Assembly (NCBI GenBank): GCA_965219995.1
Contig: CBDCOX010000002.1
Span: 1,888,001-1,952,000 of the forward strand
DNA length: 64,000 bases
Source: Candidatus Latescibacterota bacterium
Lineage (GTDB): Bacteria > Latescibacterota > UBA2968 > GCA-2709665
Direction: 5' to 3'
Positions within the stretch are counted from its first letter, which is position 1, and each line of letters opens with the position of its first letter. Positions 1 to 64,000 of this stretch are shown here, in pieces. The notes beneath the pieces are model-generated. The model ran no database searches. It had not been told where the DNA came from and saw only the letters and a list, made by a program, of their open reading frames with translations. The position numbers and the translations under genes were made by a program.

Positions 1-41
1 TTATTCGACTCCGATTGCCCGAAACCGCAAGAGGGGCCCCG

Positions 42-1604
42 ATGTCCAGACTTCGGAACGTCAACACGACCGATATCGCGGATGCCATCCGCCTGGGCTG
101 CCGCACGATGTGCAACGTGTTCAACGCGGATGACGACAATGTCCCCTTCTTCGGTTCCAGGGTGCTCCCGGAAGCGCGGTTGAGCTTCAGTCCCGTGCAT
201 TCCGAATCACACGTTCCCGGGCGCCACCTGAACGCATTGCTCAACGCCGAAGATGCGATCGGGATCGAACTGGACGAGCGCTGCATCGACAACCACGCCA
301 GCGCCGCCTTTCTTGCGTACAGCGGGCCCGTTGCCCTGCCGATCAACCGGGACGAGGCTGGGGGACCGCCAGTCAACTTCACGCCGCATAACTGCCGGGA
401 AGGATTCCATGCGTTGTACCCCCTGGTCCGTTTCAGACATTCCGAACGCGCCAGGGAGTTCGCCGAAGCCGGTATCCGCGCAATTTTGAAATACTGGAGT
501 CCGATGGCCGGCTGGGACTACGATACCCTCGAAGACGAACTGGGACTCCGTGTCCACCGCTCCACCTATGTCGTCGGGCTCGGACGTTCCATCGGACCGT
601 TGGTGAAATACTATAAGGCGACGGGATACGGCGCCGCACTCGACCTGGCTATCGTCCTGAAGGACAAGGCGCTGGAGTTTTTCACCGAGAGCGGGGACTA
701 CAACCGCGAGACCTTCGGTTCCCATACGCATTCCACCACGTGTGTGATGTCTTCCCTCGCCCAGTTCGCCGAACTGACGTCTGACGCTCGCCTGATGGGC
801 CGCGTGAAAGCCTTCTACGACAACGGACTCCCCGAATTCAGCGATCCGCTCGGTTGGGTCATCGAAAACAGCGGGGACGAAGCGCCGGCCGACCGGGGAG
901 AAATCAACAACTCCGGCGACATACTGGAAACCGCGCTCATCCTCGGCCGCTGGGGATTTCCCGAGTATTACGGCGACGCGGAACGCATTCTTCGGTCCCA
1001 TATTCTGCCTTCCCAACTGCGCGACGTGTCGTTTATCAGTGACCCGCCCAATCCCGAGGGTGAGGACGGCAAACGGGCCGTCGCCGATCGTCACCTGGGC
1101 GCATTCGGCTTTCCGGCACCGTACGGGCACCATCCGATCGACACGGAAACGATCAGTTTCAACATGGACATCGTGGGCGGCGGTGTGGCCTCACTGTGTG
1201 AGGCCTACCGGGAAATTGCCTGTACGGACGTAGCGTGCCACCGTGTCAATTTACTGTTCGATTACGATTCGCCGGAACTGAGGATCGAATCCCCCTACAC
1301 GCATCCGGCGCTGCGCGTTCGTGTGAAACGCGCGGGCCCGCTGTTCGTGCGCGTTCCATCCTGGGTACAGACGTCTCAAGTCCGCGTCCGCGGCGCGCGC
1401 GAAGCGCCGCGTCAGACGAACGGCTATCTCTATATCGCCCGCCCCCCGCTGAACCGTACGATGACGTTCGAGTTTCCACTTACCGAACGGGAAATCGTCC
1501 TGGACCACCGGACCCGGCAGATCCGCGTGAGACTGCGTGGAGACGAGGTGGTGGCTATGGACGACTTCGGCGCGGACCTGACGTTTTTCGATCCGTACGA
1601 GTAA
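42..1604 (+). CDS. hypothetical protein, GH127/(alpha/alpha)6 glycosidase-like
   Basis: Long ORF; ATG at 42 follows GAGGGG. The layout resembles GH127-like proteins (YYGDAERILRSHILPSQ, C-terminal LFVRVPSW beta domain), but the Cys motifs are absent. Confidence 0.55.
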   Translation: MSRLRNVNTTDIADAIRLGCRTMCNVFNADDDNVPFFGSRVLPEARLSFSPVHSESHVPGRHLNALLNAEDAIGIELDERCIDNHASAAFLAYSGPVALPINRDEAGGPPVNFTPHNCREGFHALYPLVRFRHSERAREFAEAGIRAILKYWSPMAGWDYDTLEDELGLRVHRSTYVVGLGRSIGPLVKYYKATGYGAALDLAIVLKDKALEFFTESGDYNRETFGSHTHSTTCVMSSLAQFAELTSDARLMGRVKAFYDNGLPEFSDPLGWVIENSGDEAPADRGEINNSGDILETALILGRWGFPEYYGDAERILRSHILPSQLRDVSFISDPPNPEGEDGKRAVADRHLGAFGFPAPYGHHPIDTETISFNMDIVGGGVASLCEAYREIACTDVACHRVNLLFDYDSPELRIESPYTHPALRVRVKRAGPLFVRVPSWVQTSQVRVRGAREAPRQTNGYLYIARPPLNRTMTFEFPLTEREIVLDHRTRQIRVRLRGDEVVAMDDFGADLTFFDPYE

Positions 1605-1858
1605 ACCCACCGACGATAGACTGGATAGCCGTCTTCGCGACGCCAACGTCCCTGGCATACCGGGACAGGACCGCGCTAACAGTCCGTTGAAAAAGTCGCT
1701 CTGCAGGCGAGTCCGAGTCATTGTGGCCGAAGACAAGGCGCGCGACCGACGCGCATCCCTGGATTCGGGGAGGGAGCGCAACGCCGTATTTCGGTCACAA
1801 GGGCCGGACGCAGACCGGATGGACTTTATCAACGGGCTGCTAAGGAAAGGAGCAAGAT

Positions 1859-2953
1859 TTGAAGATTACCCACATCAGCGCCACCCCGATCCGCGTACCA
1901 CGCCCGCAGACCTTTACCAGCAGCCTCGGGCGCAGCCAGGAGACCGAGAACGCGATCGTCGAAATCCGGACTGACGAAGGCATTACCGGTGTTGGCGAAG
2001 TGTGCAGCATCTGGGACCGCAAGGGCCGCGGTCAGGCCGAAGATATCAACGACCTGCTCGTTGGCGCGCTTTCGGGCCGCGACCCGTTCCGCATTGCGGA
2101 GATCCACGCGCTGATGAACAGCCTGCTGCATCGCTCCGAACCGGCGAAGGCCGGTGTGGACATGGCCCTGTACGACATCGTCGGCAAAGCGCTTGACACG
2201 CCGGTTTACAACCTGCTGGGTGGGCTGGTGCGGGACCGCGTCCTGCTCAGCCATTCGCTTTCCATGGGCGAACCGGATCAGATCGCCGAACAGGCCGCCG
2301 CGCTCGCGAATCGGGGATACCGAACGCTCAAGGCGAAGATCGGGATGGACCCGGAAGCCGATCTCGCCACAGTCAAGGCCATTCGCGAGGGTGTGGGAAA
2401 CGACGTCGTCCTGCGCGTGGACGCCAACATGGGCTGGCGCAACGCCAAAGAGGCCGTCCGAAACATCAAGAGCATCGAACCCTTCCGGCTCGAACTGGTG
2501 GAGCAGCCGCTTCACTTCAGCGACCTGGAGGGTCTGCGGCACATCCGGGATCACGTAGACACACCCATTATGGCGGACGAGAGCGTCTGGACGCCGACCG
2601 ACGCGATGGCATGCATCAAGGCCGGAGCCGTGGATGTCTTCAATGTCTACGTGGCCGAAGCCGGAGGCATCTATCCCGCCGCGCAGATTTTCGCCATTGC
2701 CGAAGCCACGCGGCTGCCCTGCATCATCGGGAGCATGCCCGAACTGGGTATCGGGACCTCCGCCCAGGCTCACCTCGCGTTTGCCATGCGAAACCTGGGG
2801 TATGCCAGCGACGTGAACGGCTTCGTGTACCACGCGGACGACATCATCCTCGAAACCCTGAAGATAGAGGACGGCCACCTTCTGCCGCCGCCGGGACCGG
2901 GGCTGGGCGTGAACCTGGACCGGGATAAAATGGAGAAATACCGAATCGCGTGA
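1859..2953 (+). CDS. enolase superfamily, muconate cycloisomerase / dipeptide epimerase-like
   Basis: KAKIG, DAN, EQP and DES metal and catalytic motifs; AAGGAG RBS before a TTG start. Confidence 0.88.
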   Translation: MKITHISATPIRVPRPQTFTSSLGRSQETENAIVEIRTDEGITGVGEVCSIWDRKGRGQAEDINDLLVGALSGRDPFRIAEIHALMNSLLHRSEPAKAGVDMALYDIVGKALDTPVYNLLGGLVRDRVLLSHSLSMGEPDQIAEQAAALANRGYRTLKAKIGMDPEADLATVKAIREGVGNDVVLRVDANMGWRNAKEAVRNIKSIEPFRLELVEQPLHFSDLEGLRHIRDHVDTPIMADESVWTPTDAMACIKAGAVDVFNVYVAEAGGIYPAAQIFAIAEATRLPCIIGSMPELGIGTSAQAHLAFAMRNLGYASDVNGFVYHADDIILETLKIEDGHLLPPPGPGLGVNLDRDKMEKYRIA

Positions 2954-2985
2954 ATCCGACCCGCAATTGACACCTGGAGCGTTCC

Positions 2986-4320
2986 ATGACCACCGCCAGA
3001 GCCGGATGGGCCGAAGTAGAAACCACGCCGCCACTTGGGTTGCCAATGGGAGGACGCGGCCCTCGCTTTACACCGGGCGCACACATCCTGGACCCGCTCT
3101 GCGCACAGGCCACCGTACTGGAAGATTCCAGGGGAAAGAGGACCCTCTGGATATCCGCGGACCTCATCGGGCTCGCGCCGGTGATCGCGGAGCCTCTCCG
3201 GTACGACCTGTCCGCGCTCACCGGGATTCCCGTCGAAGCCGTCGTCCTGAATTTCTCGCACACCCACAGCGGCCCCATGGGCGGCTTCGAAGGCTATGCC
3301 ACGACAGTGCCGAAGCCGCGCGAACTCCACGCGTACGACGAGACCCTGTGCCGAAACATCGTTCGCGCGGCACTCACGGCCGTTGACAACCTTCAACCGG
3401 TTGCAGTAACCGAATACCGTGCCGCGTCGGCAGTAGGAATCAACCGCCGCAGGAAAAGCCCGTCGGGCAAGATTCAGATGGGTCCCAATCCTGATGGCGT
3501 GCACAACCCGGACCTGTGGCTGATCGACGTTTCGGCGACGGAGAGCGACGACAGGTGTGTCGTATTCAGCTACGGATGTCATCCGGTGATCGTCTACGGT
3601 TATGCCTGGGACGGCATCTCGGCCGACTATCCCGGGGTTTGCCGCGCCAAGCTCCGGTCGGACCTCGGCGCGAACGTCCATTGCCAGTTCATCCAGGGCC
3701 TCGCGGGAAATATCAGGCCCCGTGTTCTGGCCGATCTGGATCGGGGCAGATTCCGAAAACCGACGCCCGCCGACACAGCGGCCGCGGGAACTGAACTTGC
3801 CGGCGACATTATCCGCGCACTCCGCAATGGCGGCACAGAGCTGGACCTGAACATCGCGGCGGTTCAGGGACGCTTTCTTGCCCCGAGAGACCAGGCGGGA
3901 ATACCGCCCGTGGACCACTGGCGGTCGCTCCTGGAATCGGACGATGAACTCAGCCGGAATCTGGCCGGCTACTGGGTCGCGCGGCTCGAGAGCGGCGTTC
4001 CGCCGGTCAAGGTTGTGCCCTGGCCGGTGGGTCTGATAAGGCTCGCAGAAGGGCGCCGGATCGCCTGGATTGCGGGCGAGGTTCTTGCCGAATGGCTGGA
4101 CCTCGTGAGAACCTGGCTCAACGATCCGGACCTGATCGCCTGGGGCTACTGCCAGGAAGGTAGGGGTTATCTTCCCACCGATGAACTTCTGCCGGAAGGT
4201 GGATATGAGGTCGACCGCGCCAATGCGTACACCGTCACCGGCCCCGGTCCCTTCTCGGAAGGACTCGATGCGGCGGCGCGGGAGACTTTTCTGTCGTTCG
4301 GCCGCCAGCTCCAGTACTGA
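2986..4320 (+). CDS. neutral/alkaline ceramidase-like amidohydrolase
   Basis: SHTHSGP, YGCHP, ISADYPG, QGLAGNIRP and GYLPT...EGGYE motifs. Confidence 0.75.
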   Translation: MTTARAGWAEVETTPPLGLPMGGRGPRFTPGAHILDPLCAQATVLEDSRGKRTLWISADLIGLAPVIAEPLRYDLSALTGIPVEAVVLNFSHTHSGPMGGFEGYATTVPKPRELHAYDETLCRNIVRAALTAVDNLQPVAVTEYRAASAVGINRRRKSPSGKIQMGPNPDGVHNPDLWLIDVSATESDDRCVVFSYGCHPVIVYGYAWDGISADYPGVCRAKLRSDLGANVHCQFIQGLAGNIRPRVLADLDRGRFRKPTPADTAAAGTELAGDIIRALRNGGTELDLNIAAVQGRFLAPRDQAGIPPVDHWRSLLESDDELSRNLAGYWVARLESGVPPVKVVPWPVGLIRLAEGRRIAWIAGEVLAEWLDLVRTWLNDPDLIAWGYCQEGRGYLPTDELLPEGGYEVDRANAYTVTGPGPFSEGLDAAARETFLSFGRQLQY

Positions 4321-4370
4321 ATCTCCGCCGGGCCTGCGCTCCGCCGCGGTCCGCTTCCATCGTCTTCAAC

Positions 4371-6068
4371 ATGCCCCATCATTGGAGAAATAGAGCCGGC
4401 GCGCCCTTTGAAGTACAGAAACAGCCGGCGTCCGGATCGCGCGGCGTGGTTGCCGCCAACCATCCGATCGGCTCGGCGGCCGGCGCGCAGATGTTCGCCC
4501 TGGGCGGGAACGCCATCGACGCCGCCGTGGCCGCGCTGTTCGCGCTCAACGTGGTCGAGCCCCAGATGGTGGGACTCCTGGGCGCCGGATGGATCAATAT
4601 CCGTCTCGCCGACGGCACGCCCGTCATCCTCGACGCCTACGCGTCCGCGCCCGGCCATGCGGCGCCGGACATGTATGTGCCTGTCTCCGACACCTGGCCG
4701 GACTACATGCGGTCTGAGAACGACGCCAACAAGATCGGCGCGCTGGCCGCCGGCGTGCCCGGCGCGCTGAAGGGATGGTGCGAAGCGCTCGAACACTGGG
4801 GTGCACTGGACCTGAAGACCGTCGTTCAACCCGCCATCCAGGTTGCCGAGAACGGGTTTCCCGTAAGCCGTTACCTGGCCGAATCCGTGGAACAGAATCA
4901 GGGGCACCTCAGCAGATATCCGGATACAGCGCGCATTTTTCTGCCCCGCGGGCGACCGCCGGCGCCGGGCACACGCCTCGTTCAACCGGACCTTGCCGCG
5001 ACCCTGCGCGACGTCGCCGACGGAGGACCGGACGTCCTCTACAAGGGTCCACTCGGAAAGAGGATCGTCGACCACGTCCGGCAATGCGGCGGCATCCTCA
5101 CCATGGAGGATTTCGGCGCTTACCGCGCCATTCAGCGGAGCGCGGTCCGGGGAACGTACCGCGGATACGAACTCGTCGTCCCGCCGCCGCCGTCTTCCGG
5201 CGGCGTCCACATGCTTCAGATCCTCAATCTGCTCGAGGGATACGACGTTGCCGGCCTCGGGTTCGGCACGGCGGACGGCATCCACGTCCTCGCCGAATGC
5301 TTCAAGATCGCCTTTGCCGACCGCACGAAATACCTTGGCGACCCCGAACAAATCGATGTGCCCGTCGAATGGCTGGTGTCCAAGACCTACGGAGAGCAGC
5401 GTCGCCAGGAAATCGACATGGAGGGAGCGACCCGCCCCGGCGCCGGCGTTCCGCCTCCATCCGAATCCGAGTGTACCACGCATGTGACCACCGCCGATGC
5501 TGCGGGCAACATCGCCGCCATGACCCAGACCATCAACGAGGGGTTCGGCTGCAAGGTTGTCGTTCCCGGGACGGGCCTGCTCCTGAATAACAATATGGCC
5601 CTCTTCGATCCCCACCCCGGTATGGCCAACTCGGTTGGGCCCGGCCGGCGAATGCTCAGCAGCAACGCGCCCACCGTTGTTTCCAGAAACGGCGACCCGT
5701 GTTTCGCGCTGGGCACGCCCGGCGGGGTACGCATCTTTCCCGCCGTCCTGCAGGCCCTCATCAACCTCATCGACCACGGAATGACGCTGCAGGAAGCCGT
5801 TGAAGCCCCCAGAGTCTGGACGCAGGGCCAGGAACTGGAAGTCGAGCCCGCCATCACCGGCTCCGTGAGAACCCGGCTCAGGGGCCTCGGCCACGACGTT
5901 CGCGAGGTCAATACCGTCGCTGGAGGGATGAACGGCATCGCCTGCGATCACGACACTGGAACCATCACCGGCGCCGCGTGCTGGCGCGCCGACGGGTCTC
6001 CGGTTGCCGTTGCGGGCGGCCCTGCACGCCGCGGTATCCGGTTCAGACCCGACGTCGGCCGCGCATAG
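4371..6068 (+). CDS. ggt: gamma-glutamyltransferase family protein
   Basis: GGNAIDAAVA, PPPSSGG, TTH (catalytic Thr), LLNNNM, MLSSNAP and GTPGG motifs. Confidence 0.92.
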   Translation: MPHHWRNRAGAPFEVQKQPASGSRGVVAANHPIGSAAGAQMFALGGNAIDAAVAALFALNVVEPQMVGLLGAGWINIRLADGTPVILDAYASAPGHAAPDMYVPVSDTWPDYMRSENDANKIGALAAGVPGALKGWCEALEHWGALDLKTVVQPAIQVAENGFPVSRYLAESVEQNQGHLSRYPDTARIFLPRGRPPAPGTRLVQPDLAATLRDVADGGPDVLYKGPLGKRIVDHVRQCGGILTMEDFGAYRAIQRSAVRGTYRGYELVVPPPPSSGGVHMLQILNLLEGYDVAGLGFGTADGIHVLAECFKIAFADRTKYLGDPEQIDVPVEWLVSKTYGEQRRQEIDMEGATRPGAGVPPPSESECTTHVTTADAAGNIAAMTQTINEGFGCKVVVPGTGLLLNNNMALFDPHPGMANSVGPGRRMLSSNAPTVVSRNGDPCFALGTPGGVRIFPAVLQALINLIDHGMTLQEAVEAPRVWTQGQELEVEPAITGSVRTRLRGLGHDVREVNTVAGGMNGIACDHDTGTITGAACWRADGSPVAVAGGPARRGIRFRPDVGRA

Positions 6069-6119
6069 AACACAATCCCAATCTCAAATGCGACATATCC
6101 GGAATCGGAGGACCGTTGC

Positions 6120-8891
6120 ATGGTGAATGACTGGCTCGAAACCTGGCACGGTGAATTCGATATCCCTGAAATGCAGGACCCGGGCCGATGGCGGCGATAC
6201 CGGTCCCGCGTCCGCCATCCCGCAACCATCTTCTCACCGGAGGACATCGCCCGCGCCCGGGAAAACGTCTCCCGGCACGCCTGGGCGCGAAGGGCCCTGG
6301 AGACGCTTCTGGAGAGAGTCGACGCTGCCGGGGCGGTTTCCCGTGGGTGGGCGCGGACGTACGTGCCGTCAACGACACCCTATTCGCCGCATTTCACCAT
6401 GTGTCCGAAGTGCGAGTTCGCGCCCATGCACGGCGCATACGACTGGGTTCCGGACGATCCCGCGCACATACGATGCAAGGGATGCGGCACCGTGTATCCC
6501 AATTACGATTATCCGGAAGACGTGGTTTTCGAAAGTCGCTTCGACCCCCGGCAGAAAATTACGCTCTACGGCGGCAAGTCCTGGCAGGCCTACGGATACG
6601 ACGCCATCCACTCCAGCTTTTCGGGCCATGCCCGCATCCACCGGTGCCGGCACGCCGCCAATACCGCCGAAGACCTGGCGCTGGCCTACGCCCTCACGGG
6701 AGAAAGGGAGTACGCGGCCGGCGCAGCGATGGTCCTGAAGCGGTTTGCAGACGTCCATCCTTCGTATCTCGTACATTCCTCGTACGGCGACATTGCGGAT
6801 CTGGATCCGAAGATCGCCGCAACCCGAGTCGACAATCTGCCGGAAGACGAGTGGTGCCCGCCGGGAAACAGGCCGAACCGGAAGCTCCATCCCGGATACT
6901 GGGCCGTACTGCGCTGGGGCTCCTCCGGAGGGATGGAAGGTACCTCCCTTCAAAAACTCATCCTCGCCTACGACCTGGTCGCCGAAACCCTGTCTGACGC
7001 GGAAAAACGGCATATCGAGCACGACCTGCTGCTCGACGCGGCCGTGATGCTCTTCTCGGACGACGTCATCAATAACAAGACCGGAATGAACCGATGCGCC
7101 GTGGGCCTGATCGGAATCGTCTGCGGCGATCCGCTGCTGATCCGGTTCGGCCTCGACGGCTTTGTGAGGGCCGTGCGCGACTGGTGGCTGCCTGACGGCG
7201 GAACGCCTGAATCCATCGGCTACGCGGGAATGATGCTCTCCGGCATCTGGCGTCTCGCCGAAGCCCTCAAGCGCTATTCGGATCCGGATGGCGCCGGTTA
7301 CCCGCCGGCGCCGCTGCATCGAGTGGACCTCTACAGCTGGCCGCGCTACCGTGCGGTCTGGCAGAACATGGCCCGCCCGCTCCTTCCGGATCTGGACTAT
7401 CCGTTGCTGGCCGACAACCGGCTGCCCTGCCACCTCTCCGCCATGTTCGCCGACATCCTCGCGCGCAATTACCCGTCCGAAAACCACCGCATGCTTCAAC
7501 GCGATATCGCGAAGACTGACCGCTGCTATGCCGGCCGAATCGCTCAGTTCTGGTACGGCGGCAACCTGGACACGGCCGCCGCCTTCTACCGCCAGCCCGA
7601 TTCACTGCCCGAGCAGCCTCCCCGGTTCGCAGACGACCTGGGGCCCTACCTGAACATCGGAACCCAGCGTACGGGGCACAGGGGAACCGGCGCCGCGGTC
7701 ATCCTTTGCGGCGCAGACTTCAAAGGGCACCACCATCACGACCATCTCAATCTCTACTACTGGAAAGACCGGCGTGAACTGCTCACCGATCTCGGCTATC
7801 TGTGGGACATGGAGGAACTCCGCTACGGCGTCAACCGCACCTTCGCGCACAATCTGGTCGTCGTGGACGGCAAAGAACAGATGACGCGCGGCCGCCGGGC
7901 GACCTTTCACCTCTTTTCGGCATGTCCCCGGGCGAAGGTGATGGAGGCTTCGTCAAACGTCTACCCGGGCACCTCGATCTACCGGCGGACCATCGCCGCC
8001 GTCGGCAGCGGTCCCGGCGAATACGTCGTGGATGTCTTTCGCGTCAGGGGCGGCGAAAGGCACGATTGGGTCATGCACGGACCGGACCGATCCATCGCGC
8101 TTTCCGGCATACAGACCAGGCCGTCAGACGAGGATATATACGATCTCACGCGGATCCGTTCGGGCCGATCCGTATCCGCCTGGTCGGCCGCGTGGACGCC
8201 CGGCAGCGAGAAACCGTTCCGTGTGCACGTCCCGGCGCATGAAGCCGAGCAGGTCTTTGTCGGTCAGGGATTCGGCCAGCGCAAGGCGCGCGACATCGGC
8301 GCCACCGTACCGTACATCGTACGCCGTCGAGTCAACGGCGACAGCACTTTTGTTACGGTGTTTGCCGATGGCGAAGCCGTCACATCCGTGCGGGTCCTCT
8401 CCCTGAACCCGGCCACCATGGCGACAGTCGTTGAGGTCGCCACGAACGCGGGGAGAGATGTATTGATCAGCGCAGGAGACGGACAGGCTCCCGAAACCGT
8501 CGAGCGGCAGGACTCTGCCCTGCGATTTAATGGCCGATTCGGATTCATTTCAACCGGATGCGCATGGTTGGTGGGGGGCACCCGTCTGCAACAAGGCGAA
8601 ATCACTCTCGGGAACGATTTCCCGGCGCATTCGGGCCCCGTCCTGGAAACCCGCATTACCGAGAGAGAATCCGGCCTGGTGACCACAGGGGATACGAGCA
8701 GGTTGCGCGACCTGGAAGGAAAACACATCTTCGTGGCCGACAGCCGGCGGATGATCCGCGCTTACCCCGTTCTCGGGCTTGCCGAGTCACGGGGTCATCC
8801 CATGCTGGTCACCCGACGCGGCGACAGGGGCTACGATATCCGCTACGGCGAGACGTGGACGGCCTGGACGGAGACGTTCCGGACATTGTGA
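6120..8891 (+). CDS. heparinase II/III-like polysaccharide lyase family protein
   Basis: PDGGTPES, GHHHHDHLNL, LLTDLGY and HNLVVVDG motifs; N-terminal CxxC...CxxC; GGAGG RBS upstream. Confidence 0.75.
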   Translation: MVNDWLETWHGEFDIPEMQDPGRWRRYRSRVRHPATIFSPEDIARARENVSRHAWARRALETLLERVDAAGAVSRGWARTYVPSTTPYSPHFTMCPKCEFAPMHGAYDWVPDDPAHIRCKGCGTVYPNYDYPEDVVFESRFDPRQKITLYGGKSWQAYGYDAIHSSFSGHARIHRCRHAANTAEDLALAYALTGEREYAAGAAMVLKRFADVHPSYLVHSSYGDIADLDPKIAATRVDNLPEDEWCPPGNRPNRKLHPGYWAVLRWGSSGGMEGTSLQKLILAYDLVAETLSDAEKRHIEHDLLLDAAVMLFSDDVINNKTGMNRCAVGLIGIVCGDPLLIRFGLDGFVRAVRDWWLPDGGTPESIGYAGMMLSGIWRLAEALKRYSDPDGAGYPPAPLHRVDLYSWPRYRAVWQNMARPLLPDLDYPLLADNRLPCHLSAMFADILARNYPSENHRMLQRDIAKTDRCYAGRIAQFWYGGNLDTAAAFYRQPDSLPEQPPRFADDLGPYLNIGTQRTGHRGTGAAVILCGADFKGHHHHDHLNLYYWKDRRELLTDLGYLWDMEELRYGVNRTFAHNLVVVDGKEQMTRGRRATFHLFSACPRAKVMEASSNVYPGTSIYRRTIAAVGSGPGEYVVDVFRVRGGERHDWVMHGPDRSIALSGIQTRPSDEDIYDLTRIRSGRSVSAWSAAWTPGSEKPFRVHVPAHEAEQVFVGQGFGQRKARDIGATVPYIVRRRVNGDSTFVTVFADGEAVTSVRVLSLNPATMATVVEVATNAGRDVLISAGDGQAPETVERQDSALRFNGRFGFISTGCAWLVGGTRLQQGEITLGNDFPAHSGPVLETRITERESGLVTTGDTSRLRDLEGKHIFVADSRRMIRAYPVLGLAESRGHPMLVTRRGDRGYDIRYGETWTAWTETFRTL

Positions 8892-9026
8892 AGGACCGCG
8901 GAAACCCCTCTGACGTGAGACATCGCTTACCGCGACTTGCTGTATCGCGGAACTTCGAACGGTCCGGAGCGTTTCAGTGTTATCCCTCTTCCTCGTTTCT
9001 CCAATTTTCCGCAGGAGGCCTCACCA

Positions 9027-9443
9027 ATGACCGGCACTTCCCTTCGCGCCCTTGCGGTTGTTGTCTTTCTCCACGGCTTCCCGGAACCGACTTCAGGAGG
9101 TCCGCCCGCGTCCGTCGACTCATTAAAGATCAGGCCGCCGCAACGCCTGCAGGTTTTGCCCGGCCCGAATAACCTGAAAGGCCTGCGTCAGAGACTCAAT
9201 CGAAAACGGCTGATCGAAAAGGAAGACGCAATCATCGCGTACTTGCTTCAGAACCTGGCGGTCCGGCGATCGCCGCTGGACAACATGCCCCTCGCGAACC
9301 CCGGCGCCGGGCTTGCGTACAACATGCCCATTGCGAGGCCGAACCCTCTCATCGACTACAAGATGCTCTTTCCGGGAACGCCGTCCGTCCCGGAAACCGG
9401 AGCGCCGATCCAGCCCGGTGCCAGGCGATTCAAACGAAAGTAA
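9027..9443 (+). CDS. small secreted hypothetical protein
   Basis: AGGAGG RBS before ATG 9027; hydrophobic signal-like N-terminus; repeated DNMP/YNMP motif. Confidence 0.6.
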   Translation: MTGTSLRALAVVVFLHGFPEPTSGGPPASVDSLKIRPPQRLQVLPGPNNLKGLRQRLNRKRLIEKEDAIIAYLLQNLAVRRSPLDNMPLANPGAGLAYNMPIARPNPLIDYKMLFPGTPSVPETGAPIQPGARRFKRK

Positions 9444-9471
9444 CGCGTGGGAACGACTTACGTCGGCATCC

Positions 9472-9506
9472 GAAAAAGGCTCCGGGTTTTTCCGGAGCCT
9501 TTTTTC
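9472..9506. terminator. bidirectional intrinsic terminator
   Basis: GAAAAAGGCTCCGG-loop-CCGGAGCCTTTTT inverted repeat with A/T tails, between convergent genes. Confidence 0.85.
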
Positions 9507-9560
9507 GTTCGATTCAATCGCCCGCGGGCCGGGACCGACCCGAAACGACCGTGGATCGAG

Positions 9561-10793
9561 TTACGCCATGGCAAGCGCAGTTTCAATCAGTCGCTGCCCG
9601 GCCTCCCACGTCATCGGCGCCGGCAGATCGGAATTGAACATAAAGGCGGACCGGACCTCGTACCCACCCGTGTCCCATGCACTTCTCGACGGGAAATACC
9701 CGGCATGCGCGTTCGCCTGATTCACGATCAACAGTCGTTCGTCAGGCCAACGACGGCGCAGCGCAAGTCCCCACGAACCGAACAGCTGTCCCGGAAAACA
9801 CGCAAGAAATACGTCCCCGATGCGAAATCCCTGCACCTCCAGCCGTACCGAGGCGGGGACGGCCTCGCCTGCCGCGCGCATCGACAATTGGTCCCGTGCC
9901 CAGCCCGCCTGGTACGATCCGGGTCTGGAACCCGCTGCCTGTTCCTTCAAATCGGCCCCGGTCGGCACGGCATCCAGCGGGCACGTACAAAAACGCCGTT
10001 GCGAGGCGAGTCCGCAAACACGCGCTTGCGACAGGTTGCGGGTCATTTCCCGCACCCGATCCGCAAGCCCTCGTCCAATCTTTCTCACCTCCGTGAAGTT
10101 CTGCTCGGGACGGTACGGCCCGACATCGCCCAGGCAACCGTTGAAGAAGGCAGTTGTACCGCCCCAGGTTGCTTCCAGTTCATTGCAGAACACTCCCGGA
10201 AAATCCGGAGACCAGGAAAGATTCGTACCGGTCAGGATTGTCGGATGGCAGCCATAGTTCACCCATGCGGCCACGACGCGTCCGTCCGTTCCCGCAAAGC
10301 GCACCAGCCCCAGCGTGGAATCGATTGGTTGACCGTCCTTGCGGCGATTGTGGTGAAACCCCGGTTCCCGCATCTGCTCGAACCCGACCGTGACCGGCTG
10401 CAGGCAATGCGACGCCCTGACCACCGCGTCCACGATCCGTTCCGTCAGGTCCGACATATACGAGGGATCGGGTACATCGTCCCGGAACCGGGTGGTTACC
10501 GGCCCCGAGTGGGTGTGGGTCGTTGCAACGAGGATACCGTCGGGCGCAATTCCCGTCCGTTCCTGGATCGCCGTACGGATCATGTCCGTGGTGCGTCCGC
10601 TGAATCCGACCGCGTCCACCACGAGAAGTGCGACCCGCATCGAGCCCTGTTCACACACAAAGGCCCTCGCCCACAGCGGCATATGCGTACCGGCGGCAGG
10701 ACTTTTTCGACCCGCGTATCCGGCCATCGACAGGCCGATCGGCGGCGTCACGTCGACTTTCGCGGCGCCCATCTTCAGGTTGTCCGGCATCAT
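9561..10793 (-). CDS. neutral/alkaline ceramidase-like amidohydrolase (second paralog)
   Basis: DVTPP, THTHSGP, NYGCHP, SPDFPG and GYFPS...GGYE motifs. Confidence 0.78.
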   Translation of the reverse strand: MMPDNLKMGAAKVDVTPPIGLSMAGYAGRKSPAAGTHMPLWARAFVCEQGSMRVALLVVDAVGFSGRTTDMIRTAIQERTGIAPDGILVATTHTHSGPVTTRFRDDVPDPSYMSDLTERIVDAVVRASHCLQPVTVGFEQMREPGFHHNRRKDGQPIDSTLGLVRFAGTDGRVVAAWVNYGCHPTILTGTNLSWSPDFPGVFCNELEATWGGTTAFFNGCLGDVGPYRPEQNFTEVRKIGRGLADRVREMTRNLSQARVCGLASQRRFCTCPLDAVPTGADLKEQAAGSRPGSYQAGWARDQLSMRAAGEAVPASVRLEVQGFRIGDVFLACFPGQLFGSWGLALRRRWPDERLLIVNQANAHAGYFPSRSAWDTGGYEVRSAFMFNSDLPAPMTWEAGQRLIETALAMA

Positions 10794-10845
10794 CTTCTCC
10801 CTTGACTGCGTTGTTACTCGGGCAGCGGGTTCAACAGAATTGCCC

Positions 10846-10874
10846 TTGACACGCAGGGGTCGGTTGTGTATTTT
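10846..10874 (+). promoter_or_regulatory. sigma70-type promoter of tRNA-Thr
   Basis: TTGACA-N17-TATTTT, about 50 bp upstream of the tRNA. Confidence 0.6.
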
Positions 10875-10921
10875 ACACGTGCTGTATTTTGAACGATAAT
10901 GATCTGTTTTTCAGTGCGTTA

Positions 10922-10997
<76 letters not shown>

Positions 10998-11077
10998 CGA
11001 AGAGGAAAGGGCCTGTGTGCTGGATACACAAGCCCTTTTTCGTTGTCGGACGCAATCGTCAGCGGGATCTCGACGAT

Positions 11078-11746
11078 TCACACGACAATCGTCTCCCGCT
11101 GGTTTTCCTTCCACACGTTCCAGTCGCTCAGAAAGCGCTCCAGTCCGTCATCCGTCAGTGGATGCGCCAGCAGCTTCTTCAATACGTCAGGCGGCAATGT
11201 GGACACATCCGCCCCGGCCCGTGCGGCATCGATGACATGCAGGGGGTGCCGCAAGCTGGCCGCAAGGACCTCGGTCCGGAATCCATAGTTGTCGTAAATC
11301 TGGCGTATGGTCTTGATCAACTCCATGCCGACATGCCCGATATCGTCCAGGCGTCCCAGAAAAGGACTGATGTAGGACGCTCCGGCCTTCGCGGCCAGAA
11401 GCGCCTGATTCGCGGAGAAGCAGAGTGTAACGTTGGTTCTGATCGCTTCATCGCTGCAGGCCTTGATCGCCTTCAGTCCGTCAAGCGTTATGGGGACCTT
11501 GACCACCACATTGTCGTGTATGCTCGAGAGATGGCGTGCTTCCTGGAGCATCAGTCTCCACTCGGTACTCACAACCTCGGCGCTGACCGGCCCGTCCACC
11601 AGCTCACAGATTTCCAGTATGATCTGCTCGAACGCGCCTTCTTCCTTTGAAATATGCGTCGGATTGGTTGTCACACCATCCAGCACCCCCATCTCGTTGG
11701 CCTCACGTATCTCGTCCAGATTGGCCGTGTCGATAAAAAACTTCAT
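11078..11746 (-). CDS. tal: transaldolase / fructose-6-phosphate aldolase family
   Basis: [38 protein letters not shown] and AASLRHP motifs. Confidence 0.93.
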
Positions 11747-11864
11747 CGCTCGCCCTCCTGCGGTAGGGTTGTCGAGGGAGACCGATCCTGTCGAGGAATC
11801 GGTAAATCGTCGGGTGATTCGCTGAATCAGCCCGTCAATGTTCGAAGTTCAGGTCTCAAAGGAC

Positions 11865-12908
11865 TCAAAATGCTCTATCTACCAGAAAACTGCACATCTC
11901 GCGCATCGTTTCCCTGGCTTCAGAAGGAGGAATCTCGTTCAGGTGCGCTTCCGCGGCGGCCGCCCATTCACGGCAGGCGTCTTCGGCGCGTTCAATGGAG
12001 CCGTAGCGGTTCATCAGCGAGATTGTCCGCTCGACCTCATCGATCCGCGTCTCGGACCGGTCCCGGTTCAGAATGTCCCGCACCCACGCCTGTTCATCCG
12101 GGGAACATCTGTGAAAGAGGTCGATTACCATCAGCGTCCGCTTGCCCTCGGCGATGTCTCCGCCGCGTTCCTTGCCGTACCCGCCCGAAGTCGTCGCGGG
12201 GGCCTGGTGCGCATCTTCGGCCCGCACGGTCAGGTTCAGCAGATCGTCTTTGATCTGAAACGCCACCGCCATTCGCTCTCCGAACGCGCCCACGGCCCGC
12301 TGGCGATCGGGAGATGCGCCGGCGACGATGGCACCCGCCGTACACGGCCCCCTCCCGCTGTACCAGCCCGTTTTCAGACGCAGCATTTCCAGAAAATTCT
12401 CAACTTCCGGGATCTCGCCCGACTCGATCCAGCCGATATCGTATGCCTGTCCTTCGAAGGTACGCTGAGCGCCGTGAAGCATCTCCTGAATCAGGTCAAG
12501 CGCCACCGCATCTCCGAGGACCTCCCGGTTGGTGGCGAGTATTTCGAACACCTTCGAATGCAGCGCGTCGCCCGCATTGACGCTCAATGGCACACCGTGG
12601 AGGTGGTGAAGACACGGTTTGCCTCTGCGCATTTCGGAACCGTCTTCGATGTCGTCGTGAACCAGGGCGAAAGACTGGAACATCTCGAACGCCGCTGCCG
12701 TCCGCAAGGCCCTGTCGACGTCACCTCCCAGGCCCTCGCACGCCAGCAGCACGAGCACCGACCGAAATCGCTTTCCCCCCCGAATCGGATAGTCCCGCAT
12801 CGGTTCGTACAGATAGCCGAGCGGCTCGGCCTGAGGCAGGAACTTGAAGAGTTCCCCGTCGATGAGAGGCACATAGGACTCGAGATAGCTCTTCAGGCGG
12901 TTGTTCAC
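11865..12908 (-). CDS. polyprenyl diphosphate synthase (short-chain, GGPP synthase-like)
   Basis: GGKRFR, first Asp-rich motif DDIED...RRG, KTG and FQIKDD; probable GTG start at 12908 after AGGGAG (the ORF track extends to 13028). Confidence 0.9.
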   Translation of the reverse strand: MNNRLKSYLESYVPLIDGELFKFLPQAEPLGYLYEPMRDYPIRGGKRFRSVLVLLACEGLGGDVDRALRTAAAFEMFQSFALVHDDIEDGSEMRRGKPCLHHLHGVPLSVNAGDALHSKVFEILATNREVLGDAVALDLIQEMLHGAQRTFEGQAYDIGWIESGEIPEVENFLEMLRLKTGWYSGRGPCTAGAIVAGASPDRQRAVGAFGERMAVAFQIKDDLLNLTVRAEDAHQAPATTSGGYGKERGGDIAEGKRTLMVIDLFHRCSPDEQAWVRDILNRDRSETRIDEVERTISLMNRYGSIERAEDACREWAAAAEAHLNEIPPSEARETMREMCSFLVDRAF

Positions 12909-13229
12909 GTGCTGCTCCCTCGCGAGCTTCCCCGTCGCGTCGAAACCATGTCTACCTCCGGCGGACGACCCGCGTGGGATAACGCCGATTGCGTACGCAA
13001 TGCCATCAACGGCTATTTCAGACGTCAAGAGACGGGCCTGATGCCAGAAAGCACCGGTTCAGGATAAATCGTTGAGAAGGAGTATTGCCAGGGAAGGAGG
13101 AGGTCGGGGAAGAATGTGCACACAAATATAGCGACAGGCATGAATGCGGTCAACTGTTTTTGCATTCGACGCGGCAGCGTCCGCCGATTGCCCGCTGAGG
13201 CAGGGATTGTACCCGCCGGCGCGCCGTCG

Positions 13230-14165
13230 TTACCAGTGATAGGCATCGAAGACGATTCTCAGATCCCGCCTGGCCCTCATATAGTCCGAGTACGGCTTCC
13301 GGCTCCGGTTATCCACGCATCGCAGAAAGTCCCTGGTCATCTCCCGATATCCCATCAGATCCGAAATCCCGGGTACGTGAACCCGGCAACCTTCATGACC
13401 TTTCTGAAGAACATACAGGCCATTGCTCTCAAAGATGATCTGTCCGTGCGTACCATGAATGCGGGAGTGCTGAAAGGTTCCCTTCGTGCGGCTCCTCGTG
13501 TTCCATGAATACGTGATTTCAGCCTTTACGTCGCCGGGATAAGTCAATTCGGTTATCGATGACCGCTCCGGCTCTCCCTTGCGGTGTCCGGGAAAGCGCC
13601 CGACGACGCGTTCCGGCGCACACTCGAAAATCGCGGAAACCAACGCGACAAAGTGGATTCCGCCTTCGAGCAACGCACCGTATTTTCGTTTCCAGCCGAA
13701 TGTCGCCTGTGTGAACATCTTTCTCACCTGTACCGACCTGATGTCTCCGATCCGGCGCTCCCCGGTCAGTGCCTTGATTCTCTTGAGCAATGGCTTGTAA
13801 TAGTAGTTTTCGGCCACCATCAGCAGCGCGCCCGGGTGCCTGGCCAGTACTTCGCCGAGCTCATCCACCTCCTCCGGAGAAATGCACATGGGTTTTTCGA
13901 CCATGACTGCCTTGTCGGCTGACAGAGCGCGGATCACCTGTTCTTTGTGGTATGCGGGAGGGGATGTAATCACCACCGCGTCGAGGCCGGGCGATGCCAG
14001 CGCATCGTCCAGACGACTGAAGATGCCGCTGCCGCGAAAGCGAATATTGAAACGGCGTGCACTATCTTCGGAACGGCTGCAGAAAATCAACTCGGCGGCG
14101 CCCGCCAGGTTTTTCGCGTGCAGCCGGGCGATGGTTCCGCAGCCCACCAGACAGATTTTTTTCAT
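13230..14165 (-). CDS. Gfo/Idh/MocA family oxidoreductase
   Basis: LVGCGTIA Rossmann motif, EKP, GALLEGGIH; start at 14165 or 14210. Confidence 0.88.
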   Translation of the reverse strand: MKKICLVGCGTIARLHAKNLAGAAELIFCSRSEDSARRFNIRFRGSGIFSRLDDALASPGLDAVVITSPPAYHKEQVIRALSADKAVMVEKPMCISPEEVDELGEVLARHPGALLMVAENYYYKPLLKRIKALTGERRIGDIRSVQVRKMFTQATFGWKRKYGALLEGGIHFVALVSAIFECAPERVVGRFPGHRKGEPERSSITELTYPGDVKAEITYSWNTRSRTKGTFQHSRIHGTHGQIIFESNGLYVLQKGHEGCRVHVPGISDLMGYREMTRDFLRCVDNRSRKPYSDYMRARRDLRIVFDAYHW

Positions 14166-14218
14166 TTTCCGGATTCCAGGCGCGGGGCGCCGGCGCAGGA
14201 TGAACTGCATGCGGCCTT

Positions 14219-15715
14219 CTAGCCGGATTCCGCGTGAATGACGTCCGCGACCCTCAGCGCGTTGGCTGCGATGGTAAGGCTCGGATTCACCCCTCCCGAC
14301 GTGGGCATGAAACTGCCGTCGAGGACAAACAGATTGTCGATGCCGCGAAACCTGCAGAATTCATCGAGAACGCTGTCTTCGGCGCTGCTCCCGAAACGCA
14401 ACGACCCCACGGCGTGAGAGAACGTCTCCAGCTTGTATACGCGACGGAACAGGCCTCCCGCCTGCTTCAAGATGCGTCCGGCCCTGTCCGTCAGATATTC
14501 CCTGCGGAGGCGGTCTCCGTCCGAATAACGATGCACGACACCCGTGACCGAGACTCCGTAATCGTCCCGGCGTGCGGTCAGATGCACGCGATTATCATAT
14601 TGCGGCTCGTCTTCCGCGATGCAAAGCAGATTCTGTACGTACTGCGCCACGAACGCGGACAGATTCCCGTATCCGAAGGGCGCGTAATGCTTCAGTACCT
14701 CCGGTGCGGGCGTGTAAATGTCCTGAATCGTACCCACCGACGTGCCCGATCGTTCCCTCATGTCTTCGTAGAAGTCCGTAAAGCACAACTGCTTGTGAAA
14801 TGTCCGGTCGGGATTGGTCCGGAACGGAAAGAGACCGGTGACGACTGCATTGCAGTGCCGCATCAGAAATCGCCCCACCAGCCGGTGGTTGCCGAATCGG
14901 TCCAAACCGGAACGCAACAGAATCGCCGGGCTCTGCAGGGCGCCCGCGCTGAGAATCACGATCTTCGCGTTGAAATTCACAGTCCGTCCTGACGTCCCGT
15001 CAAGACACAGGACCCGTGCCACCCTTCCGTTCCGGGCTTCCAGCTGCAGTACGATCATCCCGGGCATGACCGTCAGGTCGAATGCCTGGGCTTTTGCCAG
15101 AAGTGTCATGGCCACGTCGTTTTTGGCCTCGATGCGGCACGGAAATCCATCGCAGGTCGAACATCGGATACACAGCGGCCGCTCGTTGTTCGTGAAATTC
15201 AGCGCCAGCGGGATCCTGAAGGGACGGTGGCCGAGCGCGTTCCCGGCTTTGCATATCCGCTTCGCGGGAGCCGTAAGTTCTATTCCGCCGAATCGATAAT
15301 CCCCGGACCGCGGCGGCTCATGCATATCCACCCCCGCCTGACCATGTACCTCCAGCAGATGCTCCGCCTGCGCATAGTACGGCTCCATTGACGCGTAATC
15401 GATCGGCCAACTCGTGAAATCCATCTCACGCAACCGAAGCGACGCACCTCCGTAAAATACCGACATGCCGCCGACCGCTTCGTTCGGATAGACGGATTGA
15501 CGGCCCCCGTCGCCTTCCACCTGCACCGGAGAACGGCTTCGGTACCTTTGATCGATCAGGATCCCGCGCGGGTTCCAGTCCAGAGCATCCCGCTTTACCC
15601 ACCCGCCGCGTTCGAGGAGCAGCGTCCGGAAACCGGCCCGGCTGAGCGCATACGCCGCGGCGCCGCCGCCAAGGCCCGACCCGATCACGATGGCTTCATG
15701 TTGTCGTGAGTTCAT
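14219..15715 (-). CDS. GMC family FAD-dependent oxidoreductase
   Basis: IGSGLGG, VGGMSVFYG, CxxCxxC, HAVGSLRFG and GGVNPSLTIAANA motifs. Confidence 0.92.
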   Translation of the reverse strand: MNSRQHEAIVIGSGLGGGAAAYALSRAGFRTLLLERGGWVKRDALDWNPRGILIDQRYRSRSPVQVEGDGGRQSVYPNEAVGGMSVFYGGASLRLREMDFTSWPIDYASMEPYYAQAEHLLEVHGQAGVDMHEPPRSGDYRFGGIELTAPAKRICKAGNALGHRPFRIPLALNFTNNERPLCIRCSTCDGFPCRIEAKNDVAMTLLAKAQAFDLTVMPGMIVLQLEARNGRVARVLCLDGTSGRTVNFNAKIVILSAGALQSPAILLRSGLDRFGNHRLVGRFLMRHCNAVVTGLFPFRTNPDRTFHKQLCFTDFYEDMRERSGTSVGTIQDIYTPAPEVLKHYAPFGYGNLSAFVAQYVQNLLCIAEDEPQYDNRVHLTARRDDYGVSVTGVVHRYSDGDRLRREYLTDRAGRILKQAGGLFRRVYKLETFSHAVGSLRFGSSAEDSVLDEFCRFRGIDNLFVLDGSFMPTSGGVNPSLTIAANALRVADVIHAESG

Positions 15716-16496
15716 AAGCGTACAGAATCATCAATCCAATGATAATGATCCAGGCCATATAGTGGTATTTTTCGCGTGTCTCAACGTAGCGGGTTATCCG
15801 CGGCAGGTCCGGCCGGAATTTGCCGGACATCGTGCGCTGTACGTAGGTCTTGTAATACTCAACCAGAAACCGCTCCAATCCGCCGTTCATGAATACCAGA
15901 TAACCGAGCGGCACGGGCGCTGCCGGATTGTTTGAATAGAAAAACAGTGGAGAGCAGATGGCAAGCACCGCTGCCGAGCGAAAGAATTTCAGGGGGGCGA
16001 ATCCTTCAAAGGGGGCGTCCTTATACGCGCCGCCAAGAGAAACCAGCATTCCCGTGGAGAAGGCGACCGCGGCGAACACCGGAAAATCCATGATCGGCAT
16101 TGAAAGAAACAGCAGGGAAAAGACCCCCGACACCAGAACAGCGCCGGAGAAGAGGCGCAGCGGTTCGCTGGTAACCGGCCGGCCGAAGAACGTAATCCTG
16201 GAGGGTACGGCATATTTCGACTGATCTTCCGCTCTGAAGAATCCCTTGTACAGCTCCGCGAGGAACCGTTCCAGGCCCATGATGGCGAAGAAAACCTGGA
16301 AAAGGCTTAGATTCCGGAAACTCTCCTGGAAGGCGGGCAGACCGTAGAGCGCAACGAAGATGACGGCATGGAAATAGATGCTGCGGGGAAAGGTTGGCAG
16401 CTTCAGACCTTCATAAGGTGAGTCCTTGAAGGCGCCCCAAAGGGAGGTATACAGGCCTGAAATCAAGCTTATCAGAAACGGGAACCAAAAATTCAT
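15696..16496 (-). CDS. integral membrane protein with internal two-fold repeat, unknown function
   Basis: Multiple hydrophobic segments; repeated GAFKDSPYEG/GAYKDAPFEG and GLERFLAELYK/GLERFLVEYYK; overlaps the GMC start. Confidence 0.8.
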   Translation of the reverse strand: MNFWFPFLISLISGLYTSLWGAFKDSPYEGLKLPTFPRSIYFHAVIFVALYGLPAFQESFRNLSLFQVFFAIMGLERFLAELYKGFFRAEDQSKYAVPSRITFFGRPVTSEPLRLFSGAVLVSGVFSLLFLSMPIMDFPVFAAVAFSTGMLVSLGGAYKDAPFEGFAPLKFFRSAAVLAICSPLFFYSNNPAAPVPLGYLVFMNGGLERFLVEYYKTYVQRTMSGKFRPDLPRITRYVETREKYHYMAWIIIIGLMILYAYELTTT

Positions 16497-16561
16497 GGAA
16501 TGGCGCCCCCGGCGGCTGGCATCACAGGGGATCATCGAACGGTATCCCGCCTCGTGGCGGA

Positions 16562-19009
16562 TTACGGCCGTGCGCTTCCCACCCTGACCGCGTGCCGGTT
16601 CCGTTTCAATCGATCGAGGATTTCCAGTACGGCAGGCAGAACGACAACGGCGGCCACAAAACAGGTCAGAAGGCCGATCACGGCCAGTTTCCCGATGGAA
16701 TTCAAACCGGGATGCCTCGCCGTGATGAGACCGAAAAAGCCGATCATCGTGGTCATCATCGAGACGAGCATCGCGCCTCCCGTATTCCTGAGGATCACCG
16801 GGATGGAGTCCGCGCCTTCCTCCTGGTACCGGTGAAAGAGATGAACGCCGTTATCGATGCCCATCCCAATAATCGTCGGCAAGGCAACCATATTGTAAAA
16901 GTTCAGCTTCATTCCGGAGAGAAACATGCTTCCACACATCCAGATCGCGCCGCAGATGAGCGGAAGCATGACGAGCATCCCGTTTCGGATGCTTCGAAAG
17001 TCGATAAACACGATCAGGAAGACGACAAGAAGCGTGATGCCGATCGCCCACCTGCTGTCCCGGATCATCAATTTGAGCATATCCGCGAAAATTATGCTGG
17101 AACTTGAAGAATAGAAACGCTTCCCGGACTCGGTCGTTATCAGGTGGGTGTCATCCGCGAACTCGATGGCCTGTCGTCCGTCTCGAAGTTGCACGCTGGG
17201 ATAGATGAAGGCAAAATGGGCCCGGCTGCCGTCTACCGTTGAAAACCTGCGCAGGATGTTTTTCGGAAGATCGTCCACGTCCAGACTTTTCACGTCCATC
17301 AGTTCGCGCAACTCGTCGACCCGCTCCTTCTGTTCTTCCTTCAGCAATTTCGCGCCTTCGCCATCCACGAGTTCGCGAAGTTCGGCAATCAGAGCCAGCT
17401 TTTCATCTTCGCGATCGGGCAGAAAGGACCAGAGCGTCCTGATCTTGTCAATTGTGGGGGTCGGGTCGTCCGACGCGATCTTCCCGTGCACTGCTGCGAC
17501 GATTTCATCCAGTTCCTCTTTGCTGTCGGCAAGGATCACGCTTGGCGAGTGCGACTCGCCCCTGAATTTGGAAAGCGAATTGATCTTGTCTTTCACTTTC
17601 TTGGACTTGGCCAGATTGGAACGCAGATTGGTAAAATCGTATTCGAACTGAATCTGATCCAGATTGTATGCCAGGTAAACCGTTCCGGCAATGGCAACCG
17701 CGAACACGACCGGCGCCATCGGAAACCGGCCCTTGCTGGTGCCGCGTTCGTGTCCGAGGACGTGCCGCATTCGCACAAGCTTCAAGCGCTCGTCGGCAAG
17801 AACGAGAAAGGCCGGAAGCACCATGGTCATGGACACAAGGGACATGATGATCCCCGTGCCGACAATGAAACCGAACTCCGAGAATCCCTTGAAATCCGTA
17901 ATGGTCAGCGAGTAGAACGCCATCGACGTGGTCAATGCAGCGGTGAGGATGGCCTGCCCCGTCTGAATCAACATCGTCTCGACCGACTGCCTGACGTCCA
18001 TGCTCGCCATGCGGTCCTCGAGGTACCGGGAAAACATGTGAATCCCGAAGTCGATTCCAAGACCGAACAGAATCACAAAAAGGAATCCGGTCATCGTGTT
18101 CAGGTTGCCGATCACCCAATAGGTAACCGCAAACGCCCACGTCAGCCCCATAACGAGCGGGATAGCAACAAAAAAGACAGCCAGCGGCTGCCTGAAATAA
18201 AACGTGAGAAGCAGGACGACACCTACAAATCCGAAGATTACCGTTGACTCGATGTCGTCCAGAATGGTGTCGTATTCATCGATCTTATTCTTGAACGAAC
18301 CTCCGATCGAGACCAGCATATCGGGATGATAGGACATCGGTTTCAGCTTATGCACGGCGTCCTCGAGCACGCTGTACATCTCTTTGCTGAAACCGATATT
18401 ACTCACCGTTCCCGATGCCATGACCTCCACGGCGACGATGGTACTGTCAGGATTTGTATAATAGACTTCGTGTCCGCGGTTTCCGTTCTCCTTGTACTTC
18501 GCTTCAATATCCGAAAAATTCAGCGGCTCGTCGTCTTCCCCGTCGTCCAGCCTGAAGAACAACGGAGACAACTTCAGTTTTTCCTGCCGGATGCGATCGT
18601 CGATCCGAAGTTGTATGTCTTCCAGATCTTCGAGATCCATATACAACAACGCGTTGTCTTTGAAGAAATCGACTTCACGCTTGTAATCGACGTAGTTTAC
18701 GTATTTCCAGTACTGTTCGGCCTTCAGTTCAACAGCCAGATCTTCCACGAATTGCCGGGACGCCGTGAAATCCCCGCATTCCGCCAGAACAACCAGACTA
18801 CCAACACCCCCAAGGCGCGCCTTGATATCTTCGAGCGTTCTCACGCTCGGATAGTGTTCCGGTATCAGAGCCGCGATATCCGTTTCGAGACGCTGAATCA
18901 GTCGATAGACAAAAAAGCTGCAGAAAATGGAAAGGAAGGTCGATACAATGATAATAATGGCGTACCGTCGATAGACGAAGTCCGCCAAAAGCCGCAACCT
19001 ATCCTGCAT
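16562..19009 (-). CDS. MMPL/RND family lipid transporter (HpnN-like)
   Basis: Two repeats with GLGIDFGIH and GMGIDNGVH motifs; multi-TM architecture with two large loops. Confidence 0.92.
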   Translation of the reverse strand: MQDRLRLLADFVYRRYAIIIIVSTFLSIFCSFFVYRLIQRLETDIAALIPEHYPSVRTLEDIKARLGGVGSLVVLAECGDFTASRQFVEDLAVELKAEQYWKYVNYVDYKREVDFFKDNALLYMDLEDLEDIQLRIDDRIRQEKLKLSPLFFRLDDGEDDEPLNFSDIEAKYKENGNRGHEVYYTNPDSTIVAVEVMASGTVSNIGFSKEMYSVLEDAVHKLKPMSYHPDMLVSIGGSFKNKIDEYDTILDDIESTVIFGFVGVVLLLTFYFRQPLAVFFVAIPLVMGLTWAFAVTYWVIGNLNTMTGFLFVILFGLGIDFGIHMFSRYLEDRMASMDVRQSVETMLIQTGQAILTAALTTSMAFYSLTITDFKGFSEFGFIVGTGIIMSLVSMTMVLPAFLVLADERLKLVRMRHVLGHERGTSKGRFPMAPVVFAVAIAGTVYLAYNLDQIQFEYDFTNLRSNLAKSKKVKDKINSLSKFRGESHSPSVILADSKEELDEIVAAVHGKIASDDPTPTIDKIRTLWSFLPDREDEKLALIAELRELVDGEGAKLLKEEQKERVDELRELMDVKSLDVDDLPKNILRRFSTVDGSRAHFAFIYPSVQLRDGRQAIEFADDTHLITTESGKRFYSSSSSIIFADMLKLMIRDSRWAIGITLLVVFLIVFIDFRSIRNGMLVMLPLICGAIWMCGSMFLSGMKLNFYNMVALPTIIGMGIDNGVHLFHRYQEEGADSIPVILRNTGGAMLVSMMTTMIGFFGLITARHPGLNSIGKLAVIGLLTCFVAAVVVLPAVLEILDRLKRNRHAVRVGSARP

Positions 19010-19012
19010 GAA

Positions 19013-19633
19013 TCAATCCTTCCCTTTCCCGTCTGCCGCGTCCTCGTTGAGCTTGTCCCTCAGCTTGTTTACAAGACCCTCGTACGACGACCTTCGAATT
19101 TCCCTGTAGAACTGCGACCGGTTGTTTCTGGCAACGCTCAAGTCGTCGATGATCATATCATAAATCAGCCACTTTCCGTTAACGGGGTGGAGCTTGTAGT
19201 CGATGCTGCTCTGCTCGTCCTTGTAATGTACGACGGTCCGAACGAGACCCCCGGTGCTGTCGACTTTCGATCCCACGTATTCGATTTTGTCCGATTTGGT
19301 ATAGAGTTTCGGATCGGCATAGTTTTTGACGATGAGTCGGCGGCAGAGATCGGCAAATTCCACCTGCTCGGTCCGGGTGCGGCGCTGCCAATGCCGGCCC
19401 AATGCAAGCGTGCTGAACCGGTGGAAATCGAACATGTCCTCCACGATTTTCTTCAACCGCTCCCGCTCCTCGGCCGTCTCGCCCCCTGTTTCCGAATTCA
19501 CAACCGCCTTGATTGCCCCGTCCCGGGTTTTCATGACCTCGAGGAGCACCCCGGCCTGATCCGCACCCGGTGCGGAACCACGACCAGAGCCAACAAGAGC
19601 AAAAAACACAATAATATAGGACAATTTCTTCAT
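19013..19633 (-). CDS. MlaC/Ttg2D (HpnM-like) periplasmic lipid-binding protein
   Basis: Signal peptide; FDF...ALGRHW, IDYKL...WLIYDMIIDDLS...RSQF motifs. Confidence 0.88.
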   Translation of the reverse strand: MKKLSYIIVFFALVGSGRGSAPGADQAGVLLEVMKTRDGAIKAVVNSETGGETAEERERLKKIVEDMFDFHRFSTLALGRHWQRRTRTEQVEFADLCRRLIVKNYADPKLYTKSDKIEYVGSKVDSTGGLVRTVVHYKDEQSSIDYKLHPVNGKWLIYDMIIDDLSVARNNRSQFYREIRRSSYEGLVNKLRDKLNEDAADGKGKD

Positions 19634-19747
19634 TTTAGCCAGTTCCTTTTACGCTCTGAAACAAAACAATCCGACATCTGAACACCTCCCGGGTCGGCTC
19701 GATAGACAATCGACTCAATGGACGATTCACGGAAACCTTTCTGTCCT

Positions 19748-21187
19748 TCAGTCCGCTTTCCCGGAAACCAGCTTATCCGCTTGCGTCGTGCGCGTTCGCA
19801 TGATATGCCCGATGAATCCGAAAACCGCGCTTACAACCAGGCCGGAGCCAAACACGAAAATCCAATAGATCGCCCCGAGGCAGTTCAAGACCGCCAGAAC
19901 ACAGAACAGAGCCGCGGAGAAATCCCGCCGGCACGCGAACTTCATTCCGCAAAAGATCCGGTGCAGACGGCCGCGATGCTCTTCCGGAACTTCGTTGGAA
20001 AACCCCATGTTGAAGCTTACGATACTTCCGGAACCGCTCTGCCTCAGGTACACGCAGATGAGCAGGACCGCCAGTACGTCCAGCGCGAGGGCGACAAATC
20101 CCAGCGCGATGAGAACCGGTTCTCCGGTCAATTTGTACATGCCGTAGATAACACCGGAAAAGAAGGCCAGATAGGATACGTTGTCGGCCACGGTATCCAA
20201 CCATTCCCCAAGGCGCGAACCGGAAAACTTGAGCGTGGCGATCTCGCCGTCACAGCCGTCCAGGATGGATGCGAACTGAAACAACAGCCCTCCGATCGCG
20301 ACGCGCAAATAGCTGCCTTCCGCTACGAACCAGCCCGCCAGGAAGGTGACCATCATTGCGGCAATTGAAATCTGGTTGGGTGTTACCGACGTCCGTACGA
20401 GCATCCTGGAAATCCAGGTGGAGATTTTCCGGTTGAAATGGCGGGAGACAATCCCGTCCGTCGATTTGCCCAGCAGACCGAACAATGCCCTTTCCCCCTG
20501 GTGCAGTGCTTCGGGCGTGTCGACATCCTGCCAGAACAGACCGTCGATTTCCACCCCGCGCATGTTCCCTTCGGAGGCCAGAATCCGCACCCCGCCCGAG
20601 AGAGATTCGTCGCCTCGGGCGATGGATCGTTCGATACCGTCAAACAGCTCTGCGGTACACAGGAAAATGCCGGTATCCACCGCGTCGTACCGGTCCAGCG
20701 CTTTGCCGATACGCAGAATCCGTTCGCCTCCCAGGACGACTTTGGTGGCATCGTCCAGATCCTGAACCCGATCCAGCCGGGTGTCAACACACAGCGCCGA
20801 CTCGCCGGCGCTCAACAACAGGCGCCGCATGCGGGTGATGACCCGCGGTTCAAACAGATGGTCGGCCATCATGAGGAGAAACTGGCCCTCGACAAAATCC
20901 CGGGCTTTCAGTACGGAAAGCCCGTTGCCGCGCGTCCATTCGTCGTTTTCAACCCAATCGATGTGTACGTCGATCTGCGGATCGTTGGCAATCGCAGCCC
21001 GAATTTCATCGCCCCGATAGCCGATCACAACGGCAAACTCGGTGATCCCCGCCCGTTTTGCGGTCAGAATAGCGCGCTTCAGCAATCCGACGCCGGCCAC
21101 GCTAACCAGCGGTTTTGGCCGGCCGCGCCCATGCCCGTTCAGGCGGCTGCCCATACCGGCAGCAATAATCACTGCCTTATCTGCCAT
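19748..21187 (-). CDS. bifunctional NTP-transferase / CDP-alcohol phosphotransferase (IPCT-DIPPS family)
   Basis: N-terminal AAGMGSRL, PKPL, GNGLS, MADH and WQDVDT; C-terminal DGCDGEIA...GEWLDTVAD signature; AGGGGAG RBS. Confidence 0.9.
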   Translation of the reverse strand: MADKAVIIAAGMGSRLNGHGRGRPKPLVSVAGVGLLKRAILTAKRAGITEFAVVIGYRGDEIRAAIANDPQIDVHIDWVENDEWTRGNGLSVLKARDFVEGQFLLMMADHLFEPRVITRMRRLLLSAGESALCVDTRLDRVQDLDDATKVVLGGERILRIGKALDRYDAVDTGIFLCTAELFDGIERSIARGDESLSGGVRILASEGNMRGVEIDGLFWQDVDTPEALHQGERALFGLLGKSTDGIVSRHFNRKISTWISRMLVRTSVTPNQISIAAMMVTFLAGWFVAEGSYLRVAIGGLLFQFASILDGCDGEIATLKFSGSRLGEWLDTVADNVSYLAFFSGVIYGMYKLTGEPVLIALGFVALALDVLAVLLICVYLRQSGSGSIVSFNMGFSNEVPEEHRGRLHRIFCGMKFACRRDFSAALFCVLAVLNCLGAIYWIFVFGSGLVVSAVFGFIGHIMRTRTTQADKLVSGKAD

Positions 21188-21200
21188 GACACCCTCCCCT

Positions 21201-22580
21201 TTACTCCAGAATCGAACTTCCCGTCGCACGTCTCAACGTTACCCAGGCGAGGTTGAATTCCAACACGGACTGATAATATTTGGCGCGGATTAACCCATAC
21301 TCCTTGACCGCATCGACCATCTCCCCCGCCTCCTCCAGACCGGCATTGAATCCATCTCTCGCAGAGACAAACCACCGCCTCGTTGCCCGCCGGGCTTCTC
21401 GCGCCGCGCTGATGTTCGCCTCCGCCTCAACGAGCGAACGATAGGCGCTTTCGATCTCCAGACGGGCGCCCTGAACCGCCATCTGCGCCTGATAGCCGAG
21501 TTTTCGGTAGGCGAGACGGGCTTCCTTCACCTTCACTCTCGTACTCGCGAACGACAACGACTGCCGGAAGCCGAGGACGGCGCCCAGCTGAGTCACGTTG
21601 AACTCGTCCTTAAGAAACGGGTTCCGCTGGCGGTCCCTGTTCGGCGCATAACCGTATTTGAACTGGCCGGCCAGAAAAATCTGTGGAAACAGATCGGTGC
21701 GGACGGCCCGCACCTGTGCCGACCGCACCCGTAACCCTTCCCGAATCTGACCCAGGTCCGGGCGGCCCTCCGCAAGCGAGAGGTAATGTTCCAGTGGTCG
21801 GATCCGAACGTCTACCGGATTCAGCTTCCCGTCGGCAAGAATAAGGGAGTCAGACTCGGAAAGCCCCAGAAGAATACGGAGCGCCGACCGTGCGAGCGCC
21901 TGACTCTTGACCACCTTATTTGCATTTTCCTCCACGTCGTACACAAACCTGTCAATACGGTGCAGATCCGTATACGTAAAATCTCCCGTGTCCCCTTCCA
22001 GATTCTCAACGATCGTTCTCCGCGCCCTGCCGATCTCCTCCCTCGACTCATTCGCCAGGTCGCTGAGCTGATTTGCCAGCAGGAGCAGATAGTAAGCCCT
22101 GGCAACCTGCCGCTCCAGGTCGAATCGGGTTCTCTTCAGACCTGCGCGCTGCGCGTCGATGCCCCCGGATGCGGCTTCCAATGCCGCGTCGAGTTTGCCG
22201 AAGGTGAACAGCGGCTGGACCAGCGACAATTCGGTCCTGCTAAACACACCCATCTGCCGCCAGTTGCTGACCCCCGTAAGGGCGTCGCCCCGAGCTTCCG
22301 GCGAGGGCCCGAATATCCAGGTGAAATCCAGTCGTGGAAGGAATCGCGCGGCGTGAACCTGGCTGAGTCTATTCTGTGCAATTTCCAGATCGGTCTCGGC
22401 GGCCTGAATGGACGGACTCGACGCGAGTGCCATCCTTACACACCCTTCAAGATCATATCGACCCTGTTCGGATTCGGAATAACCTGTACCGATGCCGATT
22501 CCCGTCACGCAGATCAGGACAATCGAAACGCGGAGCCGCACCCGGTGTGAATTTTTACCACATGTGTGGAAAAATTGCAA
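21201..22580 (-). CDS. TolC family outer membrane efflux protein
   Basis: Two OEP-like repeats (LVQPLFTFG, DLFPQIFL) with coiled-coil helices; the start is uncertain (possibly GTG 22541). Confidence 0.88.
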   Translation of the reverse strand: MQFFHTCGKNSHRVRLRVSIVLICVTGIGIGTGYSESEQGRYDLEGCVRMALASSPSIQAAETDLEIAQNRLSQVHAARFLPRLDFTWIFGPSPEARGDALTGVSNWRQMGVFSRTELSLVQPLFTFGKLDAALEAASGGIDAQRAGLKRTRFDLERQVARAYYLLLLANQLSDLANESREEIGRARRTIVENLEGDTGDFTYTDLHRIDRFVYDVEENANKVVKSQALARSALRILLGLSESDSLILADGKLNPVDVRIRPLEHYLSLAEGRPDLGQIREGLRVRSAQVRAVRTDLFPQIFLAGQFKYGYAPNRDRQRNPFLKDEFNVTQLGAVLGFRQSLSFASTRVKVKEARLAYRKLGYQAQMAVQGARLEIESAYRSLVEAEANISAAREARRATRRWFVSARDGFNAGLEEAGEMVDAVKEYGLIRAKYYQSVLEFNLAWVTLRRATGSSILE

Positions 22581-22689
22581 CGCTTCCTCCGAAACCCTCC
22601 CTGACGTTCGATATTTAAGTGCCCAGAGAAAAATCCATCAATTATCTGGAAAACCTAAAGATATTTTCATCCGACCAGGATTTTTCCGA

Positions 22690-24009
22690 TCAGGGAATCT
22701 GTCTATTTACAGCGAATGCCGTGCCATGATAGGGTGGACGTCCCGCACGGCTTTGGACCCGCAGCGCTTCAAGAATAATGGCCTGCACACGCCGGGCTAC
22801 CTCAACCGCGTCGTGCCGCTGCACCGCCGAGATGCGGGCGGCCGAACCCATTCGCTGCCGCGATTCCCGGTTCTCGATAACCCTGAGGATGGTGTTGGCA
22901 AGCCCGGCGGCGTCGTTCGGCTTCACCAGGTATCCGTTGTAACCATGCCGTATCAATTCAGGCACACCGCCTGTTTCGGACCCAACCACCGGTGTGCCCA
23001 ACGCCAGAGACTCGATAAGGCTTCGCGGACAGGGATCGGGCGCAGCAGACGGAACGAGTGTGACATCCATGTCCTTCAGGAACGGTCTGACGTCGGTCTG
23101 AAATCCTGTAAAAAGGACGCGTCCCGAGAAGCGGCCGTTTGCGACCTTGCGGCGATAGCGGTCCAGCAGGTCCAATGACCGGCGAGGGTTGCCGCCGACA
23201 ACCACCAGCACCACGTCCTTGCGCCGGACCAGGACCCGCTCCATCGCCGACAAAAGCGTATCGATGCCTTTCCACGCAACAATACGACCGACGTAGCCCA
23301 GAACCACTTCGTCCGGTCCGATCCGGTACATCCGGCGCACGCACCCCCGGACGTTTGCAGGGTCGAAACTGACGAGGTCCGCTCCATTGTATACAACGCG
23401 CACCTTCTCCTTCACCGACGGGAAATTACCCGCGCACGCCTCGGAAACGGCGATAATTCTCGTCACGCAAGCACACCGTGCCAGCCTGTGGAAGAACCAG
23501 CGTCTGAATGCGTTACCGTATAGTGTGCGGCAGTGCCAGACAACCGGAGCGCCACAAACCATGCCGGCCACCGTGCCCATCAATTTCACCATCATCTGGT
23601 TGCAATAGACCAGCCCGAAACGCTCATGAGAGACCATGCGAATCAGAGCAAAGGTAAACCGTACGATATCGAACGCATTCAGAACCACCGACGCCATTCT
23701 GAACGCCCGGTTCTGACTACGGAACCGCATTTCCGCAAGACGTTCCTTCAGGCGGGGCTCGATACGGTACGGGATCCGGATCTCCTCGAGCCTGCGTTTC
23801 AATACACCCTCGTTAGGCATCACAACCAGCGGCTCGAACAGCGAGGTATCGATATGTTTCAACAGATAGAAGAGGCTGTTCCCGGCCCCGCCGCGCCCTG
23901 TGCATCCCGTCAGGAAAAGCACCTTGACCCTGCCGTTGTCCTTTCCGGCCCGCAATTCGGGCGACGATACGGTGGCCTCGCCGGCCTCATCTGCGAAACG
24001 CACGGACAT
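22690..24009 (-). CDS. glycosyltransferase family 4
   Basis: GGAG, VVYNG, YVGRIVAWKG and DPCPRSLIESLALGTPVV motifs. Confidence 0.9.
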   Translation of the reverse strand: MSVRFADEAGEATVSSPELRAGKDNGRVKVLFLTGCTGRGGAGNSLFYLLKHIDTSLFEPLVVMPNEGVLKRRLEEIRIPYRIEPRLKERLAEMRFRSQNRAFRMASVVLNAFDIVRFTFALIRMVSHERFGLVYCNQMMVKLMGTVAGMVCGAPVVWHCRTLYGNAFRRWFFHRLARCACVTRIIAVSEACAGNFPSVKEKVRVVYNGADLVSFDPANVRGCVRRMYRIGPDEVVLGYVGRIVAWKGIDTLLSAMERVLVRRKDVVLVVVGGNPRRSLDLLDRYRRKVANGRFSGRVLFTGFQTDVRPFLKDMDVTLVPSAAPDPCPRSLIESLALGTPVVGSETGGVPELIRHGYNGYLVKPNDAAGLANTILRVIENRESRQRMGSAARISAVQRHDAVEVARRVQAIILEALRVQSRAGRPPYHGTAFAVNRQIP

Positions 24010-25640
24010 CAGTTCAACCGCCTGATGATGTGATATCCCAGCGGCGTCTGAACGATCCCGCTGGTTTCACCCACCCGCAATTTCAGCACTGCCTCCTCAA
24101 AAGCGGGATTCAAATCGCCAGGGGAAAAAAACCCAAGATCGCCCCCGATCTCCGCGGACGAGTCGTTGGAGTGTTCCCGGGCCAGCATCCTGAAATCCTC
24201 GCCCGCATCGAGTTTATTGAGGATCTCCTGCGCCTCGACTTCCGTATCCACGAGAATGTGGTACACCCAGAGCTTCCCTGACTGTATCCCCTCGATTTCG
24301 TCAATCTTCATTTGAGCAGCTTGCGCGATCTCTTCGTTCGGACTGAAGGCGACGGCTTTTTCAAAGGCCCGCTTCGCCTGGTCAAACTCCCGCTTCGAGG
24401 TCCGGGCCAGACCGATATTGAACAGTACGCCCGCGTTGGTGGAATCCACCGCCAATGCTCTGCTGTAAACGACAAGCGCCGAGTCCAGGTCCTGCTGCTG
24501 CGCGTGAATCAAGGCGAGATCTCCATACGGTTCCAGGATATTCGGATTCGATTGTATGGTCGCCTCCAGAGCTATCTTGGCCTGCTCCATGTCTCCCTTC
24601 TGCAGATAGACCTGCGCAACGCCGTACTCGAGGCGCGCACGTTCGGACTCCGGCGCAATCTCCAGGATCAACCGGTATTCGCCAAGCGCCAGGTCCCAGT
24701 GCCGAAGAACGGTATACAGCCGCGCCAGCGCGGAACGGGTGTCCAGATCGCGCGGCTCCAACTGAGACACTTTCTCCCACGCTTTCCTGGCAACGTCCAG
24801 CGAGTCCACCTCGGCTGCCATCTGACCCATGGATCGATGTACCTCGGGATCGTCCGGCGCGATGGAAGCCGCCCGCCGGTACGCGGCGAAAGCCTCCCCG
24901 GTCCGCCGCATCGAGTGGTAGATGGCACCCTTGTTTACAAGCAGGGTGACGTCGTTCGGATTCTTCTCCAACTCCCTTTCAAGTACCGATATCGCCCGAA
25001 TGTAGAGCCGATTCGCATCCTCAGGTTTGCCCAGCGCCCCATAGATCTGGCCCTGATTGATCATCAGCACCACGCTTTCGGGGTTGTTCCTCAACCCCAG
25101 TTCGAATACCGACAGCGCTTTGTTGGGGTCCTTCAACGCGACGTGCAGTCCGGCGAGGGACTGGTATGCCTCGATATTCTGAGGATCCAGCGAAACCGCG
25201 TCCCTGAGGTCCTGAATTGCCAGACCCGGATTTCCGGCCTCCTGGTACAGCAATGCCCGGTCCATCAGGAGGAGGACGGAATTCGGAATCTCTGTTAACC
25301 CCCGATTCAAGACTTCCAGTGCTTCCCGACCCCTGTTCAGCTGCGCGTGGATTCTGAAGAGCGCGTCGTAAGGCGCTTCGATTTTCGGCCCCAGTTCGAT
25401 CGCCTTTTCAAACGCCCGGATGGCGCCCTCCGGCTGACCCAACTGCGCGAATACCATTCCGAGTACGCCTTGAGCATTCGCGCTATCCGGAAACGTCTCC
25501 GTGAACTGCCGAGCCGTAACCAGCGCGGAATCCGCCCGTCCCCGGGCGCCGTGCTCGCCGATCTCCGACAGGAAGTCCCGGGCCGTCGCATTTTCGCTCC
25601 ACAGTATCAGACAGCAGATGACAACAATCGTCCGTTTCAA
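24009..25640 (-). CDS. TPR-repeat protein with C-terminal PpiC/parvulin rotamase
   Basis: Many TPR repeats; HILV, GGDLGFF and TPLGYHII parvulin motifs; probable TTG start at 25640 after GGAGG, giving a signal peptide. Confidence 0.88.
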   Translation of the reverse strand: MKRTIVVICCLILWSENATARDFLSEIGEHGARGRADSALVTARQFTETFPDSANAQGVLGMVFAQLGQPEGAIRAFEKAIELGPKIEAPYDALFRIHAQLNRGREALEVLNRGLTEIPNSVLLLMDRALLYQEAGNPGLAIQDLRDAVSLDPQNIEAYQSLAGLHVALKDPNKALSVFELGLRNNPESVVLMINQGQIYGALGKPEDANRLYIRAISVLERELEKNPNDVTLLVNKGAIYHSMRRTGEAFAAYRRAASIAPDDPEVHRSMGQMAAEVDSLDVARKAWEKVSQLEPRDLDTRSALARLYTVLRHWDLALGEYRLILEIAPESERARLEYGVAQVYLQKGDMEQAKIALEATIQSNPNILEPYGDLALIHAQQQDLDSALVVYSRALAVDSTNAGVLFNIGLARTSKREFDQAKRAFEKAVAFSPNEEIAQAAQMKIDEIEGIQSGKLWVYHILVDTEVEAQEILNKLDAGEDFRMLAREHSNDSSAEIGGDLGFFSPGDLNPAFEEAVLKLRVGETSGIVQTPLGYHIIRRLN

Positions 25641-25723
25641 CCGATCGCCTCCATTTGAAAAGTTGATCCGAATTCCTTCCGGATGCCCTCTGGTCGCTCT
25701 GTCTCTCCTTTTCCGCGAAACCC

Positions 25724-25752
25724 TTGACAAGCTCCGGGATTCCCGGTATTAT
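25724..25752 (+). promoter_or_regulatory. sigma70 promoter with palindromic spacer
   Basis: TTGACA-N17-TATTAT; the spacer contains the palindrome CCGGGA-T-TCCCGG. Confidence 0.6.
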
Positions 25753-25935
25753 CCAGAGGTTTTCGATACGCCCGACACTGCAGCGTCCATTAAAAGGCTT
25801 CCAGGCCTGTCATGCCGCTTGTGGAGGGGCTTGGACTTCAGGGCGGCGTTGCGGCGCCGCCTTCAACCGCAGTCAGAGTCCTGTCCCTCATCCACGGTGG
25901 GAGGCGACAATCCGCCTGAACCCCTGTTTTTCTGT

Positions 25936-26559
25936 ATGAGCGTCCTGCAACGGGATCCCATTCCCGCCATACTGCTCTCGCTCGCAGCCAGCTATCTGGC
26001 GTACGACCATCTTCCGGACAGGGTCCCGGTCCACTGGGACGCGTTCGGACGTATCGATGCGGAACTACACAAGCGGATTGGCGTCTTGCTGCATCCCGGG
26101 GCGATGACGTTCGTCTACATCTTCTTTCGACTGATCCCTTTTGTCGACAGGAACCGGGTGCGACAGTTGAACGAGATCGGACTCTACGATCCATTCCGAA
26201 ACGGCGCGGTTCTCCTCTTCGGATACAGCCATCTCCTTTTGCTGGGCATCGGCCTGGGGTGGGTAGACCGCGGCGCAAACCTCTTTGCGGGCCTGCTCTC
26301 GCTCTCCTCAATCCTCGCGGGCAACCACCTCAAGCACCTGCGCTTTGCATGGTTCGATCGTATCCTTGGCCGGATCGGTGTATCGAGCGCGCCGCACGCG
26401 CGGAACTTTGCCTGCAATATCCTCATCTTCTGCGGGGTACTCGGTCAGGCAGGCGCCGCAACCGCCAGCCTGCAAGTGGCCTGGTTTCTGTTGCCGCTGG
26501 CCGTCGGTTGCTTTCTCGTGCGCCGCCGCTTTCCCGTGAATCGGAAACCGGCGCCGTGA
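25936..26559 (+). CDS. DUF1648/SdpI-like membrane protein
   Basis: LPDRVPVHWDAFGRID motif and several TM helices. Confidence 0.8.
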   Translation: MSVLQRDPIPAILLSLAASYLAYDHLPDRVPVHWDAFGRIDAELHKRIGVLLHPGAMTFVYIFFRLIPFVDRNRVRQLNEIGLYDPFRNGAVLLFGYSHLLLLGIGLGWVDRGANLFAGLLSLSSILAGNHLKHLRFAWFDRILGRIGVSSAPHARNFACNILIFCGVLGQAGAATASLQVAWFLLPLAVGCFLVRRRFPVNRKPAP

Positions 26560-27443
26560 CCGTGCTCAACGAACGCCTGACTCTCCAGGCCGGCAGCCTC
26601 GCCCTGATTACGGCCGTCCTCTGGGGCGGCAACTCCATCGCCATCAAGATCGCCCTCGACGGCCTGCCTCCGCTCGCCCTTGCCGCCGCCCGCTTTCTTC
26701 TGGGCGGGCTGGCTGTAATCCCGTGGGCGTACCTCTCCGGCGTTCCGCTCCGGCCCGGATCCGGCGAAAGACGAGGTCTGTTTCAACTGGTTCTGCTTTT
26801 TGTCGCGCAAATCTACCTGCTCAATGCAGGCACGAATATCACGACGGCCGGCAGGTCGACCGTCTTCATCTCCACCTACCCGTTTTTCACCGCCGTCTTC
26901 GCCCACCTGTTCATGCCCGGAGACCGGCTGAGCGGCCTCAAGATTTCAGGTATGACCCTCTCGTTTGCCGGTGTCGTGCTCGTGTTTGTCGACAGTCTGG
27001 CCAGTGGACGCCTCGGCTATCTGGTTGGAGACGTCATGGTGCTGGCGAGCGGTCTGCTGCTCGGCGCCAGGCAGGTCTATACCAAGAAGCTGACCCAATA
27101 CATCCATCCCGCACGGCTTCTGTTATGGCAGGCTGCGCTCAGCCTGCCGGCGTTCATTCTGCTGAGTGCCCTGTTGGAGGACCTGGAACCCACCGTCATT
27201 CAACCGGGCATCGTTGGTGCGATCATCTACCAGGGCCTCGTGGTTGCCGGGTTTTGTTTCCTTGTTTCCGTTTCTCTCCTGCGACGCTACAGAGCCAGTC
27301 GCCTGGGCGCGTTCGGCTTCGTTACGCCCGTTGTGGGTGTGGTATTCAGCGACCTGCTACTGGGAGAGGTAATCTCCACGACACTATTCATCAGTGTGCT
27401 GATGGTTGGAGCCGGCGTCGCCATCGTCAATACGGAGACCTGA
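26556..27443 (+). CDS. DMT/EamA family transporter
   Basis: LWGGN...RF and PFFTAVFAHLF...GD motifs in two EamA repeats; GTGA overlap with the upstream gene. Confidence 0.9.
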   Translation: MTVLNERLTLQAGSLALITAVLWGGNSIAIKIALDGLPPLALAAARFLLGGLAVIPWAYLSGVPLRPGSGERRGLFQLVLLFVAQIYLLNAGTNITTAGRSTVFISTYPFFTAVFAHLFMPGDRLSGLKISGMTLSFAGVVLVFVDSLASGRLGYLVGDVMVLASGLLLGARQVYTKKLTQYIHPARLLLWQAALSLPAFILLSALLEDLEPTVIQPGIVGAIIYQGLVVAGFCFLVSVSLLRRYRASRLGAFGFVTPVVGVVFSDLLLGEVISTTLFISVLMVGAGVAIVNTET

Positions 27444-27519
27444 CGAACGACGGGCGCCGCAAAGCGTCCAGGCGTCCACGTCTCGCGGTACGGACACCGC
27501 AAAGGGGCGATCCGCCGGA

Positions 27520-28863
27520 CTACGCCTCCCCTACCATGACGAACGCCACGTCCGCAACATTGGTTCCCGTCGGACCCGTCATCACCAGGTCGCCAAGCGG
27601 CTTGAAGAAGTGGTAGGCGTCGTTGTTCTTCAACGATTCAATGGCAGACAGTCCTGCTGATTCCGCTCGTGCGATCGTTTCGGCATCCGCGATCGCCCCC
27701 GCGGCGTCCGTGGGACCGTCGGTTCCATCCGTTCCGCCGCTGAACAGAACTGTCCCCGCCCATCCGGACAGATGCATCGCGCCGGCCAGCACCAGTTCCT
27801 GGTTGCGTCCACCCTTGCCGTTTCCTCGAACGGTAACCGTTGTTTCGCCGCCGGCGATCACGCAGGCGGGCGCCGTCACAGGCGCCCCGGATTCGAGGAT
27901 TTCCTTGCCGATGGCCGAATAAACGTGTGCGACCTCACGGGCCTCACCCTCCAGGCGCGTGGACAGCACCAGCGTATTGTAGCCCAGATGCCGGGCGCGT
28001 TCGGCGGCGGCGGCCACCGCCAGACCGTTGCTTCCGACAATTACGTTATGGCATCTCTCCAGCACAGCGTCTCCCGGTTTCGGCGTCTCCGGAATCGCTC
28101 CCGCCGCGCCCGCTTCGAACCGCTCCCTCACCGCTTCAGGCAACCGATCCGAAACCTCGTACTTCTGAAAAATCTCCATACAGGCTTTGAACCTGGACGT
28201 ATCGGGTACTGTGGGTCCCGATGCGATGACGTCCATCGGGTCGCCGATGACGTCCGACAGCATCAGGGATACCACCGTGGCCGGAAACGCCGCGCGGGCG
28301 AGCCCTCCACCCTTGACCCTGGACAGGTGCTTGCGGACCGCGTTCAACTCCACGATATTGGCGCCGCATTCAAGCAGCAAACGGGTAGTCTCCTGCTTCT
28401 CCGCGAGCGTAATCCCCTCCGAAGGCGCGGGCATCAGCGCCGAACCCCCACCTGAAATCAGACAGATCACCAGGGTCCGGTCGTCGGCCGCGTCCAGCAG
28501 CCCCAGAATCTGACGTGTCCCGTCGACACCGGCCTCATCCGGAACCGGATGCCCGCACTCAACGATTCTTATCCGGTCCAGCGGCTCCGCATGTTCGTAC
28601 TTGGTATTGATGACCCCATCGGAAATCCAGTCGCCCAGCAGGCTTTCGAGCGCGACACCCATCCGCGGCGACGCCTTGCCGGTTCCCACCACGATCACCC
28701 TGTCGAACGCATCCAGGTCGAAATCCTTGCCGCCGATATTGACCGAGTCCCCATGCGTTCTGACAAATCGCTTCACGCACTCCTGAGCGTCCACCGCCGC
28801 CACCGCCGATTCAAAGATCGACGAAGCATCCGCGCGCATTCCGGTAACGGTGAAACTACGCAT
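27520..28863 (-). CDS. glycerate 2-kinase (GckA/TtuD, MOFRL family)
   Basis: GKAS, GHPVPD, ISGGGSAL, KGGGLA, GGETTV, GGRNQE, GTDGTDG and TGPTGTNVAD motifs. Confidence 0.93.
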   Translation of the reverse strand: MRSFTVTGMRADASSIFESAVAAVDAQECVKRFVRTHGDSVNIGGKDFDLDAFDRVIVVGTGKASPRMGVALESLLGDWISDGVINTKYEHAEPLDRIRIVECGHPVPDEAGVDGTRQILGLLDAADDRTLVICLISGGGSALMPAPSEGITLAEKQETTRLLLECGANIVELNAVRKHLSRVKGGGLARAAFPATVVSLMLSDVIGDPMDVIASGPTVPDTSRFKACMEIFQKYEVSDRLPEAVRERFEAGAAGAIPETPKPGDAVLERCHNVIVGSNGLAVAAAAERARHLGYNTLVLSTRLEGEAREVAHVYSAIGKEILESGAPVTAPACVIAGGETTVTVRGNGKGGRNQELVLAGAMHLSGWAGTVLFSGGTDGTDGPTDAAGAIADAETIARAESAGLSAIESLKNNDAYHFFKPLGDLVMTGPTGTNVADVAFVMVGEA

Positions 28864-28936
28864 CCTGTTCGATCCCCACATTTGCAGGCCGCCCGGGTGT
28901 TCTGTCCCAGGCCGGTCCGCCGTACGAGCGGCGCGG

Positions 28937-31204
28937 CTACCTTCGAATGTCGAACGTGATGGCCGCCCTGCCGGTCTGCCCGCTGTTTTCATCCAGAACC
29001 AGGATTTTCAGGACCTGCCTCCCGGGTTCTGACGCACCCATATCCAATTCAAGGTAGGCCGGCTCGTCCGTAGCCGTGCCGACGTGTTCATATTCAATGC
29101 TGATGACGTTACCCTCTTCCCGTTTCCCGATCAGGCGTCCGAGTCCGCTCAATACGCGCGCGCCCACGCTGGTTCGACCCAACGATCGTATCTCGTACGA
29201 AATGCGATATTTCGTCGATCCGAATTCATCCCGTTTCAGATTATAGATTTCGTAATAGATGAACACCGGTTCGCCGAAGCGGTAGGTCCTGGACGCCATG
29301 GGAATCACTTCGATATCACCCTTTACGAAACGGCCCCGTTCCGCGACGTTGATTCTCGCCCCCATTTCAACTTCGCTCAACATCAGATTCGTCCCTGAAT
29401 ACGCCTTCAGGTTACGGTCTTCTCTGTATATCTGCGTCATGCCGGAGTTCCGATCCATCACCTGCACGTCGACCCGGTATACGCCAGCGGGCAACAGGAT
29501 CCGGTCGATTGCAGGAATAAAGGTCCCGCCCGAAGTGTCCACGACACCCGAGGCGCGGAGGACCATGTCGTCGTCTGTCCGGTAAACGGGCTTGTTCTCG
29601 TCGTTATAGACCGCCACACCCCGGACCAGGTGCGCCAGCCGCCCCGCATCCCCGTCCCGATATGTCAGGTCCCGGGTGGGTATGCCGTAGTACACCTCCA
29701 TCGCCGTCTTGTCATTGTCGCCTCGAAACGAGGCCGTATAGAAATAGAAGTCGAGCGGGCCCGTGGCGAATGTCGGGCGGTAGGTGGCAGGCTGCCGCGC
29801 CACCTGATCGAGCAAAACGGCCTTCGGGTTCATCCTCTGCCAGATTCTCGTAATCCGCCCCGTACCCAAGGGCATTCTCGCGAATTCGTAGGGCCCGGGA
29901 AAATTCGGTTGAACGAAGGTCATTTCGATGCCCTTGCCCACGCTGGTATATATCCAGTATTCCCATATGCCGCCCACGGGATACACCGGCCAGCCCAGTA
30001 TGGACGACTGGGCGACCTCTCCAAGGGAACGGACTTCGTCCTTCATAAGCTTCGCGGCGGCCGCCCCGGCCGACGCAATCAGGCGATCCTTGACCGCCAG
30101 TACCCTGGGGTCCGTCTCGAACCGGACGTCGCCGGATCGGCTGACATGATCCGGATCACCGAAGCGGATATAGACTTCCCCGCGGTCGTCCCAGGGGAAT
30201 TTGTACTGCCCGTGACTCTCCCTGGCCCTGGCCACGCGACGATAGTGTTCAACCTGGCGCTCGTTCGCGGCCGATGCCGGCGCCGGATCCTGCCCGACCC
30301 AGAACGCCTCTGCGGCCGCCTTCAATTCTTCCAACGAAAGGTCGCCGGGATCTCCGCCGCTCCTTGAGACCAGACTCAGGTCGTAGTAGAGTCGTTGCTC
30401 CTCCGGCTCCAGCAGCGAAATATAGGCTTCGAACGTGGCCTGCGCCCGGTCAAAGTCCCGCCGCCTCTGGTAGACGTCCGCCAGTTCCAGCACCGCCCGG
30501 CGCTGATGCGGGTTCCGCGTTCGGATCACGGACAGCAGTTCGTCGATTGCCTGCTCCGTCCGATTCAGCAGTTTCAGTACGACCCCCAGCTGCAATCGCG
30601 CGCCGAAATGGTCCGCGTTCACCGCAATCTGGTCCCGGTAGGCTTTTTCCGCCTTTCCGTACTCCCCGTCCGTCTCTTCAATTCTTCCAATCTGATAGAA
30701 CGCATCCGGGTGGCGCGGGTCCATCCTGACCACCTTGCGGTAGGCCTTGAACGTCTCACTGCTGCCAAAACGCTGGTACGTCTCTGCCAGATTGTATTGC
30801 GCTTCGACGTATTGCTTATCCGCTCGCAGGGCGTCCCGAAACGCATTGATTGCATTACGGAGCTGCTTGGGCCGGTCCCGGTACGTGAGGCCCAGGCCGT
30901 TAAAGGCCGGCGCATACCGCTTCCGCTTCCTGAGCGCCTGCCGGAACATCACTTCGGCCGAATCCAGTTCGCCGTGTTTCAGGAAAATATGACCGAGACC
31001 CACGTAGGACGGCGCGTGTTTCGCGTCGATTGAAATTGCCGTTTTGAAAGCCCGCGCGGCCGCCTCAAACGCCTCATCATTCAACAGTGCCATCGCACGG
31101 TCGTAGTGCGCCTCGGCCACACCGGGGCCGTCGCTCTTCGCCTGCGCCGGGCCGCTGAAGACGAGCGTCGTCAGGACCACCACGTGCCACGTGAATCGTC
31201 TCAT
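28937..31204 (-). CDS. TPR + GWxTD domain-containing secreted protein
   Basis: Signal peptide, N-terminal TPRs, NER..EHYRRV...WDDRGEVYIRFGDPD motif; AGGAGG RBS. Confidence 0.85.
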   Translation of the reverse strand: MRRFTWHVVVLTTLVFSGPAQAKSDGPGVAEAHYDRAMALLNDEAFEAAARAFKTAISIDAKHAPSYVGLGHIFLKHGELDSAEVMFRQALRKRKRYAPAFNGLGLTYRDRPKQLRNAINAFRDALRADKQYVEAQYNLAETYQRFGSSETFKAYRKVVRMDPRHPDAFYQIGRIEETDGEYGKAEKAYRDQIAVNADHFGARLQLGVVLKLLNRTEQAIDELLSVIRTRNPHQRRAVLELADVYQRRRDFDRAQATFEAYISLLEPEEQRLYYDLSLVSRSGGDPGDLSLEELKAAAEAFWVGQDPAPASAANERQVEHYRRVARARESHGQYKFPWDDRGEVYIRFGDPDHVSRSGDVRFETDPRVLAVKDRLIASAGAAAAKLMKDEVRSLGEVAQSSILGWPVYPVGGIWEYWIYTSVGKGIEMTFVQPNFPGPYEFARMPLGTGRITRIWQRMNPKAVLLDQVARQPATYRPTFATGPLDFYFYTASFRGDNDKTAMEVYYGIPTRDLTYRDGDAGRLAHLVRGVAVYNDENKPVYRTDDDMVLRASGVVDTSGGTFIPAIDRILLPAGVYRVDVQVMDRNSGMTQIYREDRNLKAYSGTNLMLSEVEMGARINVAERGRFVKGDIEVIPMASRTYRFGEPVFIYYEIYNLKRDEFGSTKYRISYEIRSLGRTSVGARVLSGLGRLIGKREEGNVISIEYEHVGTATDEPAYLELDMGASEPGRQVLKILVLDENSGQTGRAAITFDIRR

Positions 31205-31506
31205 CTACCTCCTCCTGCGAGGAGTCCTATCGATGTCCTGGCGCTAATCAGCGGGGGTTCGAGAGATCTTCGCGAGACCGGAACGGCAAACGCGATTCCA
31301 GTTTCGTCGGGAGCCATCGGTTGCCACCGCTCTGATCTGTTGCGGGGCGTTCCATGCGTCGCAAACAGGATTTCACCACAGAATACTAATGATACAAAAA
31401 AGGCCCGAAAAACACAAGCACGGGCAGGCCTCCCGGCCCGAAAATGCGCCACCGTTACGCCCAGTCGGTCCAGCCTGTCTCGCCACGTTCCAAGGGCATC
31501 CGCAGG

Positions 31507-32436
31507 CTACTCCGGTACGCCACGACCGCCTCCATCGGGAACGTGAAGCCCGATCGTCTCCAGATGCATCTCCAAAAATCTCAGAAACGCCGTGGCGGCG
31601 CGTGAAAGATGTCCGCCTTCGCGTCGCACCATCCCAACCTGACGCACGGGGAGCCCCGTCGCCTGAAGCGCGGTCAGCCTGCCCGAACCAACTTCCTCCC
31701 GGACCGCCACTTCGGGCACGATCGCGACACCCAGACCGATTTCGACAAATCGCTTGATGACTTCGATGCTGCCCAGTTCCATGGTAACTTGCGGGTGGAG
31801 TCCTGCCTCGGAGAACATCCGATCCATCAGTCCTCTGCTTGTGCTTCCCCGTTCAAGCATCAACATCGCGCTATCGCTCAGCGCACGCAGGTCCACCGTC
31901 TCCGCATGAGCCAGGGGATGCGTCGGACCGCAAACGGCGACGTCTTCTCTGATGAAGAGCGGCCTGGTCCTCACCCTGGGTTCGGTTACGGGAAGCGTGG
32001 CCAGTCCGAAATCCACCGCCCCCTCCAGAACCAGCCTTACGACCTCAGGAGACATCCGGTCTGTCAGGCGGATCTCGATTCCGGGGTACGCCTGGCGAAA
32101 CGCCTTTACAGCGGGAGGCAGCACATAGGCGCAATTCGTATCGCTCGTGCCGATACTCAGCCGACCCGCGCGCAATTCTCCGAGGGCCGCCATATCCTGC
32201 CGGATCTGCTCGGCCATCTCCAGAATCGCCTCGGCGCGCGCAAACAGAAGCCGCCCGGCCCCGGTCAACAGAATCTGCCTGCCACGGCGCTCGAACAGGG
32301 CTTCGCCGAGTTCATCTTCGAGCGCTTTCACCTGAAGACTCACTGCAGGCTGGGTGAGAAACAGCTTCTCCGCCGCACGGGTAAAACTCTTCTCGCGCGC
32401 CGTTTCCACAAAGCCCTTAAGCCGATCCAGATCCAT
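31507..32436 (-). CDS. LysR family transcriptional regulator
   Basis: SFTRAAEKLFLTQPAVSLQVKALEDELG helix-turn-helix plus substrate-binding domain. Confidence 0.96.
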   Translation of the reverse strand: MDLDRLKGFVETAREKSFTRAAEKLFLTQPAVSLQVKALEDELGEALFERRGRQILLTGAGRLLFARAEAILEMAEQIRQDMAALGELRAGRLSIGTSDTNCAYVLPPAVKAFRQAYPGIEIRLTDRMSPEVVRLVLEGAVDFGLATLPVTEPRVRTRPLFIREDVAVCGPTHPLAHAETVDLRALSDSAMLMLERGSTSRGLMDRMFSEAGLHPQVTMELGSIEVIKRFVEIGLGVAIVPEVAVREEVGSGRLTALQATGLPVRQVGMVRREGGHLSRAATAFLRFLEMHLETIGLHVPDGGGRGVPE

Positions 32437-32552
32437 TCGTCAGTACTCCGTCTCGCGATCGCGGCGCCTGGCAGTACCCTGGCGCAACTGCTTCGCGGAT
32501 CGTGAAATGGCCTTGTTATTCATAATAATATAATATAACAAAAATAAATTTA

Positions 32553-32567
32553 ATAAATTTTTTTTAT
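32553..32567. promoter_or_regulatory. putative LysR binding site
   Basis: ATAA-N7-TTAT (T-N11-A) dyad in a very AT-rich divergent intergenic region. Confidence 0.55.
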
Positions 32568-32662
32568 CGAATAGGGTACGTTATCATTTCATCGTCCCGC
32601 TCAACCCGGGGTTCTTATGGCGTTGCAGTATTCATGCACAACGTTCGATCTGGAGGTGTAAC

Positions 32663-33682
32663 GTGGGTGCAACGATTGTCGTAGATGCGCTCTGGGGCGA
32701 TTCCGGTAAGGGAAAAGTCGCGGCCTATGTCGCACTCCAACAGAGAGCCGCCTTCTGTGTACGCGCCGGCACCGGCACGAATGCCGGCCACAGCATATAC
32801 TTTGAAGACGGCTCCGAGATTCGGACACATCAATTGTGCTGCGGCTGGTTACATCCCGGTACGCAGATTCGAATTGGCAGCGGGGTGGCGGTGGACCCTG
32901 AAATCCTGGTGCGTGAAATCCAACGATACAAACTTGCGGAACGTACCAGGGTGGATCTGAGATGTCCGGTGATCGCGCCTGAACATCGCGCCCGTGAGAA
33001 AGGAGACAGGCATCTCGCTGCCACTCTGGGCAGCGTCTGCAGCGGAAGCGGCGCCGCCAGAGCGGACTTTGTCCTGCGCAAGGCCAGCCAGGCCCGCGAC
33101 GTACGGAACCTTGAGAAATTCCTTACCGACGTGCCGCGGGAAATCAACACGGCCTGCAGGGACGGGCGGGCCGTCGTCATCGAATCCAGCCAGGGCACCC
33201 ACCTGTCGCTCGCGCTGACCGCGGACTACCCCTTCTGCACGTCCGACAACTGCACTGCCGTCGCCGCAGCGGACGACGCGGGCCTGAACTGGCAATACAT
33301 AAGGGACGTCATTCTCGTGGTCAAGGCCGTACCCAGCCGTGTGGGCGAGGGCCCGCTGCCGTTCGAAATGGGGATAGAAGAGCAGGACAGAAGGGGCATT
33401 GCCGAATACGGCGTCACGACCGGTCGACGTCGCAGAAAATCCCGCGGGATCTCCTGGGCGCACTTTGAAGAAGCGGTCATGTTGAACGGCCCGACTCAGA
33501 TCGCGCTCACCTTCTGCGACCATCTCGATCCACGAGTACGGGGAGCGCGTAAGCCGGAGGCCCTCACGGAACCGGTTCTGGAGCTGATTCGCGAACTGGA
33601 GACACGTGCACAGGTTCCTGTGACCATTGTGGAAACGGGAAAGTATTTCGGCGACATCGTCGACCTGACATCCAGGAGCTGA
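32663..33682 (+). CDS. purA: adenylosuccinate synthetase family protein, short (archaeal-length) type
   Basis: WGDSGKG, NAGH, ESSQG, YPFCTS and GVTTGRRRR motifs; 339 aa. Confidence 0.8.
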   Translation: MGATIVVDALWGDSGKGKVAAYVALQQRAAFCVRAGTGTNAGHSIYFEDGSEIRTHQLCCGWLHPGTQIRIGSGVAVDPEILVREIQRYKLAERTRVDLRCPVIAPEHRAREKGDRHLAATLGSVCSGSGAARADFVLRKASQARDVRNLEKFLTDVPREINTACRDGRAVVIESSQGTHLSLALTADYPFCTSDNCTAVAAADDAGLNWQYIRDVILVVKAVPSRVGEGPLPFEMGIEEQDRRGIAEYGVTTGRRRRKSRGISWAHFEEAVMLNGPTQIALTFCDHLDPRVRGARKPEALTEPVLELIRELETRAQVPVTIVETGKYFGDIVDLTSRS

Positions 33683-33815
33683 TCACATACGTTTCAGGGT
33701 CGGATTCCCCGCAAGACGGAGCGTGTTCGCCCCGGCGACGGTTCTTTCGCTTCCCGGTCCGGCCTCCGGGCCGGACCGGCAGGATATCGTTTCCCGGTTG
33801 AAGGGACGGCGATCT

Positions 33816-34112
33816 CTAATTGTCGCTGTCCCGCCCAATACGGATGATTTCCAGCCAGGCCGACTCGTAATCTGCAAGCGCTCCCCGCCAGGCATTTCGA
33901 TTGCCCACCCCCTGCTGTAACGACAATGCCAGGCTGTCGACGATCCGCTCGGCATCGTCGACAATGTCCAGGCGCTTCGCATCCATCGCATGGAAGGCGA
34001 CGCCGTTGAGTTCGGTCTGTATGCGTTCAACTACCCGGCGAAAATCGTCACTCAGACATGCCAGCGTATTCCCGCCATTGAATCCGTTTTCCTGCACACC
34101 GTGGTTGGACAT
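33816..34112 (-). CDS. small hypothetical protein
   Basis: GGGAGG RBS, helical-looking 98-aa product, own promoter upstream. Confidence 0.65.
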   Translation of the reverse strand: MSNHGVQENGFNGGNTLACLSDDFRRVVERIQTELNGVAFHAMDAKRLDIVDDAERIVDSLALSLQQGVGNRNAWRGALADYESAWLEIIRIGRDSDN

Positions 34113-34172
34113 CGTGTGCCTCCCGGCCTGCGCCGTTCAATTGCCATTTCCTTTCGACACCATTGCAACCTA

Positions 34173-34201
34173 TTTATACTGAACAAATGAGCAGTTGTCA
34201 A
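34173..34201 (-). promoter_or_regulatory. near-consensus sigma70 promoter
   Basis: Minus strand reads TTGACA-N17-TATAAA. Confidence 0.7.
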
Positions 34202-34537
34202 GTCGAATAGAAGTGTTATATATGAATAACGACGATTCTAACGCCATATCGTGAGGGGTTCTTCGTCGATTTGAGCCCCCATTTACCAATCGATACCGGA
34301 AAACAGCCGTGCGCTTGTGAATTGTCTTTGCCCATGCTTAACCTTGATTCGTCATTTTTCGAGGACGTTAATTCGAATAAACGCAAGTTGATAAAGGCGA
34401 TTAAACATCTGATTGCCAGGATGCTTCAGGCCACTGGACGTGAACGGAAAAAATGTGCTTCCGGACGACCTTTTCGGTCCGGTGAGGAATGAACTGCAGG
34501 GTCACCGCGTTATGACACACGCCGCTTTGCACGGATG

Positions 34538-34566
34538 CTTTTTGTGCCTTTTGTGCTTTTTGTGGC
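34538..34566. repeat. short imperfect tandem repeat (TTTTGTGC)x3
   Basis: CTTTTTGTGCCTTTTGTGCTTTTTGTGGC is visible in the intergenic DNA. Confidence 0.55.
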
Positions 34567-34784
34567 CAATTTTTCGGTGTTCTTTTTTCACATTGAGGTT
34601 AAGTTCTCACATATATTGAGTGGCCGCCGGTACTTCCGGCAGGGGTGAAAACCACTCTGATCGGAGACGGGTACGGCGCCCGTGGGTCGAAGTGGCAGGC
34701 CGCTCGCCGCCGGCACGGCCGTTGTCCAAAAAAAGCTGGTTCCTCAATCGGTATCGAAACGTTTTTTTTTCAAGGAGATATACT

Positions 34785-36305
34785 ATGTTCAGAGGGAGTC
34801 CCCGTACAAGCTGCCTCCCGCTCGTCGCGGGTCTCGTCCTGGGCTGCGGCGCCGAACGTCTCACAACGCCGCAGAATGCTCAGACGAATGGAAACGTCCG
34901 GCGGCCGCTGGCCAAACTGGCGGCGAACCGTCAGGCACCGCTGGCCGTGGTCGTCGCCCGCCTTCGACAGGCCGGCACCCCTGTAAGCGGTGCCACCGTG
35001 GCGTTCGCCCGCTCGATTTCAGGAAGGGGCGCCAGCTACGAGTGGACCGGCACGACCGATGGACGCGGGCAGGCGCGAGTGGCGGTCGGAGAAACGCAGA
35101 CGGGCGGATACTATCGCGCGCAGGCACGCAGGAACGGAATCCCAATAGGGTCGTGGTCCAGTATCCCGATAAACCGCGGCGTCCAGCTCACCGTTGAACT
35201 ACCCGTCGGCGAAAAGGCACACGTCACGGGCTCAATCCGACTGACACCGGGCGGTCTCCCCGCAGAAATCCCGATTGGCGTTGTTGCGCCCCTGACGGTC
35301 CGTCAGACCCAATACGGTGCGGGCATTGACAGCGGCCTGAAACTCGCACTCGAAGAGATCAACGGCACAGCGAAGCTCGGGGGCGCAAATATCGTTTTCA
35401 AGAGAGAGGACTCCCGCGGCATGGCGCAGGGCGCCGTTGGCGCGTTCAACAAACTGATCTTTCACGATTACGTCTCCGTCATCCTCGGTCCCGCCCTCTC
35501 CACCGAAGCCAAAGCCGCATTTCCTGTCGCGCAGCAGAACCAGGTTGTCGCCTTCAGTACAACCTCGGCCGCGTCGGGCCTGAGCGCGATTGGCGACTAT
35601 ATCTTCCGTGCGAGTCTCAGTGTAGACGTGCTCATCCCTGGCGGGGTCGCCACGACAAGCGAGAAACTGGGATACCGCAGGGTCGCCCTTATGGTGGACT
35701 CCACCGACGTCTATTCCCGCAGCAGCGACGACGCGCTGCGCAGCGCCCTCACCGAAAACAACGTGGAGATCCTGACGAGCGAGACGTTTGCGACTGACGA
35801 TACTTCCTTTGTCGATCAACTTAGCCGTATCAGCGCCCTGAATCCCGATGCCGTTTTTGTTTCCGCCCTGTCCCGGCAACGCGTTCGGATTCAGGTCCAT
35901 GGCCGACGCCAGGGCATTCCTGCCAACATTCCCTTTATCGTGCCGGGGTTGACTCAGGAGGAAGTTCGGGATGCCGGCGATGCCGCGGAGGGTGCGATCG
36001 CCTTTACCGGCTGGACGGCCACGTCAACCACACCCGGGAATCACTCCTTCGTCGAGAATTACAGGTCGAGATTCGGCGCTGAACCGAATCGGTGGGCTGC
36101 GCAGTCATACGCCGCGCTATATGTTCTTTCAGAAGCAATTGCAATGGCCGGGTCCACGGATCCCGGCGCCATACGCGAAGCGATGGCCGGCATTACGGAC
36201 CTGGACACCGTTCTGGGTCAATTCTCGTTCGACCGCAACGGAGACGCGGTCTACGATCCCGTCGTGCTGGTCGTGAGAAACGGCGAGTTCGAGGATTTCG
36301 AGTGA
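34785..36305 (+). CDS. lipoprotein: unnamed N-terminal beta-rich domain + LivJ-type substrate-binding domain
   Basis: Lipobox VLG-C; IPIGVVAPLT, LALEEIN and VILGP periplasmic binding protein type 1 motifs. Confidence 0.85.
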   Translation: MFRGSPRTSCLPLVAGLVLGCGAERLTTPQNAQTNGNVRRPLAKLAANRQAPLAVVVARLRQAGTPVSGATVAFARSISGRGASYEWTGTTDGRGQARVAVGETQTGGYYRAQARRNGIPIGSWSSIPINRGVQLTVELPVGEKAHVTGSIRLTPGGLPAEIPIGVVAPLTVRQTQYGAGIDSGLKLALEEINGTAKLGGANIVFKREDSRGMAQGAVGAFNKLIFHDYVSVILGPALSTEAKAAFPVAQQNQVVAFSTTSAASGLSAIGDYIFRASLSVDVLIPGGVATTSEKLGYRRVALMVDSTDVYSRSSDDALRSALTENNVEILTSETFATDDTSFVDQLSRISALNPDAVFVSALSRQRVRIQVHGRRQGIPANIPFIVPGLTQEEVRDAGDAAEGAIAFTGWTATSTTPGNHSFVENYRSRFGAEPNRWAAQSYAALYVLSEAIAMAGSTDPGAIREAMAGITDLDTVLGQFSFDRNGDAVYDPVVLVVRNGEFEDFE

Positions 36306-36334
36306 GGTGAACGAACCACAGGAGGAGGAGAACG

Positions 36335-37174
36335 ATGCGTGAGATGCCGGTTGGCGTCATGATGAGCGCAGGTTGGACACTGGACCAACTCCGGCAGGTG
36401 CGGAATCTGGGCTTCGACAACGTACAGATTCACGCCCCGGCCGAGTACGTCCTGGCAGACAACCGCCGAAGTTCCGGTCTGATCCGGGACATTCATTCCG
36501 AAGACGTTGAAATTACTACGGTTTTCGCGGGGTTTTCGGGGGAGGACTACGGCGACGTTCAAACCGTCAAGGAAACTGTCGGGTACCTCAATCCATCTCT
36601 GCGTGAGGAACGCATCGAAATTACCGGGCGGATTTCCGATTTCGCAAATGCGCTCGGCGTTGACAAGGTAGCCGCGCACATCGGCTTCGTTCCGGAAGAT
36701 CCGGATCACCCGGACCACCATGCGATGATTGAATGTGTCAGAAGGCTGGCCGACCATTGCGGCCGGAACGGACAGGACTTCTGTCTGGAAACCGGTCAGG
36801 AAACCGCTGCCGCTCTACGCCACTTTCTCGAAACGCTGAGTCGCGATAATGTCGGCGTAAACTTCGACCCGGCCAATATGATCCTTTACGGAAGTGGAGA
36901 ACCCATCCAGGCCCTCGACGTCGTGGCCGACTACGTCGTCAGCGTCCACGCGAAAGACGGGAAATGGCCTCAGGGCGAAGGGCAGCTCGGTCGAGAGTTT
37001 CCCCTCGGTCAGGGGGACGTCGGAATGGATCGTTTCATTGCCAAACTGCAACAGATCGGATACCGCGGTCCCGTCACCATGGAACGTGAAATCCCGGATT
37101 GGGACCAGAAGGTCAGGGACCTGGTCCAGGGCAAACATCTCCTGGAGAGCCTGATTCAGCCGACAATCGCCTGA
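36335..37174 (+). CDS. sugar phosphate isomerase/epimerase (xylose isomerase-like TIM barrel)
   Basis: LETGQE, NFDPANMILYG, HAKDG and EREI motifs; AGGAGG RBS. Confidence 0.9.
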   Translation: MREMPVGVMMSAGWTLDQLRQVRNLGFDNVQIHAPAEYVLADNRRSSGLIRDIHSEDVEITTVFAGFSGEDYGDVQTVKETVGYLNPSLREERIEITGRISDFANALGVDKVAAHIGFVPEDPDHPDHHAMIECVRRLADHCGRNGQDFCLETGQETAAALRHFLETLSRDNVGVNFDPANMILYGSGEPIQALDVVADYVVSVHAKDGKWPQGEGQLGREFPLGQGDVGMDRFIAKLQQIGYRGPVTMEREIPDWDQKVRDLVQGKHLLESLIQPTIA

Positions 37175-37442
37175 CCCCGCGCGCAAGAACGCCCTCTCTC
37201 CGCAGAGTCACCTTTTGGCGGGAGGGAAGGTCCAAAAGGAAAACGACGGTAGAAAGGGCGTCTCTGTGATATTATACGTCTACGCCACGTCAAAGTTTCA
37301 ATCGGAAAGGCGCCGGGCGCTGGGGTAAGACTGCCGGATGCAGGACGGGCACACGAACCGGATCGGGCCAATCCATCCAGCATCGGAAAATCACGATCGG
37401 TACGTCTGGGTGCCGTGCAGAGGTTCGTTCGCCCGCGTCACC

Positions 37443-38336
37443 TCAGAAATACTTACCTACACCGATTGAAACGGAAAATCCACTCAGGTCTCCGGGGTTG
37501 CCCAGCGCATCGGAAAAGCGAGCCAGTGTGTAGCGTCCGTCGGTTGTTACGGCCAGATTCCCGTGCTCTTCGAACCGAACGCTGCAGCCGGAGAGAACAT
37601 ACCCACCGAGGGTGAGTGAGATATCAGGAAATCCGCCTATCGGTCCCCCGCCTTGCGCCATCCCCACATTGATGCCTCTAAAGCCACCCGCCGACCCGGT
37701 CCCGAAGCCCAATTCGCCCGTGGCGTAGCCCCCGTAACCGGTGCGATGGTCGTATCGAAGATAGGGTCCTGCGCCGAATCCGACGTGGGGCACGATTCGC
37801 CTCTTCACCCCGAATTGCCGAAGCAAGCCAACAGGCATCGATATGAGGGTTACGCGCTGCACCCCGGGGCGCAGATGTTCGCCGAGCTTCCGGGAAGCCT
37901 GAAGCGGTCCGTACGTCATATATTCGTTTGCCGCAATCAGCCGCAGTACCGGTGAGAGCCGCCGGTCGTACCCCATCCGGAATCCGAAGCCGCCGGTGGC
38001 GCTGGAGAAATACAGGCTCAATCCGTTCATATCTCGCAGACTGTTCCGAGGCAGGAGAAGTTCTCCCTCATTCGCATTTTCCGTCCAACGGACGGGTCGA
38101 ACCAGGTCTGCCGGAACGCCCGACCTTCCGAACCCTGTCGTCACCGGCGGCATGAAATCCGGACCTCTCCACGGCATCTCGGCATCGGTCGGGACGCTGT
38201 GCCCGCCCGGCAGGACACAGGCCCCCATGCCGACCCCGGGCAGCGTCCGTTCCGGTTCCGGCTCCTCCGCCGCGAGGGAGGTCGCGGTCACCGTTGCCCC
38301 CAGACAGGCGAGAATCGTCAGTGTAAGTCTCATCAT
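37443..38336 (-). CDS. putative outer membrane beta-barrel protein
   Basis: Signal peptide, alternating beta-strand segments (PHVGFGAG), C-terminal Phe (GKYF). Confidence 0.65.
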   Translation of the reverse strand: MMRLTLTILACLGATVTATSLAAEEPEPERTLPGVGMGACVLPGGHSVPTDAEMPWRGPDFMPPVTTGFGRSGVPADLVRPVRWTENANEGELLLPRNSLRDMNGLSLYFSSATGGFGFRMGYDRRLSPVLRLIAANEYMTYGPLQASRKLGEHLRPGVQRVTLISMPVGLLRQFGVKRRIVPHVGFGAGPYLRYDHRTGYGGYATGELGFGTGSAGGFRGINVGMAQGGGPIGGFPDISLTLGGYVLSGCSVRFEEHGNLAVTTDGRYTLARFSDALGNPGDLSGFSVSIGVGKYF

Positions 38337-38404
38337 GCACCTCCGAGGAAATGACCGGCGCGAACAGGGCCGGACGTTGAACGGGACATCCTCGCCGAAC
38401 AGGC

Positions 38405-39571
38405 CTACGGCGTAATCACCAGGATCCGATCGTCGCCGGTGCGCGGCTGTCCGCGGCCGTCCCGGTTGCTGGTGGCCAGGTACACCTCGCCCTCGGGACC
38501 CACAAGTACATCCCTGAGGCGGCCGAACCTGCCGTTGAACCGTTCATCCCTCGCCATTGCGCGCCGGCCGTCGGCAGACAGAGAGATGATCCAGAGCGCC
38601 TGCCCCTTCAACGTGGTAAAGAGAAGGCTCCCCTTCCAGGCCGGTATCAGGTCCTCATAATAGACGTCCGCGCCGGCGGGTGCGATCGTCGGCGTCCATG
38701 CGGCGAGCGGTTCCACCACGTCGTTGGACGTGCAGAACGCGGTCTCGCCCGACAGGACGTCATTATCGCAAAATCCGCGAGCCCCCGGCCAGCCGTAGTT
38801 CCGTCCGGGCAGAATCAGGTTGACTTCGTCGTTGTCGAGGGGTCCGTGTTCCGTGCTGTAAAGCAGGCCGGTCGCAGGGTGAAACACAAGTCCCTGAGCA
38901 TTCCGGTGTCCGAAGGAATAGACCGCTGTACCGAACGGATTGTCCTGCGCAGGCCGACCTTCGAGGTCCAGCCGCAGGACCTTTCCCGCCAGTGAATTCA
39001 GATCCTGCGAAAGCGCGGGCAATTGCGCGTCGCCGGTCGTAAGGTATAGCAGATTGTCCGGGCCCACGGCGAGCCGGGATCCATCGTGGTTCGGCGCGCC
39101 GGGGATGCCATTCAGCAGGATTTCGGGTTGCCCCAGTGCCGATCCGTCAAAACTCATCCGCACCAGACGGTTCTCAATGCCGTCGCCCGTCCGGTAGGAA
39201 TAAACCGCATATAAATAGGGCTGGTTCTGAAAGTCCGGGTGAAACGCGATCCCCATCAACCCGCTTTCGCTCAGTTCGAAGGCGTCGATTCGACCCGCCT
39301 CCGTTACTGCGCCCGTCTCCGTATCCACGCGGGATATCGTGCCGCTGCGCTCGCTTACCCAGATATACCCATCAGGTCCCCAGGCCAGATCCCACGGCGT
39401 ATCCAGGCCGGTTGCCAGCGTCTGCACCGTAAAGCCGTCCACCCGGTTGTCGGCTGCCGACCCGACCCCGTTATCGGTCGGGGGATCCTCCGGTTGGGAG
39501 TCGTTCGCACCTCTTCCACAACCGGCAGCCGCAAATATCACGAGCAATGCCGCCGTGACGCGGTGTACCAC
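38405..39571 (-). CDS. PQQ-dependent sugar (glucose/sorbosone) dehydrogenase, lipoprotein
   Basis: AAG-C lipobox; PWDLAW, HDGSRL, GKVLR, GHRNAQG, EHGP, NYGWP and GRLRDV motifs. Confidence 0.92.
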   Translation of the reverse strand: MVHRVTAALLVIFAAAGCGRGANDSQPEDPPTDNGVGSAADNRVDGFTVQTLATGLDTPWDLAWGPDGYIWVSERSGTISRVDTETGAVTEAGRIDAFELSESGLMGIAFHPDFQNQPYLYAVYSYRTGDGIENRLVRMSFDGSALGQPEILLNGIPGAPNHDGSRLAVGPDNLLYLTTGDAQLPALSQDLNSLAGKVLRLDLEGRPAQDNPFGTAVYSFGHRNAQGLVFHPATGLLYSTEHGPLDNDEVNLILPGRNYGWPGARGFCDNDVLSGETAFCTSNDVVEPLAAWTPTIAPAGADVYYEDLIPAWKGSLLFTTLKGQALWIISLSADGRRAMARDERFNGRFGRLRDVLVGPEGEVYLATSNRDGRGQPRTGDDRILVITP

Positions 39572-39650
39572 CGTTGCCGGCCTCCGTTCGTGAACAGCGC
39601 AAAACGACTCATGGCCGGATGCTTGTTGATTCCGCCACTCATTTACCGGC

Positions 39651-42600
39651 CTAGAACAACCCGGTGAAATCTATCGAGAAATACTGCTTGGGATGGACTG
39701 TTTCCGCGAAATCAGTCGGCCACGCCAGGTCGTAGCGGAACAAAAAGGCGCCGAGATTGGCTCGAACACCGAATCCGTAGCCCGCTTTCAGATCCCTGAG
39801 TTCAAAACCACCGTCCCGCGCTTCCCATGGCTCGAAGCTGTCTCGATCGAACGCACTCCCTACATCCAGGAACAATTCGCCCTGGACATTCTGGAAGAAA
39901 AGCGGCAACGGCCAGCCCATTGCCAACTGCCGGATCAGCGGAAAGCGAAAGGCGACATTGGCCAGCACGAACGAGTCTCCGGCCATCTCGAATACGTCGG
40001 CGCCGCGCAGCGGCCAGACGAAGCTGGAGAAAAACACACGTTCCCGGTCAACGGACGCGAATGTGGCGTAGTTCGGATTGATGGAATTGTTCACGCCACC
40101 GAGGAAAAAGACCTGACTGTTCCGGCCGAAACTGGTCCCTCCGGACATGCGGACCGCAAATGTGTATTCCTCCAGCATCGGGACGTATTTGCGGTAGTCG
40201 GCCTGCACCGTGCCGTACTGCATCCCCGCCCAACTGCCTCTGAGAGACAACCTCGCCCGCCGTCCCTTAACCGGGCCGAACTGAGAATACAACGCGTTGT
40301 CTTCGACGATGTCCAGGCTGTTAATTACGGCCCAGTTGTCGGAAACAGGCGTTCCGCTCCCGCGGATGACCCTGCCCGTATAGCCGGCCCGAAGGTATTG
40401 ACTTTGATAAGCGCCGAGGTTCTCGCGTGAAATATTGATCCCCTGCATACTCGTCTCAATTCGCGTAAACCGGTTGAACGGACGCTGGAATACAGCCCCG
40501 CCGCCGTAGATCCTGTCGGCTACGATCTGACCGTTCGAAATGAAGAAGTTCCGAGTATGCAGCGCATTCAGGTAGTAATTGGTCTGGTGCTTGAGGTTCT
40601 GGTATCCGAGGAAGAGATCGCTGTCTTTGAGGGAGAAGCTCAGCCCTGTTCTGATCAGGATACGGTGGTCGCCCATCACGTCGGTCAGTGACAGGTGGAG
40701 CAGGCTGCTGACACCGTAGAAGGTGTCGAAGCCCGCGTTGGCTCCCAATGACTCGGGTTTGAGTTTCACGCGGTATTTGTTGATCGTGAACGCCTTGTTC
40801 CAGTCTCGCAGCGTCAGTTCCCTGTCGCCGTCGGTCTCCAGGCTGTCGCCGTCGGCAGCCGCTCCGTCGTCGTCTCCGCGCGCTTCGGCGGCCGCCAGCG
40901 CCATCTGGTCCGACATCCACGTCTCCACCTTCCTGTCCGCCGCCGCTGTCGCCACCGCCGTGTCTGCCGCTGCGGCCGCCACCGAACTGTCGGGTTCCGC
41001 GCCGCCGTGTGCGGCTTCCTGCCTGCGTTCCTTCTGCAACTCCACGAACGGGCGGTCTTCGATGCCCGCCAGCCGCTTCGCATACCGCGTCAGCGGCAGG
41101 TCCTCCATCCCGCGCTTCTTCTGCAGCGGGTCCTTCATCACGAAGATGTCATAGCCCCCGCGGTGAAACGTCGTGAACGCCAGCTTCTTGCCGTCCGCGC
41201 TCCAGTCGATGTACCGCGCTCCCGACAGCAGATTGCTGATCGGATACATCTGCGACCCGTCCACGTGCGCAATGTAGATGTTGCCCACCCCCGTCCTGTC
41301 CGACACGAACGCCAGCGTCTGGGAGTCCGGTCCCCACGTGGGATGACTGTCGTTCACCTCGCTCTCCACCACCTGCCGGATCTCGCTGCCGTCGGCACGC
41401 AGCACGAACACGTTATACGTGCCGAACACAAAGTCCTTCGACCCGTCGTATTCCAGATCCGCGCCGGGACGGTCCGAACTGATCGCGATCCACTCCCCGT
41501 CCGGCGACCAGTCCAGGTGCTTCTCGTCATACGGGTCCCGCGTCATCCGACGCAGACCCTCGTCCTCCACGTTTACGATATACACGTCCGACCACCCGTC
41601 CTTCAACCCCACGATCGCGATCTGCTTCCCGTCCGGCGACCACGTCGGCTCGAACAACCCGTCCAGATCGAACTCGAATCGCTTCGTCACCCGCTTCTTC
41701 CGCACGTCCAGCGTATACAACGTGTTCTTGTTGCGCGACTTCGCCGCAAACGCGATCTGCTTCCCGTCCGGCGACCACGTGATCCCGGGACGCAGCACGA
41801 ACAACCCCTCGAAATCCGACGATCGCTCCCCCTCCACCAACCGGCCCAGATCCTGGCCGTCGATCGCCGACATCAGATAGATGTCGAACGTACCCTCACG
41901 CTCCGTCACATACGCGATCTTGTCCCCCTGCGGCGAAAACGACGGCGCGATATTGTAAAAACCGCGACCCGCGCCCGCCTCCGTCAACTGCTTCGCCACC
42001 TCCTCCGACGGATGGTGCAGGTTGATCTCGTTCCAATACTGACGCTTCAACCACAACTGCCACTTCTCGTCCAGCTCCTCCACACCCTCACCCACCGACG
42101 CCTTCAGCGCCTTGTCCACCGATCGCGCGGAACGGAACGACGATATGAACTCCGCCACCTTGTCCTTGCCATACTCCTCCTCGATCATCACGAAGACCGA
42201 CTGACCCCCCTTATACGCAAACGCACCGCTCAGCGACATCATCCCCGGCACATACCCCGTGATCGTCGCATGACGCATGAAATTGTCCGCCTCGCCGTCC
42301 CATCCACCCTGTGACAAATACTCCGCCACTCCCTCCGCAATCCACAACGGCGGCAACGACGCCGTCTGCGTCATCATCGCACCCAGCCATCCGCCGCCCG
42401 TCCACATCTCCAGCGTCACCACGTGCACCAGCTCATGGTGGATCACGTGACGGAAATCGCTATACGACCCCGTATACGGGATCACCACACGACCCTGCGC
42501 AAACTCCGTAAAACCCCCCGTGAACTCCGACTGCTCCGTCGGCGTGATGTTCGTCACCGAAAACCCGTTGTGAGAATTGTAGATCACGATCGGATATCGA

Positions 42601-42845
42601 TCCTTCAACGTATACTTCAGATCCTTCTCCAGACGCACCAGCGCACGCTCCGCCTCCTTCGCCGCAAACTCCGCCGCAGGCTGAGACGCCTTGTCGAAAT
42701 AGATCTTGAAATGCTCCGTCTCCAGATAGTGCCAGTCGTAATCGTCATACGTCACCTTGTTCTTGCCGAAATACTCCTGGCCCACAGCACTGCCGCACAC
42801 GAAGAGACTGATTAGAATTCCTGACGCCAGACAACGCCGGATCAT
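39651..42845 (-). CDS. peptidase MA-like + PD40 (TolB-like) propeller + Omp85/BamA-type barrel protein
   Basis: FGKNKV, HELVH zinc motif, WIAEGVAEY, multiple WSPDG repeats, DYRKY, FFLGG, GFGVR and terminal F; AGGAGG RBS before ATG 42845. Confidence 0.88.
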   Translation of the reverse strand: MIRRCLASGILISLFVCGSAVGQEYFGKNKVTYDDYDWHYLETEHFKIYFDKASQPAAEFAAKEAERALVRLEKDLKYTLKDRYPIVIYNSHNGFSVTNITPTEQSEFTGGFTEFAQGRVVIPYTGSYSDFRHVIHHELVHVVTLEMWTGGGWLGAMMTQTASLPPLWIAEGVAEYLSQGGWDGEADNFMRHATITGYVPGMMSLSGAFAYKGGQSVFVMIEEEYGKDKVAEFISSFRSARSVDKALKASVGEGVEELDEKWQLWLKRQYWNEINLHHPSEEVAKQLTEAGAGRGFYNIAPSFSPQGDKIAYVTEREGTFDIYLMSAIDGQDLGRLVEGERSSDFEGLFVLRPGITWSPDGKQIAFAAKSRNKNTLYTLDVRKKRVTKRFEFDLDGLFEPTWSPDGKQIAIVGLKDGWSDVYIVNVEDEGLRRMTRDPYDEKHLDWSPDGEWIAISSDRPGADLEYDGSKDFVFGTYNVFVLRADGSEIRQVVESEVNDSHPTWGPDSQTLAFVSDRTGVGNIYIAHVDGSQMYPISNLLSGARYIDWSADGKKLAFTTFHRGGYDIFVMKDPLQKKRGMEDLPLTRYAKRLAGIEDRPFVELQKERRQEAAHGGAEPDSSVAAAAADTAVATAAADRKVETWMSDQMALAAAEARGDDDGAAADGDSLETDGDRELTLRDWNKAFTINKYRVKLKPESLGANAGFDTFYGVSSLLHLSLTDVMGDHRILIRTGLSFSLKDSDLFLGYQNLKHQTNYYLNALHTRNFFISNGQIVADRIYGGGAVFQRPFNRFTRIETSMQGINISRENLGAYQSQYLRAGYTGRVIRGSGTPVSDNWAVINSLDIVEDNALYSQFGPVKGRRARLSLRGSWAGMQYGTVQADYRKYVPMLEEYTFAVRMSGGTSFGRNSQVFFLGGVNNSINPNYATFASVDRERVFFSSFVWPLRGADVFEMAGDSFVLANVAFRFPLIRQLAMGWPLPLFFQNVQGELFLDVGSAFDRDSFEPWEARDGGFELRDLKAGYGFGVRANLGAFLFRYDLAWPTDFAETVHPKQYFSIDFTGLF
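41616..41780. repeat. exact 30-bp direct repeat (PD40 blades)
   Basis: CGCGATCTGCTTCCCGTCCGGCGACCACGT at 41616-41645 and 41751-41780, encoding TWSPDGKQIA twice. Confidence 0.85.
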
Positions 42846-43399
42846 GACTGACCTCCTTACCTGTGCCTGAGCTGCGGCGGCCTCTTCCTCGGGACGGCAA
42901 ACGATGCCGACGCCGGTACCGCGCCCGCTCGATCCGTATCCACCGGCGTATTTCATGATCGTCCGAAGGCGATGGGGTGGAGGTCGGCCGCCGGGATTTT
43001 ACCGCCCCCACCCCTGTTCCCGCAGGACAACTGCGGGAATCACTCACGTCTATAAATGGGATATCGTTACGTTTCAGAGAAAGCTGACGATCCTACCGTC
43101 ACACTACACCATTAGAACGACGGTCCCGCCAAATCGTTCCCCCATTTTTCCCGATGACATCCGCCGTGTCTTCCATATATTAGCCGGCAAGGGCGTCAGA
43201 TCCCGCACATCCGGATCTGTGCCCTGAACCGAAATACCCTGAAGTATAACCGATATACTTCCCGGCGGACGACACGCGCGAGAGAGCTACCGGACAACGG
43301 TGAATCGAATTGTCGAACTGTCCGGCGATGTTCGGCGCGCCTCGGCGTGCATTCGAACGCCGGCGCCACCGCCGGACACCTCCACGGGAACCACAATCG

Positions 43400-44587
43400 A
43401 TGGAAAAAATCAGAGTCGGCATCCTCGGCCTCAGGCGGGGCATAGCCCATCTGCGCAACTTTCTGGCCGTCGAGCATGCAGACGTCGTCGCCGCGTGCGA
43501 CCGCTTTCCCTATTACCGCGATCAGGCTCGCACCTTGTTGGAGAGACAGGACTCGTCGGCCGAACTCCTGCCGGAATACGAAGACCTCCTCGAACGCAAA
43601 CCCGACGCCGTGGTCATCGCGAGTAACGGCAGGCTACAGGTAGAACACGCCTGCACGGCACTCGAAGCCGGCTGCCACGTTCTCTCGGAAGTCCCGGGCG
43701 CAGACTCGGAAGAGGAACTGATACGCCTTCGCGAGGCCGTGGAACGGACCGGCCTGACCTACATGCTCGCCGAAAACGCCTGTTACGCCGGGTTTGTGCC
43801 ACTCTGGCGGAGGTGGATCCTCGAAGACCGCTTCGGACCCGTCTCCATTGCCGAAGCCGAATACCTCCACTACCTGCCGCAAACGCTCTTCACGCCGGAC
43901 GGAAAACGTCTCTCGCCTAGCCAGGCGCGGTCTGGCGGCGGCGTGAACGCGAGGCCCATTTGGCGGGCCGACCAGCCACCTATCCAGTACCTTACTCACG
44001 ACCTTGGCCCGCTGCTGGAAATTCTGGACGACCGCGCTGCTTCAGTGACCTGCCGAAGCGCCCCGTGGCGCAGCAGGGAAGCGCCCTTGAGATCGGACGG
44101 GCAGATCGCGCTATTCCATACTCAAAAAGGCACGCTGATCAAGATCATGGTTACCCTGAACACAATCCGGCCGTCCGAGCACCGCTACCGACTCTTCGGT
44201 ACTGAAGGGAGCGCGGAGATGTTCTCGTACGAAAACTGCACCCGCTATTTCGACAGCGCGTGCAGTGACAGAGACGGATGGCGCGTTCTGCCGGTCGGCA
44301 GATCCGCCGTCGACGACGCTGCAGGCGGCCACGGAGGAACCGATCTGAAAGTCGCCCGGCACTTCACGGAGACCCTTCTGAACGGCCGTCCCTCTCCCAT
44401 AGACGTCTACCGTGCCGCGGAATACGCGCTGCCGGGCATCTTCGCGGCCCGCTCGGCGGATCTCGGCGGCGCCCCGATTGCGATTCCCGACCTGAGGCGG
44501 GATCCGTATTCGGGGACGGACTTCTGGGACACCCTGCAGATACAGGAAACCGACCCCCCCTCCGCGGTCTACCGGCCGCCCTGCTAA
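43400..44587 (+). CDS. Gfo/Idh/MocA family oxidoreductase
   Basis: VGILGLRRG, SEVP, AEN, AEYLH and GGHGGTD motifs. Confidence 0.88.
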   Translation: MEKIRVGILGLRRGIAHLRNFLAVEHADVVAACDRFPYYRDQARTLLERQDSSAELLPEYEDLLERKPDAVVIASNGRLQVEHACTALEAGCHVLSEVPGADSEEELIRLREAVERTGLTYMLAENACYAGFVPLWRRWILEDRFGPVSIAEAEYLHYLPQTLFTPDGKRLSPSQARSGGGVNARPIWRADQPPIQYLTHDLGPLLEILDDRAASVTCRSAPWRSREAPLRSDGQIALFHTQKGTLIKIMVTLNTIRPSEHRYRLFGTEGSAEMFSYENCTRYFDSACSDRDGWRVLPVGRSAVDDAAGGHGGTDLKVARHFTETLLNGRPSPIDVYRAAEYALPGIFAARSADLGGAPIAIPDLRRDPYSGTDFWDTLQIQETDPPSAVYRPPC

Positions 44588-44647
44588 TCGATCCGCCTTC
44601 AATCCGGTCCGCCGCCATCCCGGCCGGCGTCACATTCCATTTCAATA

Positions 44648-46369
44648 ATGACGTACACATCCATTGAACTGCAACTTCTGAAAAACAGGCTGGAAGCCAT
44701 CGTGGACGACATGGCGCTCACGGTCGTTCGCACCGCCTATTCAACCAATCTCAGAAATTCGATGGACTTCTCCACCGGCTTCTGCGACGCCGGTGGCCGG
44801 CTGGTTGCGCAGGGTCTCTGCCTTCCCCTGCATCTGGGAAGCCTGCCGGACGGTCTCTCCGCCATCCTCGATCGGTATCGCGATGCCATTGACGACGGCG
44901 ATGTGTTTCTGCTCAATGATCCGTATGAAGGTGGCACGCACCTGCCCGACCTGTACATCTACAAACCCGTGTTCGTCGATGGCCGCCTGCTCGGATTCGC
45001 GACCGCCATCGCACATCATACCGACATCGGCGGCCGGGTTGCCGGCGGAAACGCTTGCGACTCCACGGAAATCTACCAGGAAGGGCTGCGCATCCCGCCG
45101 ATCAAGCTCTACGCCTCGGGATGTCCGGTCCAGGCGATTTTCGACCTGATCGAACGCAACGTCCGAGTCCCCCGCAACGCGCTTGGCGACCTCCGCGCCC
45201 AGCTGTCCGCCTGCCACATTGGCGAAAACGCATTTGTCGCCCTCGCCCGCGAACAGGGGTTCGACCGCCTTCAAAACGGATTCTCCGAGCTTCTGGATTA
45301 CTCCGAACGCCTTACGCGCTCGGAGATCACCGCCCTGCCGGACGGTCGCTACAGCTTTACAGACGTACTCGACGACGACGGTATCGACCCGGGCCCGATC
45401 CCGATCACCGTCACGGTCGAGGTTGCGGGCAGCGCGCTGTCTGTAGACTTCACCGGTACCGCACCACAGGTGACGGGGGCTATCAACTGCGTCGCTTCAT
45501 TCACCAGGTCGGCGGTGTACGCATGCCTGCGCTGTCTCATGCGCGCGGACATTCCCACCAATTCAGGGTTCTTCCGCGCCGTTGACGTGCGCATCCCGTC
45601 CGCCACGATCGCCAACCCCGTGCCGCCGGCGCCGGTGGCCGCCCGCGGCCTCACCGGCTTTCGACTCGCAAATACGATCATGGGTGCGCTCGCCCAGGCT
45701 GCGCCGCACATCGTGCCCGCGTGCGAGGTGGGCGGAGACACGGGTATCTCTATCGGGGGATACCGAGACGACCGAACCGCGTTCGTCTTTCTGGAGTTTC
45801 TGTTCTGCGGATGGGGCGGACGTCCGGACCGGGACGGTATTGACGGCTGCGCCAGTATTGTGGTCAACTTCTCCAACAATCCGGCCGAAGTCATCGAAGC
45901 CGAATATCCGCTCCAGATTCTCGAATACGGATTCCTGCCAGACACCGGCGGAGCGGGCAAATACCGCGGCGCCTGCTCGATCGTTCGCGAATACAGATTT
46001 ACGGAAAGACAAGCGACCCTGCAGATCCGCTCGGACCGCCACAAGTCCCGCGCCTACGGCCTGTCGGGAGGGCTGCCGGGATCCCCGTCCAGGAACGTCC
46101 TGAACCCCCAAACGGAAGCCCGTGAATTGCCCGCCAAGACGTTGCTTACCCTCAAGAGAGGCGACGTCCTGCGGCACGTACTCGCAGGGGCGGGCGGCTG
46201 GGGCAGTCCGCTGGAACGCGACCCAGAGCGTATACTGGACGACGTCCGAAACGGAAAAGTCTCAATCCGCTCCGCCGAACGAAACTACGGCGTTGCCATC
46301 AGCCCGGATACGCTGCAGATCGACGGCGCGGGCACGAGCCGGCTCCGATCCCGTTCCGGACGCACTTAG
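44648..46369 (+). CDS. hyuB: hydantoinase B / oxoprolinase subunit
   Basis: RTAYS, DFS, NDPYEGGTHLPD, HHTDIGG, EGLRIPP, GGAGKYRG and GAGGWG motifs. Confidence 0.92.
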   Translation: MTYTSIELQLLKNRLEAIVDDMALTVVRTAYSTNLRNSMDFSTGFCDAGGRLVAQGLCLPLHLGSLPDGLSAILDRYRDAIDDGDVFLLNDPYEGGTHLPDLYIYKPVFVDGRLLGFATAIAHHTDIGGRVAGGNACDSTEIYQEGLRIPPIKLYASGCPVQAIFDLIERNVRVPRNALGDLRAQLSACHIGENAFVALAREQGFDRLQNGFSELLDYSERLTRSEITALPDGRYSFTDVLDDDGIDPGPIPITVTVEVAGSALSVDFTGTAPQVTGAINCVASFTRSAVYACLRCLMRADIPTNSGFFRAVDVRIPSATIANPVPPAPVAARGLTGFRLANTIMGALAQAAPHIVPACEVGGDTGISIGGYRDDRTAFVFLEFLFCGWGGRPDRDGIDGCASIVVNFSNNPAEVIEAEYPLQILEYGFLPDTGGAGKYRGACSIVREYRFTERQATLQIRSDRHKSRAYGLSGGLPGSPSRNVLNPQTEARELPAKTLLTLKRGDVLRHVLAGAGGWGSPLERDPERILDDVRNGKVSIRSAERNYGVAISPDTLQIDGAGTSRLRSRSGRT

Positions 46370-46477
46370 TGCGTGCGCCGGACATTGCCCGGCGCATCCG
46401 GCGTTACAGAAAAGGAAACGCGGGGGCACACCCGGTACCGCCCGCGTTTCGAACAGGACATTCCATAGCAATATCAC

Positions 46478-48556
46478 TCAATCCACGTCGATTACAATAT
46501 TCCTCCAGTCGTCCACTCGGACGGCAACGTCCGGAGGGACCAGCGTGGTGGCGTCGTATTCCTCGACAATTACAGGGCCCGTTGCGGGTGAGTCCCGGAG
46601 GAGACGCCGAGGCAGGACCGGTGTCTCGATCCATCCTCCGGGTTCACCGAAATAGGCGCGCCTGCTGCCCGGTCTTCCGCCGCCGCCATCCGGCTCGTCG
46701 ATGTCTCTCCCGTGTGGCAACGGGGGTTCGGGCAGAAATGCACGGACCCTCAAGGTAACGACCTCGACAGCGTCGCCTTCGGCGCGGTGCCCGTACGTGC
46801 GCGCGTGTTCGGCTTCAAAAGCGTCCCTGAGATCGGCCAATGTGCCGCGGCTCCATCGCCCCAGAGGCGCCCTGATCGAGAGTTCCCAGGATTGCCCCGC
46901 ATACCTGAGATCCACGAAATTTTCTACGGCTGAACCCGGCAACCTCTCTCTGGCCTCGTCAGCCATCCTGCCAAATGCAGACTGCAGTTCGGCCGGTTCT
47001 GTTTCCATCAGGTGCTTCAGGCAGGTTCGCGCGAGATCGTACTGCAATCCTGCCGCGACCAGACCGATCGCGCTGAAAAGGCCCGGGGCCGGCGGAATCA
47101 GTACCTTTTTGATGCCAAGCGCTCTGGCCATCCCGACGGCGTGCAGGGGGCCGCTCCCGCCGAAGGCCAGTAACGAATATCCTCGGGGGTCGCGGCCGCG
47201 CTCGGACGAAACCGCCCGCACAGCCCTCACCATCCGGGCAACCGCGATCCGGTGCGCTCCAAGGGCGGCTTCATCCTCCCCCATGTCCATCCTTGACGCG
47301 ACCCATTCCCGCATGGCGCTTCGGGCCGACGTGACGTCCAGCGACAGGCTGCCGCCGGCGGGTCCCTCCGGATTCAGATATCCCAGCAGCAGGTTGGCGT
47401 CGGTGAGCGCAGGCCGATTCCCTCCACGCCGATAGCTGGCGGGTCCGGGGTCCGCTCCGGCGCTCTCCGGTCCCACCTGAAGCGCTCCACCGCCGTCTAC
47501 ATGCAGGATACTGCCGCCGCCTGCTCCGATTTCGGCCAGATCGATGCAGGGCACCCGGATGGGGTACCCGCCTCCGCCCATCAATCGTCCCGCAACAGAC
47601 AGCCCGCCGCCGACCTCGTAATCCGATATGCGGGAGATGCGACCGGCTTCGATCAGCGACGCCTTGGCCGTCGTCCCGCCCATATCGAACGCAATCAGAT
47701 CGGGGCATCCGATGCGCCGGCCCAGCGCCGCGGCGGCGACCACACCGGCGGCCGGTCCGGATTCGAGAATCTGAACCGGGCGCTCGACAGCGGTAGCGGT
47801 CCCGGTGATCCCTCCGCTCGACTGCATGATCCTCAGCGGCGCGTCGACGTCCATATCCAGAATCCGCGCGTGAAGATCGCCCAGGTAGCTCTGCACCACC
47901 GGCATTACGTATGCGTTTATTACCGTGGTGCTCGTCCGCTCGTATTCCTTGATCTCTGGCAGGACTTCGGATGACAGCGTGACCGTCCACCGCCCGGCCG
48001 CGCGCAGCAGCTCGCCAATCCTGATTTCGTGGCCGGGATTCACGTACGCATTGAGCAGACACACCGCAACCGACACCACACGCTCTCTATCCAGGTGTTC
48101 GATCGCAAGGTGAACACTCTCCTCGTCCAGTGTTTCCAATACGTCGCCTTCGGCGTCAATCCGTTCATTGACCTCCAGACGGAGATACCGGGGCACAAGT
48201 GGTTTCGGCTTCTCCCATGAAAGATCGTACAGCCGGGGCACCCGCAGCCGCCCGATCTCCAGCACGTCGCGAAAACCCCGTGTTGTGATCAGTCCTGTGC
48301 GCGCCCCGGTGCCACCCAGAACGGCATTGGTCGCCACGGTGGTACCGTGGATGACTTCCGTCACCTCCGACCCCGCTCCCCCGACAACCTGACGTACACC
48401 ATCTACGATGGCGGTCCCGTAATCTCCGGGCGTGGAGGGCAGCTTGCAGACTGCCACGCGGCCGTCCCCGTCCACGGACACAACATCCGTAAAGGTGCCG
48501 CCGATATCGATGCCAATACGCACAGTCGTACCGATCCGGTTAGCGGGTGTCCTCAA
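46478..48556 (-). CDS. hyuA: hydantoinase A / oxoprolinase ATP-binding subunit
   Basis: DIGGTFTD, HGTTVATN, ESGPAAG, DMGGTT, GAGGGS, SAGADPGP and RYAGQ motifs. Confidence 0.93.
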   Translation of the reverse strand: MRTPANRIGTTVRIGIDIGGTFTDVVSVDGDGRVAVCKLPSTPGDYGTAIVDGVRQVVGGAGSEVTEVIHGTTVATNAVLGGTGARTGLITTRGFRDVLEIGRLRVPRLYDLSWEKPKPLVPRYLRLEVNERIDAEGDVLETLDEESVHLAIEHLDRERVVSVAVCLLNAYVNPGHEIRIGELLRAAGRWTVTLSSEVLPEIKEYERTSTTVINAYVMPVVQSYLGDLHARILDMDVDAPLRIMQSSGGITGTATAVERPVQILESGPAAGVVAAAALGRRIGCPDLIAFDMGGTTAKASLIEAGRISRISDYEVGGGLSVAGRLMGGGGYPIRVPCIDLAEIGAGGGSILHVDGGGALQVGPESAGADPGPASYRRGGNRPALTDANLLLGYLNPEGPAGGSLSLDVTSARSAMREWVASRMDMGEDEAALGAHRIAVARMVRAVRAVSSERGRDPRGYSLLAFGGSGPLHAVGMARALGIKKVLIPPAPGLFSAIGLVAAGLQYDLARTCLKHLMETEPAELQSAFGRMADEARERLPGSAVENFVDLRYAGQSWELSIRAPLGRWSRGTLADLRDAFEAEHARTYGHRAEGDAVEVVTLRVRAFLPEPPLPHGRDIDEPDGGGGRPGSRRAYFGEPGGWIETPVLPRRLLRDSPATGPVIVEEYDATTLVPPDVAVRVDDWRNIVIDVD

Positions 48557-49866
48557 TCCATGAACAGATACCTGGCGATGAAGATCACCGCCAGGAGATC
48601 CACCAACGGGTTCACGTCATCACCACGACCTCCCAGCCGTTTGACAATGGGAAACGCGATAAACCCCAACGCAAGACCGTTCGAGATACTGAAAGTCAAC
48701 GGCATGGCGATCATCGTCAGAAAGGCCGGAAGCGCATCCGTGACCTCGTTCCACTTCACGTTCACTACCGATGCCATCATCAGCACGCCCACTACGATCA
48801 GCGCGGGCGCGGTTGCAAACGCGGGAATGGCCTCCATCAACGGCGTGAGGAAGAGCGCGAGAAGAAACATGGCGCCCGTCACCACACTTGCGAAACCGGT
48901 GCGCGCGCCGGCCGAAATGCCCGCCGCACTTTCGATATAGGTCGTCACCGTCGACGTCCCGAACAGGGAGCCGAACATCGTGCCCAATGAATCGGCCAGG
49001 AGCGCACGGTTGGCACGCGGCAGGCGGCCGCGTCTGTCCATGAATCCGGCCCTCCCGGAAACACCGACCAGTGTACCCATCGTGTCGAACAGATCCACAA
49101 ACAAAAATACCAGGACAATGCCGATGAGTCCCACGTCGAACGCGGCCGTCAGGTTGACGGCGGCGACACCGAACAATCGATCCGGCCAGGCGGGAAGACC
49201 GATGATGCCCTGGGGCGTCGACGCCACGCCCGTCACCATTCCCAGGACCGCCACCCCCAGCATTCCCAGCAATATAGCTCCCTTGACACCTCTTGCCAGC
49301 ATGACGCCCGTACCCAGCACACCCAGAAGCGTAAGCCCGACGGGACCGCTTCTGATGTCGCCCAGCGAGATCAGCGTTGCCGAATCTCCCGTTACGATTC
49401 CCGCGTTCTTCAGTCCGATAAACGCGATAAACAGCCCGATGCCGCACGCCGTCGCCTGCTTTATGGCGTCAGGTACCGCGTTGATGATGGCTTCCCTCAC
49501 ACGGATCAGCGTCAACAACGTGAACAGAATGCCGGACGCAAGAACCACCCCCAATGCCAGATCCCAGCGTACCCCCATGCCAAGTACAACCGAATACGCG
49601 AAGAAGGCGTTCAGACCCATACCGGGCGCCAGAGCAAACGGGTAATTCGCGGCGATGCCCATGATCAGCGTCGCCGTTGCCGCTGAAATGCACGTTGCGA
49701 ACAGCAACTCTCCGAAAAGATCCTTACCCAGCGCTTCCGACAACAACCCCGGATTCACTGCGATTATGTATGCCATCGTTACAAATGTCGTCAGCCCGCC
49801 AACCACTTCCGTACGGTAGGTTGTCCCCTTCTCTTCGAATCGAAAATACCTCGCAATCGCCCGCAT
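48553..49866 (-). CDS. NCS2/AzgA family nucleobase permease
   Basis: GLTTFVTMAYI, APGMGLNAFF, DLFDTMGT and YIESAAG motifs. Confidence 0.95.
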   Translation of the reverse strand: MRAIARYFRFEEKGTTYRTEVVGGLTTFVTMAYIIAVNPGLLSEALGKDLFGELLFATCISAATATLIMGIAANYPFALAPGMGLNAFFAYSVVLGMGVRWDLALGVVLASGILFTLLTLIRVREAIINAVPDAIKQATACGIGLFIAFIGLKNAGIVTGDSATLISLGDIRSGPVGLTLLGVLGTGVMLARGVKGAILLGMLGVAVLGMVTGVASTPQGIIGLPAWPDRLFGVAAVNLTAAFDVGLIGIVLVFLFVDLFDTMGTLVGVSGRAGFMDRRGRLPRANRALLADSLGTMFGSLFGTSTVTTYIESAAGISAGARTGFASVVTGAMFLLALFLTPLMEAIPAFATAPALIVVGVLMMASVVNVKWNEVTDALPAFLTMIAMPLTFSISNGLALGFIAFPIVKRLGGRGDDVNPLVDLLAVIFIARYLFMD

Positions 49867-50179
49867 TTGTCTCTCCGAATGGGATGGGTGGCTTAAGAAA
49901 GCAATTCTGCGACGGGGCCGTTCAGGGATGACGTGTCCCCATCCTCCCGCCGCAACGCAATCCGTGAATCCGTCCGCTCGCCCGCATTCTGCCTTCGCAG
50001 CGCCGGTTGACCCGCTATTGACATTTCGGACCGCATCGTCCGGGCAGTCGGCTTTAGGCTTGATTTTGAATGGAACTTATATACCTTTATCTTGGTCGGC
50101 GAACCGTCAATTCAGCGATCTACTGCCTGCGGCCGACACCTTTGAACTGACGATTCCGTGCAAACTTGGGAGCCCGGGG

Positions 50180-50944
50180 ATGTCGGAAGATATCGGATCG
50201 ATCCTCAAAAGCTGGCCGTACGATCCGCAAAACAGCATCCGTAAGGTCATCGATCCCCGCGGCGTGGAGAAGATTCAGGTCCGAGTGGACCAGGGCGCGT
50301 TCCAGGGGGTTCTGCAGATGGAACTGGACGGGCGCCCCGACGGCCAGAAACCCTACAATCAAACCTTCGTCCTGGACTACCACAAGAAACTCCTGCAGAA
50401 ACACGTGGGCGCGTCCGGATCGCCCGTGGGCTTCAATCTGGACGAGCGCGCCTGTTCCGAGATCTTCGATGAAAGCAGGCGGATATACGAGCGTTACGTC
50501 TTTCTTCTGCAGATTCGGGACTACAACCGGGTTGTGCGCGATACCGAGAGAAACATGGAAGTCTTCCGCTTCGTAAACCGATATGCGGAACGCGAGGAAG
50601 ACCGGGAAAACCTTGAAAAGTGGTGGCCGTACATACTGAGAATCCATGCCGTCGCCCGGGTGATGATTGCGACGCAGCAGGACGATTACGATACTGCACT
50701 CGATATCATCCGCGAGGCGCAGGCGAAGATCTCAGACCTCGACGGAGTTGAGGCCGAAGAGTTCGAAACAGAAAAAAAGCGGTCTCAGGACTCCCTTAAA
50801 GAACTGGAAGACGAAATACTGAGCAAACGTCCTCAAAGTCCCGCGGAGAAGCTCAGGGAGGAACTGGCTCAGGCCGTCGAGGAAGAAGATTTCGAACGCG
50901 CCGCGGCGATCCGCGACAAGATTTGGGAACTGGAAGAGAGCTAG
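50180..50944 (+). CDS. UvrB/UvrC-motif-containing hypothetical protein
   Basis: C-terminal LAQAVEEEDFERAAAIRD; N-terminal KIQVR...LQMELDGRPDG. Confidence 0.82.
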   Translation: MSEDIGSILKSWPYDPQNSIRKVIDPRGVEKIQVRVDQGAFQGVLQMELDGRPDGQKPYNQTFVLDYHKKLLQKHVGASGSPVGFNLDERACSEIFDESRRIYERYVFLLQIRDYNRVVRDTERNMEVFRFVNRYAEREEDRENLEKWWPYILRIHAVARVMIATQQDDYDTALDIIREAQAKISDLDGVEAEEFETEKKRSQDSLKELEDEILSKRPQSPAEKLREELAQAVEEEDFERAAAIRDKIWELEES

Positions 50945-51171
50945 CGCGTACCGGGGTTCCCGCAGTGATCCGGTGGACGCTTGACGTATCCGATCCGATT
51001 CGGAATTCACATGAACGCGGACGCGGCATCTTCAATAATAGTCATATACGGTGGATTCCTGCAAGATATTTGACATTCGGACGCGGGCGTTAATGGAGAT
51101 GCTTCCAGGGAATGCGTCCGAGAGCAGGGACCCGGCCGCGGGGAGAGTAACCTCGCGGGTTCAGAAACACC

Positions 51172-51200
51172 TTGACTTTTCGTTGCAAAACCAATACAAT
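51172..51200 (+). promoter_or_regulatory. sigma70 promoter of the ilvB leader
   Basis: TTGACT-N17-TACAAT. Confidence 0.75.
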
Positions 51201-51319
51201 ACCCGTCCACGAAACGGCGCTTATCCGTCGTCGCGTCGAACGCAGGGTTTGCTCCGGGTCCGGGCATTAGTACAATTCGGAAAGGCGAGGCCGTGGAGTC
51301 GTTTGAAAGGATTCCCCCA

Positions 51320-51427
51320 ATGGTTCCCAATCTGTGCGACATTCCCGTTGCAGCCATGGTCGACAGTAGCGACAACCGGATCGGCGGCCTTCTTGTATCC
51401 GTATCCAGGCGGCGGCAGGGCGCGTAG
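51320..51427 (+). CDS. putative ilv attenuator leader peptide (35 aa)
   Basis: GAAAGG RBS; translates MVPNLCDIPVAAMVDSSDNRIGGLLVSVSRRRQGA* with ATC-GGC-GGC-CTT-CTT-GTA-TCC-GTA; too short for the ORF track. Confidence 0.65.
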   Translation: MVPNLCDIPVAAMVDSSDNRIGGLLVSVSRRRQGA

Positions 51428-51455
51428 CCAGATTGGCAAATGCACGAATGCAGCC

Positions 51456-51486
51456 CGCCGTCGACGTCGATTCGACGGCGTTTTTG
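51456..51486 (+). terminator. attenuator terminator upstream of ilvB
   Basis: Stem CGCCGTCGA/TCGACGGCG followed by TTTTTG. Confidence 0.75.
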
Positions 51487-51586
51487 TTTGCCGTCTTCAC
51501 GGTTACATTTGACGGATCGCCAGCGCGTGTTTATATTGCATTAAATAATTATAAATTGGCATCTTAAATTCAGGAGTAATCGCCAG

Positions 51587-53362
51587 ATGGCAAAGCAATC
51601 CGAGCAGGTCCGCGCATCCGAAACCAACGGGCGCCCTGAACGGCAGATGGGCTTCGGTGGCGCGCCGTCGCCTCCCCCATCCCCGATGAAGGGCGCGGAT
51701 ATCCTGGTGGAAGCACTGGTCAGGGAAGGCGTCGATGTCATTTTCGGTTATCCTGGCGGCGCAAGTATGGAAATCCATCAGGCGCTCACACGATCGAGGA
51801 TCCGAAACGTTCTGTGCCGGCACGAACAGGGTGAGATATTCGCCGCGGAAGGCTTTGCCAAGGCATCCGGCAGGGTCGGCGTGTGTCTTGCCACGTCAGG
51901 ACCGGGAGCCACAAACCTGGTCACGGGATTGGCCGACGCGAAGATGGATTCCGTCCCTCTGGTCGCCATAACGGGTCAGGTGGCGACACACGTGATGGGC
52001 GGCGACGCCTTTCAGGAAACTCCGATCGTCGAGGTCACCCGGCAAATTACCAAACACAACTTTCTGATCGACCGTATCGAGGACATTCCACGCATCGTAA
52101 AGGAATCCTTCTACATCGCAAACACGGGCCGGCCCGGCCCCGTGTTGATCGACGTGCCGAAAGACGTACAGCAGGCAATGCATGTGCCGCTCTGGCCGGA
52201 CGACGTGGCCATTCGAAGCTACAATCCGCAGATCAGGGCCGACAGCGAATCCATCGATCAGGTCGTCCGCGCGATCCGGGAAGCCAAACGGCCGGTTCTT
52301 TATGTCGGCGGGGGCATCGTCGCTGCCGGCGCGGCCGGACAGCTGCGCGAGCTTGTCCGCAAGACCGATATTCCAGTCGTGCAAACACTCATGGGGCTTG
52401 GCGTTTTTCCGGAGACCCACCCGCTATCGCTCAGGATGGTTGGCATGCACGGCACCGTATACGCCAACTACGCGATCAATCACGCGGACCTGCTGCTGGC
52501 CATGGGCGTTCGGTTCGACGACCGTGTCACCGGAAAACTCGAGGAATTCTGCAAACACGGCCGAATCGTACACGTCGACATCGACCCGTCTGAAATCAAC
52601 AAAAACAAGACCGCGCACATTCCTGTGGTCAGCGACGTCAGATTCGCACTGGAGGACCTGAATAAGCACGTTGAGCCCGGAGACTACACATCGTGGCACG
52701 CCGAATTGGAAACCTGGCGACAGAAACATCCGCTCGCATACCAGGAAGCGGACGACGAAATCCTGCCCCAGCACGCCATCGACCTGCTATACCGAATGAC
52801 GGGCGGGAAGGCGGTGGTCTCAACGGGCGTGGGGCAGCATCAGATGTGGGCCGCCCAGTATTACCTGTTCGACGAACCCCGCAACTGGCTCACGTCGGGA
52901 GGGCTGGGCGCGATGGGCTTCGGCCTGCCCGCCGCACTGGGCGCGCAACTGGCCAGGCCGGACGAACTGGTCGTGAACATCGACGGCGACGGGAGCTTTG
53001 TGATGAATGTTCAGGAACTGGCCACCCTATACGTTGAGAAGCTCCCCGTCAAGACGATCGTCATCAACAACCAGCATCTGGGTATGGTGGTTCAGTGGGA
53101 AGACCGGTTCTATCAGAGCAACCGGGGGCATACGTTCATCGGCGATCCGGACGGCGGGATCCATCCCGATTTTGTCAGAATCGCAGAAGGTTTCGGGATT
53201 CCATCGGCACGTGTGGACCGAAAGAAGGATCTTCAGGGCGCCCTGGAACGCCTGCTCGACACGCCCGGACCCTATCTGCTGGACGTGATCGTTCCGTACC
53301 AGGAGCACGTCCTGCCCATGATCCCCGCCGGCCACACCTTTGCGGATATCATAACCGAATAA
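51587..53362 (+). CDS. ilvB: acetolactate synthase large subunit (biosynthetic)
   Basis: [52 protein letters not shown] and GDG motifs. Confidence 0.97.
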
Positions 53363-53383
53363 ATCCAGGCAAAGGGTTTCACC

Positions 53384-53415
53384 TCCGGATGTTGTCCTGC
53401 AACATCCGGATTTTT
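53384..53415 (+). terminator. intrinsic terminator after ilvB
   Basis: Stem TCCGGATGTTG/CAACATCCGGA followed by TTTTT. Confidence 0.85.
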
Positions 53416-53425
53416 GTGCCTTACG

Positions 53426-53454
53426 GGAACGCCGGCGGCAACGCGCATGTCTAA
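53426..53454 (+). promoter_or_regulatory. ECF (RpoE-type) promoter
   Basis: GGAACGC-N16-GTCTAA upstream of the ECF sigma gene. Confidence 0.7.
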
Positions 53455-53590
53455 AAATGTGCAAAGACGAGGTGCGTGCGGCACGCCCGGCCCCAGAGCG
53501 TTAAGGGCTGTTCTTCAAACCACTCCCGGTTGCCCGGTGCAGCCGCGATCGTTGCTGGTATGGACCCATGCCGTGTTTTCGGGAGCCCGA

Positions 53591-54181
53591 ATGGGTGAAG
53601 ACCTGGATCTGGTCAGACGCTGCCAGGAAGGAGACCATCAGGCGTATCGCACGCTGGTGGAACGGTACGAAGGGCGGATCTACAACCTTGCCTGCTCGAT
53701 TATCGGCGACAGGGAAGCCGCTCGCGATGCCGCCCAGACAGCCTTCATTCGAGCATATCAGGCGCTTCCCGGATTCCGCGCCGACGCCGGCTTCTACACC
53801 TGGCTTTACAGAATCGCCGTCAACGTCTGTCTCAATGCAGCTCAGAAAGAAAAACGCCGTCGGGATACGACCTCGCTCGACGATCTGCTGGAATCAGGAC
53901 ATTTTTCTTCGGAACACCTCTGGGAACATCGTACACCGCACGGCGATTTCGAACGGATGCAACTGCAGGATGTGATTCAGGGAGTTCTGGATCAACTCTC
54001 GCCCGACCACCGGCTTGTAATCGTCCTCAAAGATATACAAGGATTCTCACAGGAAGAAATTTCCGAAACGCTGAATTGTTCGGTCGGCACAGTCAAATCC
54101 CGTCTCTCTCGGGCACGGGCGAACCTGAGGGATTTACTCCGGCCGATATACGACGAATGGAAAGAGGGGACCGCGCCATGA
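53591..54181 (+). CDS. ECF RNA polymerase sigma factor (RpoE/SigW-like)
   Basis: Region 2 (FYTWLYRIAVN) and region 4 (EEISETLNCSVGTVKSRLSRAR). Confidence 0.95.
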   Translation: MGEDLDLVRRCQEGDHQAYRTLVERYEGRIYNLACSIIGDREAARDAAQTAFIRAYQALPGFRADAGFYTWLYRIAVNVCLNAAQKEKRRRDTTSLDDLLESGHFSSEHLWEHRTPHGDFERMQLQDVIQGVLDQLSPDHRLVIVLKDIQGFSQEEISETLNCSVGTVKSRLSRARANLRDLLRPIYDEWKEGTAP

Positions 54182-54618
54182 ATGACTCAGATGTCAGGAG
54201 CCTCTTGCCCGATTACCTGGAGTCCAATTTGTCCGCCGAACAAATGCGGGAGGTCGAGGCACATCTGGCAGTCTCGGCCGCGTGCCGGGATGAACTGGAT
54301 TATCTCAGACGCATGCAGCGCCTGCTCGCAGCCAGACCCGAATCCCCGCCGCCCGGAATCTGGCAGAGCATTGCACGGCAACTTGTCGTCGAAGACGTCG
54401 CGGAGCCGTGGCAACAGTTCGAATGGGTAGGAAAGAGGTTCCTTCCCGTCCTGGCCGCCGCGGTCCTGCTTCTTGCGGTCCTCGGCAATCTCACGACCGA
54501 AGCGCCGGCACTTACGCTGGAAGACTATTTGAATGCCCAGTGGGATGAACAGGAAACCGAAATGCTTAGCGACGCCGAACTCGCCGACGACGTCCTGAAA
54601 ATCTTGCAATCGAGGTAG
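54178..54618 (+). CDS. anti-sigma factor (zf-HC2-like, one TM helix)
   Basis: LLPDYL...HLAVSAAC, single TM segment, ATGA overlap with the sigma gene. Confidence 0.85.
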   Translation: MNDSDVRSLLPDYLESNLSAEQMREVEAHLAVSAACRDELDYLRRMQRLLAARPESPPPGIWQSIARQLVVEDVAEPWQQFEWVGKRFLPVLAAAVLLLAVLGNLTTEAPALTLEDYLNAQWDEQETEMLSDAELADDVLKILQSR

Positions 54619-54621
54619 TCC

Positions 54622-55482
54622 ATGTCCGAAAACGCAACCCGGCGCAAAGCCGTTCTGCTGGCGTTGGGCATTCTGGTGGTCGGTATAATTCTCGGCGCAA
54701 CCGGCCGGAACTGGCTTTCCGCTGTGGGCGACAGACAGACGCAGGAACCCCGGGAGCGACTTCGCATTCCACGAATGGGCGCGACGTCGGAACGCCTGTT
54801 GAAGCGATATTCCCGGCATCTGGATCTGTCCGACGCGCAGCAGGCGGAAATCGATCAGATTCTGGATCAGAGCCGGGAGCTGATGGTCGAGGTGCGGAAG
54901 AACATCGGTACGAAAATCGAAACGGTGAGGCGGGACACGTGGGCCAAGATTCGCGACGTCCTCACACCCGGTCAGCAGGAGATATTCGACGAGTTGACCA
55001 GCCCGGTATCCCCGAACATTATCCTTCGGCAGTTCAAGAGACGTCTCGACCTCAATGAGGATCAGCAGGCGGAAATCTCACGCATTCTCAAGGATAACTG
55101 GGCAGAAATGAGAAAAATGCGCCGGAAGATCCGGGAGAGGTTGAAGGAAATTCATGGAGATTCGCGCACCGAACAACTCAACCTGCTCACACCTGAACAG
55201 AGGAAACAGGCCAAGGGCAGGTGGAACCCGGATCTCTCGGGCGAGCAGCGTACGGAAATGGATCGCATCAGGAGAAAGAGTCGCGAGACAACGCGCCGGC
55301 TTTTTCAGGAACGCGACGAGCAGCTGGGTCTGGCGGTGCGGAAGACGTGGCTGGAAGTCAAGACCCGCCTCGACTCGAATCAGGTGGCGAAGTTCCAACG
55401 AATCACGGACGGTATCGAGCGGCGCATGAAGTGGGAACGGCAGTTCCGGCGCAGACCGGGCGGCAGACCTTCGGGGTTCTGA
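54622..55482 (+). CDS. Spy/CpxP-like (LTXXQ) membrane-anchored protein
   Basis: N-terminal TM; LSDAQQ, LTPGQQ, LNEDQQ and LTPEQ motifs. Confidence 0.78.
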   Translation: MSENATRRKAVLLALGILVVGIILGATGRNWLSAVGDRQTQEPRERLRIPRMGATSERLLKRYSRHLDLSDAQQAEIDQILDQSRELMVEVRKNIGTKIETVRRDTWAKIRDVLTPGQQEIFDELTSPVSPNIILRQFKRRLDLNEDQQAEISRILKDNWAEMRKMRRKIRERLKEIHGDSRTEQLNLLTPEQRKQAKGRWNPDLSGEQRTEMDRIRRKSRETTRRLFQERDEQLGLAVRKTWLEVKTRLDSNQVAKFQRITDGIERRMKWERQFRRRPGGRPSGF

Positions 55483-55490
55483 GGGACGAG

Positions 55491-55519
55491 GGAACACTCT
55501 CAGTCTGTCATCTGTCTAT
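55491..55519 (+). promoter_or_regulatory. second ECF-type promoter
   Basis: GGAACAC-N16-GTCTAT, same geometry as the promoter at 53426. Confidence 0.65.
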
Positions 55520-55636
55520 AGCGTAAAGCCCCTCCGAATGGACGGCCGGACTGCAGCCGGTCACAACGGGGCTCGTCACGTGCGGGCAACCGCCCCAATG
55601 AACAGCAAGCCGGGTTAACGGAAAGGAGAAACAACC

Positions 55637-56152
55637 ATGAAACGTCTCGCCATCATCGCGGCCGTCGTCATTCCAATCCTTGTCATCGCCTGGGTTCTGC
55701 CCACAAACGCACATCGGGGCAAACGAGGCTGGAAGGGCGGGAAGGCGTCAATGGCGGCCCTGGAGCTGACTGCGGAACAGAGAACCAGGATGGAAAGTCT
55801 CAAACTGGCGCAGGCCAAACAGATGGCTCGACTGCGCGCCGATCTGAAGGTCGCCAGACTGGACCTCCGGGCCGCGATGAGGAAGGACGAGCCAGATGCT
55901 GCCGACGTCAAAGCGAGCGTCGCAGCCGTAAATGGCGCCCGATCCCTGATTCTGGAAAGCCGCGTCAACCACCGCCTCAAGGTCAACAGCATCCTGACAC
56001 CGGAGCAGCGGACCAAGCTTCGTGAATTGCGAAGCGATCGATCCAGGAAGGGGTGGGGCAAGATGTGGCGTAAGGGACGCTACCATAAGCGTTTTCGAGG
56101 AATGGGAGAAAAACGCCCCGACGGCGCCGACAGCCGCCCGTCTTCAATCTGA
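55637..56152 (+). CDS. Spy/CpxP/ZraP family periplasmic protein
   Basis: AAGGAG RBS, signal peptide, LELTAEQ and ILTPEQ motifs. Confidence 0.85.
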   Translation: MKRLAIIAAVVIPILVIAWVLPTNAHRGKRGWKGGKASMAALELTAEQRTRMESLKLAQAKQMARLRADLKVARLDLRAAMRKDEPDAADVKASVAAVNGARSLILESRVNHRLKVNSILTPEQRTKLRELRSDRSRKGWGKMWRKGRYHKRFRGMGEKRPDGADSRPSSI

Positions 56153-56183
56153 CTGAGTCTGCCGGGATAGAGAGGTTGTAGAA

Positions 56184-57236
56184 ATGTCGTTTCGAAGTTT
56201 TGCCATCGCATCCGTCGCTGCCTCCGTTACACTCCTGGGATGCGGGAACAAGATCCCCGTCGAGTCGCCGACCGGGTCCGGTTCCAACGAAGGCGCAATT
56301 CAGGCCTCAAAGGCATCCACGGACGAGATCAGCTCCAAACTGTATGACGAACGCTCCGACAAGTCCGGGTTCGGCCACCACGGAGGACGGAAATTATCCA
56401 TTGACGCGCTGACCGACTCCCTGGGCCTGAGTGACGAACAGGTTTCAGCGCTTGAGGAACTGAACGAATCCTACGCCGCGGACGTCAAAGCAGCGATCGA
56501 AAGTGCCAAAGCATCCGGCGATCGCAGGGAGCTTCGTGCGAAGTTGCGGGAACTGAGAGAGGAGTATGAGGACGACTTCAACGACATCCTGACGGAAGAG
56601 CAACAAACCCGACTCGAGGAAATCAGGGCCAATGCGGCCGCCCGAAGGAAAGACCGGGGGTGGGAAAATACCATCGCCGCACTCACCGACTCGCTGGGCC
56701 TGAGCGACGAACAGGTGACGGACCTCAATGAATTGTATGAGGACTACCAGGCAGACGTCAAGGCCGCCATGGAAGACGCCGGGGAGTCAGGCGACCGTTC
56801 AGAACTCCGGACCAGCCTGAAGGAATTGAGACAGGCGTTCGAGGACGACTTCAACGATGTCCTGACGGACGAGCAACAGACCCGACTCGAGGAAATCAGG
56901 GCCAACGCGGCCGCCCGAAAGAAGGACCGGGGGTGGGAGAATTATATCGCCACGCTCACTGACTCCCTGGGCCTGAGCGACGAACAGATCGCGGACCTCA
57001 ACGAATTGTATGAAGACTATGAGGCCGACGTCAAAGCCGCGATCGACAGCGCTCAGGAATCGGATGACCGCTCAGGGCTCAAGGAGAAGTTGCAAGAGCT
57101 GAGAGAGGATTTCGCGGATGACTTCAATGCCGTCCTTACCGATGAGCAGAAGGAGAAGCTGGACGAGATGAAATCCGAGGGACGCAAAAGAAAGGGGAAG
57201 GGCCGCCGACACGGCCACAAAGGCAGAAAAGGATAG
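56184..57236 (+). CDS. Spy/CpxP-like lipoprotein with three tandem repeats
   Basis: LLG-C lipobox; three 91-aa units LTDSLGLSDEQ...FNxxLTxEQ. Confidence 0.85.
   Translation: MSFRSFAIASVAASVTLLGCGNKIPVESPTGSGSNEGAIQASKASTDEISSKLYDERSDKSGFGHHGGRKLSIDALTDSLGLSDEQVSALEELNESYAADVKAAIESAKASGDRRELRAKLRELREEYEDDFNDILTEEQQTRLEEIRANAAARRKDRGWENTIAALTDSLGLSDEQVTDLNELYEDYQADVKAAMEDAGESGDRSELRTSLKELRQAFEDDFNDVLTDEQQTRLEEIRANAAARKKDRGWENYIATLTDSLGLSDEQIADLNELYEDYEADVKAAIDSAQESDDRSGLKEKLQELREDFADDFNAVLTDEQKEKLDEMKSEGRKRKGKGRRHGHKGRKG
56410..57175 (+). repeat. intragenic tandem repeat, 273-bp period, 3 copies
   Basis: CTGGGCCTGAG(T/C)GACGAACAG recurs at 56421, 56694 and 56967. Confidence 0.9.
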
Positions 57237-57279
57237 GACTCCTATAGTCCATCGGAGCGTCGCACCATCGTTTCAAAAC

Positions 57280-57317
57280 GACCCGCCGTCGATCCTCGTC
57301 GACGGCGGGTCTTCTTC
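57280..57317. terminator. intrinsic terminator between convergent genes
   Basis: 13-bp stem GACCCGCCGTCGA/TCGACGGCGGGTC. Confidence 0.75.
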
Positions 57318-57459
57318 ATCACGTTACCCTTGCCCGTGGCTTCAGATCGCCATTCGCAAACAACTCCTGAAATTCATGTCGGATTGTGCCCACATGCCAA
57401 GCTATGGACGACCTGGGTCCGTGAGCCGCACGGCGCCGCGACCTGTCTCCACCGACAGG

Positions 57460-58434
57460 CTAGCGGGCTTCGAAAAAGAACCGGATTGTATCCCCCTCTT
57501 TCAACATTGCATCGAAGAACTCATGGTCCTCCTCGTTCAGCTCTCCCGCCGACTGCAGGACAATCCGCATATATTGCTCCCTGGTGAGCGTCAGCGTCAG
57601 GTTGTCCCCCTCCACGTCAACCGAGCCTTCCAGTACCAGCCCGTCTTTCTCAATGATCGTCAGCGTGTTGCCGCGGACCGACCAGGTACCCGCATCCGAC
57701 CAGGTACCCAAACTGTCCTGGTCCGCAAACGTGCCGTCCGAATGGAAACTCCTGACCGGAGACCACACGCTGTCGCGGAGGCTGGCCTCCAGTTCGGCCG
57801 TGACTTCCGAGACAACGAGTGCGGCGGTGGCACTATCCACCACGCCCTCCTGCAGGATGGCGGCAATCAGATTCCGGCTTATCGTCTCAACCATATCCGT
57901 TCCAACGTACGCCCACGATCCGACAATACGCAGAGCCGAGAGCGAGACCGTGCCCGTCACAAGAGTCTTTCCGCCAACGTGCAGTTCAACAGTGACCTGG
58001 TAACCGCCATTGACCGGAATACTCGACCAGGTACCCTGTACGGCGCCATCGATAACAGCGCGCGCACGGTAGTAGCCGTTCACGTTGTCCGACCCGATTT
58101 CGATGCGGGCCACGCCCTGTGCATCGGTTACGCCCGACCAGGCAAAATTCGAGGGCTTGCCCGAGATTGACCGTGAAAGCTCCACGGTGACACCGCTCAT
58201 TGGCGCTCCGTCCTTCAGCACGGTGACGCTCACAGCGGCCTGACTCATCGTCCCGCCAACCGCCAGCTTGCCCAGCGGCTGTCCTGCGTGCCCCTGCCGT
58301 GTTGCAGGGTTCACCACATCGGACGCCGGGTCTGCTTCCGGCGCCATGGAAGTGGTTACCCGGTCACCCCCGCAGCCGGATATCGCTGCCGCGGCAATCA
58401 CCAGACATGACACGCTTCGAATTGCGCCAGACAT
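57460..58434 (-). CDS. lipoprotein: unnamed N-terminal beta-rich domain + lipocalin-like domain
   Basis: GGGAGG RBS, ISG-C lipobox; C-terminal IVGSW...FHSDGTF...GTWSVRGNTLTI lipocalin-like pattern. Confidence 0.78.
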   Translation of the reverse strand: MSGAIRSVSCLVIAAAAISGCGGDRVTTSMAPEADPASDVVNPATRQGHAGQPLGKLAVGGTMSQAAVSVTVLKDGAPMSGVTVELSRSISGKPSNFAWSGVTDAQGVARIEIGSDNVNGYYRARAVIDGAVQGTWSSIPVNGGYQVTVELHVGGKTLVTGTVSLSALRIVGSWAYVGTDMVETISRNLIAAILQEGVVDSATAALVVSEVTAELEASLRDSVWSPVRSFHSDGTFADQDSLGTWSDAGTWSVRGNTLTIIEKDGLVLEGSVDVEGDNLTLTLTREQYMRIVLQSAGELNEEDHEFFDAMLKEGDTIRFFFEAR

Positions 58435-58818
58435 CGCGAACCTCCCGTTTTGGATTGTTTCATGAGACAACCGCAGGCATTTCCCGCGGCCATGCGCCCT
58501 TCGACCAACAGCCGGCAACCTCGTGTGACACAATGAAGGCAAGAAACCGGTTCGGCGAATGCAGCCATGTTCTAAGACTCGCGAGACGGGGAATTGTTTC
58601 TGGCCTGGTCCTGTCTTGGCGAAAACTGCGGCAAAAGACGGATGCACCCGGCAATGTGCGGGCGTTCGTCCCTGGACGCCCATGCGCGGAAATGATGAAC
58701 AAAACACTTGACATATTGAGAGAATCCTATTATCTAAACGTCTCGGCACCCATCCGTCAATGAATTCTTATAAATGGCAACTGAGTGGTCGGACCACAAT
58801 AAAAAAGGAGATCGGTCG

Positions 58819-59163
58819 ATGGAGGTTAACACCGAGCGGGACAACGGCACCTTGATCGCGAAGGCGGAAGGTCGCGTCGACGGGTCCAATGCCCGAGAGT
58901 TTGAGGAGGCGCTCGATTCCGCGATCACCCAGCACGAAGATGGTCAGGCCGTAATCGTGGATTTTGAAGGGCTTTCATATATTAGCAGTGCGGGCCTTCG
59001 GGTCATCCTGCTGACCGCCAGAACGCTTCGAAAACAGGACAAGGAGTTCGTAGTCTGCTCGCTCTCTGACCCAATCAGGGAAGTCTTTGAAATCAGCGGA
59101 TTCGACAAGATAATACCGGTTTACGCCTCTAGATCCGAAGCGATGGCAGCAGTTGGAGGATAG
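58819..59163 (+). CDS. STAS-domain anti-sigma factor antagonist (RsbV/SpoIIAA-like)
   Basis: GRVD, YISSAGLRV and VFEISGF motifs; AAGGAG RBS. Confidence 0.95.
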   Translation: MEVNTERDNGTLIAKAEGRVDGSNAREFEEALDSAITQHEDGQAVIVDFEGLSYISSAGLRVILLTARTLRKQDKEFVVCSLSDPIREVFEISGFDKIIPVYASRSEAMAAVGG

Positions 59164-59363
59164 CAACGGGTTGGTCCGGGACTTCTTCAGGGGAGCATAT
59201 GGTGTTCGCTGAAGAAGTACCACGGGTGGAAGTGACATTGTAACCGTACCGGTTTCCCAGGGCGATCACCGGTTCGTCGGCAATACGGCCGGCGTGACCG
59301 CCGTATTGTCCCTGGATAGCCGACGGTTCCGCCTGAATCTCCCGAGAAACTGAAAGGCCGACC

Positions 59364-59639
59364 ATGATCGAAGACCTGCTGCCGATCGGTTTGCTCATCT
59401 TCGTCGCCAAGTTCTTTGAGTGTCTCCTCAGCCGTATCGGACTGAGTTCAATTGTCGCCTGCACGGCGGCGGGGATAATCCTCGGCTCCGTCGCGGGTAT
59501 TGTTGAGCCGGCAAGCAAGCTTCAGATCTTCCTGGGCACCGGCGTCTTCATCCTCTTTTTCCTCGTCGGCCCCGACGAAATAGACATCCCCCGCATTGTG
59601 GCAACCATCCGGGGGCGTTTTTTTTGCAGCTATCCTTGA
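59364..59639 (+). pseudogene. truncated cation:proton antiporter fragment
   Basis: N-terminal TMs resembling a CPA2 antiporter (AGIILG, FILFFLVG.DEID); stops shortly after a T8 run and no remainder follows. Confidence 0.65.
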
Positions 59640-59917
59640 TGTCGGGCTACCCAACGTCGGGAATACCGGTCTGCAACAAGGAGTCACACGATTTCCCCGG
59701 CACCATTACCAGTCACGACGTCGTTGACCTCGTCTTCGTGATGGATGAAATCGCCGGCGAGATGAAGGAAATAGAAAAAAAAACGGCGATTTGACTCCGT
59801 ACCGACTCGCCGTGTCATAAGGGACCGCGAACGAAGCGGGGTACGGATACAATCCGTCAACCCACGTCCGCCGGATTCGGAACTGCGGCAAACCATTCTA
59901 TCCCTGGATATGTCGAA

Positions 59918-61087
59918 ATGTCAGCACTCCCGTACAAGATCCTCGTAGTGGACGACGAGCCCGATCTCGAACCACTCATGCTGCAGCGAATGCGGCGTCC
60001 GATCCGCCGAGGCCGCTATACGTTCGTATTTGCGCATAACGGGATCGAAGCTCTCGAGCGGTTGAACCAGGATGACACCATCGATATGGTGCTATCCGAC
60101 ATCAACATGCCCCAGATGGACGGCCTCACGCTGCTCGAACAGATACCCAAAGTGGACCCGAATATCCGGTCCGTGATCATTTCTGCGTACGGCGACATGA
60201 AAAACATCCGGATCGCGATGAATCGCGGCGCGTTCGATTTCGTCACCAAGCCCATCGACTTCTCGGACCTTCAGGTCACCATTGACCGGACGATGCGCCA
60301 TCTGATCGAATGGCGGGAAGCGCTCGAATCGCGCGACAAGCTTATTGCGCTGCAGAACGAACTCGACGTGGCCAGCAAAATGCAACAGTCGATCCTGCCT
60401 ACGCGGTTTCCCGAAAACCCCACCTATCAGGCATTCGGGAGCATGGAACCGGCTCGAAACGTCGGCGGCGACTTCTTCGACATTATTCGGCTCGAAGACG
60501 GTCGTATCGGCATTGCAATCGCCGATGTTTCGGACAAAGGCGTTCCCGCCGCCCTCTTCATGATGTCGAGCAGAACGGTATTGCGGGGTGCGGCAATCGG
60601 AACCTCAAACCCCGGCGAGGTATTGTTCGAAGTGAACAACTCGCTCTACGAGAACAATGAAGCCGCGATGTTCGTCACCGTCTTCTACGCGGTATTCGAT
60701 CCCGCAAATCGGCAGTTCACATACGCCAATGGCGGCCACAATTCTCCGCTCGTCGTCAATGCGGACGGCGAAGCGACCATGCTGCCCCTCACGGGCGGAA
60801 TCGCCCTTGCCGTGATGCCGGACATCGAATACGGATACAATTCAGTCACACTGGCACCGGGCGATACGGTCGTTCTTTACACCGACGGCGTCACGGAAGC
60901 CATAGACGACGTGGAGGAAGAATTCGGCGACGAACGCCTGCAGAACGTATTCTCGGGCGCGCCCCCGCGGGACGCCAGGGAAGCCAACGGTGCGGTCTTT
61001 GAGGCAGTGAAGCGATTTGTAGGCGACACGCCCCAATTCGATGACATTACCTGCGTTACGTTTCGGTACAGGGGGGAAGAGACGTGA
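59918..61087 (+). CDS. response regulator receiver + SpoIIE/PP2C phosphatase (RsbU-like)
   Basis: ILVVDDE, SDINMP and KP receiver motifs; VGGDFFD, ADVSDKG, YTDGVTE and DDIT phosphatase motifs. Confidence 0.95.
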   Translation: MSALPYKILVVDDEPDLEPLMLQRMRRPIRRGRYTFVFAHNGIEALERLNQDDTIDMVLSDINMPQMDGLTLLEQIPKVDPNIRSVIISAYGDMKNIRIAMNRGAFDFVTKPIDFSDLQVTIDRTMRHLIEWREALESRDKLIALQNELDVASKMQQSILPTRFPENPTYQAFGSMEPARNVGGDFFDIIRLEDGRIGIAIADVSDKGVPAALFMMSSRTVLRGAAIGTSNPGEVLFEVNNSLYENNEAAMFVTVFYAVFDPANRQFTYANGGHNSPLVVNADGEATMLPLTGGIALAVMPDIEYGYNSVTLAPGDTVVLYTDGVTEAIDDVEEEFGDERLQNVFSGAPPRDAREANGAVFEAVKRFVGDTPQFDDITCVTFRYRGEET

Positions 61088-61503
61088 GCGCGAGACAATC
61101 CTTTCGTATCGGCGCGGACCTCGACGAATTGCGGCGGGTTGCGGAAGCTGCCGAAGAACTGGGGTTGCAGGAAGACTGGTCGCCGGCCCTGGTGCACCAG
61201 GTAGATCTCGCCATTGAGGAACTTGGAAACAACATCGTCCGGCACGGGCTCGCCGGCGGTCCCGGAGAGATAGAGATTACATTGACCTCGGACGCCGAAG
61301 CGATCAAGATCGAAATTTCGGACGACGGGCAACCCTTCAATCCCCTTAAAGACGCGCCGAAACCCGATCTGGAAGCCGCACTCGAGGATCGGCCCATCGG
61401 CGGACTCGGCATTCACCTGGTTCTTACGATGATGGACGAGATGCACTACCGGCGAGAGAACGAAAGGAATCACCTGACGCTGGTGAAGCGGAGGGCCGGA
61501 TGA
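61084..61503 (+). CDS. anti-sigma factor Ser/Thr kinase (RsbW-like)
   Basis: EELGNNIVRHG, DDGQPFNP and GGLGIHLV motifs. Confidence 0.93.
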   Translation: MSARQSFRIGADLDELRRVAEAAEELGLQEDWSPALVHQVDLAIEELGNNIVRHGLAGGPGEIEITLTSDAEAIKIEISDDGQPFNPLKDAPKPDLEAALEDRPIGGLGIHLVLTMMDEMHYRRENERNHLTLVKRRAG

Positions 61504-62681
61504 GATTCGCGCGCCGCCGGGTGAAGGGGCTGTTCGTCGCGGTGATCACGACTGCCTCCGTCGTGCATGGAAGCGAATACGAAACCGGTGTCTCCGAAGA
61601 GAGGATTGTCTTCGGACAGTCCGCGGCATTCACCGGACCCGCAGCACAACTCGGCACCGACATGAAACGCGGCATCGAAGCGGCATTTCACGAGATCAAT
61701 CGGCGCGGAGGCGTCCACGGCCGGCGGTTGGAACTTATATCCCGTGATGACGCATACGAGCCGGAAGCAGCCATAGCCAACACCCTTTATCTCATTGAAG
61801 AGGCACGGGTTTTCGCGCTCATAGGCGCCGTGGGTACGCCGACGTCGCGTTCCGCGACCCCGGTCGCAGCCGAGGCCGACATTCCCTATATCGCGCCGTT
61901 TACAGGCGCGGCGTTTCTCCGCAAAGCCAGGTGGAACAACGTAATCAATCTGAGGGCGTCGTACGACCAGGAGACGGAGGAGATGGTCGCTCGCCTGACC
62001 GGCGATCTCGGTATCAAACGTATTGCGGTCCTGTACCAGGACGATTCCTTCGGCAGGGCCGGTTACCACGGCGCGCGTCGTGCCCTCGAACGGCGCGAAA
62101 TGGAAGCCGTGGCCGTGGGGTTGTATCCGCGCAATACCACGGCAGTGAAAACGGCATTGCTCGACCTTCGCATGGCAACTCCCGAAGCCGTGATCCTGGT
62201 GGGTGCGTACGAACCGGTCGCGACCTTTATCGCATGGGCGCGGCACATCGGCTGGGATCCTGTTTTCATTACGATCTCTTTCGTGGGCAGCAATGCGCTT
62301 GCCAGGCAGTTGGGCCCCGCCGGTGCCGGAGTCTACGTCACACAGGTCGTGCCGTTTCCGGATGACGACTACTTCCCTGTCGCCACCGCCTACCGTCGAG
62401 CGCTTTCGGCCTTCGAGCCCGCTGCGGCTCCGGGGTTCGTCTCGTTCGAAGGGTACCTGGCCGGTCGCCTCGCAATCGCGGCCCTCCAGCGCTGTGGCGA
62501 AGAGGTAAAACGGGCGACTTTTCTCAACAGTCTTCGCAGCACCAGAATTGTCGATATCGACGGATTCAAACTGCAATACGGCAGCGAGGACAACCAGGGG
62601 TCGGATGCCGTATTCCTCACCATGATCGGTCGCGACGGCCGCTACTATCCAATCGACAGGCTCCAGGAAGCGGCGCCGTGA
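61500..62681 (+). CDS. LivJ-type periplasmic ligand-binding protein
   Basis: GQSAAFTGP, INRRGGVHGR, DDAYEP and VGTPT motifs; ATGA overlap with the upstream gene. Confidence 0.9.
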   Translation: MRFARRRVKGLFVAVITTASVVHGSEYETGVSEERIVFGQSAAFTGPAAQLGTDMKRGIEAAFHEINRRGGVHGRRLELISRDDAYEPEAAIANTLYLIEEARVFALIGAVGTPTSRSATPVAAEADIPYIAPFTGAAFLRKARWNNVINLRASYDQETEEMVARLTGDLGIKRIAVLYQDDSFGRAGYHGARRALERREMEAVAVGLYPRNTTAVKTALLDLRMATPEAVILVGAYEPVATFIAWARHIGWDPVFITISFVGSNALARQLGPAGAGVYVTQVVPFPDDDYFPVATAYRRALSAFEPAAAPGFVSFEGYLAGRLAIAALQRCGEEVKRATFLNSLRSTRIVDIDGFKLQYGSEDNQGSDAVFLTMIGRDGRYYPIDRLQEAAP

Positions 62682-64000
62682 TCCCTAAACTGAAACAGCT
62701 GCTCAAAGGCCGGTTCCGCATTGCAACACAGCTCTATCTGGGAATCGGGGGCGCGGTCGCCATCACGATGGTCGCGAGCCTGGTCGGGTGGTTCTCATTC
62801 GATCTTGTCGGCGACATCCAGAACCGCGTGAACGAGGGCAGCGTCCCGGAAATGGCCGCCGCGTTCGGCGTCGCCCAGCAGAGCGGCACGCTGGTCGCGG
62901 CGGCGCCCCGTTTGACCGCGGCCGCTACGGTGGGCGATTTCGTTCGGGTCAAGGCGGATATCGCCGCAGAGCGCAGGGCCTTCGAATCACAGTTGGCGGC
63001 TCTGATGCAAAGGGACACCAGGCAGGAAGACGAAGAACGATTCAGCCGAATTCACAGCTATGCCGCCGCGCTGATGTCCAATATCGACGCGATTGAGCGG
63101 GAGGTCGCCGAGTTGTTCGAGGTCAGTGCGCGCAGCGAGGAACTGCGCGGGGAGCTGTCCGTTCTCCGGTCCAAATTGTTCGACATGCTCATCCCGGCCA
63201 TCGACGATCAACTGTTCTACGCGATGACAGGCTATCGTACGATCGGCCAGCCGCCCGTGCCGCGCGAGCGCCATTTTTCAGATGAGGAGTTCGACCGGTA
63301 CCGCCATCTGGCCGATTTAAAGGCCGATGCCACCATTGCAACGCAACTCCTGTCGAGTTCATTCAACCTGTCGGACGCGCTCCTGCTGGAGCCACTGCGG
63401 GAGCGCTTCGAGGCCGCCGCCGGGCGCATCGAGCGCAGCCTTTCGGCACTGGGCACATCTCCGTGGCGCGACCAGATCGCCCCGCACCTGAAGTGGCTCT
63501 TCGAACTGGGTCTGGGCGAAAAGGGCGGGTTCGACCTGATCGTACGTGAGTTCGAACTCACCGACCGGCAGCGGAATCTTCTCCAGGACAACCTGAGCCT
63601 CGAAATCAAACTCGGCGCGGAAGTAGAGGGTCTCGTCAGCGCCGCCCGCGAACGTACGCGAGATGCCACGCGGGCATCCACACAGGCGATCGGAACCGGC
63701 CGAAGCGTTTTGCTGGGACTGAACGTGGTCAGCATCACCGGCGCCCTGCTGATCGCGTGGCTTTTCGTCGGCCGCGTACTATTGCGCCGTCTTGAACGGC
63801 TGTCGAACAGAATGCAGGGGATGGCCGAGGGCGACCTGGAAGCCAAAGTCGAAATCAGCGGGCACGATGAAGTCGCGGATATGGCGGCGGCCCTGGAGGT
63901 ATTCCGGCGGCATGCTCTTGAAGTCCAACGCCTGAACCTCGTTGAAAAACTCGCAGAGGAATTACGTGAGAAAAACGAACAGCTTGAAGCCGTGCTGGAG
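62678..64000 (+). CDS. membrane sensor with TorS-like periplasmic domain and HAMP (truncated by window end)
   Basis: Not in the ORF track because there is no stop in the window. GTG 62678 reads MIPKLKQLLKGRFRIATQLYLGIGGAVAITMVASLVGWFSF..., with a second TM and HAMP (GDLEAKVEISGHDEVADMAAALEVFR) near the end. Confidence 0.85.
   Translation, partial: MIPKLKQLLKGRFRIATQLYLGIGGAVAITMVASLVGWFSFDLVGDIQNRVNEGSVPEMAAAFGVAQQSGTLVAAAPRLTAAATVGDFVRVKADIAAERRAFESQLAALMQRDTRQEDEERFSRIHSYAAALMSNIDAIEREVAELFEVSARSEELRGELSVLRSKLFDMLIPAIDDQLFYAMTGYRTIGQPPVPRERHFSDEEFDRYRHLADLKADATIATQLLSSSFNLSDALLLEPLRERFEAAAGRIERSLSALGTSPWRDQIAPHLKWLFELGLGEKGGFDLIVREFELTDRQRNLLQDNLSLEIKLGAEVEGLVSAARERTRDATRASTQAIGTGRSVLLGLNVVSITGALLIAWLFVGRVLLRRLERLSNRMQGMAEGDLEAKVEISGHDEVADMAAALEVFRRHALEVQRLNLVEKLAEELREKNEQLEAVLE

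Follow-up and report, generated by a model that had tools for sequence, protein, structure and literature searches.

Two lipoproteins encoded in a 64,000-nt window (the whole stretch of DNA analysed) of a Candidatus Latescibacterota genome share an N-terminal leader and a module and end in unrelated cargo domains. We conclude that the module is a lineage-specific family within the Big_1/CarboxypepD_reg/transthyretin-like beta-sandwich superfamily. A profile search finds 20 copies of it in the source genome, where it stands either behind a lipobox-bearing leader or just ahead of a C-terminal sorting domain and is combined with a diverse set of cargo domains. We suggest that the module probably serves as a spacer or stalk close to the anchor, and the finding is therefore one of a new domain family and not of a new kind of machinery.

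Two lipoproteins with a common leader and module

The two genes lie on opposite strands of the window and are composed as follows.

34785..36305, + strand: copy 1 gene, a 506-aa lipoprotein with leader, tether, module and Peripla_BP_6 (LivJ-type) domain (ORF, translation, Pfam)
34785..34847, + strand: copy 1 signal peptide with lipobox L-V-L-G-C at its end (Cys21; translation, lipobox rule)
34848..34904, + strand: copy 1 tether GAERLTTPQNAQTNGNVRR, residues 22-40 (translation)
34905..35231, + strand: copy 1 module PLAKLA...HVTG, residues 41-149, a predicted eight-strand transthyretin/CarboxypepD_reg-like beta-sandwich (BLASTP, alignment, AF2, fold searches)
35265..36263, + strand: copy 1 cargo, Peripla_BP_6/LivJ-type ligand-binding domain, residues 161-493 (Pfam, E 6.8e-47)
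57460..58434, - strand: copy 2 gene, a 324-aa lipoprotein with leader, tether, module and lipocalin-like domain (translation, Pfam, model fold)
58372..58434, - strand: copy 2 signal peptide with lipobox A-I-S-G-C at its end (Cys21; translation, lipobox rule)
58279..58371, - strand: copy 2 tether GGDRVTTSMAPEADP..., residues 22-52, predicted disordered (full-length model)
57952..58278, - strand: copy 2 module PLGKLA...LVTG, residues 53-161 (BLASTP, alignment, full-length model, fold matches)
57463..57942, - strand: copy 2 cargo, a predicted lipocalin-like barrel with helical inserts, residues 165-324 (fold matches, Z 8.5-9.0)

Whole-protein BLASTP aligns the two products with 64 identities over 158 residues (41%, E 6e-35), confined to leader and module; outside these parts the copies do not align (next best E 0.74). 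The homology proposed in the initial annotation is borne out by this alignment. Its coordinates pointed to the right places but came without a strand and were off by a few bases, the segment given for copy 2 (57940-58282) being out of frame and containing a stop when translated. Chance likeness or low complexity cannot account for the resemblance, because of the E-value between the window copies and the 20 members of the family. The lipobox read ahead of each module is likewise there (LVLGC/GAERLTT in copy 1, AISGC/GGDRVTT in copy 2) and passes a PROSITE-style rule in both proteins; the leaders, MFRGSPRTSCLPLVAGLVLG-C and MSGAIRSVSCLVIAAAAISG-C, combine a positive n-region, a hydrophobic core and the lipobox Cys. 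Model confidence is low (pLDDT <50) for the first residues after the tether in the module model of copy 1, and for residues 1-60 in the full-length model of copy 2.

The C-terminal domains are indeed unrelated. In copy 1 this is Peripla_BP_6, which in NCBIfam is matched by a branched-chain amino acid substrate-binding subfamily at E 2e-23, far under the cut-off. By sequence, the cargo of copy 2 gives only sub-threshold Pfam matches (Lipocalin_4, E 0.05; DUF4923, E 0.14), and an NCBIfam search of the protein returned no match. The predicted fold of residues 165-324 resembles potempin E (Z 9.0, rmsd 3.0, 92 aligned) and BACUNI_01346 (Z 8.5, rmsd 2.8, 91 aligned), both Z-scores being middling values. 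This domain is limited to close orthologues: the best alignments of the 34 homologues to the cargo part all show 67-93% identity, and the four that carry a name in their source are each called 'hypothetical protein'.

Fold of the module and its known relatives

The AF2 model of the module (pLDDT 85.1, pTM 0.76) has eight strands and the layout of a transthyretin-like seven/eight-strand beta-sandwich, in agreement with the Ig/transthyretin-like fold that had been guessed from the sequence. Foldseek places transthyretins at the top (E ~1e-4, TM ~0.5), while VIA-align gives 3e8v_A as the best match (Z 10.2, rmsd 2.4, 81 aligned), with YedX at Z 9.8 and the SusC NTE domain at Z 7.8; scores of Z ~10 are here matches to a very common sandwich fold. 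The fold matches were repeated with the model of copy 2. Paralogous modules are 32-61% identical, and nine residues are invariant in the 20 genome copies: V16, R36, G40, T51, G55, G68, W84, S86 and P88 (numbering of the copy 1 module). The charged or aromatic positions R36, R41, Y69, Y70, R73, W84 and N90 are near-invariant, and conservation is also seen along the stretches RS[IV]SGR, GYYRARA and WSSIP[IV]N.

Among described domains, CarboxypepD_reg (PF13620) is close to the module in several respects. Beside 3e8v_A, the fold matches include the TTL domain of human carboxypeptidase D (5aq0_B, Z 9.1, rmsd 2.5, 77 aligned) and duck CPD (1qmu_A, Z 8.7); the module alignment shows a T-D-x-x-G turn and a G-Y-Y strand, which we take to be the usual CarboxypepD_reg pattern; and both serve as an accessory, non-catalytic domain of exported proteins. 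However, copy 2 scores only 18.2 bits against a gathering cut-off of 32.3 and copy 1 has no match at E <=1; other genome copies reach 17-19 bits and the best representative (P0106) 30.6, all of them below the cut-off. The module also differs in having a conserved RS[IV]SGR loop and WSSIP[IV]N strand of its own, in its fixed position beside a lipid anchor or a type IX secretion (T9SS) C-terminal domain (CTD), and in being confined, among the genomes searched, to one class of Latescibacterota.

Big_1 (PF02369) is the commonest weak match, found for 9/20 genome modules (E 0.0003-0.002, ~20 bits). A PDB profile search with the module finds intimin at E 0.006, and the module profile in turn gathers multi-repeat Big_1 proteins. 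The Big_1 domains of intimin form a stalk that projects its binding domain from the outer membrane. Unlike Big_1 proteins with their tandem arrays, module proteins have one module each; the similarity is restricted to about the first 65 profile positions, and scores (19.3 bits for copy 1, 19.6 for copy 2, 29.9 for P0141, the best of the family) fall short of the gathering cut-off of 34.9. bMG3 gives sub-threshold Pfam matches to modules. SlaB, the Sulfolobus S-layer stalk (8qox_B), shares the sandwich fold (Z 9.5-9.7) and has a weak sequence match (E 0.012), and its sandwich domains similarly connect a membrane anchor with an outer assembly; SlaB is nevertheless archaeal and part of a lattice, and its match to the module is marginal. 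In the ESM Atlas the copy 2 module reaches best feature scores of 0.87-0.89 (lead level 0.9) in unnamed clusters, one of which has CarboxypepD_reg on 28% of its members.

The initial annotation had called the module unnamed, and in the sense that no Pfam or NCBIfam model matches it at cut-off this is correct; it is nonetheless a divergent relative of the generic Big_1/CarboxypepD_reg beta-sandwich. A well-described domain of generic function is thus partly what was found, since the profile collects Big_1/CarboxypepD_reg repeat proteins and one member comes as near as 30.6 bits to the 32.3 required.

Size and taxonomic range of the family

The module was found in 41/41 related genomes searched and in 85/168 genomes of the phylum, all 85 belonging to four families of one class. 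The profile matches 727 cluster representatives among 1.84 billion, and a locus search with a single-module query returned three close loci, all in Candidatus Latescibacterota MAGs. The module is therefore the recurrent and lineage-restricted one that had been proposed, and far from being limited to the two copies of the window it has many more in the genome, its relatives and the cluster representatives. Our literature searches found nothing joining Latescibacteria or Latescibacter with T9SS, and among the titles and opening lines of abstracts retrieved for Latescibacterota and lipoproteins none was relevant.

Two architectures and the export machinery

The initial annotation had called it a lipoprotein module, but lipoproteins are not its only setting: a lipobox and a disordered tether precede 11/20 genome copies, and the other 9/20 stand just before a C-terminal sorting domain of the T9SS type. 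Both arrangements recur among 124 single-module representatives, where 57 have the order lipobox-linker-module, 34 the order module-CTD (88-116 residues from module to end), seven an extra domain separating module from CTD, and the remaining 26 are other arrangements or fragments, a tally by regular expressions that misses a few FlgD_ig carriers recognised by Pfam (e.g. P0052, P0087 and P0114). In lipoprotein-form representatives the tether before the module has a median length of 22 residues. The 181-aa product of gene A8 has a module without cargo. FlgD_ig is over cut-off and in frame in 8/9 C-terminal-type proteins, the ninth (B3) having its CTD in another frame; Por_Secre_tail in B2 scores 25.8 bits (cut-off 27).

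The genome encodes the lipoprotein enzymes LGT (PF01790, 234 bits) and signal peptidase II (PF01252, 132 bits), as well as SprA (TIGR04189, 494.7 bits, over cut-off) and nine PorV-family genes over cut-off; one of the nine immediately precedes three genes of the module-CTD type. A gene resembling PorU reaches 217 bits (cut-off 420). GldM and GldL gave no match; control genomes were equally silent, so this is uninformative. The initial annotation had also raised a dedicated export route. Nothing supports one for either form, as the N-terminal one has an ordinary Sec/lipoprotein leader, for which Lgt and LspA are present, and the C-terminal one uses the known T9SS signal, with SprA and PorV present.

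The region around the Cys has features of its own in near relatives. W stands at -2 in 25/52 sequences, the -1 residue is often H, R or N, making for an unusual signal peptidase II site, and G-G-[ED]-R at +1 to +4 is followed by [VL]-T-T. Several paralogues, whose -2 residue is W or whose -1 residue is R, pass only a relaxed lipobox rule, and A4 (LPWGC) is missed by the strict and relaxed rules alike. A TorS-like sensor kinase is encoded next to A4. Five Kelch lipoproteins have the same leader and tether and lack the module. We assign the motif to a sub-clade and not to the module, because lipoboxes are ordinary and tethers unrelated in the more distant members of the family; that the C-G-G-E-R-x-T-T motif is part of the module is ruled out by the Kelch proteins, which have it, together with the distant module proteins, which do not.

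It is quite improbable, in our judgement, that leader, tether and module together signal a lineage-specific lipoprotein route to the cell surface, analogous to the lipoprotein export signal (LES) of Bacteroidetes, with the module required for passage or release. The conservation next to the Cys is unusually high, the leader and tether are shared by the module-less Kelch lipoproteins, and there is a precedent: in Bacteroidetes, which belong to the same superphylum, a short acidic motif after the Cys directs surface export (PMC5080379). Like the LES, the Latescibacterota motif is short and directly follows the lipobox Cys, but G-G-[ED]-R-[VL]-T-T has one acidic residue and then Arg, unlike the K-(D/E)2 or SDDDD of the LES. 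The motif is moreover limited to near relatives, the Kelch proteins show the leader working without the module, and no candidate transporter was found.

Cargo diversity and exchange

The cargo was described as interchangeable, and the catalogue of unrelated domains bears this out. It comprises LivJ/Peripla_BP_6, OpuAC, Cu/Zn superoxide dismutase (Sod_Cu), lipocalin-like, Cache, 5'-nucleotidase, SnoaL, esterase, cytochrome P460, CCP_MauG, LRR, WD40, NHL and other domains. Cargo types are mixed in the module tree, where an esterase protein and a LivJ protein are sisters (SH-aLRT 90) and eight changes are needed for the N- or C-terminal position label. Leader and module act like a cassette that has received different cargo time and again.

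A separate observation concerns the LivJ-type cargo. In this genus as many as 14 LivJ-type binding domains are retained, of which six are attached to the module, but there is no LivH/M-type permease: BPD_transp_2 has no match in the 98.6%-complete genome (the control was positive in 12/14 genomes) and none in any of the 15 genomes of the genus. No BPD_transp_2 neighbour lies beside copy 1 or at the four module-SBP loci examined outside the window.

Role of the module

In the lipoprotein form, represented by both window copies, a Sec signal peptide and lipobox are followed by the disordered tether, the module and the cargo. After processing by Lgt and LspA the acylated Cys would keep the protein on a membrane, and tether and rigid sandwich would distance the cargo from it. 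In the secreted form the order is cargo, module, linker and T9SS CTD. In Porphyromonas, a possible spacer or insulator function has been put forward for the IgSF domain located ahead of the RgpB CTD (PMC4804311). The IgSF domain of RgpB, Kgp and PPAD lies between cargo and flexible linker plus CTD, and the nine C-terminal-type proteins here have that same part order; the module stands where the Ig-like domain does. The likeness is one of position, and unlike the Porphyromonas domain the Latescibacterota module is also found N-terminally in lipoproteins. We infer the spacer role, as well as the lipidation itself and the compartment of the lipoprotein form, which may be periplasm or cell surface. 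Against a spacer speak the extra domain between module and CTD in 7/124 representatives, the cargo-less A8 and the unusual signal peptidase II sites. Further to that, the near-invariant charged and aromatic residues would not be expected of a passive spacer, and their pattern also fits a binding surface.

Such a surface is central to a possible, though rather unlikely, alternative, in which the module is an attachment or recognition domain whose conserved face binds a shared envelope partner and so fixes or sorts lipoproteins and T9SS cargo, probably at the cell surface; lipopolysaccharide or another glycan, peptidoglycan, a surface layer and a PorV-type shuttle are candidate partners. It would account for polar and aromatic positions of RS[IV]SGR, GYYRARA and WSSIP[IV]N that stay near-invariant while paralogues diverge, and for the occurrence of one family both in lipoproteins and in T9SS cargo, whose final location is beyond the outer membrane. 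The nine PorV-family paralogues, with one adjoining the module-CTD gene cluster, are consistent with it, as are two fold neighbours, 2j71_A, a carbohydrate-binding module (Z 8.0), and 8qox_B, an S-layer stalk (Z 9.5). However, conserved G, P, W and Y are typical of the core and turns of the fold and may be structural. Cu/Zn SOD, cytochrome c peroxidase, cytochrome P460 and the binding proteins are classic periplasmic cargo, which argues against a single surface location.

Taken further, and by our estimate unlikely, leader, tether and module would be a Latescibacterota-specific display cassette, the sandwich docking by its conserved face on a common outer-envelope partner (for example one of the nine PorV-family proteins or a surface glycan) so that lipoproteins and T9SS cargo stand side by side on the surface; LivJ, OpuAC, Cache and lipocalin-like domains would then serve ligand capture or sensing and not periplasmic transport, in a genus that has lost LivH/M.

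Polymerisation, as raised in the initial annotation, obtained no support, and a transthyretin-like self-association that clusters cargo is very improbable: transthyretin is a tetramer, and the best fold matches include transthyretins and the HIU hydrolase YedX, but this likeness concerns the general fold (TM ~0.5, 11-21% identity), monomeric spacers match equally well (carboxypeptidase D TTL domain, 3e8v, SusC NTE domain), and the transthyretin/HIUase (5-hydroxyisourate hydrolase) families have no sequence match to the module in Pfam and PDB searches. A homodimer prediction for two modules (score 0.00, mark 0.42, without control runs) was uninformative either way.

Implications

Neither the module family nor the side finding on LivJ overturns current understanding. 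The family provides a searchable definition for a domain that is unannotated in current libraries, in an uncultured phylum, and better annotation of hundreds of exported proteins can be expected from it. LivJ-type proteins without a permease pose the question of what role type I binding proteins play when they are unable to feed an ABC importer. The attachment of one leader and module to a dozen or more cargo families amounts to natural domain grafting at the cell envelope, and the leader-module cassette may find use as a tethering scaffold.

Two window lipoproteins share a leader and a module

Both segments that the initial annotation had aligned by eye, one on a LivJ-type binding protein (copy 1) and one on a lipocalin-like protein (copy 2), are present, but their coordinates were a few bases off and that of copy 2 was out of frame, running into a stop. 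Open reading frames and their translations place them as follows:

34785..36305, plus strand: copy 1 gene, 506 aa, starting MFRGSPRTSCLPLVAGLVLGC followed by GAERLTT
34905..35231, plus strand: module of copy 1, residues 41-149
57460..58434, minus strand: copy 2 gene, 324 aa, starting MSGAIRSVSCLVIAAAAISGC followed by GGDRVTT
57952..58278, minus strand: module of copy 2, residues 53-161

In a BLASTP comparison of the whole proteins, the alignment was limited to leader and module (64/158 identical, E 6e-35) and segments outside these all had E ≥0.74; the resemblance is thus genuine and goes no further than the N-terminal part. The cargo of copy 1 is Peripla_BP_6 (LivJ-type; Pfam, E 6.8e-47). The C-terminal 160 residues of copy 2 gave only sub-threshold Pfam matches (Lipocalin_4 and DUF4923). 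Its full-length AF2 model (pLDDT 72, <50 for residues 1-60) has a strand-rich cargo with helical inserts, and because its matches to lipocalin-like barrels score in the middle range (potempin E, Z 9.0; BACUNI_01346, Z 8.5), the label 'lipocalin-like' is moderately supported. All 34 homologues of this cargo are close orthologues (67-93% identity in the best alignment to the cargo part, mostly 324 aa), and the four with a source name are each called 'hypothetical protein'.

Copy 2 is convergent with, and on the opposite strand from, a gene group at window 53414-57236 (plus strand) that ends ~220 bases from its 3' end: an ECF sigma factor gene, an unannotated gap, then three LTXXQ/Metal_resist (CpxP/Spy-like) genes, the last encoding a 350-aa lipoprotein-like protein with three long internal repeats. 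The window also encodes an unusual fusion (39651-42956, minus strand), a 1101-aa protein combining Peptidase_MA_2, PD40/DPPIV-type beta-propeller repeats and a C-terminal Omp85 barrel.

Twenty copies in two architectures

With both window modules as tblastn queries, 20 module loci were found on the main contig (C2) of the 5.44-Mb genome (G000). The 20 proteins, two in the window and 18 outside it, were all scanned with Pfam and split into two architectures. Group A (n=11; 44-61% identity to the copy 1 module) has the order lipobox, tether, module, cargo; group B (n=9; 32-37%) has signal peptide, cargo, module, linker and a C-terminal sorting domain (CTD) of type IX secretion (T9SS).

Six of the 11 group A proteins carry Peripla_BP_6 cargo: copy 1, a lipoprotein whose gene lies 1.1 kb past the window end, and four in a five-gene tandem array. 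OpuAC, NigD_C-like, lipocalin-like (copy 2) and Cu/Zn superoxide dismutase cargo occur once each, and one protein consists of the module only. Its gene overlaps the start of the next by 8 bases and may be a duplication remnant. Group B cargo comprises choice-of-anchor I with 5'-nucleotidase (one protein), Cache domains (five) and domains of unknown type (three). FlgD_ig is above cut-off in 8/9 group B proteins; for the ninth, B3, it is found (35.2 bits) in a separate 101-aa frame directly downstream, which suggests a frameshift or assembly error. Module proteins account for 9 of the 20 above-cut-off FlgD_ig matches in the genome.

G000:C2:3237442-3237987 (locus L005:3249-3794), minus strand: leader and module only gene, 181 aa, inside the module-LivJ tandem array
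G000:C2:4251895-4253657 (locus L008): B3, in-frame CTD lost

A small, lineage-restricted family

Three close loci from named genome records all belong to 'Candidatus Latescibacterota' MAGs (71-89% identity to the copy 1 module). The module is present in 41/41 relatives of an order-level sample (1 to 21 matches each) and, at E ≤ 1e-5, in 85/168 genomes of a phylum sample, where all positive genomes are labelled as belonging to the same class or closer. By family the phylum-sample counts are 21/21 (f1), 30/31 (f2), 3/3 (f3) and 30/76 (f4), with 0/36 in families f5-f14. Among 1.84 billion cluster representatives, the module profile matched 727 at E ≤ 1e-3, 342 at E ≤ 1e-10 and 44 at E ≤ 1e-30. 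The shared module thus extends from two copies to a family, which is small and lineage-restricted. Taxonomic labels for the lineage disagree between public records: close copy 2 orthologues (proteins P0167 and P0168) are labelled 'Gemmatimonadota bacterium' MAGs, and copy 1 orthologues (loci L015-L017) come from records labelled Candidatus Latescibacterota.

A divergent sandwich domain

Mean column identity across the 20 genome modules is 53%, with V16, R36, G40, T51, G55, G68, W84, S86 and P88 invariant and the motifs RS[IV]SGR, T-D-x-x-G, GYYRARA and WSSIP[IVL]N. The AF2 model built from this alignment (pLDDT 85.1, pTM 0.76) has eight strands, and its top Foldseek matches in the PDB are transthyretins (E ~1e-4, TM ~0.5). 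A second, independent structure aligner, run against representatives, returned 3e8v_A, a Bacteroides sandwich fragment (Z 10.2), YedX (Z 9.8), transthyretin (Z 9.6), the SlaB S-layer stalk (Z 9.5) and the transthyretin-like domain of carboxypeptidase D (Z 9.1); pilin CnaB domains and the SusC NTE domain stand further down the fold-match list.

No Pfam model reached its cut-off on the module in any of the 20 copies, where Big_1 scored ~20 bits (cut-off 34.9), CarboxypepD_reg 17-19 (cut-off 32.3) and bMG3 20-24 (cut-off 34.9). A sequence profile search of the PDB gave intimin (E 0.006) and SlaB (E 0.012) and nothing else. Family members in other genomes come near the cut-offs (CarboxypepD_reg at 30.6 bits in one, Big_1 at 29.9 bits in one), and the module profile also matched giant multi-repeat proteins, 4/4 of those checked being Big_1/Invasin_D3/CarboxypepD_reg arrays. 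Taken together with the fold, these near-cut-off scores and repeat-array matches lead us to place the module, not as something categorically new, but as a divergent branch within a generic and well-known superfamily of sandwich domains; its second half bears a signature of its own.

Cargo exchange among representatives

A single near-complete module was found in 124 of the 150 best representatives, and these were classed by architecture: lipobox-linker-module in 57 (for lipobox-type representatives, Cys-to-module distance had a median of 22 residues, range 6-63), module-CTD in 34 (88-116 residues to the C-terminus), an extra domain between module and CTD in 7, and fragments or unclassified proteins, some with FlgD_ig according to Pfam, in 26. 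Pfam cargo in 52 N-terminal-type proteins was Peripla_BP_6 in 10 (one also with Sod_Cu), SnoaL in 7, Cache in 5, Exo_endo_phos in 2 and, in single cases, Sod_Cu alone, OpuAC, Esterase_PHB, Cytochrome_P460, CCP_MauG, PrcB_C, SGL, LRR, Inhibitor_I42 and Lipase_GDSL, while 18 had no cargo family by Pfam. FlgD_ig is present in at least 36 of 52 C-terminal or middle-type proteins, whose cargo includes Cache, LRR, WD40, NHL, PD40, Laminin_G_3/Pentaxin, FG-GAP, MtrC-like cytochrome, esterase and Temptin_C.

A maximum-likelihood tree was built from 80 modules, the 20 of the genome and 60 representatives with a cargo label (the rest omitted). The N- or C-terminal position of the module takes at least 8 changes to explain on this tree, against a shuffled mean of 25.6 (0/500 shuffles as low), and strongly supported branches force just one change. 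Within the lipoprotein clade cargo types are interleaved: one esterase protein groups as the sister of a LivJ protein (SH-aLRT 90) and has the same leader, and OpuAC, Cache, SOD and LivJ proteins fall together in one weakly resolved clade. Since many forks are unresolved with 122 columns, we read the tree as evidence, but not as a count of events, that cargo has repeatedly been grafted onto a conserved cassette of leader plus module. The initial description of the module as modular, lineage-specific, Ig/transthyretin-like and carrying interchangeable cargo was right, judging by the two architectures, taxon counts, fold matches and module tree.

Leader motif and export

The motif C-G-x-[ED]-R-x-T-T, initially noted after the lipobox, is real: the consensus after Cys in 52 lipobox-type representatives is G-G-[ED]-R at +1 to +4, then V/T/Q/S. 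Before Cys, position -2 is W in 25, and -1 is G in 26, S in 13 and H in 7; relatives' leaders often have H, N or R at -1. Signal peptidase II sites do not usually have W at -2, or H, N or R at -1. As a property of the module the motif was rejected, as in more distant module proteins the lipobox is an ordinary one and the tether unrelated, and the leader and tether W-A-C/G-G-D-S-[VL]-T-T-P-E-Q-P, shared with the module lipoproteins, occur in this genome on module-less proteins:

G000:C2, about 3598400-3605000 (locus L022) and about 3051099: five Kelch-repeat lipoproteins, four in tandem

The Bacteroidetes lipoprotein export signal described in PMC5080379, K-(D/E)2 or SDDDD, does not match the leader motif.

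The genome encodes SprA (G000:C2:788473-794325; 2092 aa; 494.7 bits, cut-off 200) and nine above-cut-off PorV-family proteins, one directly upstream of three module-CTD genes. A 1964-aa PorU-like ORF scored 217 bits, under the cut-off of 420, and GldM and GldL had no match, likewise in control genomes. With SprA and PorV-family genes present, export of the C-terminal-type proteins as T9SS cargo is plausible and calls for no new route. The standard pathway (Lgt, LspA) is all that was found in the genome for the lipoprotein type, and the dedicated export route initially suggested as a possibility was an overreach. A full-text literature search found no paper that links Latescibacter* to T9SS or type IX secretion.

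Orphan LivJ-type binding proteins

The genome (98.6% complete, 2 contigs) has 14 Peripla_BP_6 matches, two being window genes 34785-36305 and 61500-62681, and 22 BPD_transp_1 matches. BPD_transp_2 (LivH/M) has none, with the control positive in 12/14 reference genomes, and is found in 0/15 genomes of the genus versus 22/41 in the order sample. No ABC permease or ATPase gene adjoins the module-binding protein genes in the flanks of copy 1, the tandem array and group A members A4 and A1. With BPD_transp_2 lacking from the 15 genomes of the genus and permeases from these flanks, copy 1 probably does not feed a canonical Liv-type importer; the 14 LivJ-type binding proteins are without the transporter that such proteins usually serve. 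One gene order crosses the window end:

Window 61500..62681 to 64000, on to G000:C2:1952031-1954597 (locus L020): module-less Peripla_BP_6 gene, then sensor kinase, then A4 (module-LivJ)

The kinase directly before A4 has a TorS-like sensor domain, HAMP, HisKA and HATPase. By its gene order this looks like a binding-protein-dependent two-component sensor, and is a hint that some module-LivJ proteins, at the least, may function in sensing.

Role of the module

The module is constantly placed between the membrane anchor or sorting signal and the variable functional domain, with a disordered linker on the anchor side. An IgSF domain that precedes the RgpB CTD, as the module does in group B, has been proposed as a 'spacer or insulator' (PMC4804311). 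On account of this precedent, the fixed position and the generic rigid sandwich fold, the best-supported reading, held with moderate confidence, is that the module would act as an anchor-proximal spacer between anchor or sorting signal and cargo. In the main rival, which seems to us rather unlikely, a shared envelope partner would be bound by a face made up of the conserved polar and aromatic residues. Polymerisation, also proposed initially, went too far. As to where the lipoprotein form may reside, its superoxide dismutase, cytochrome c peroxidase, cytochrome P460 and binding-protein cargo suggests the periplasm, and the presence of the module on T9SS cargo suggests the cell surface. We conclude that the module, consistently placed on the anchor side, is a new member of the Big_1/CarboxypepD_reg sandwich superfamily that so far has no model of its own.
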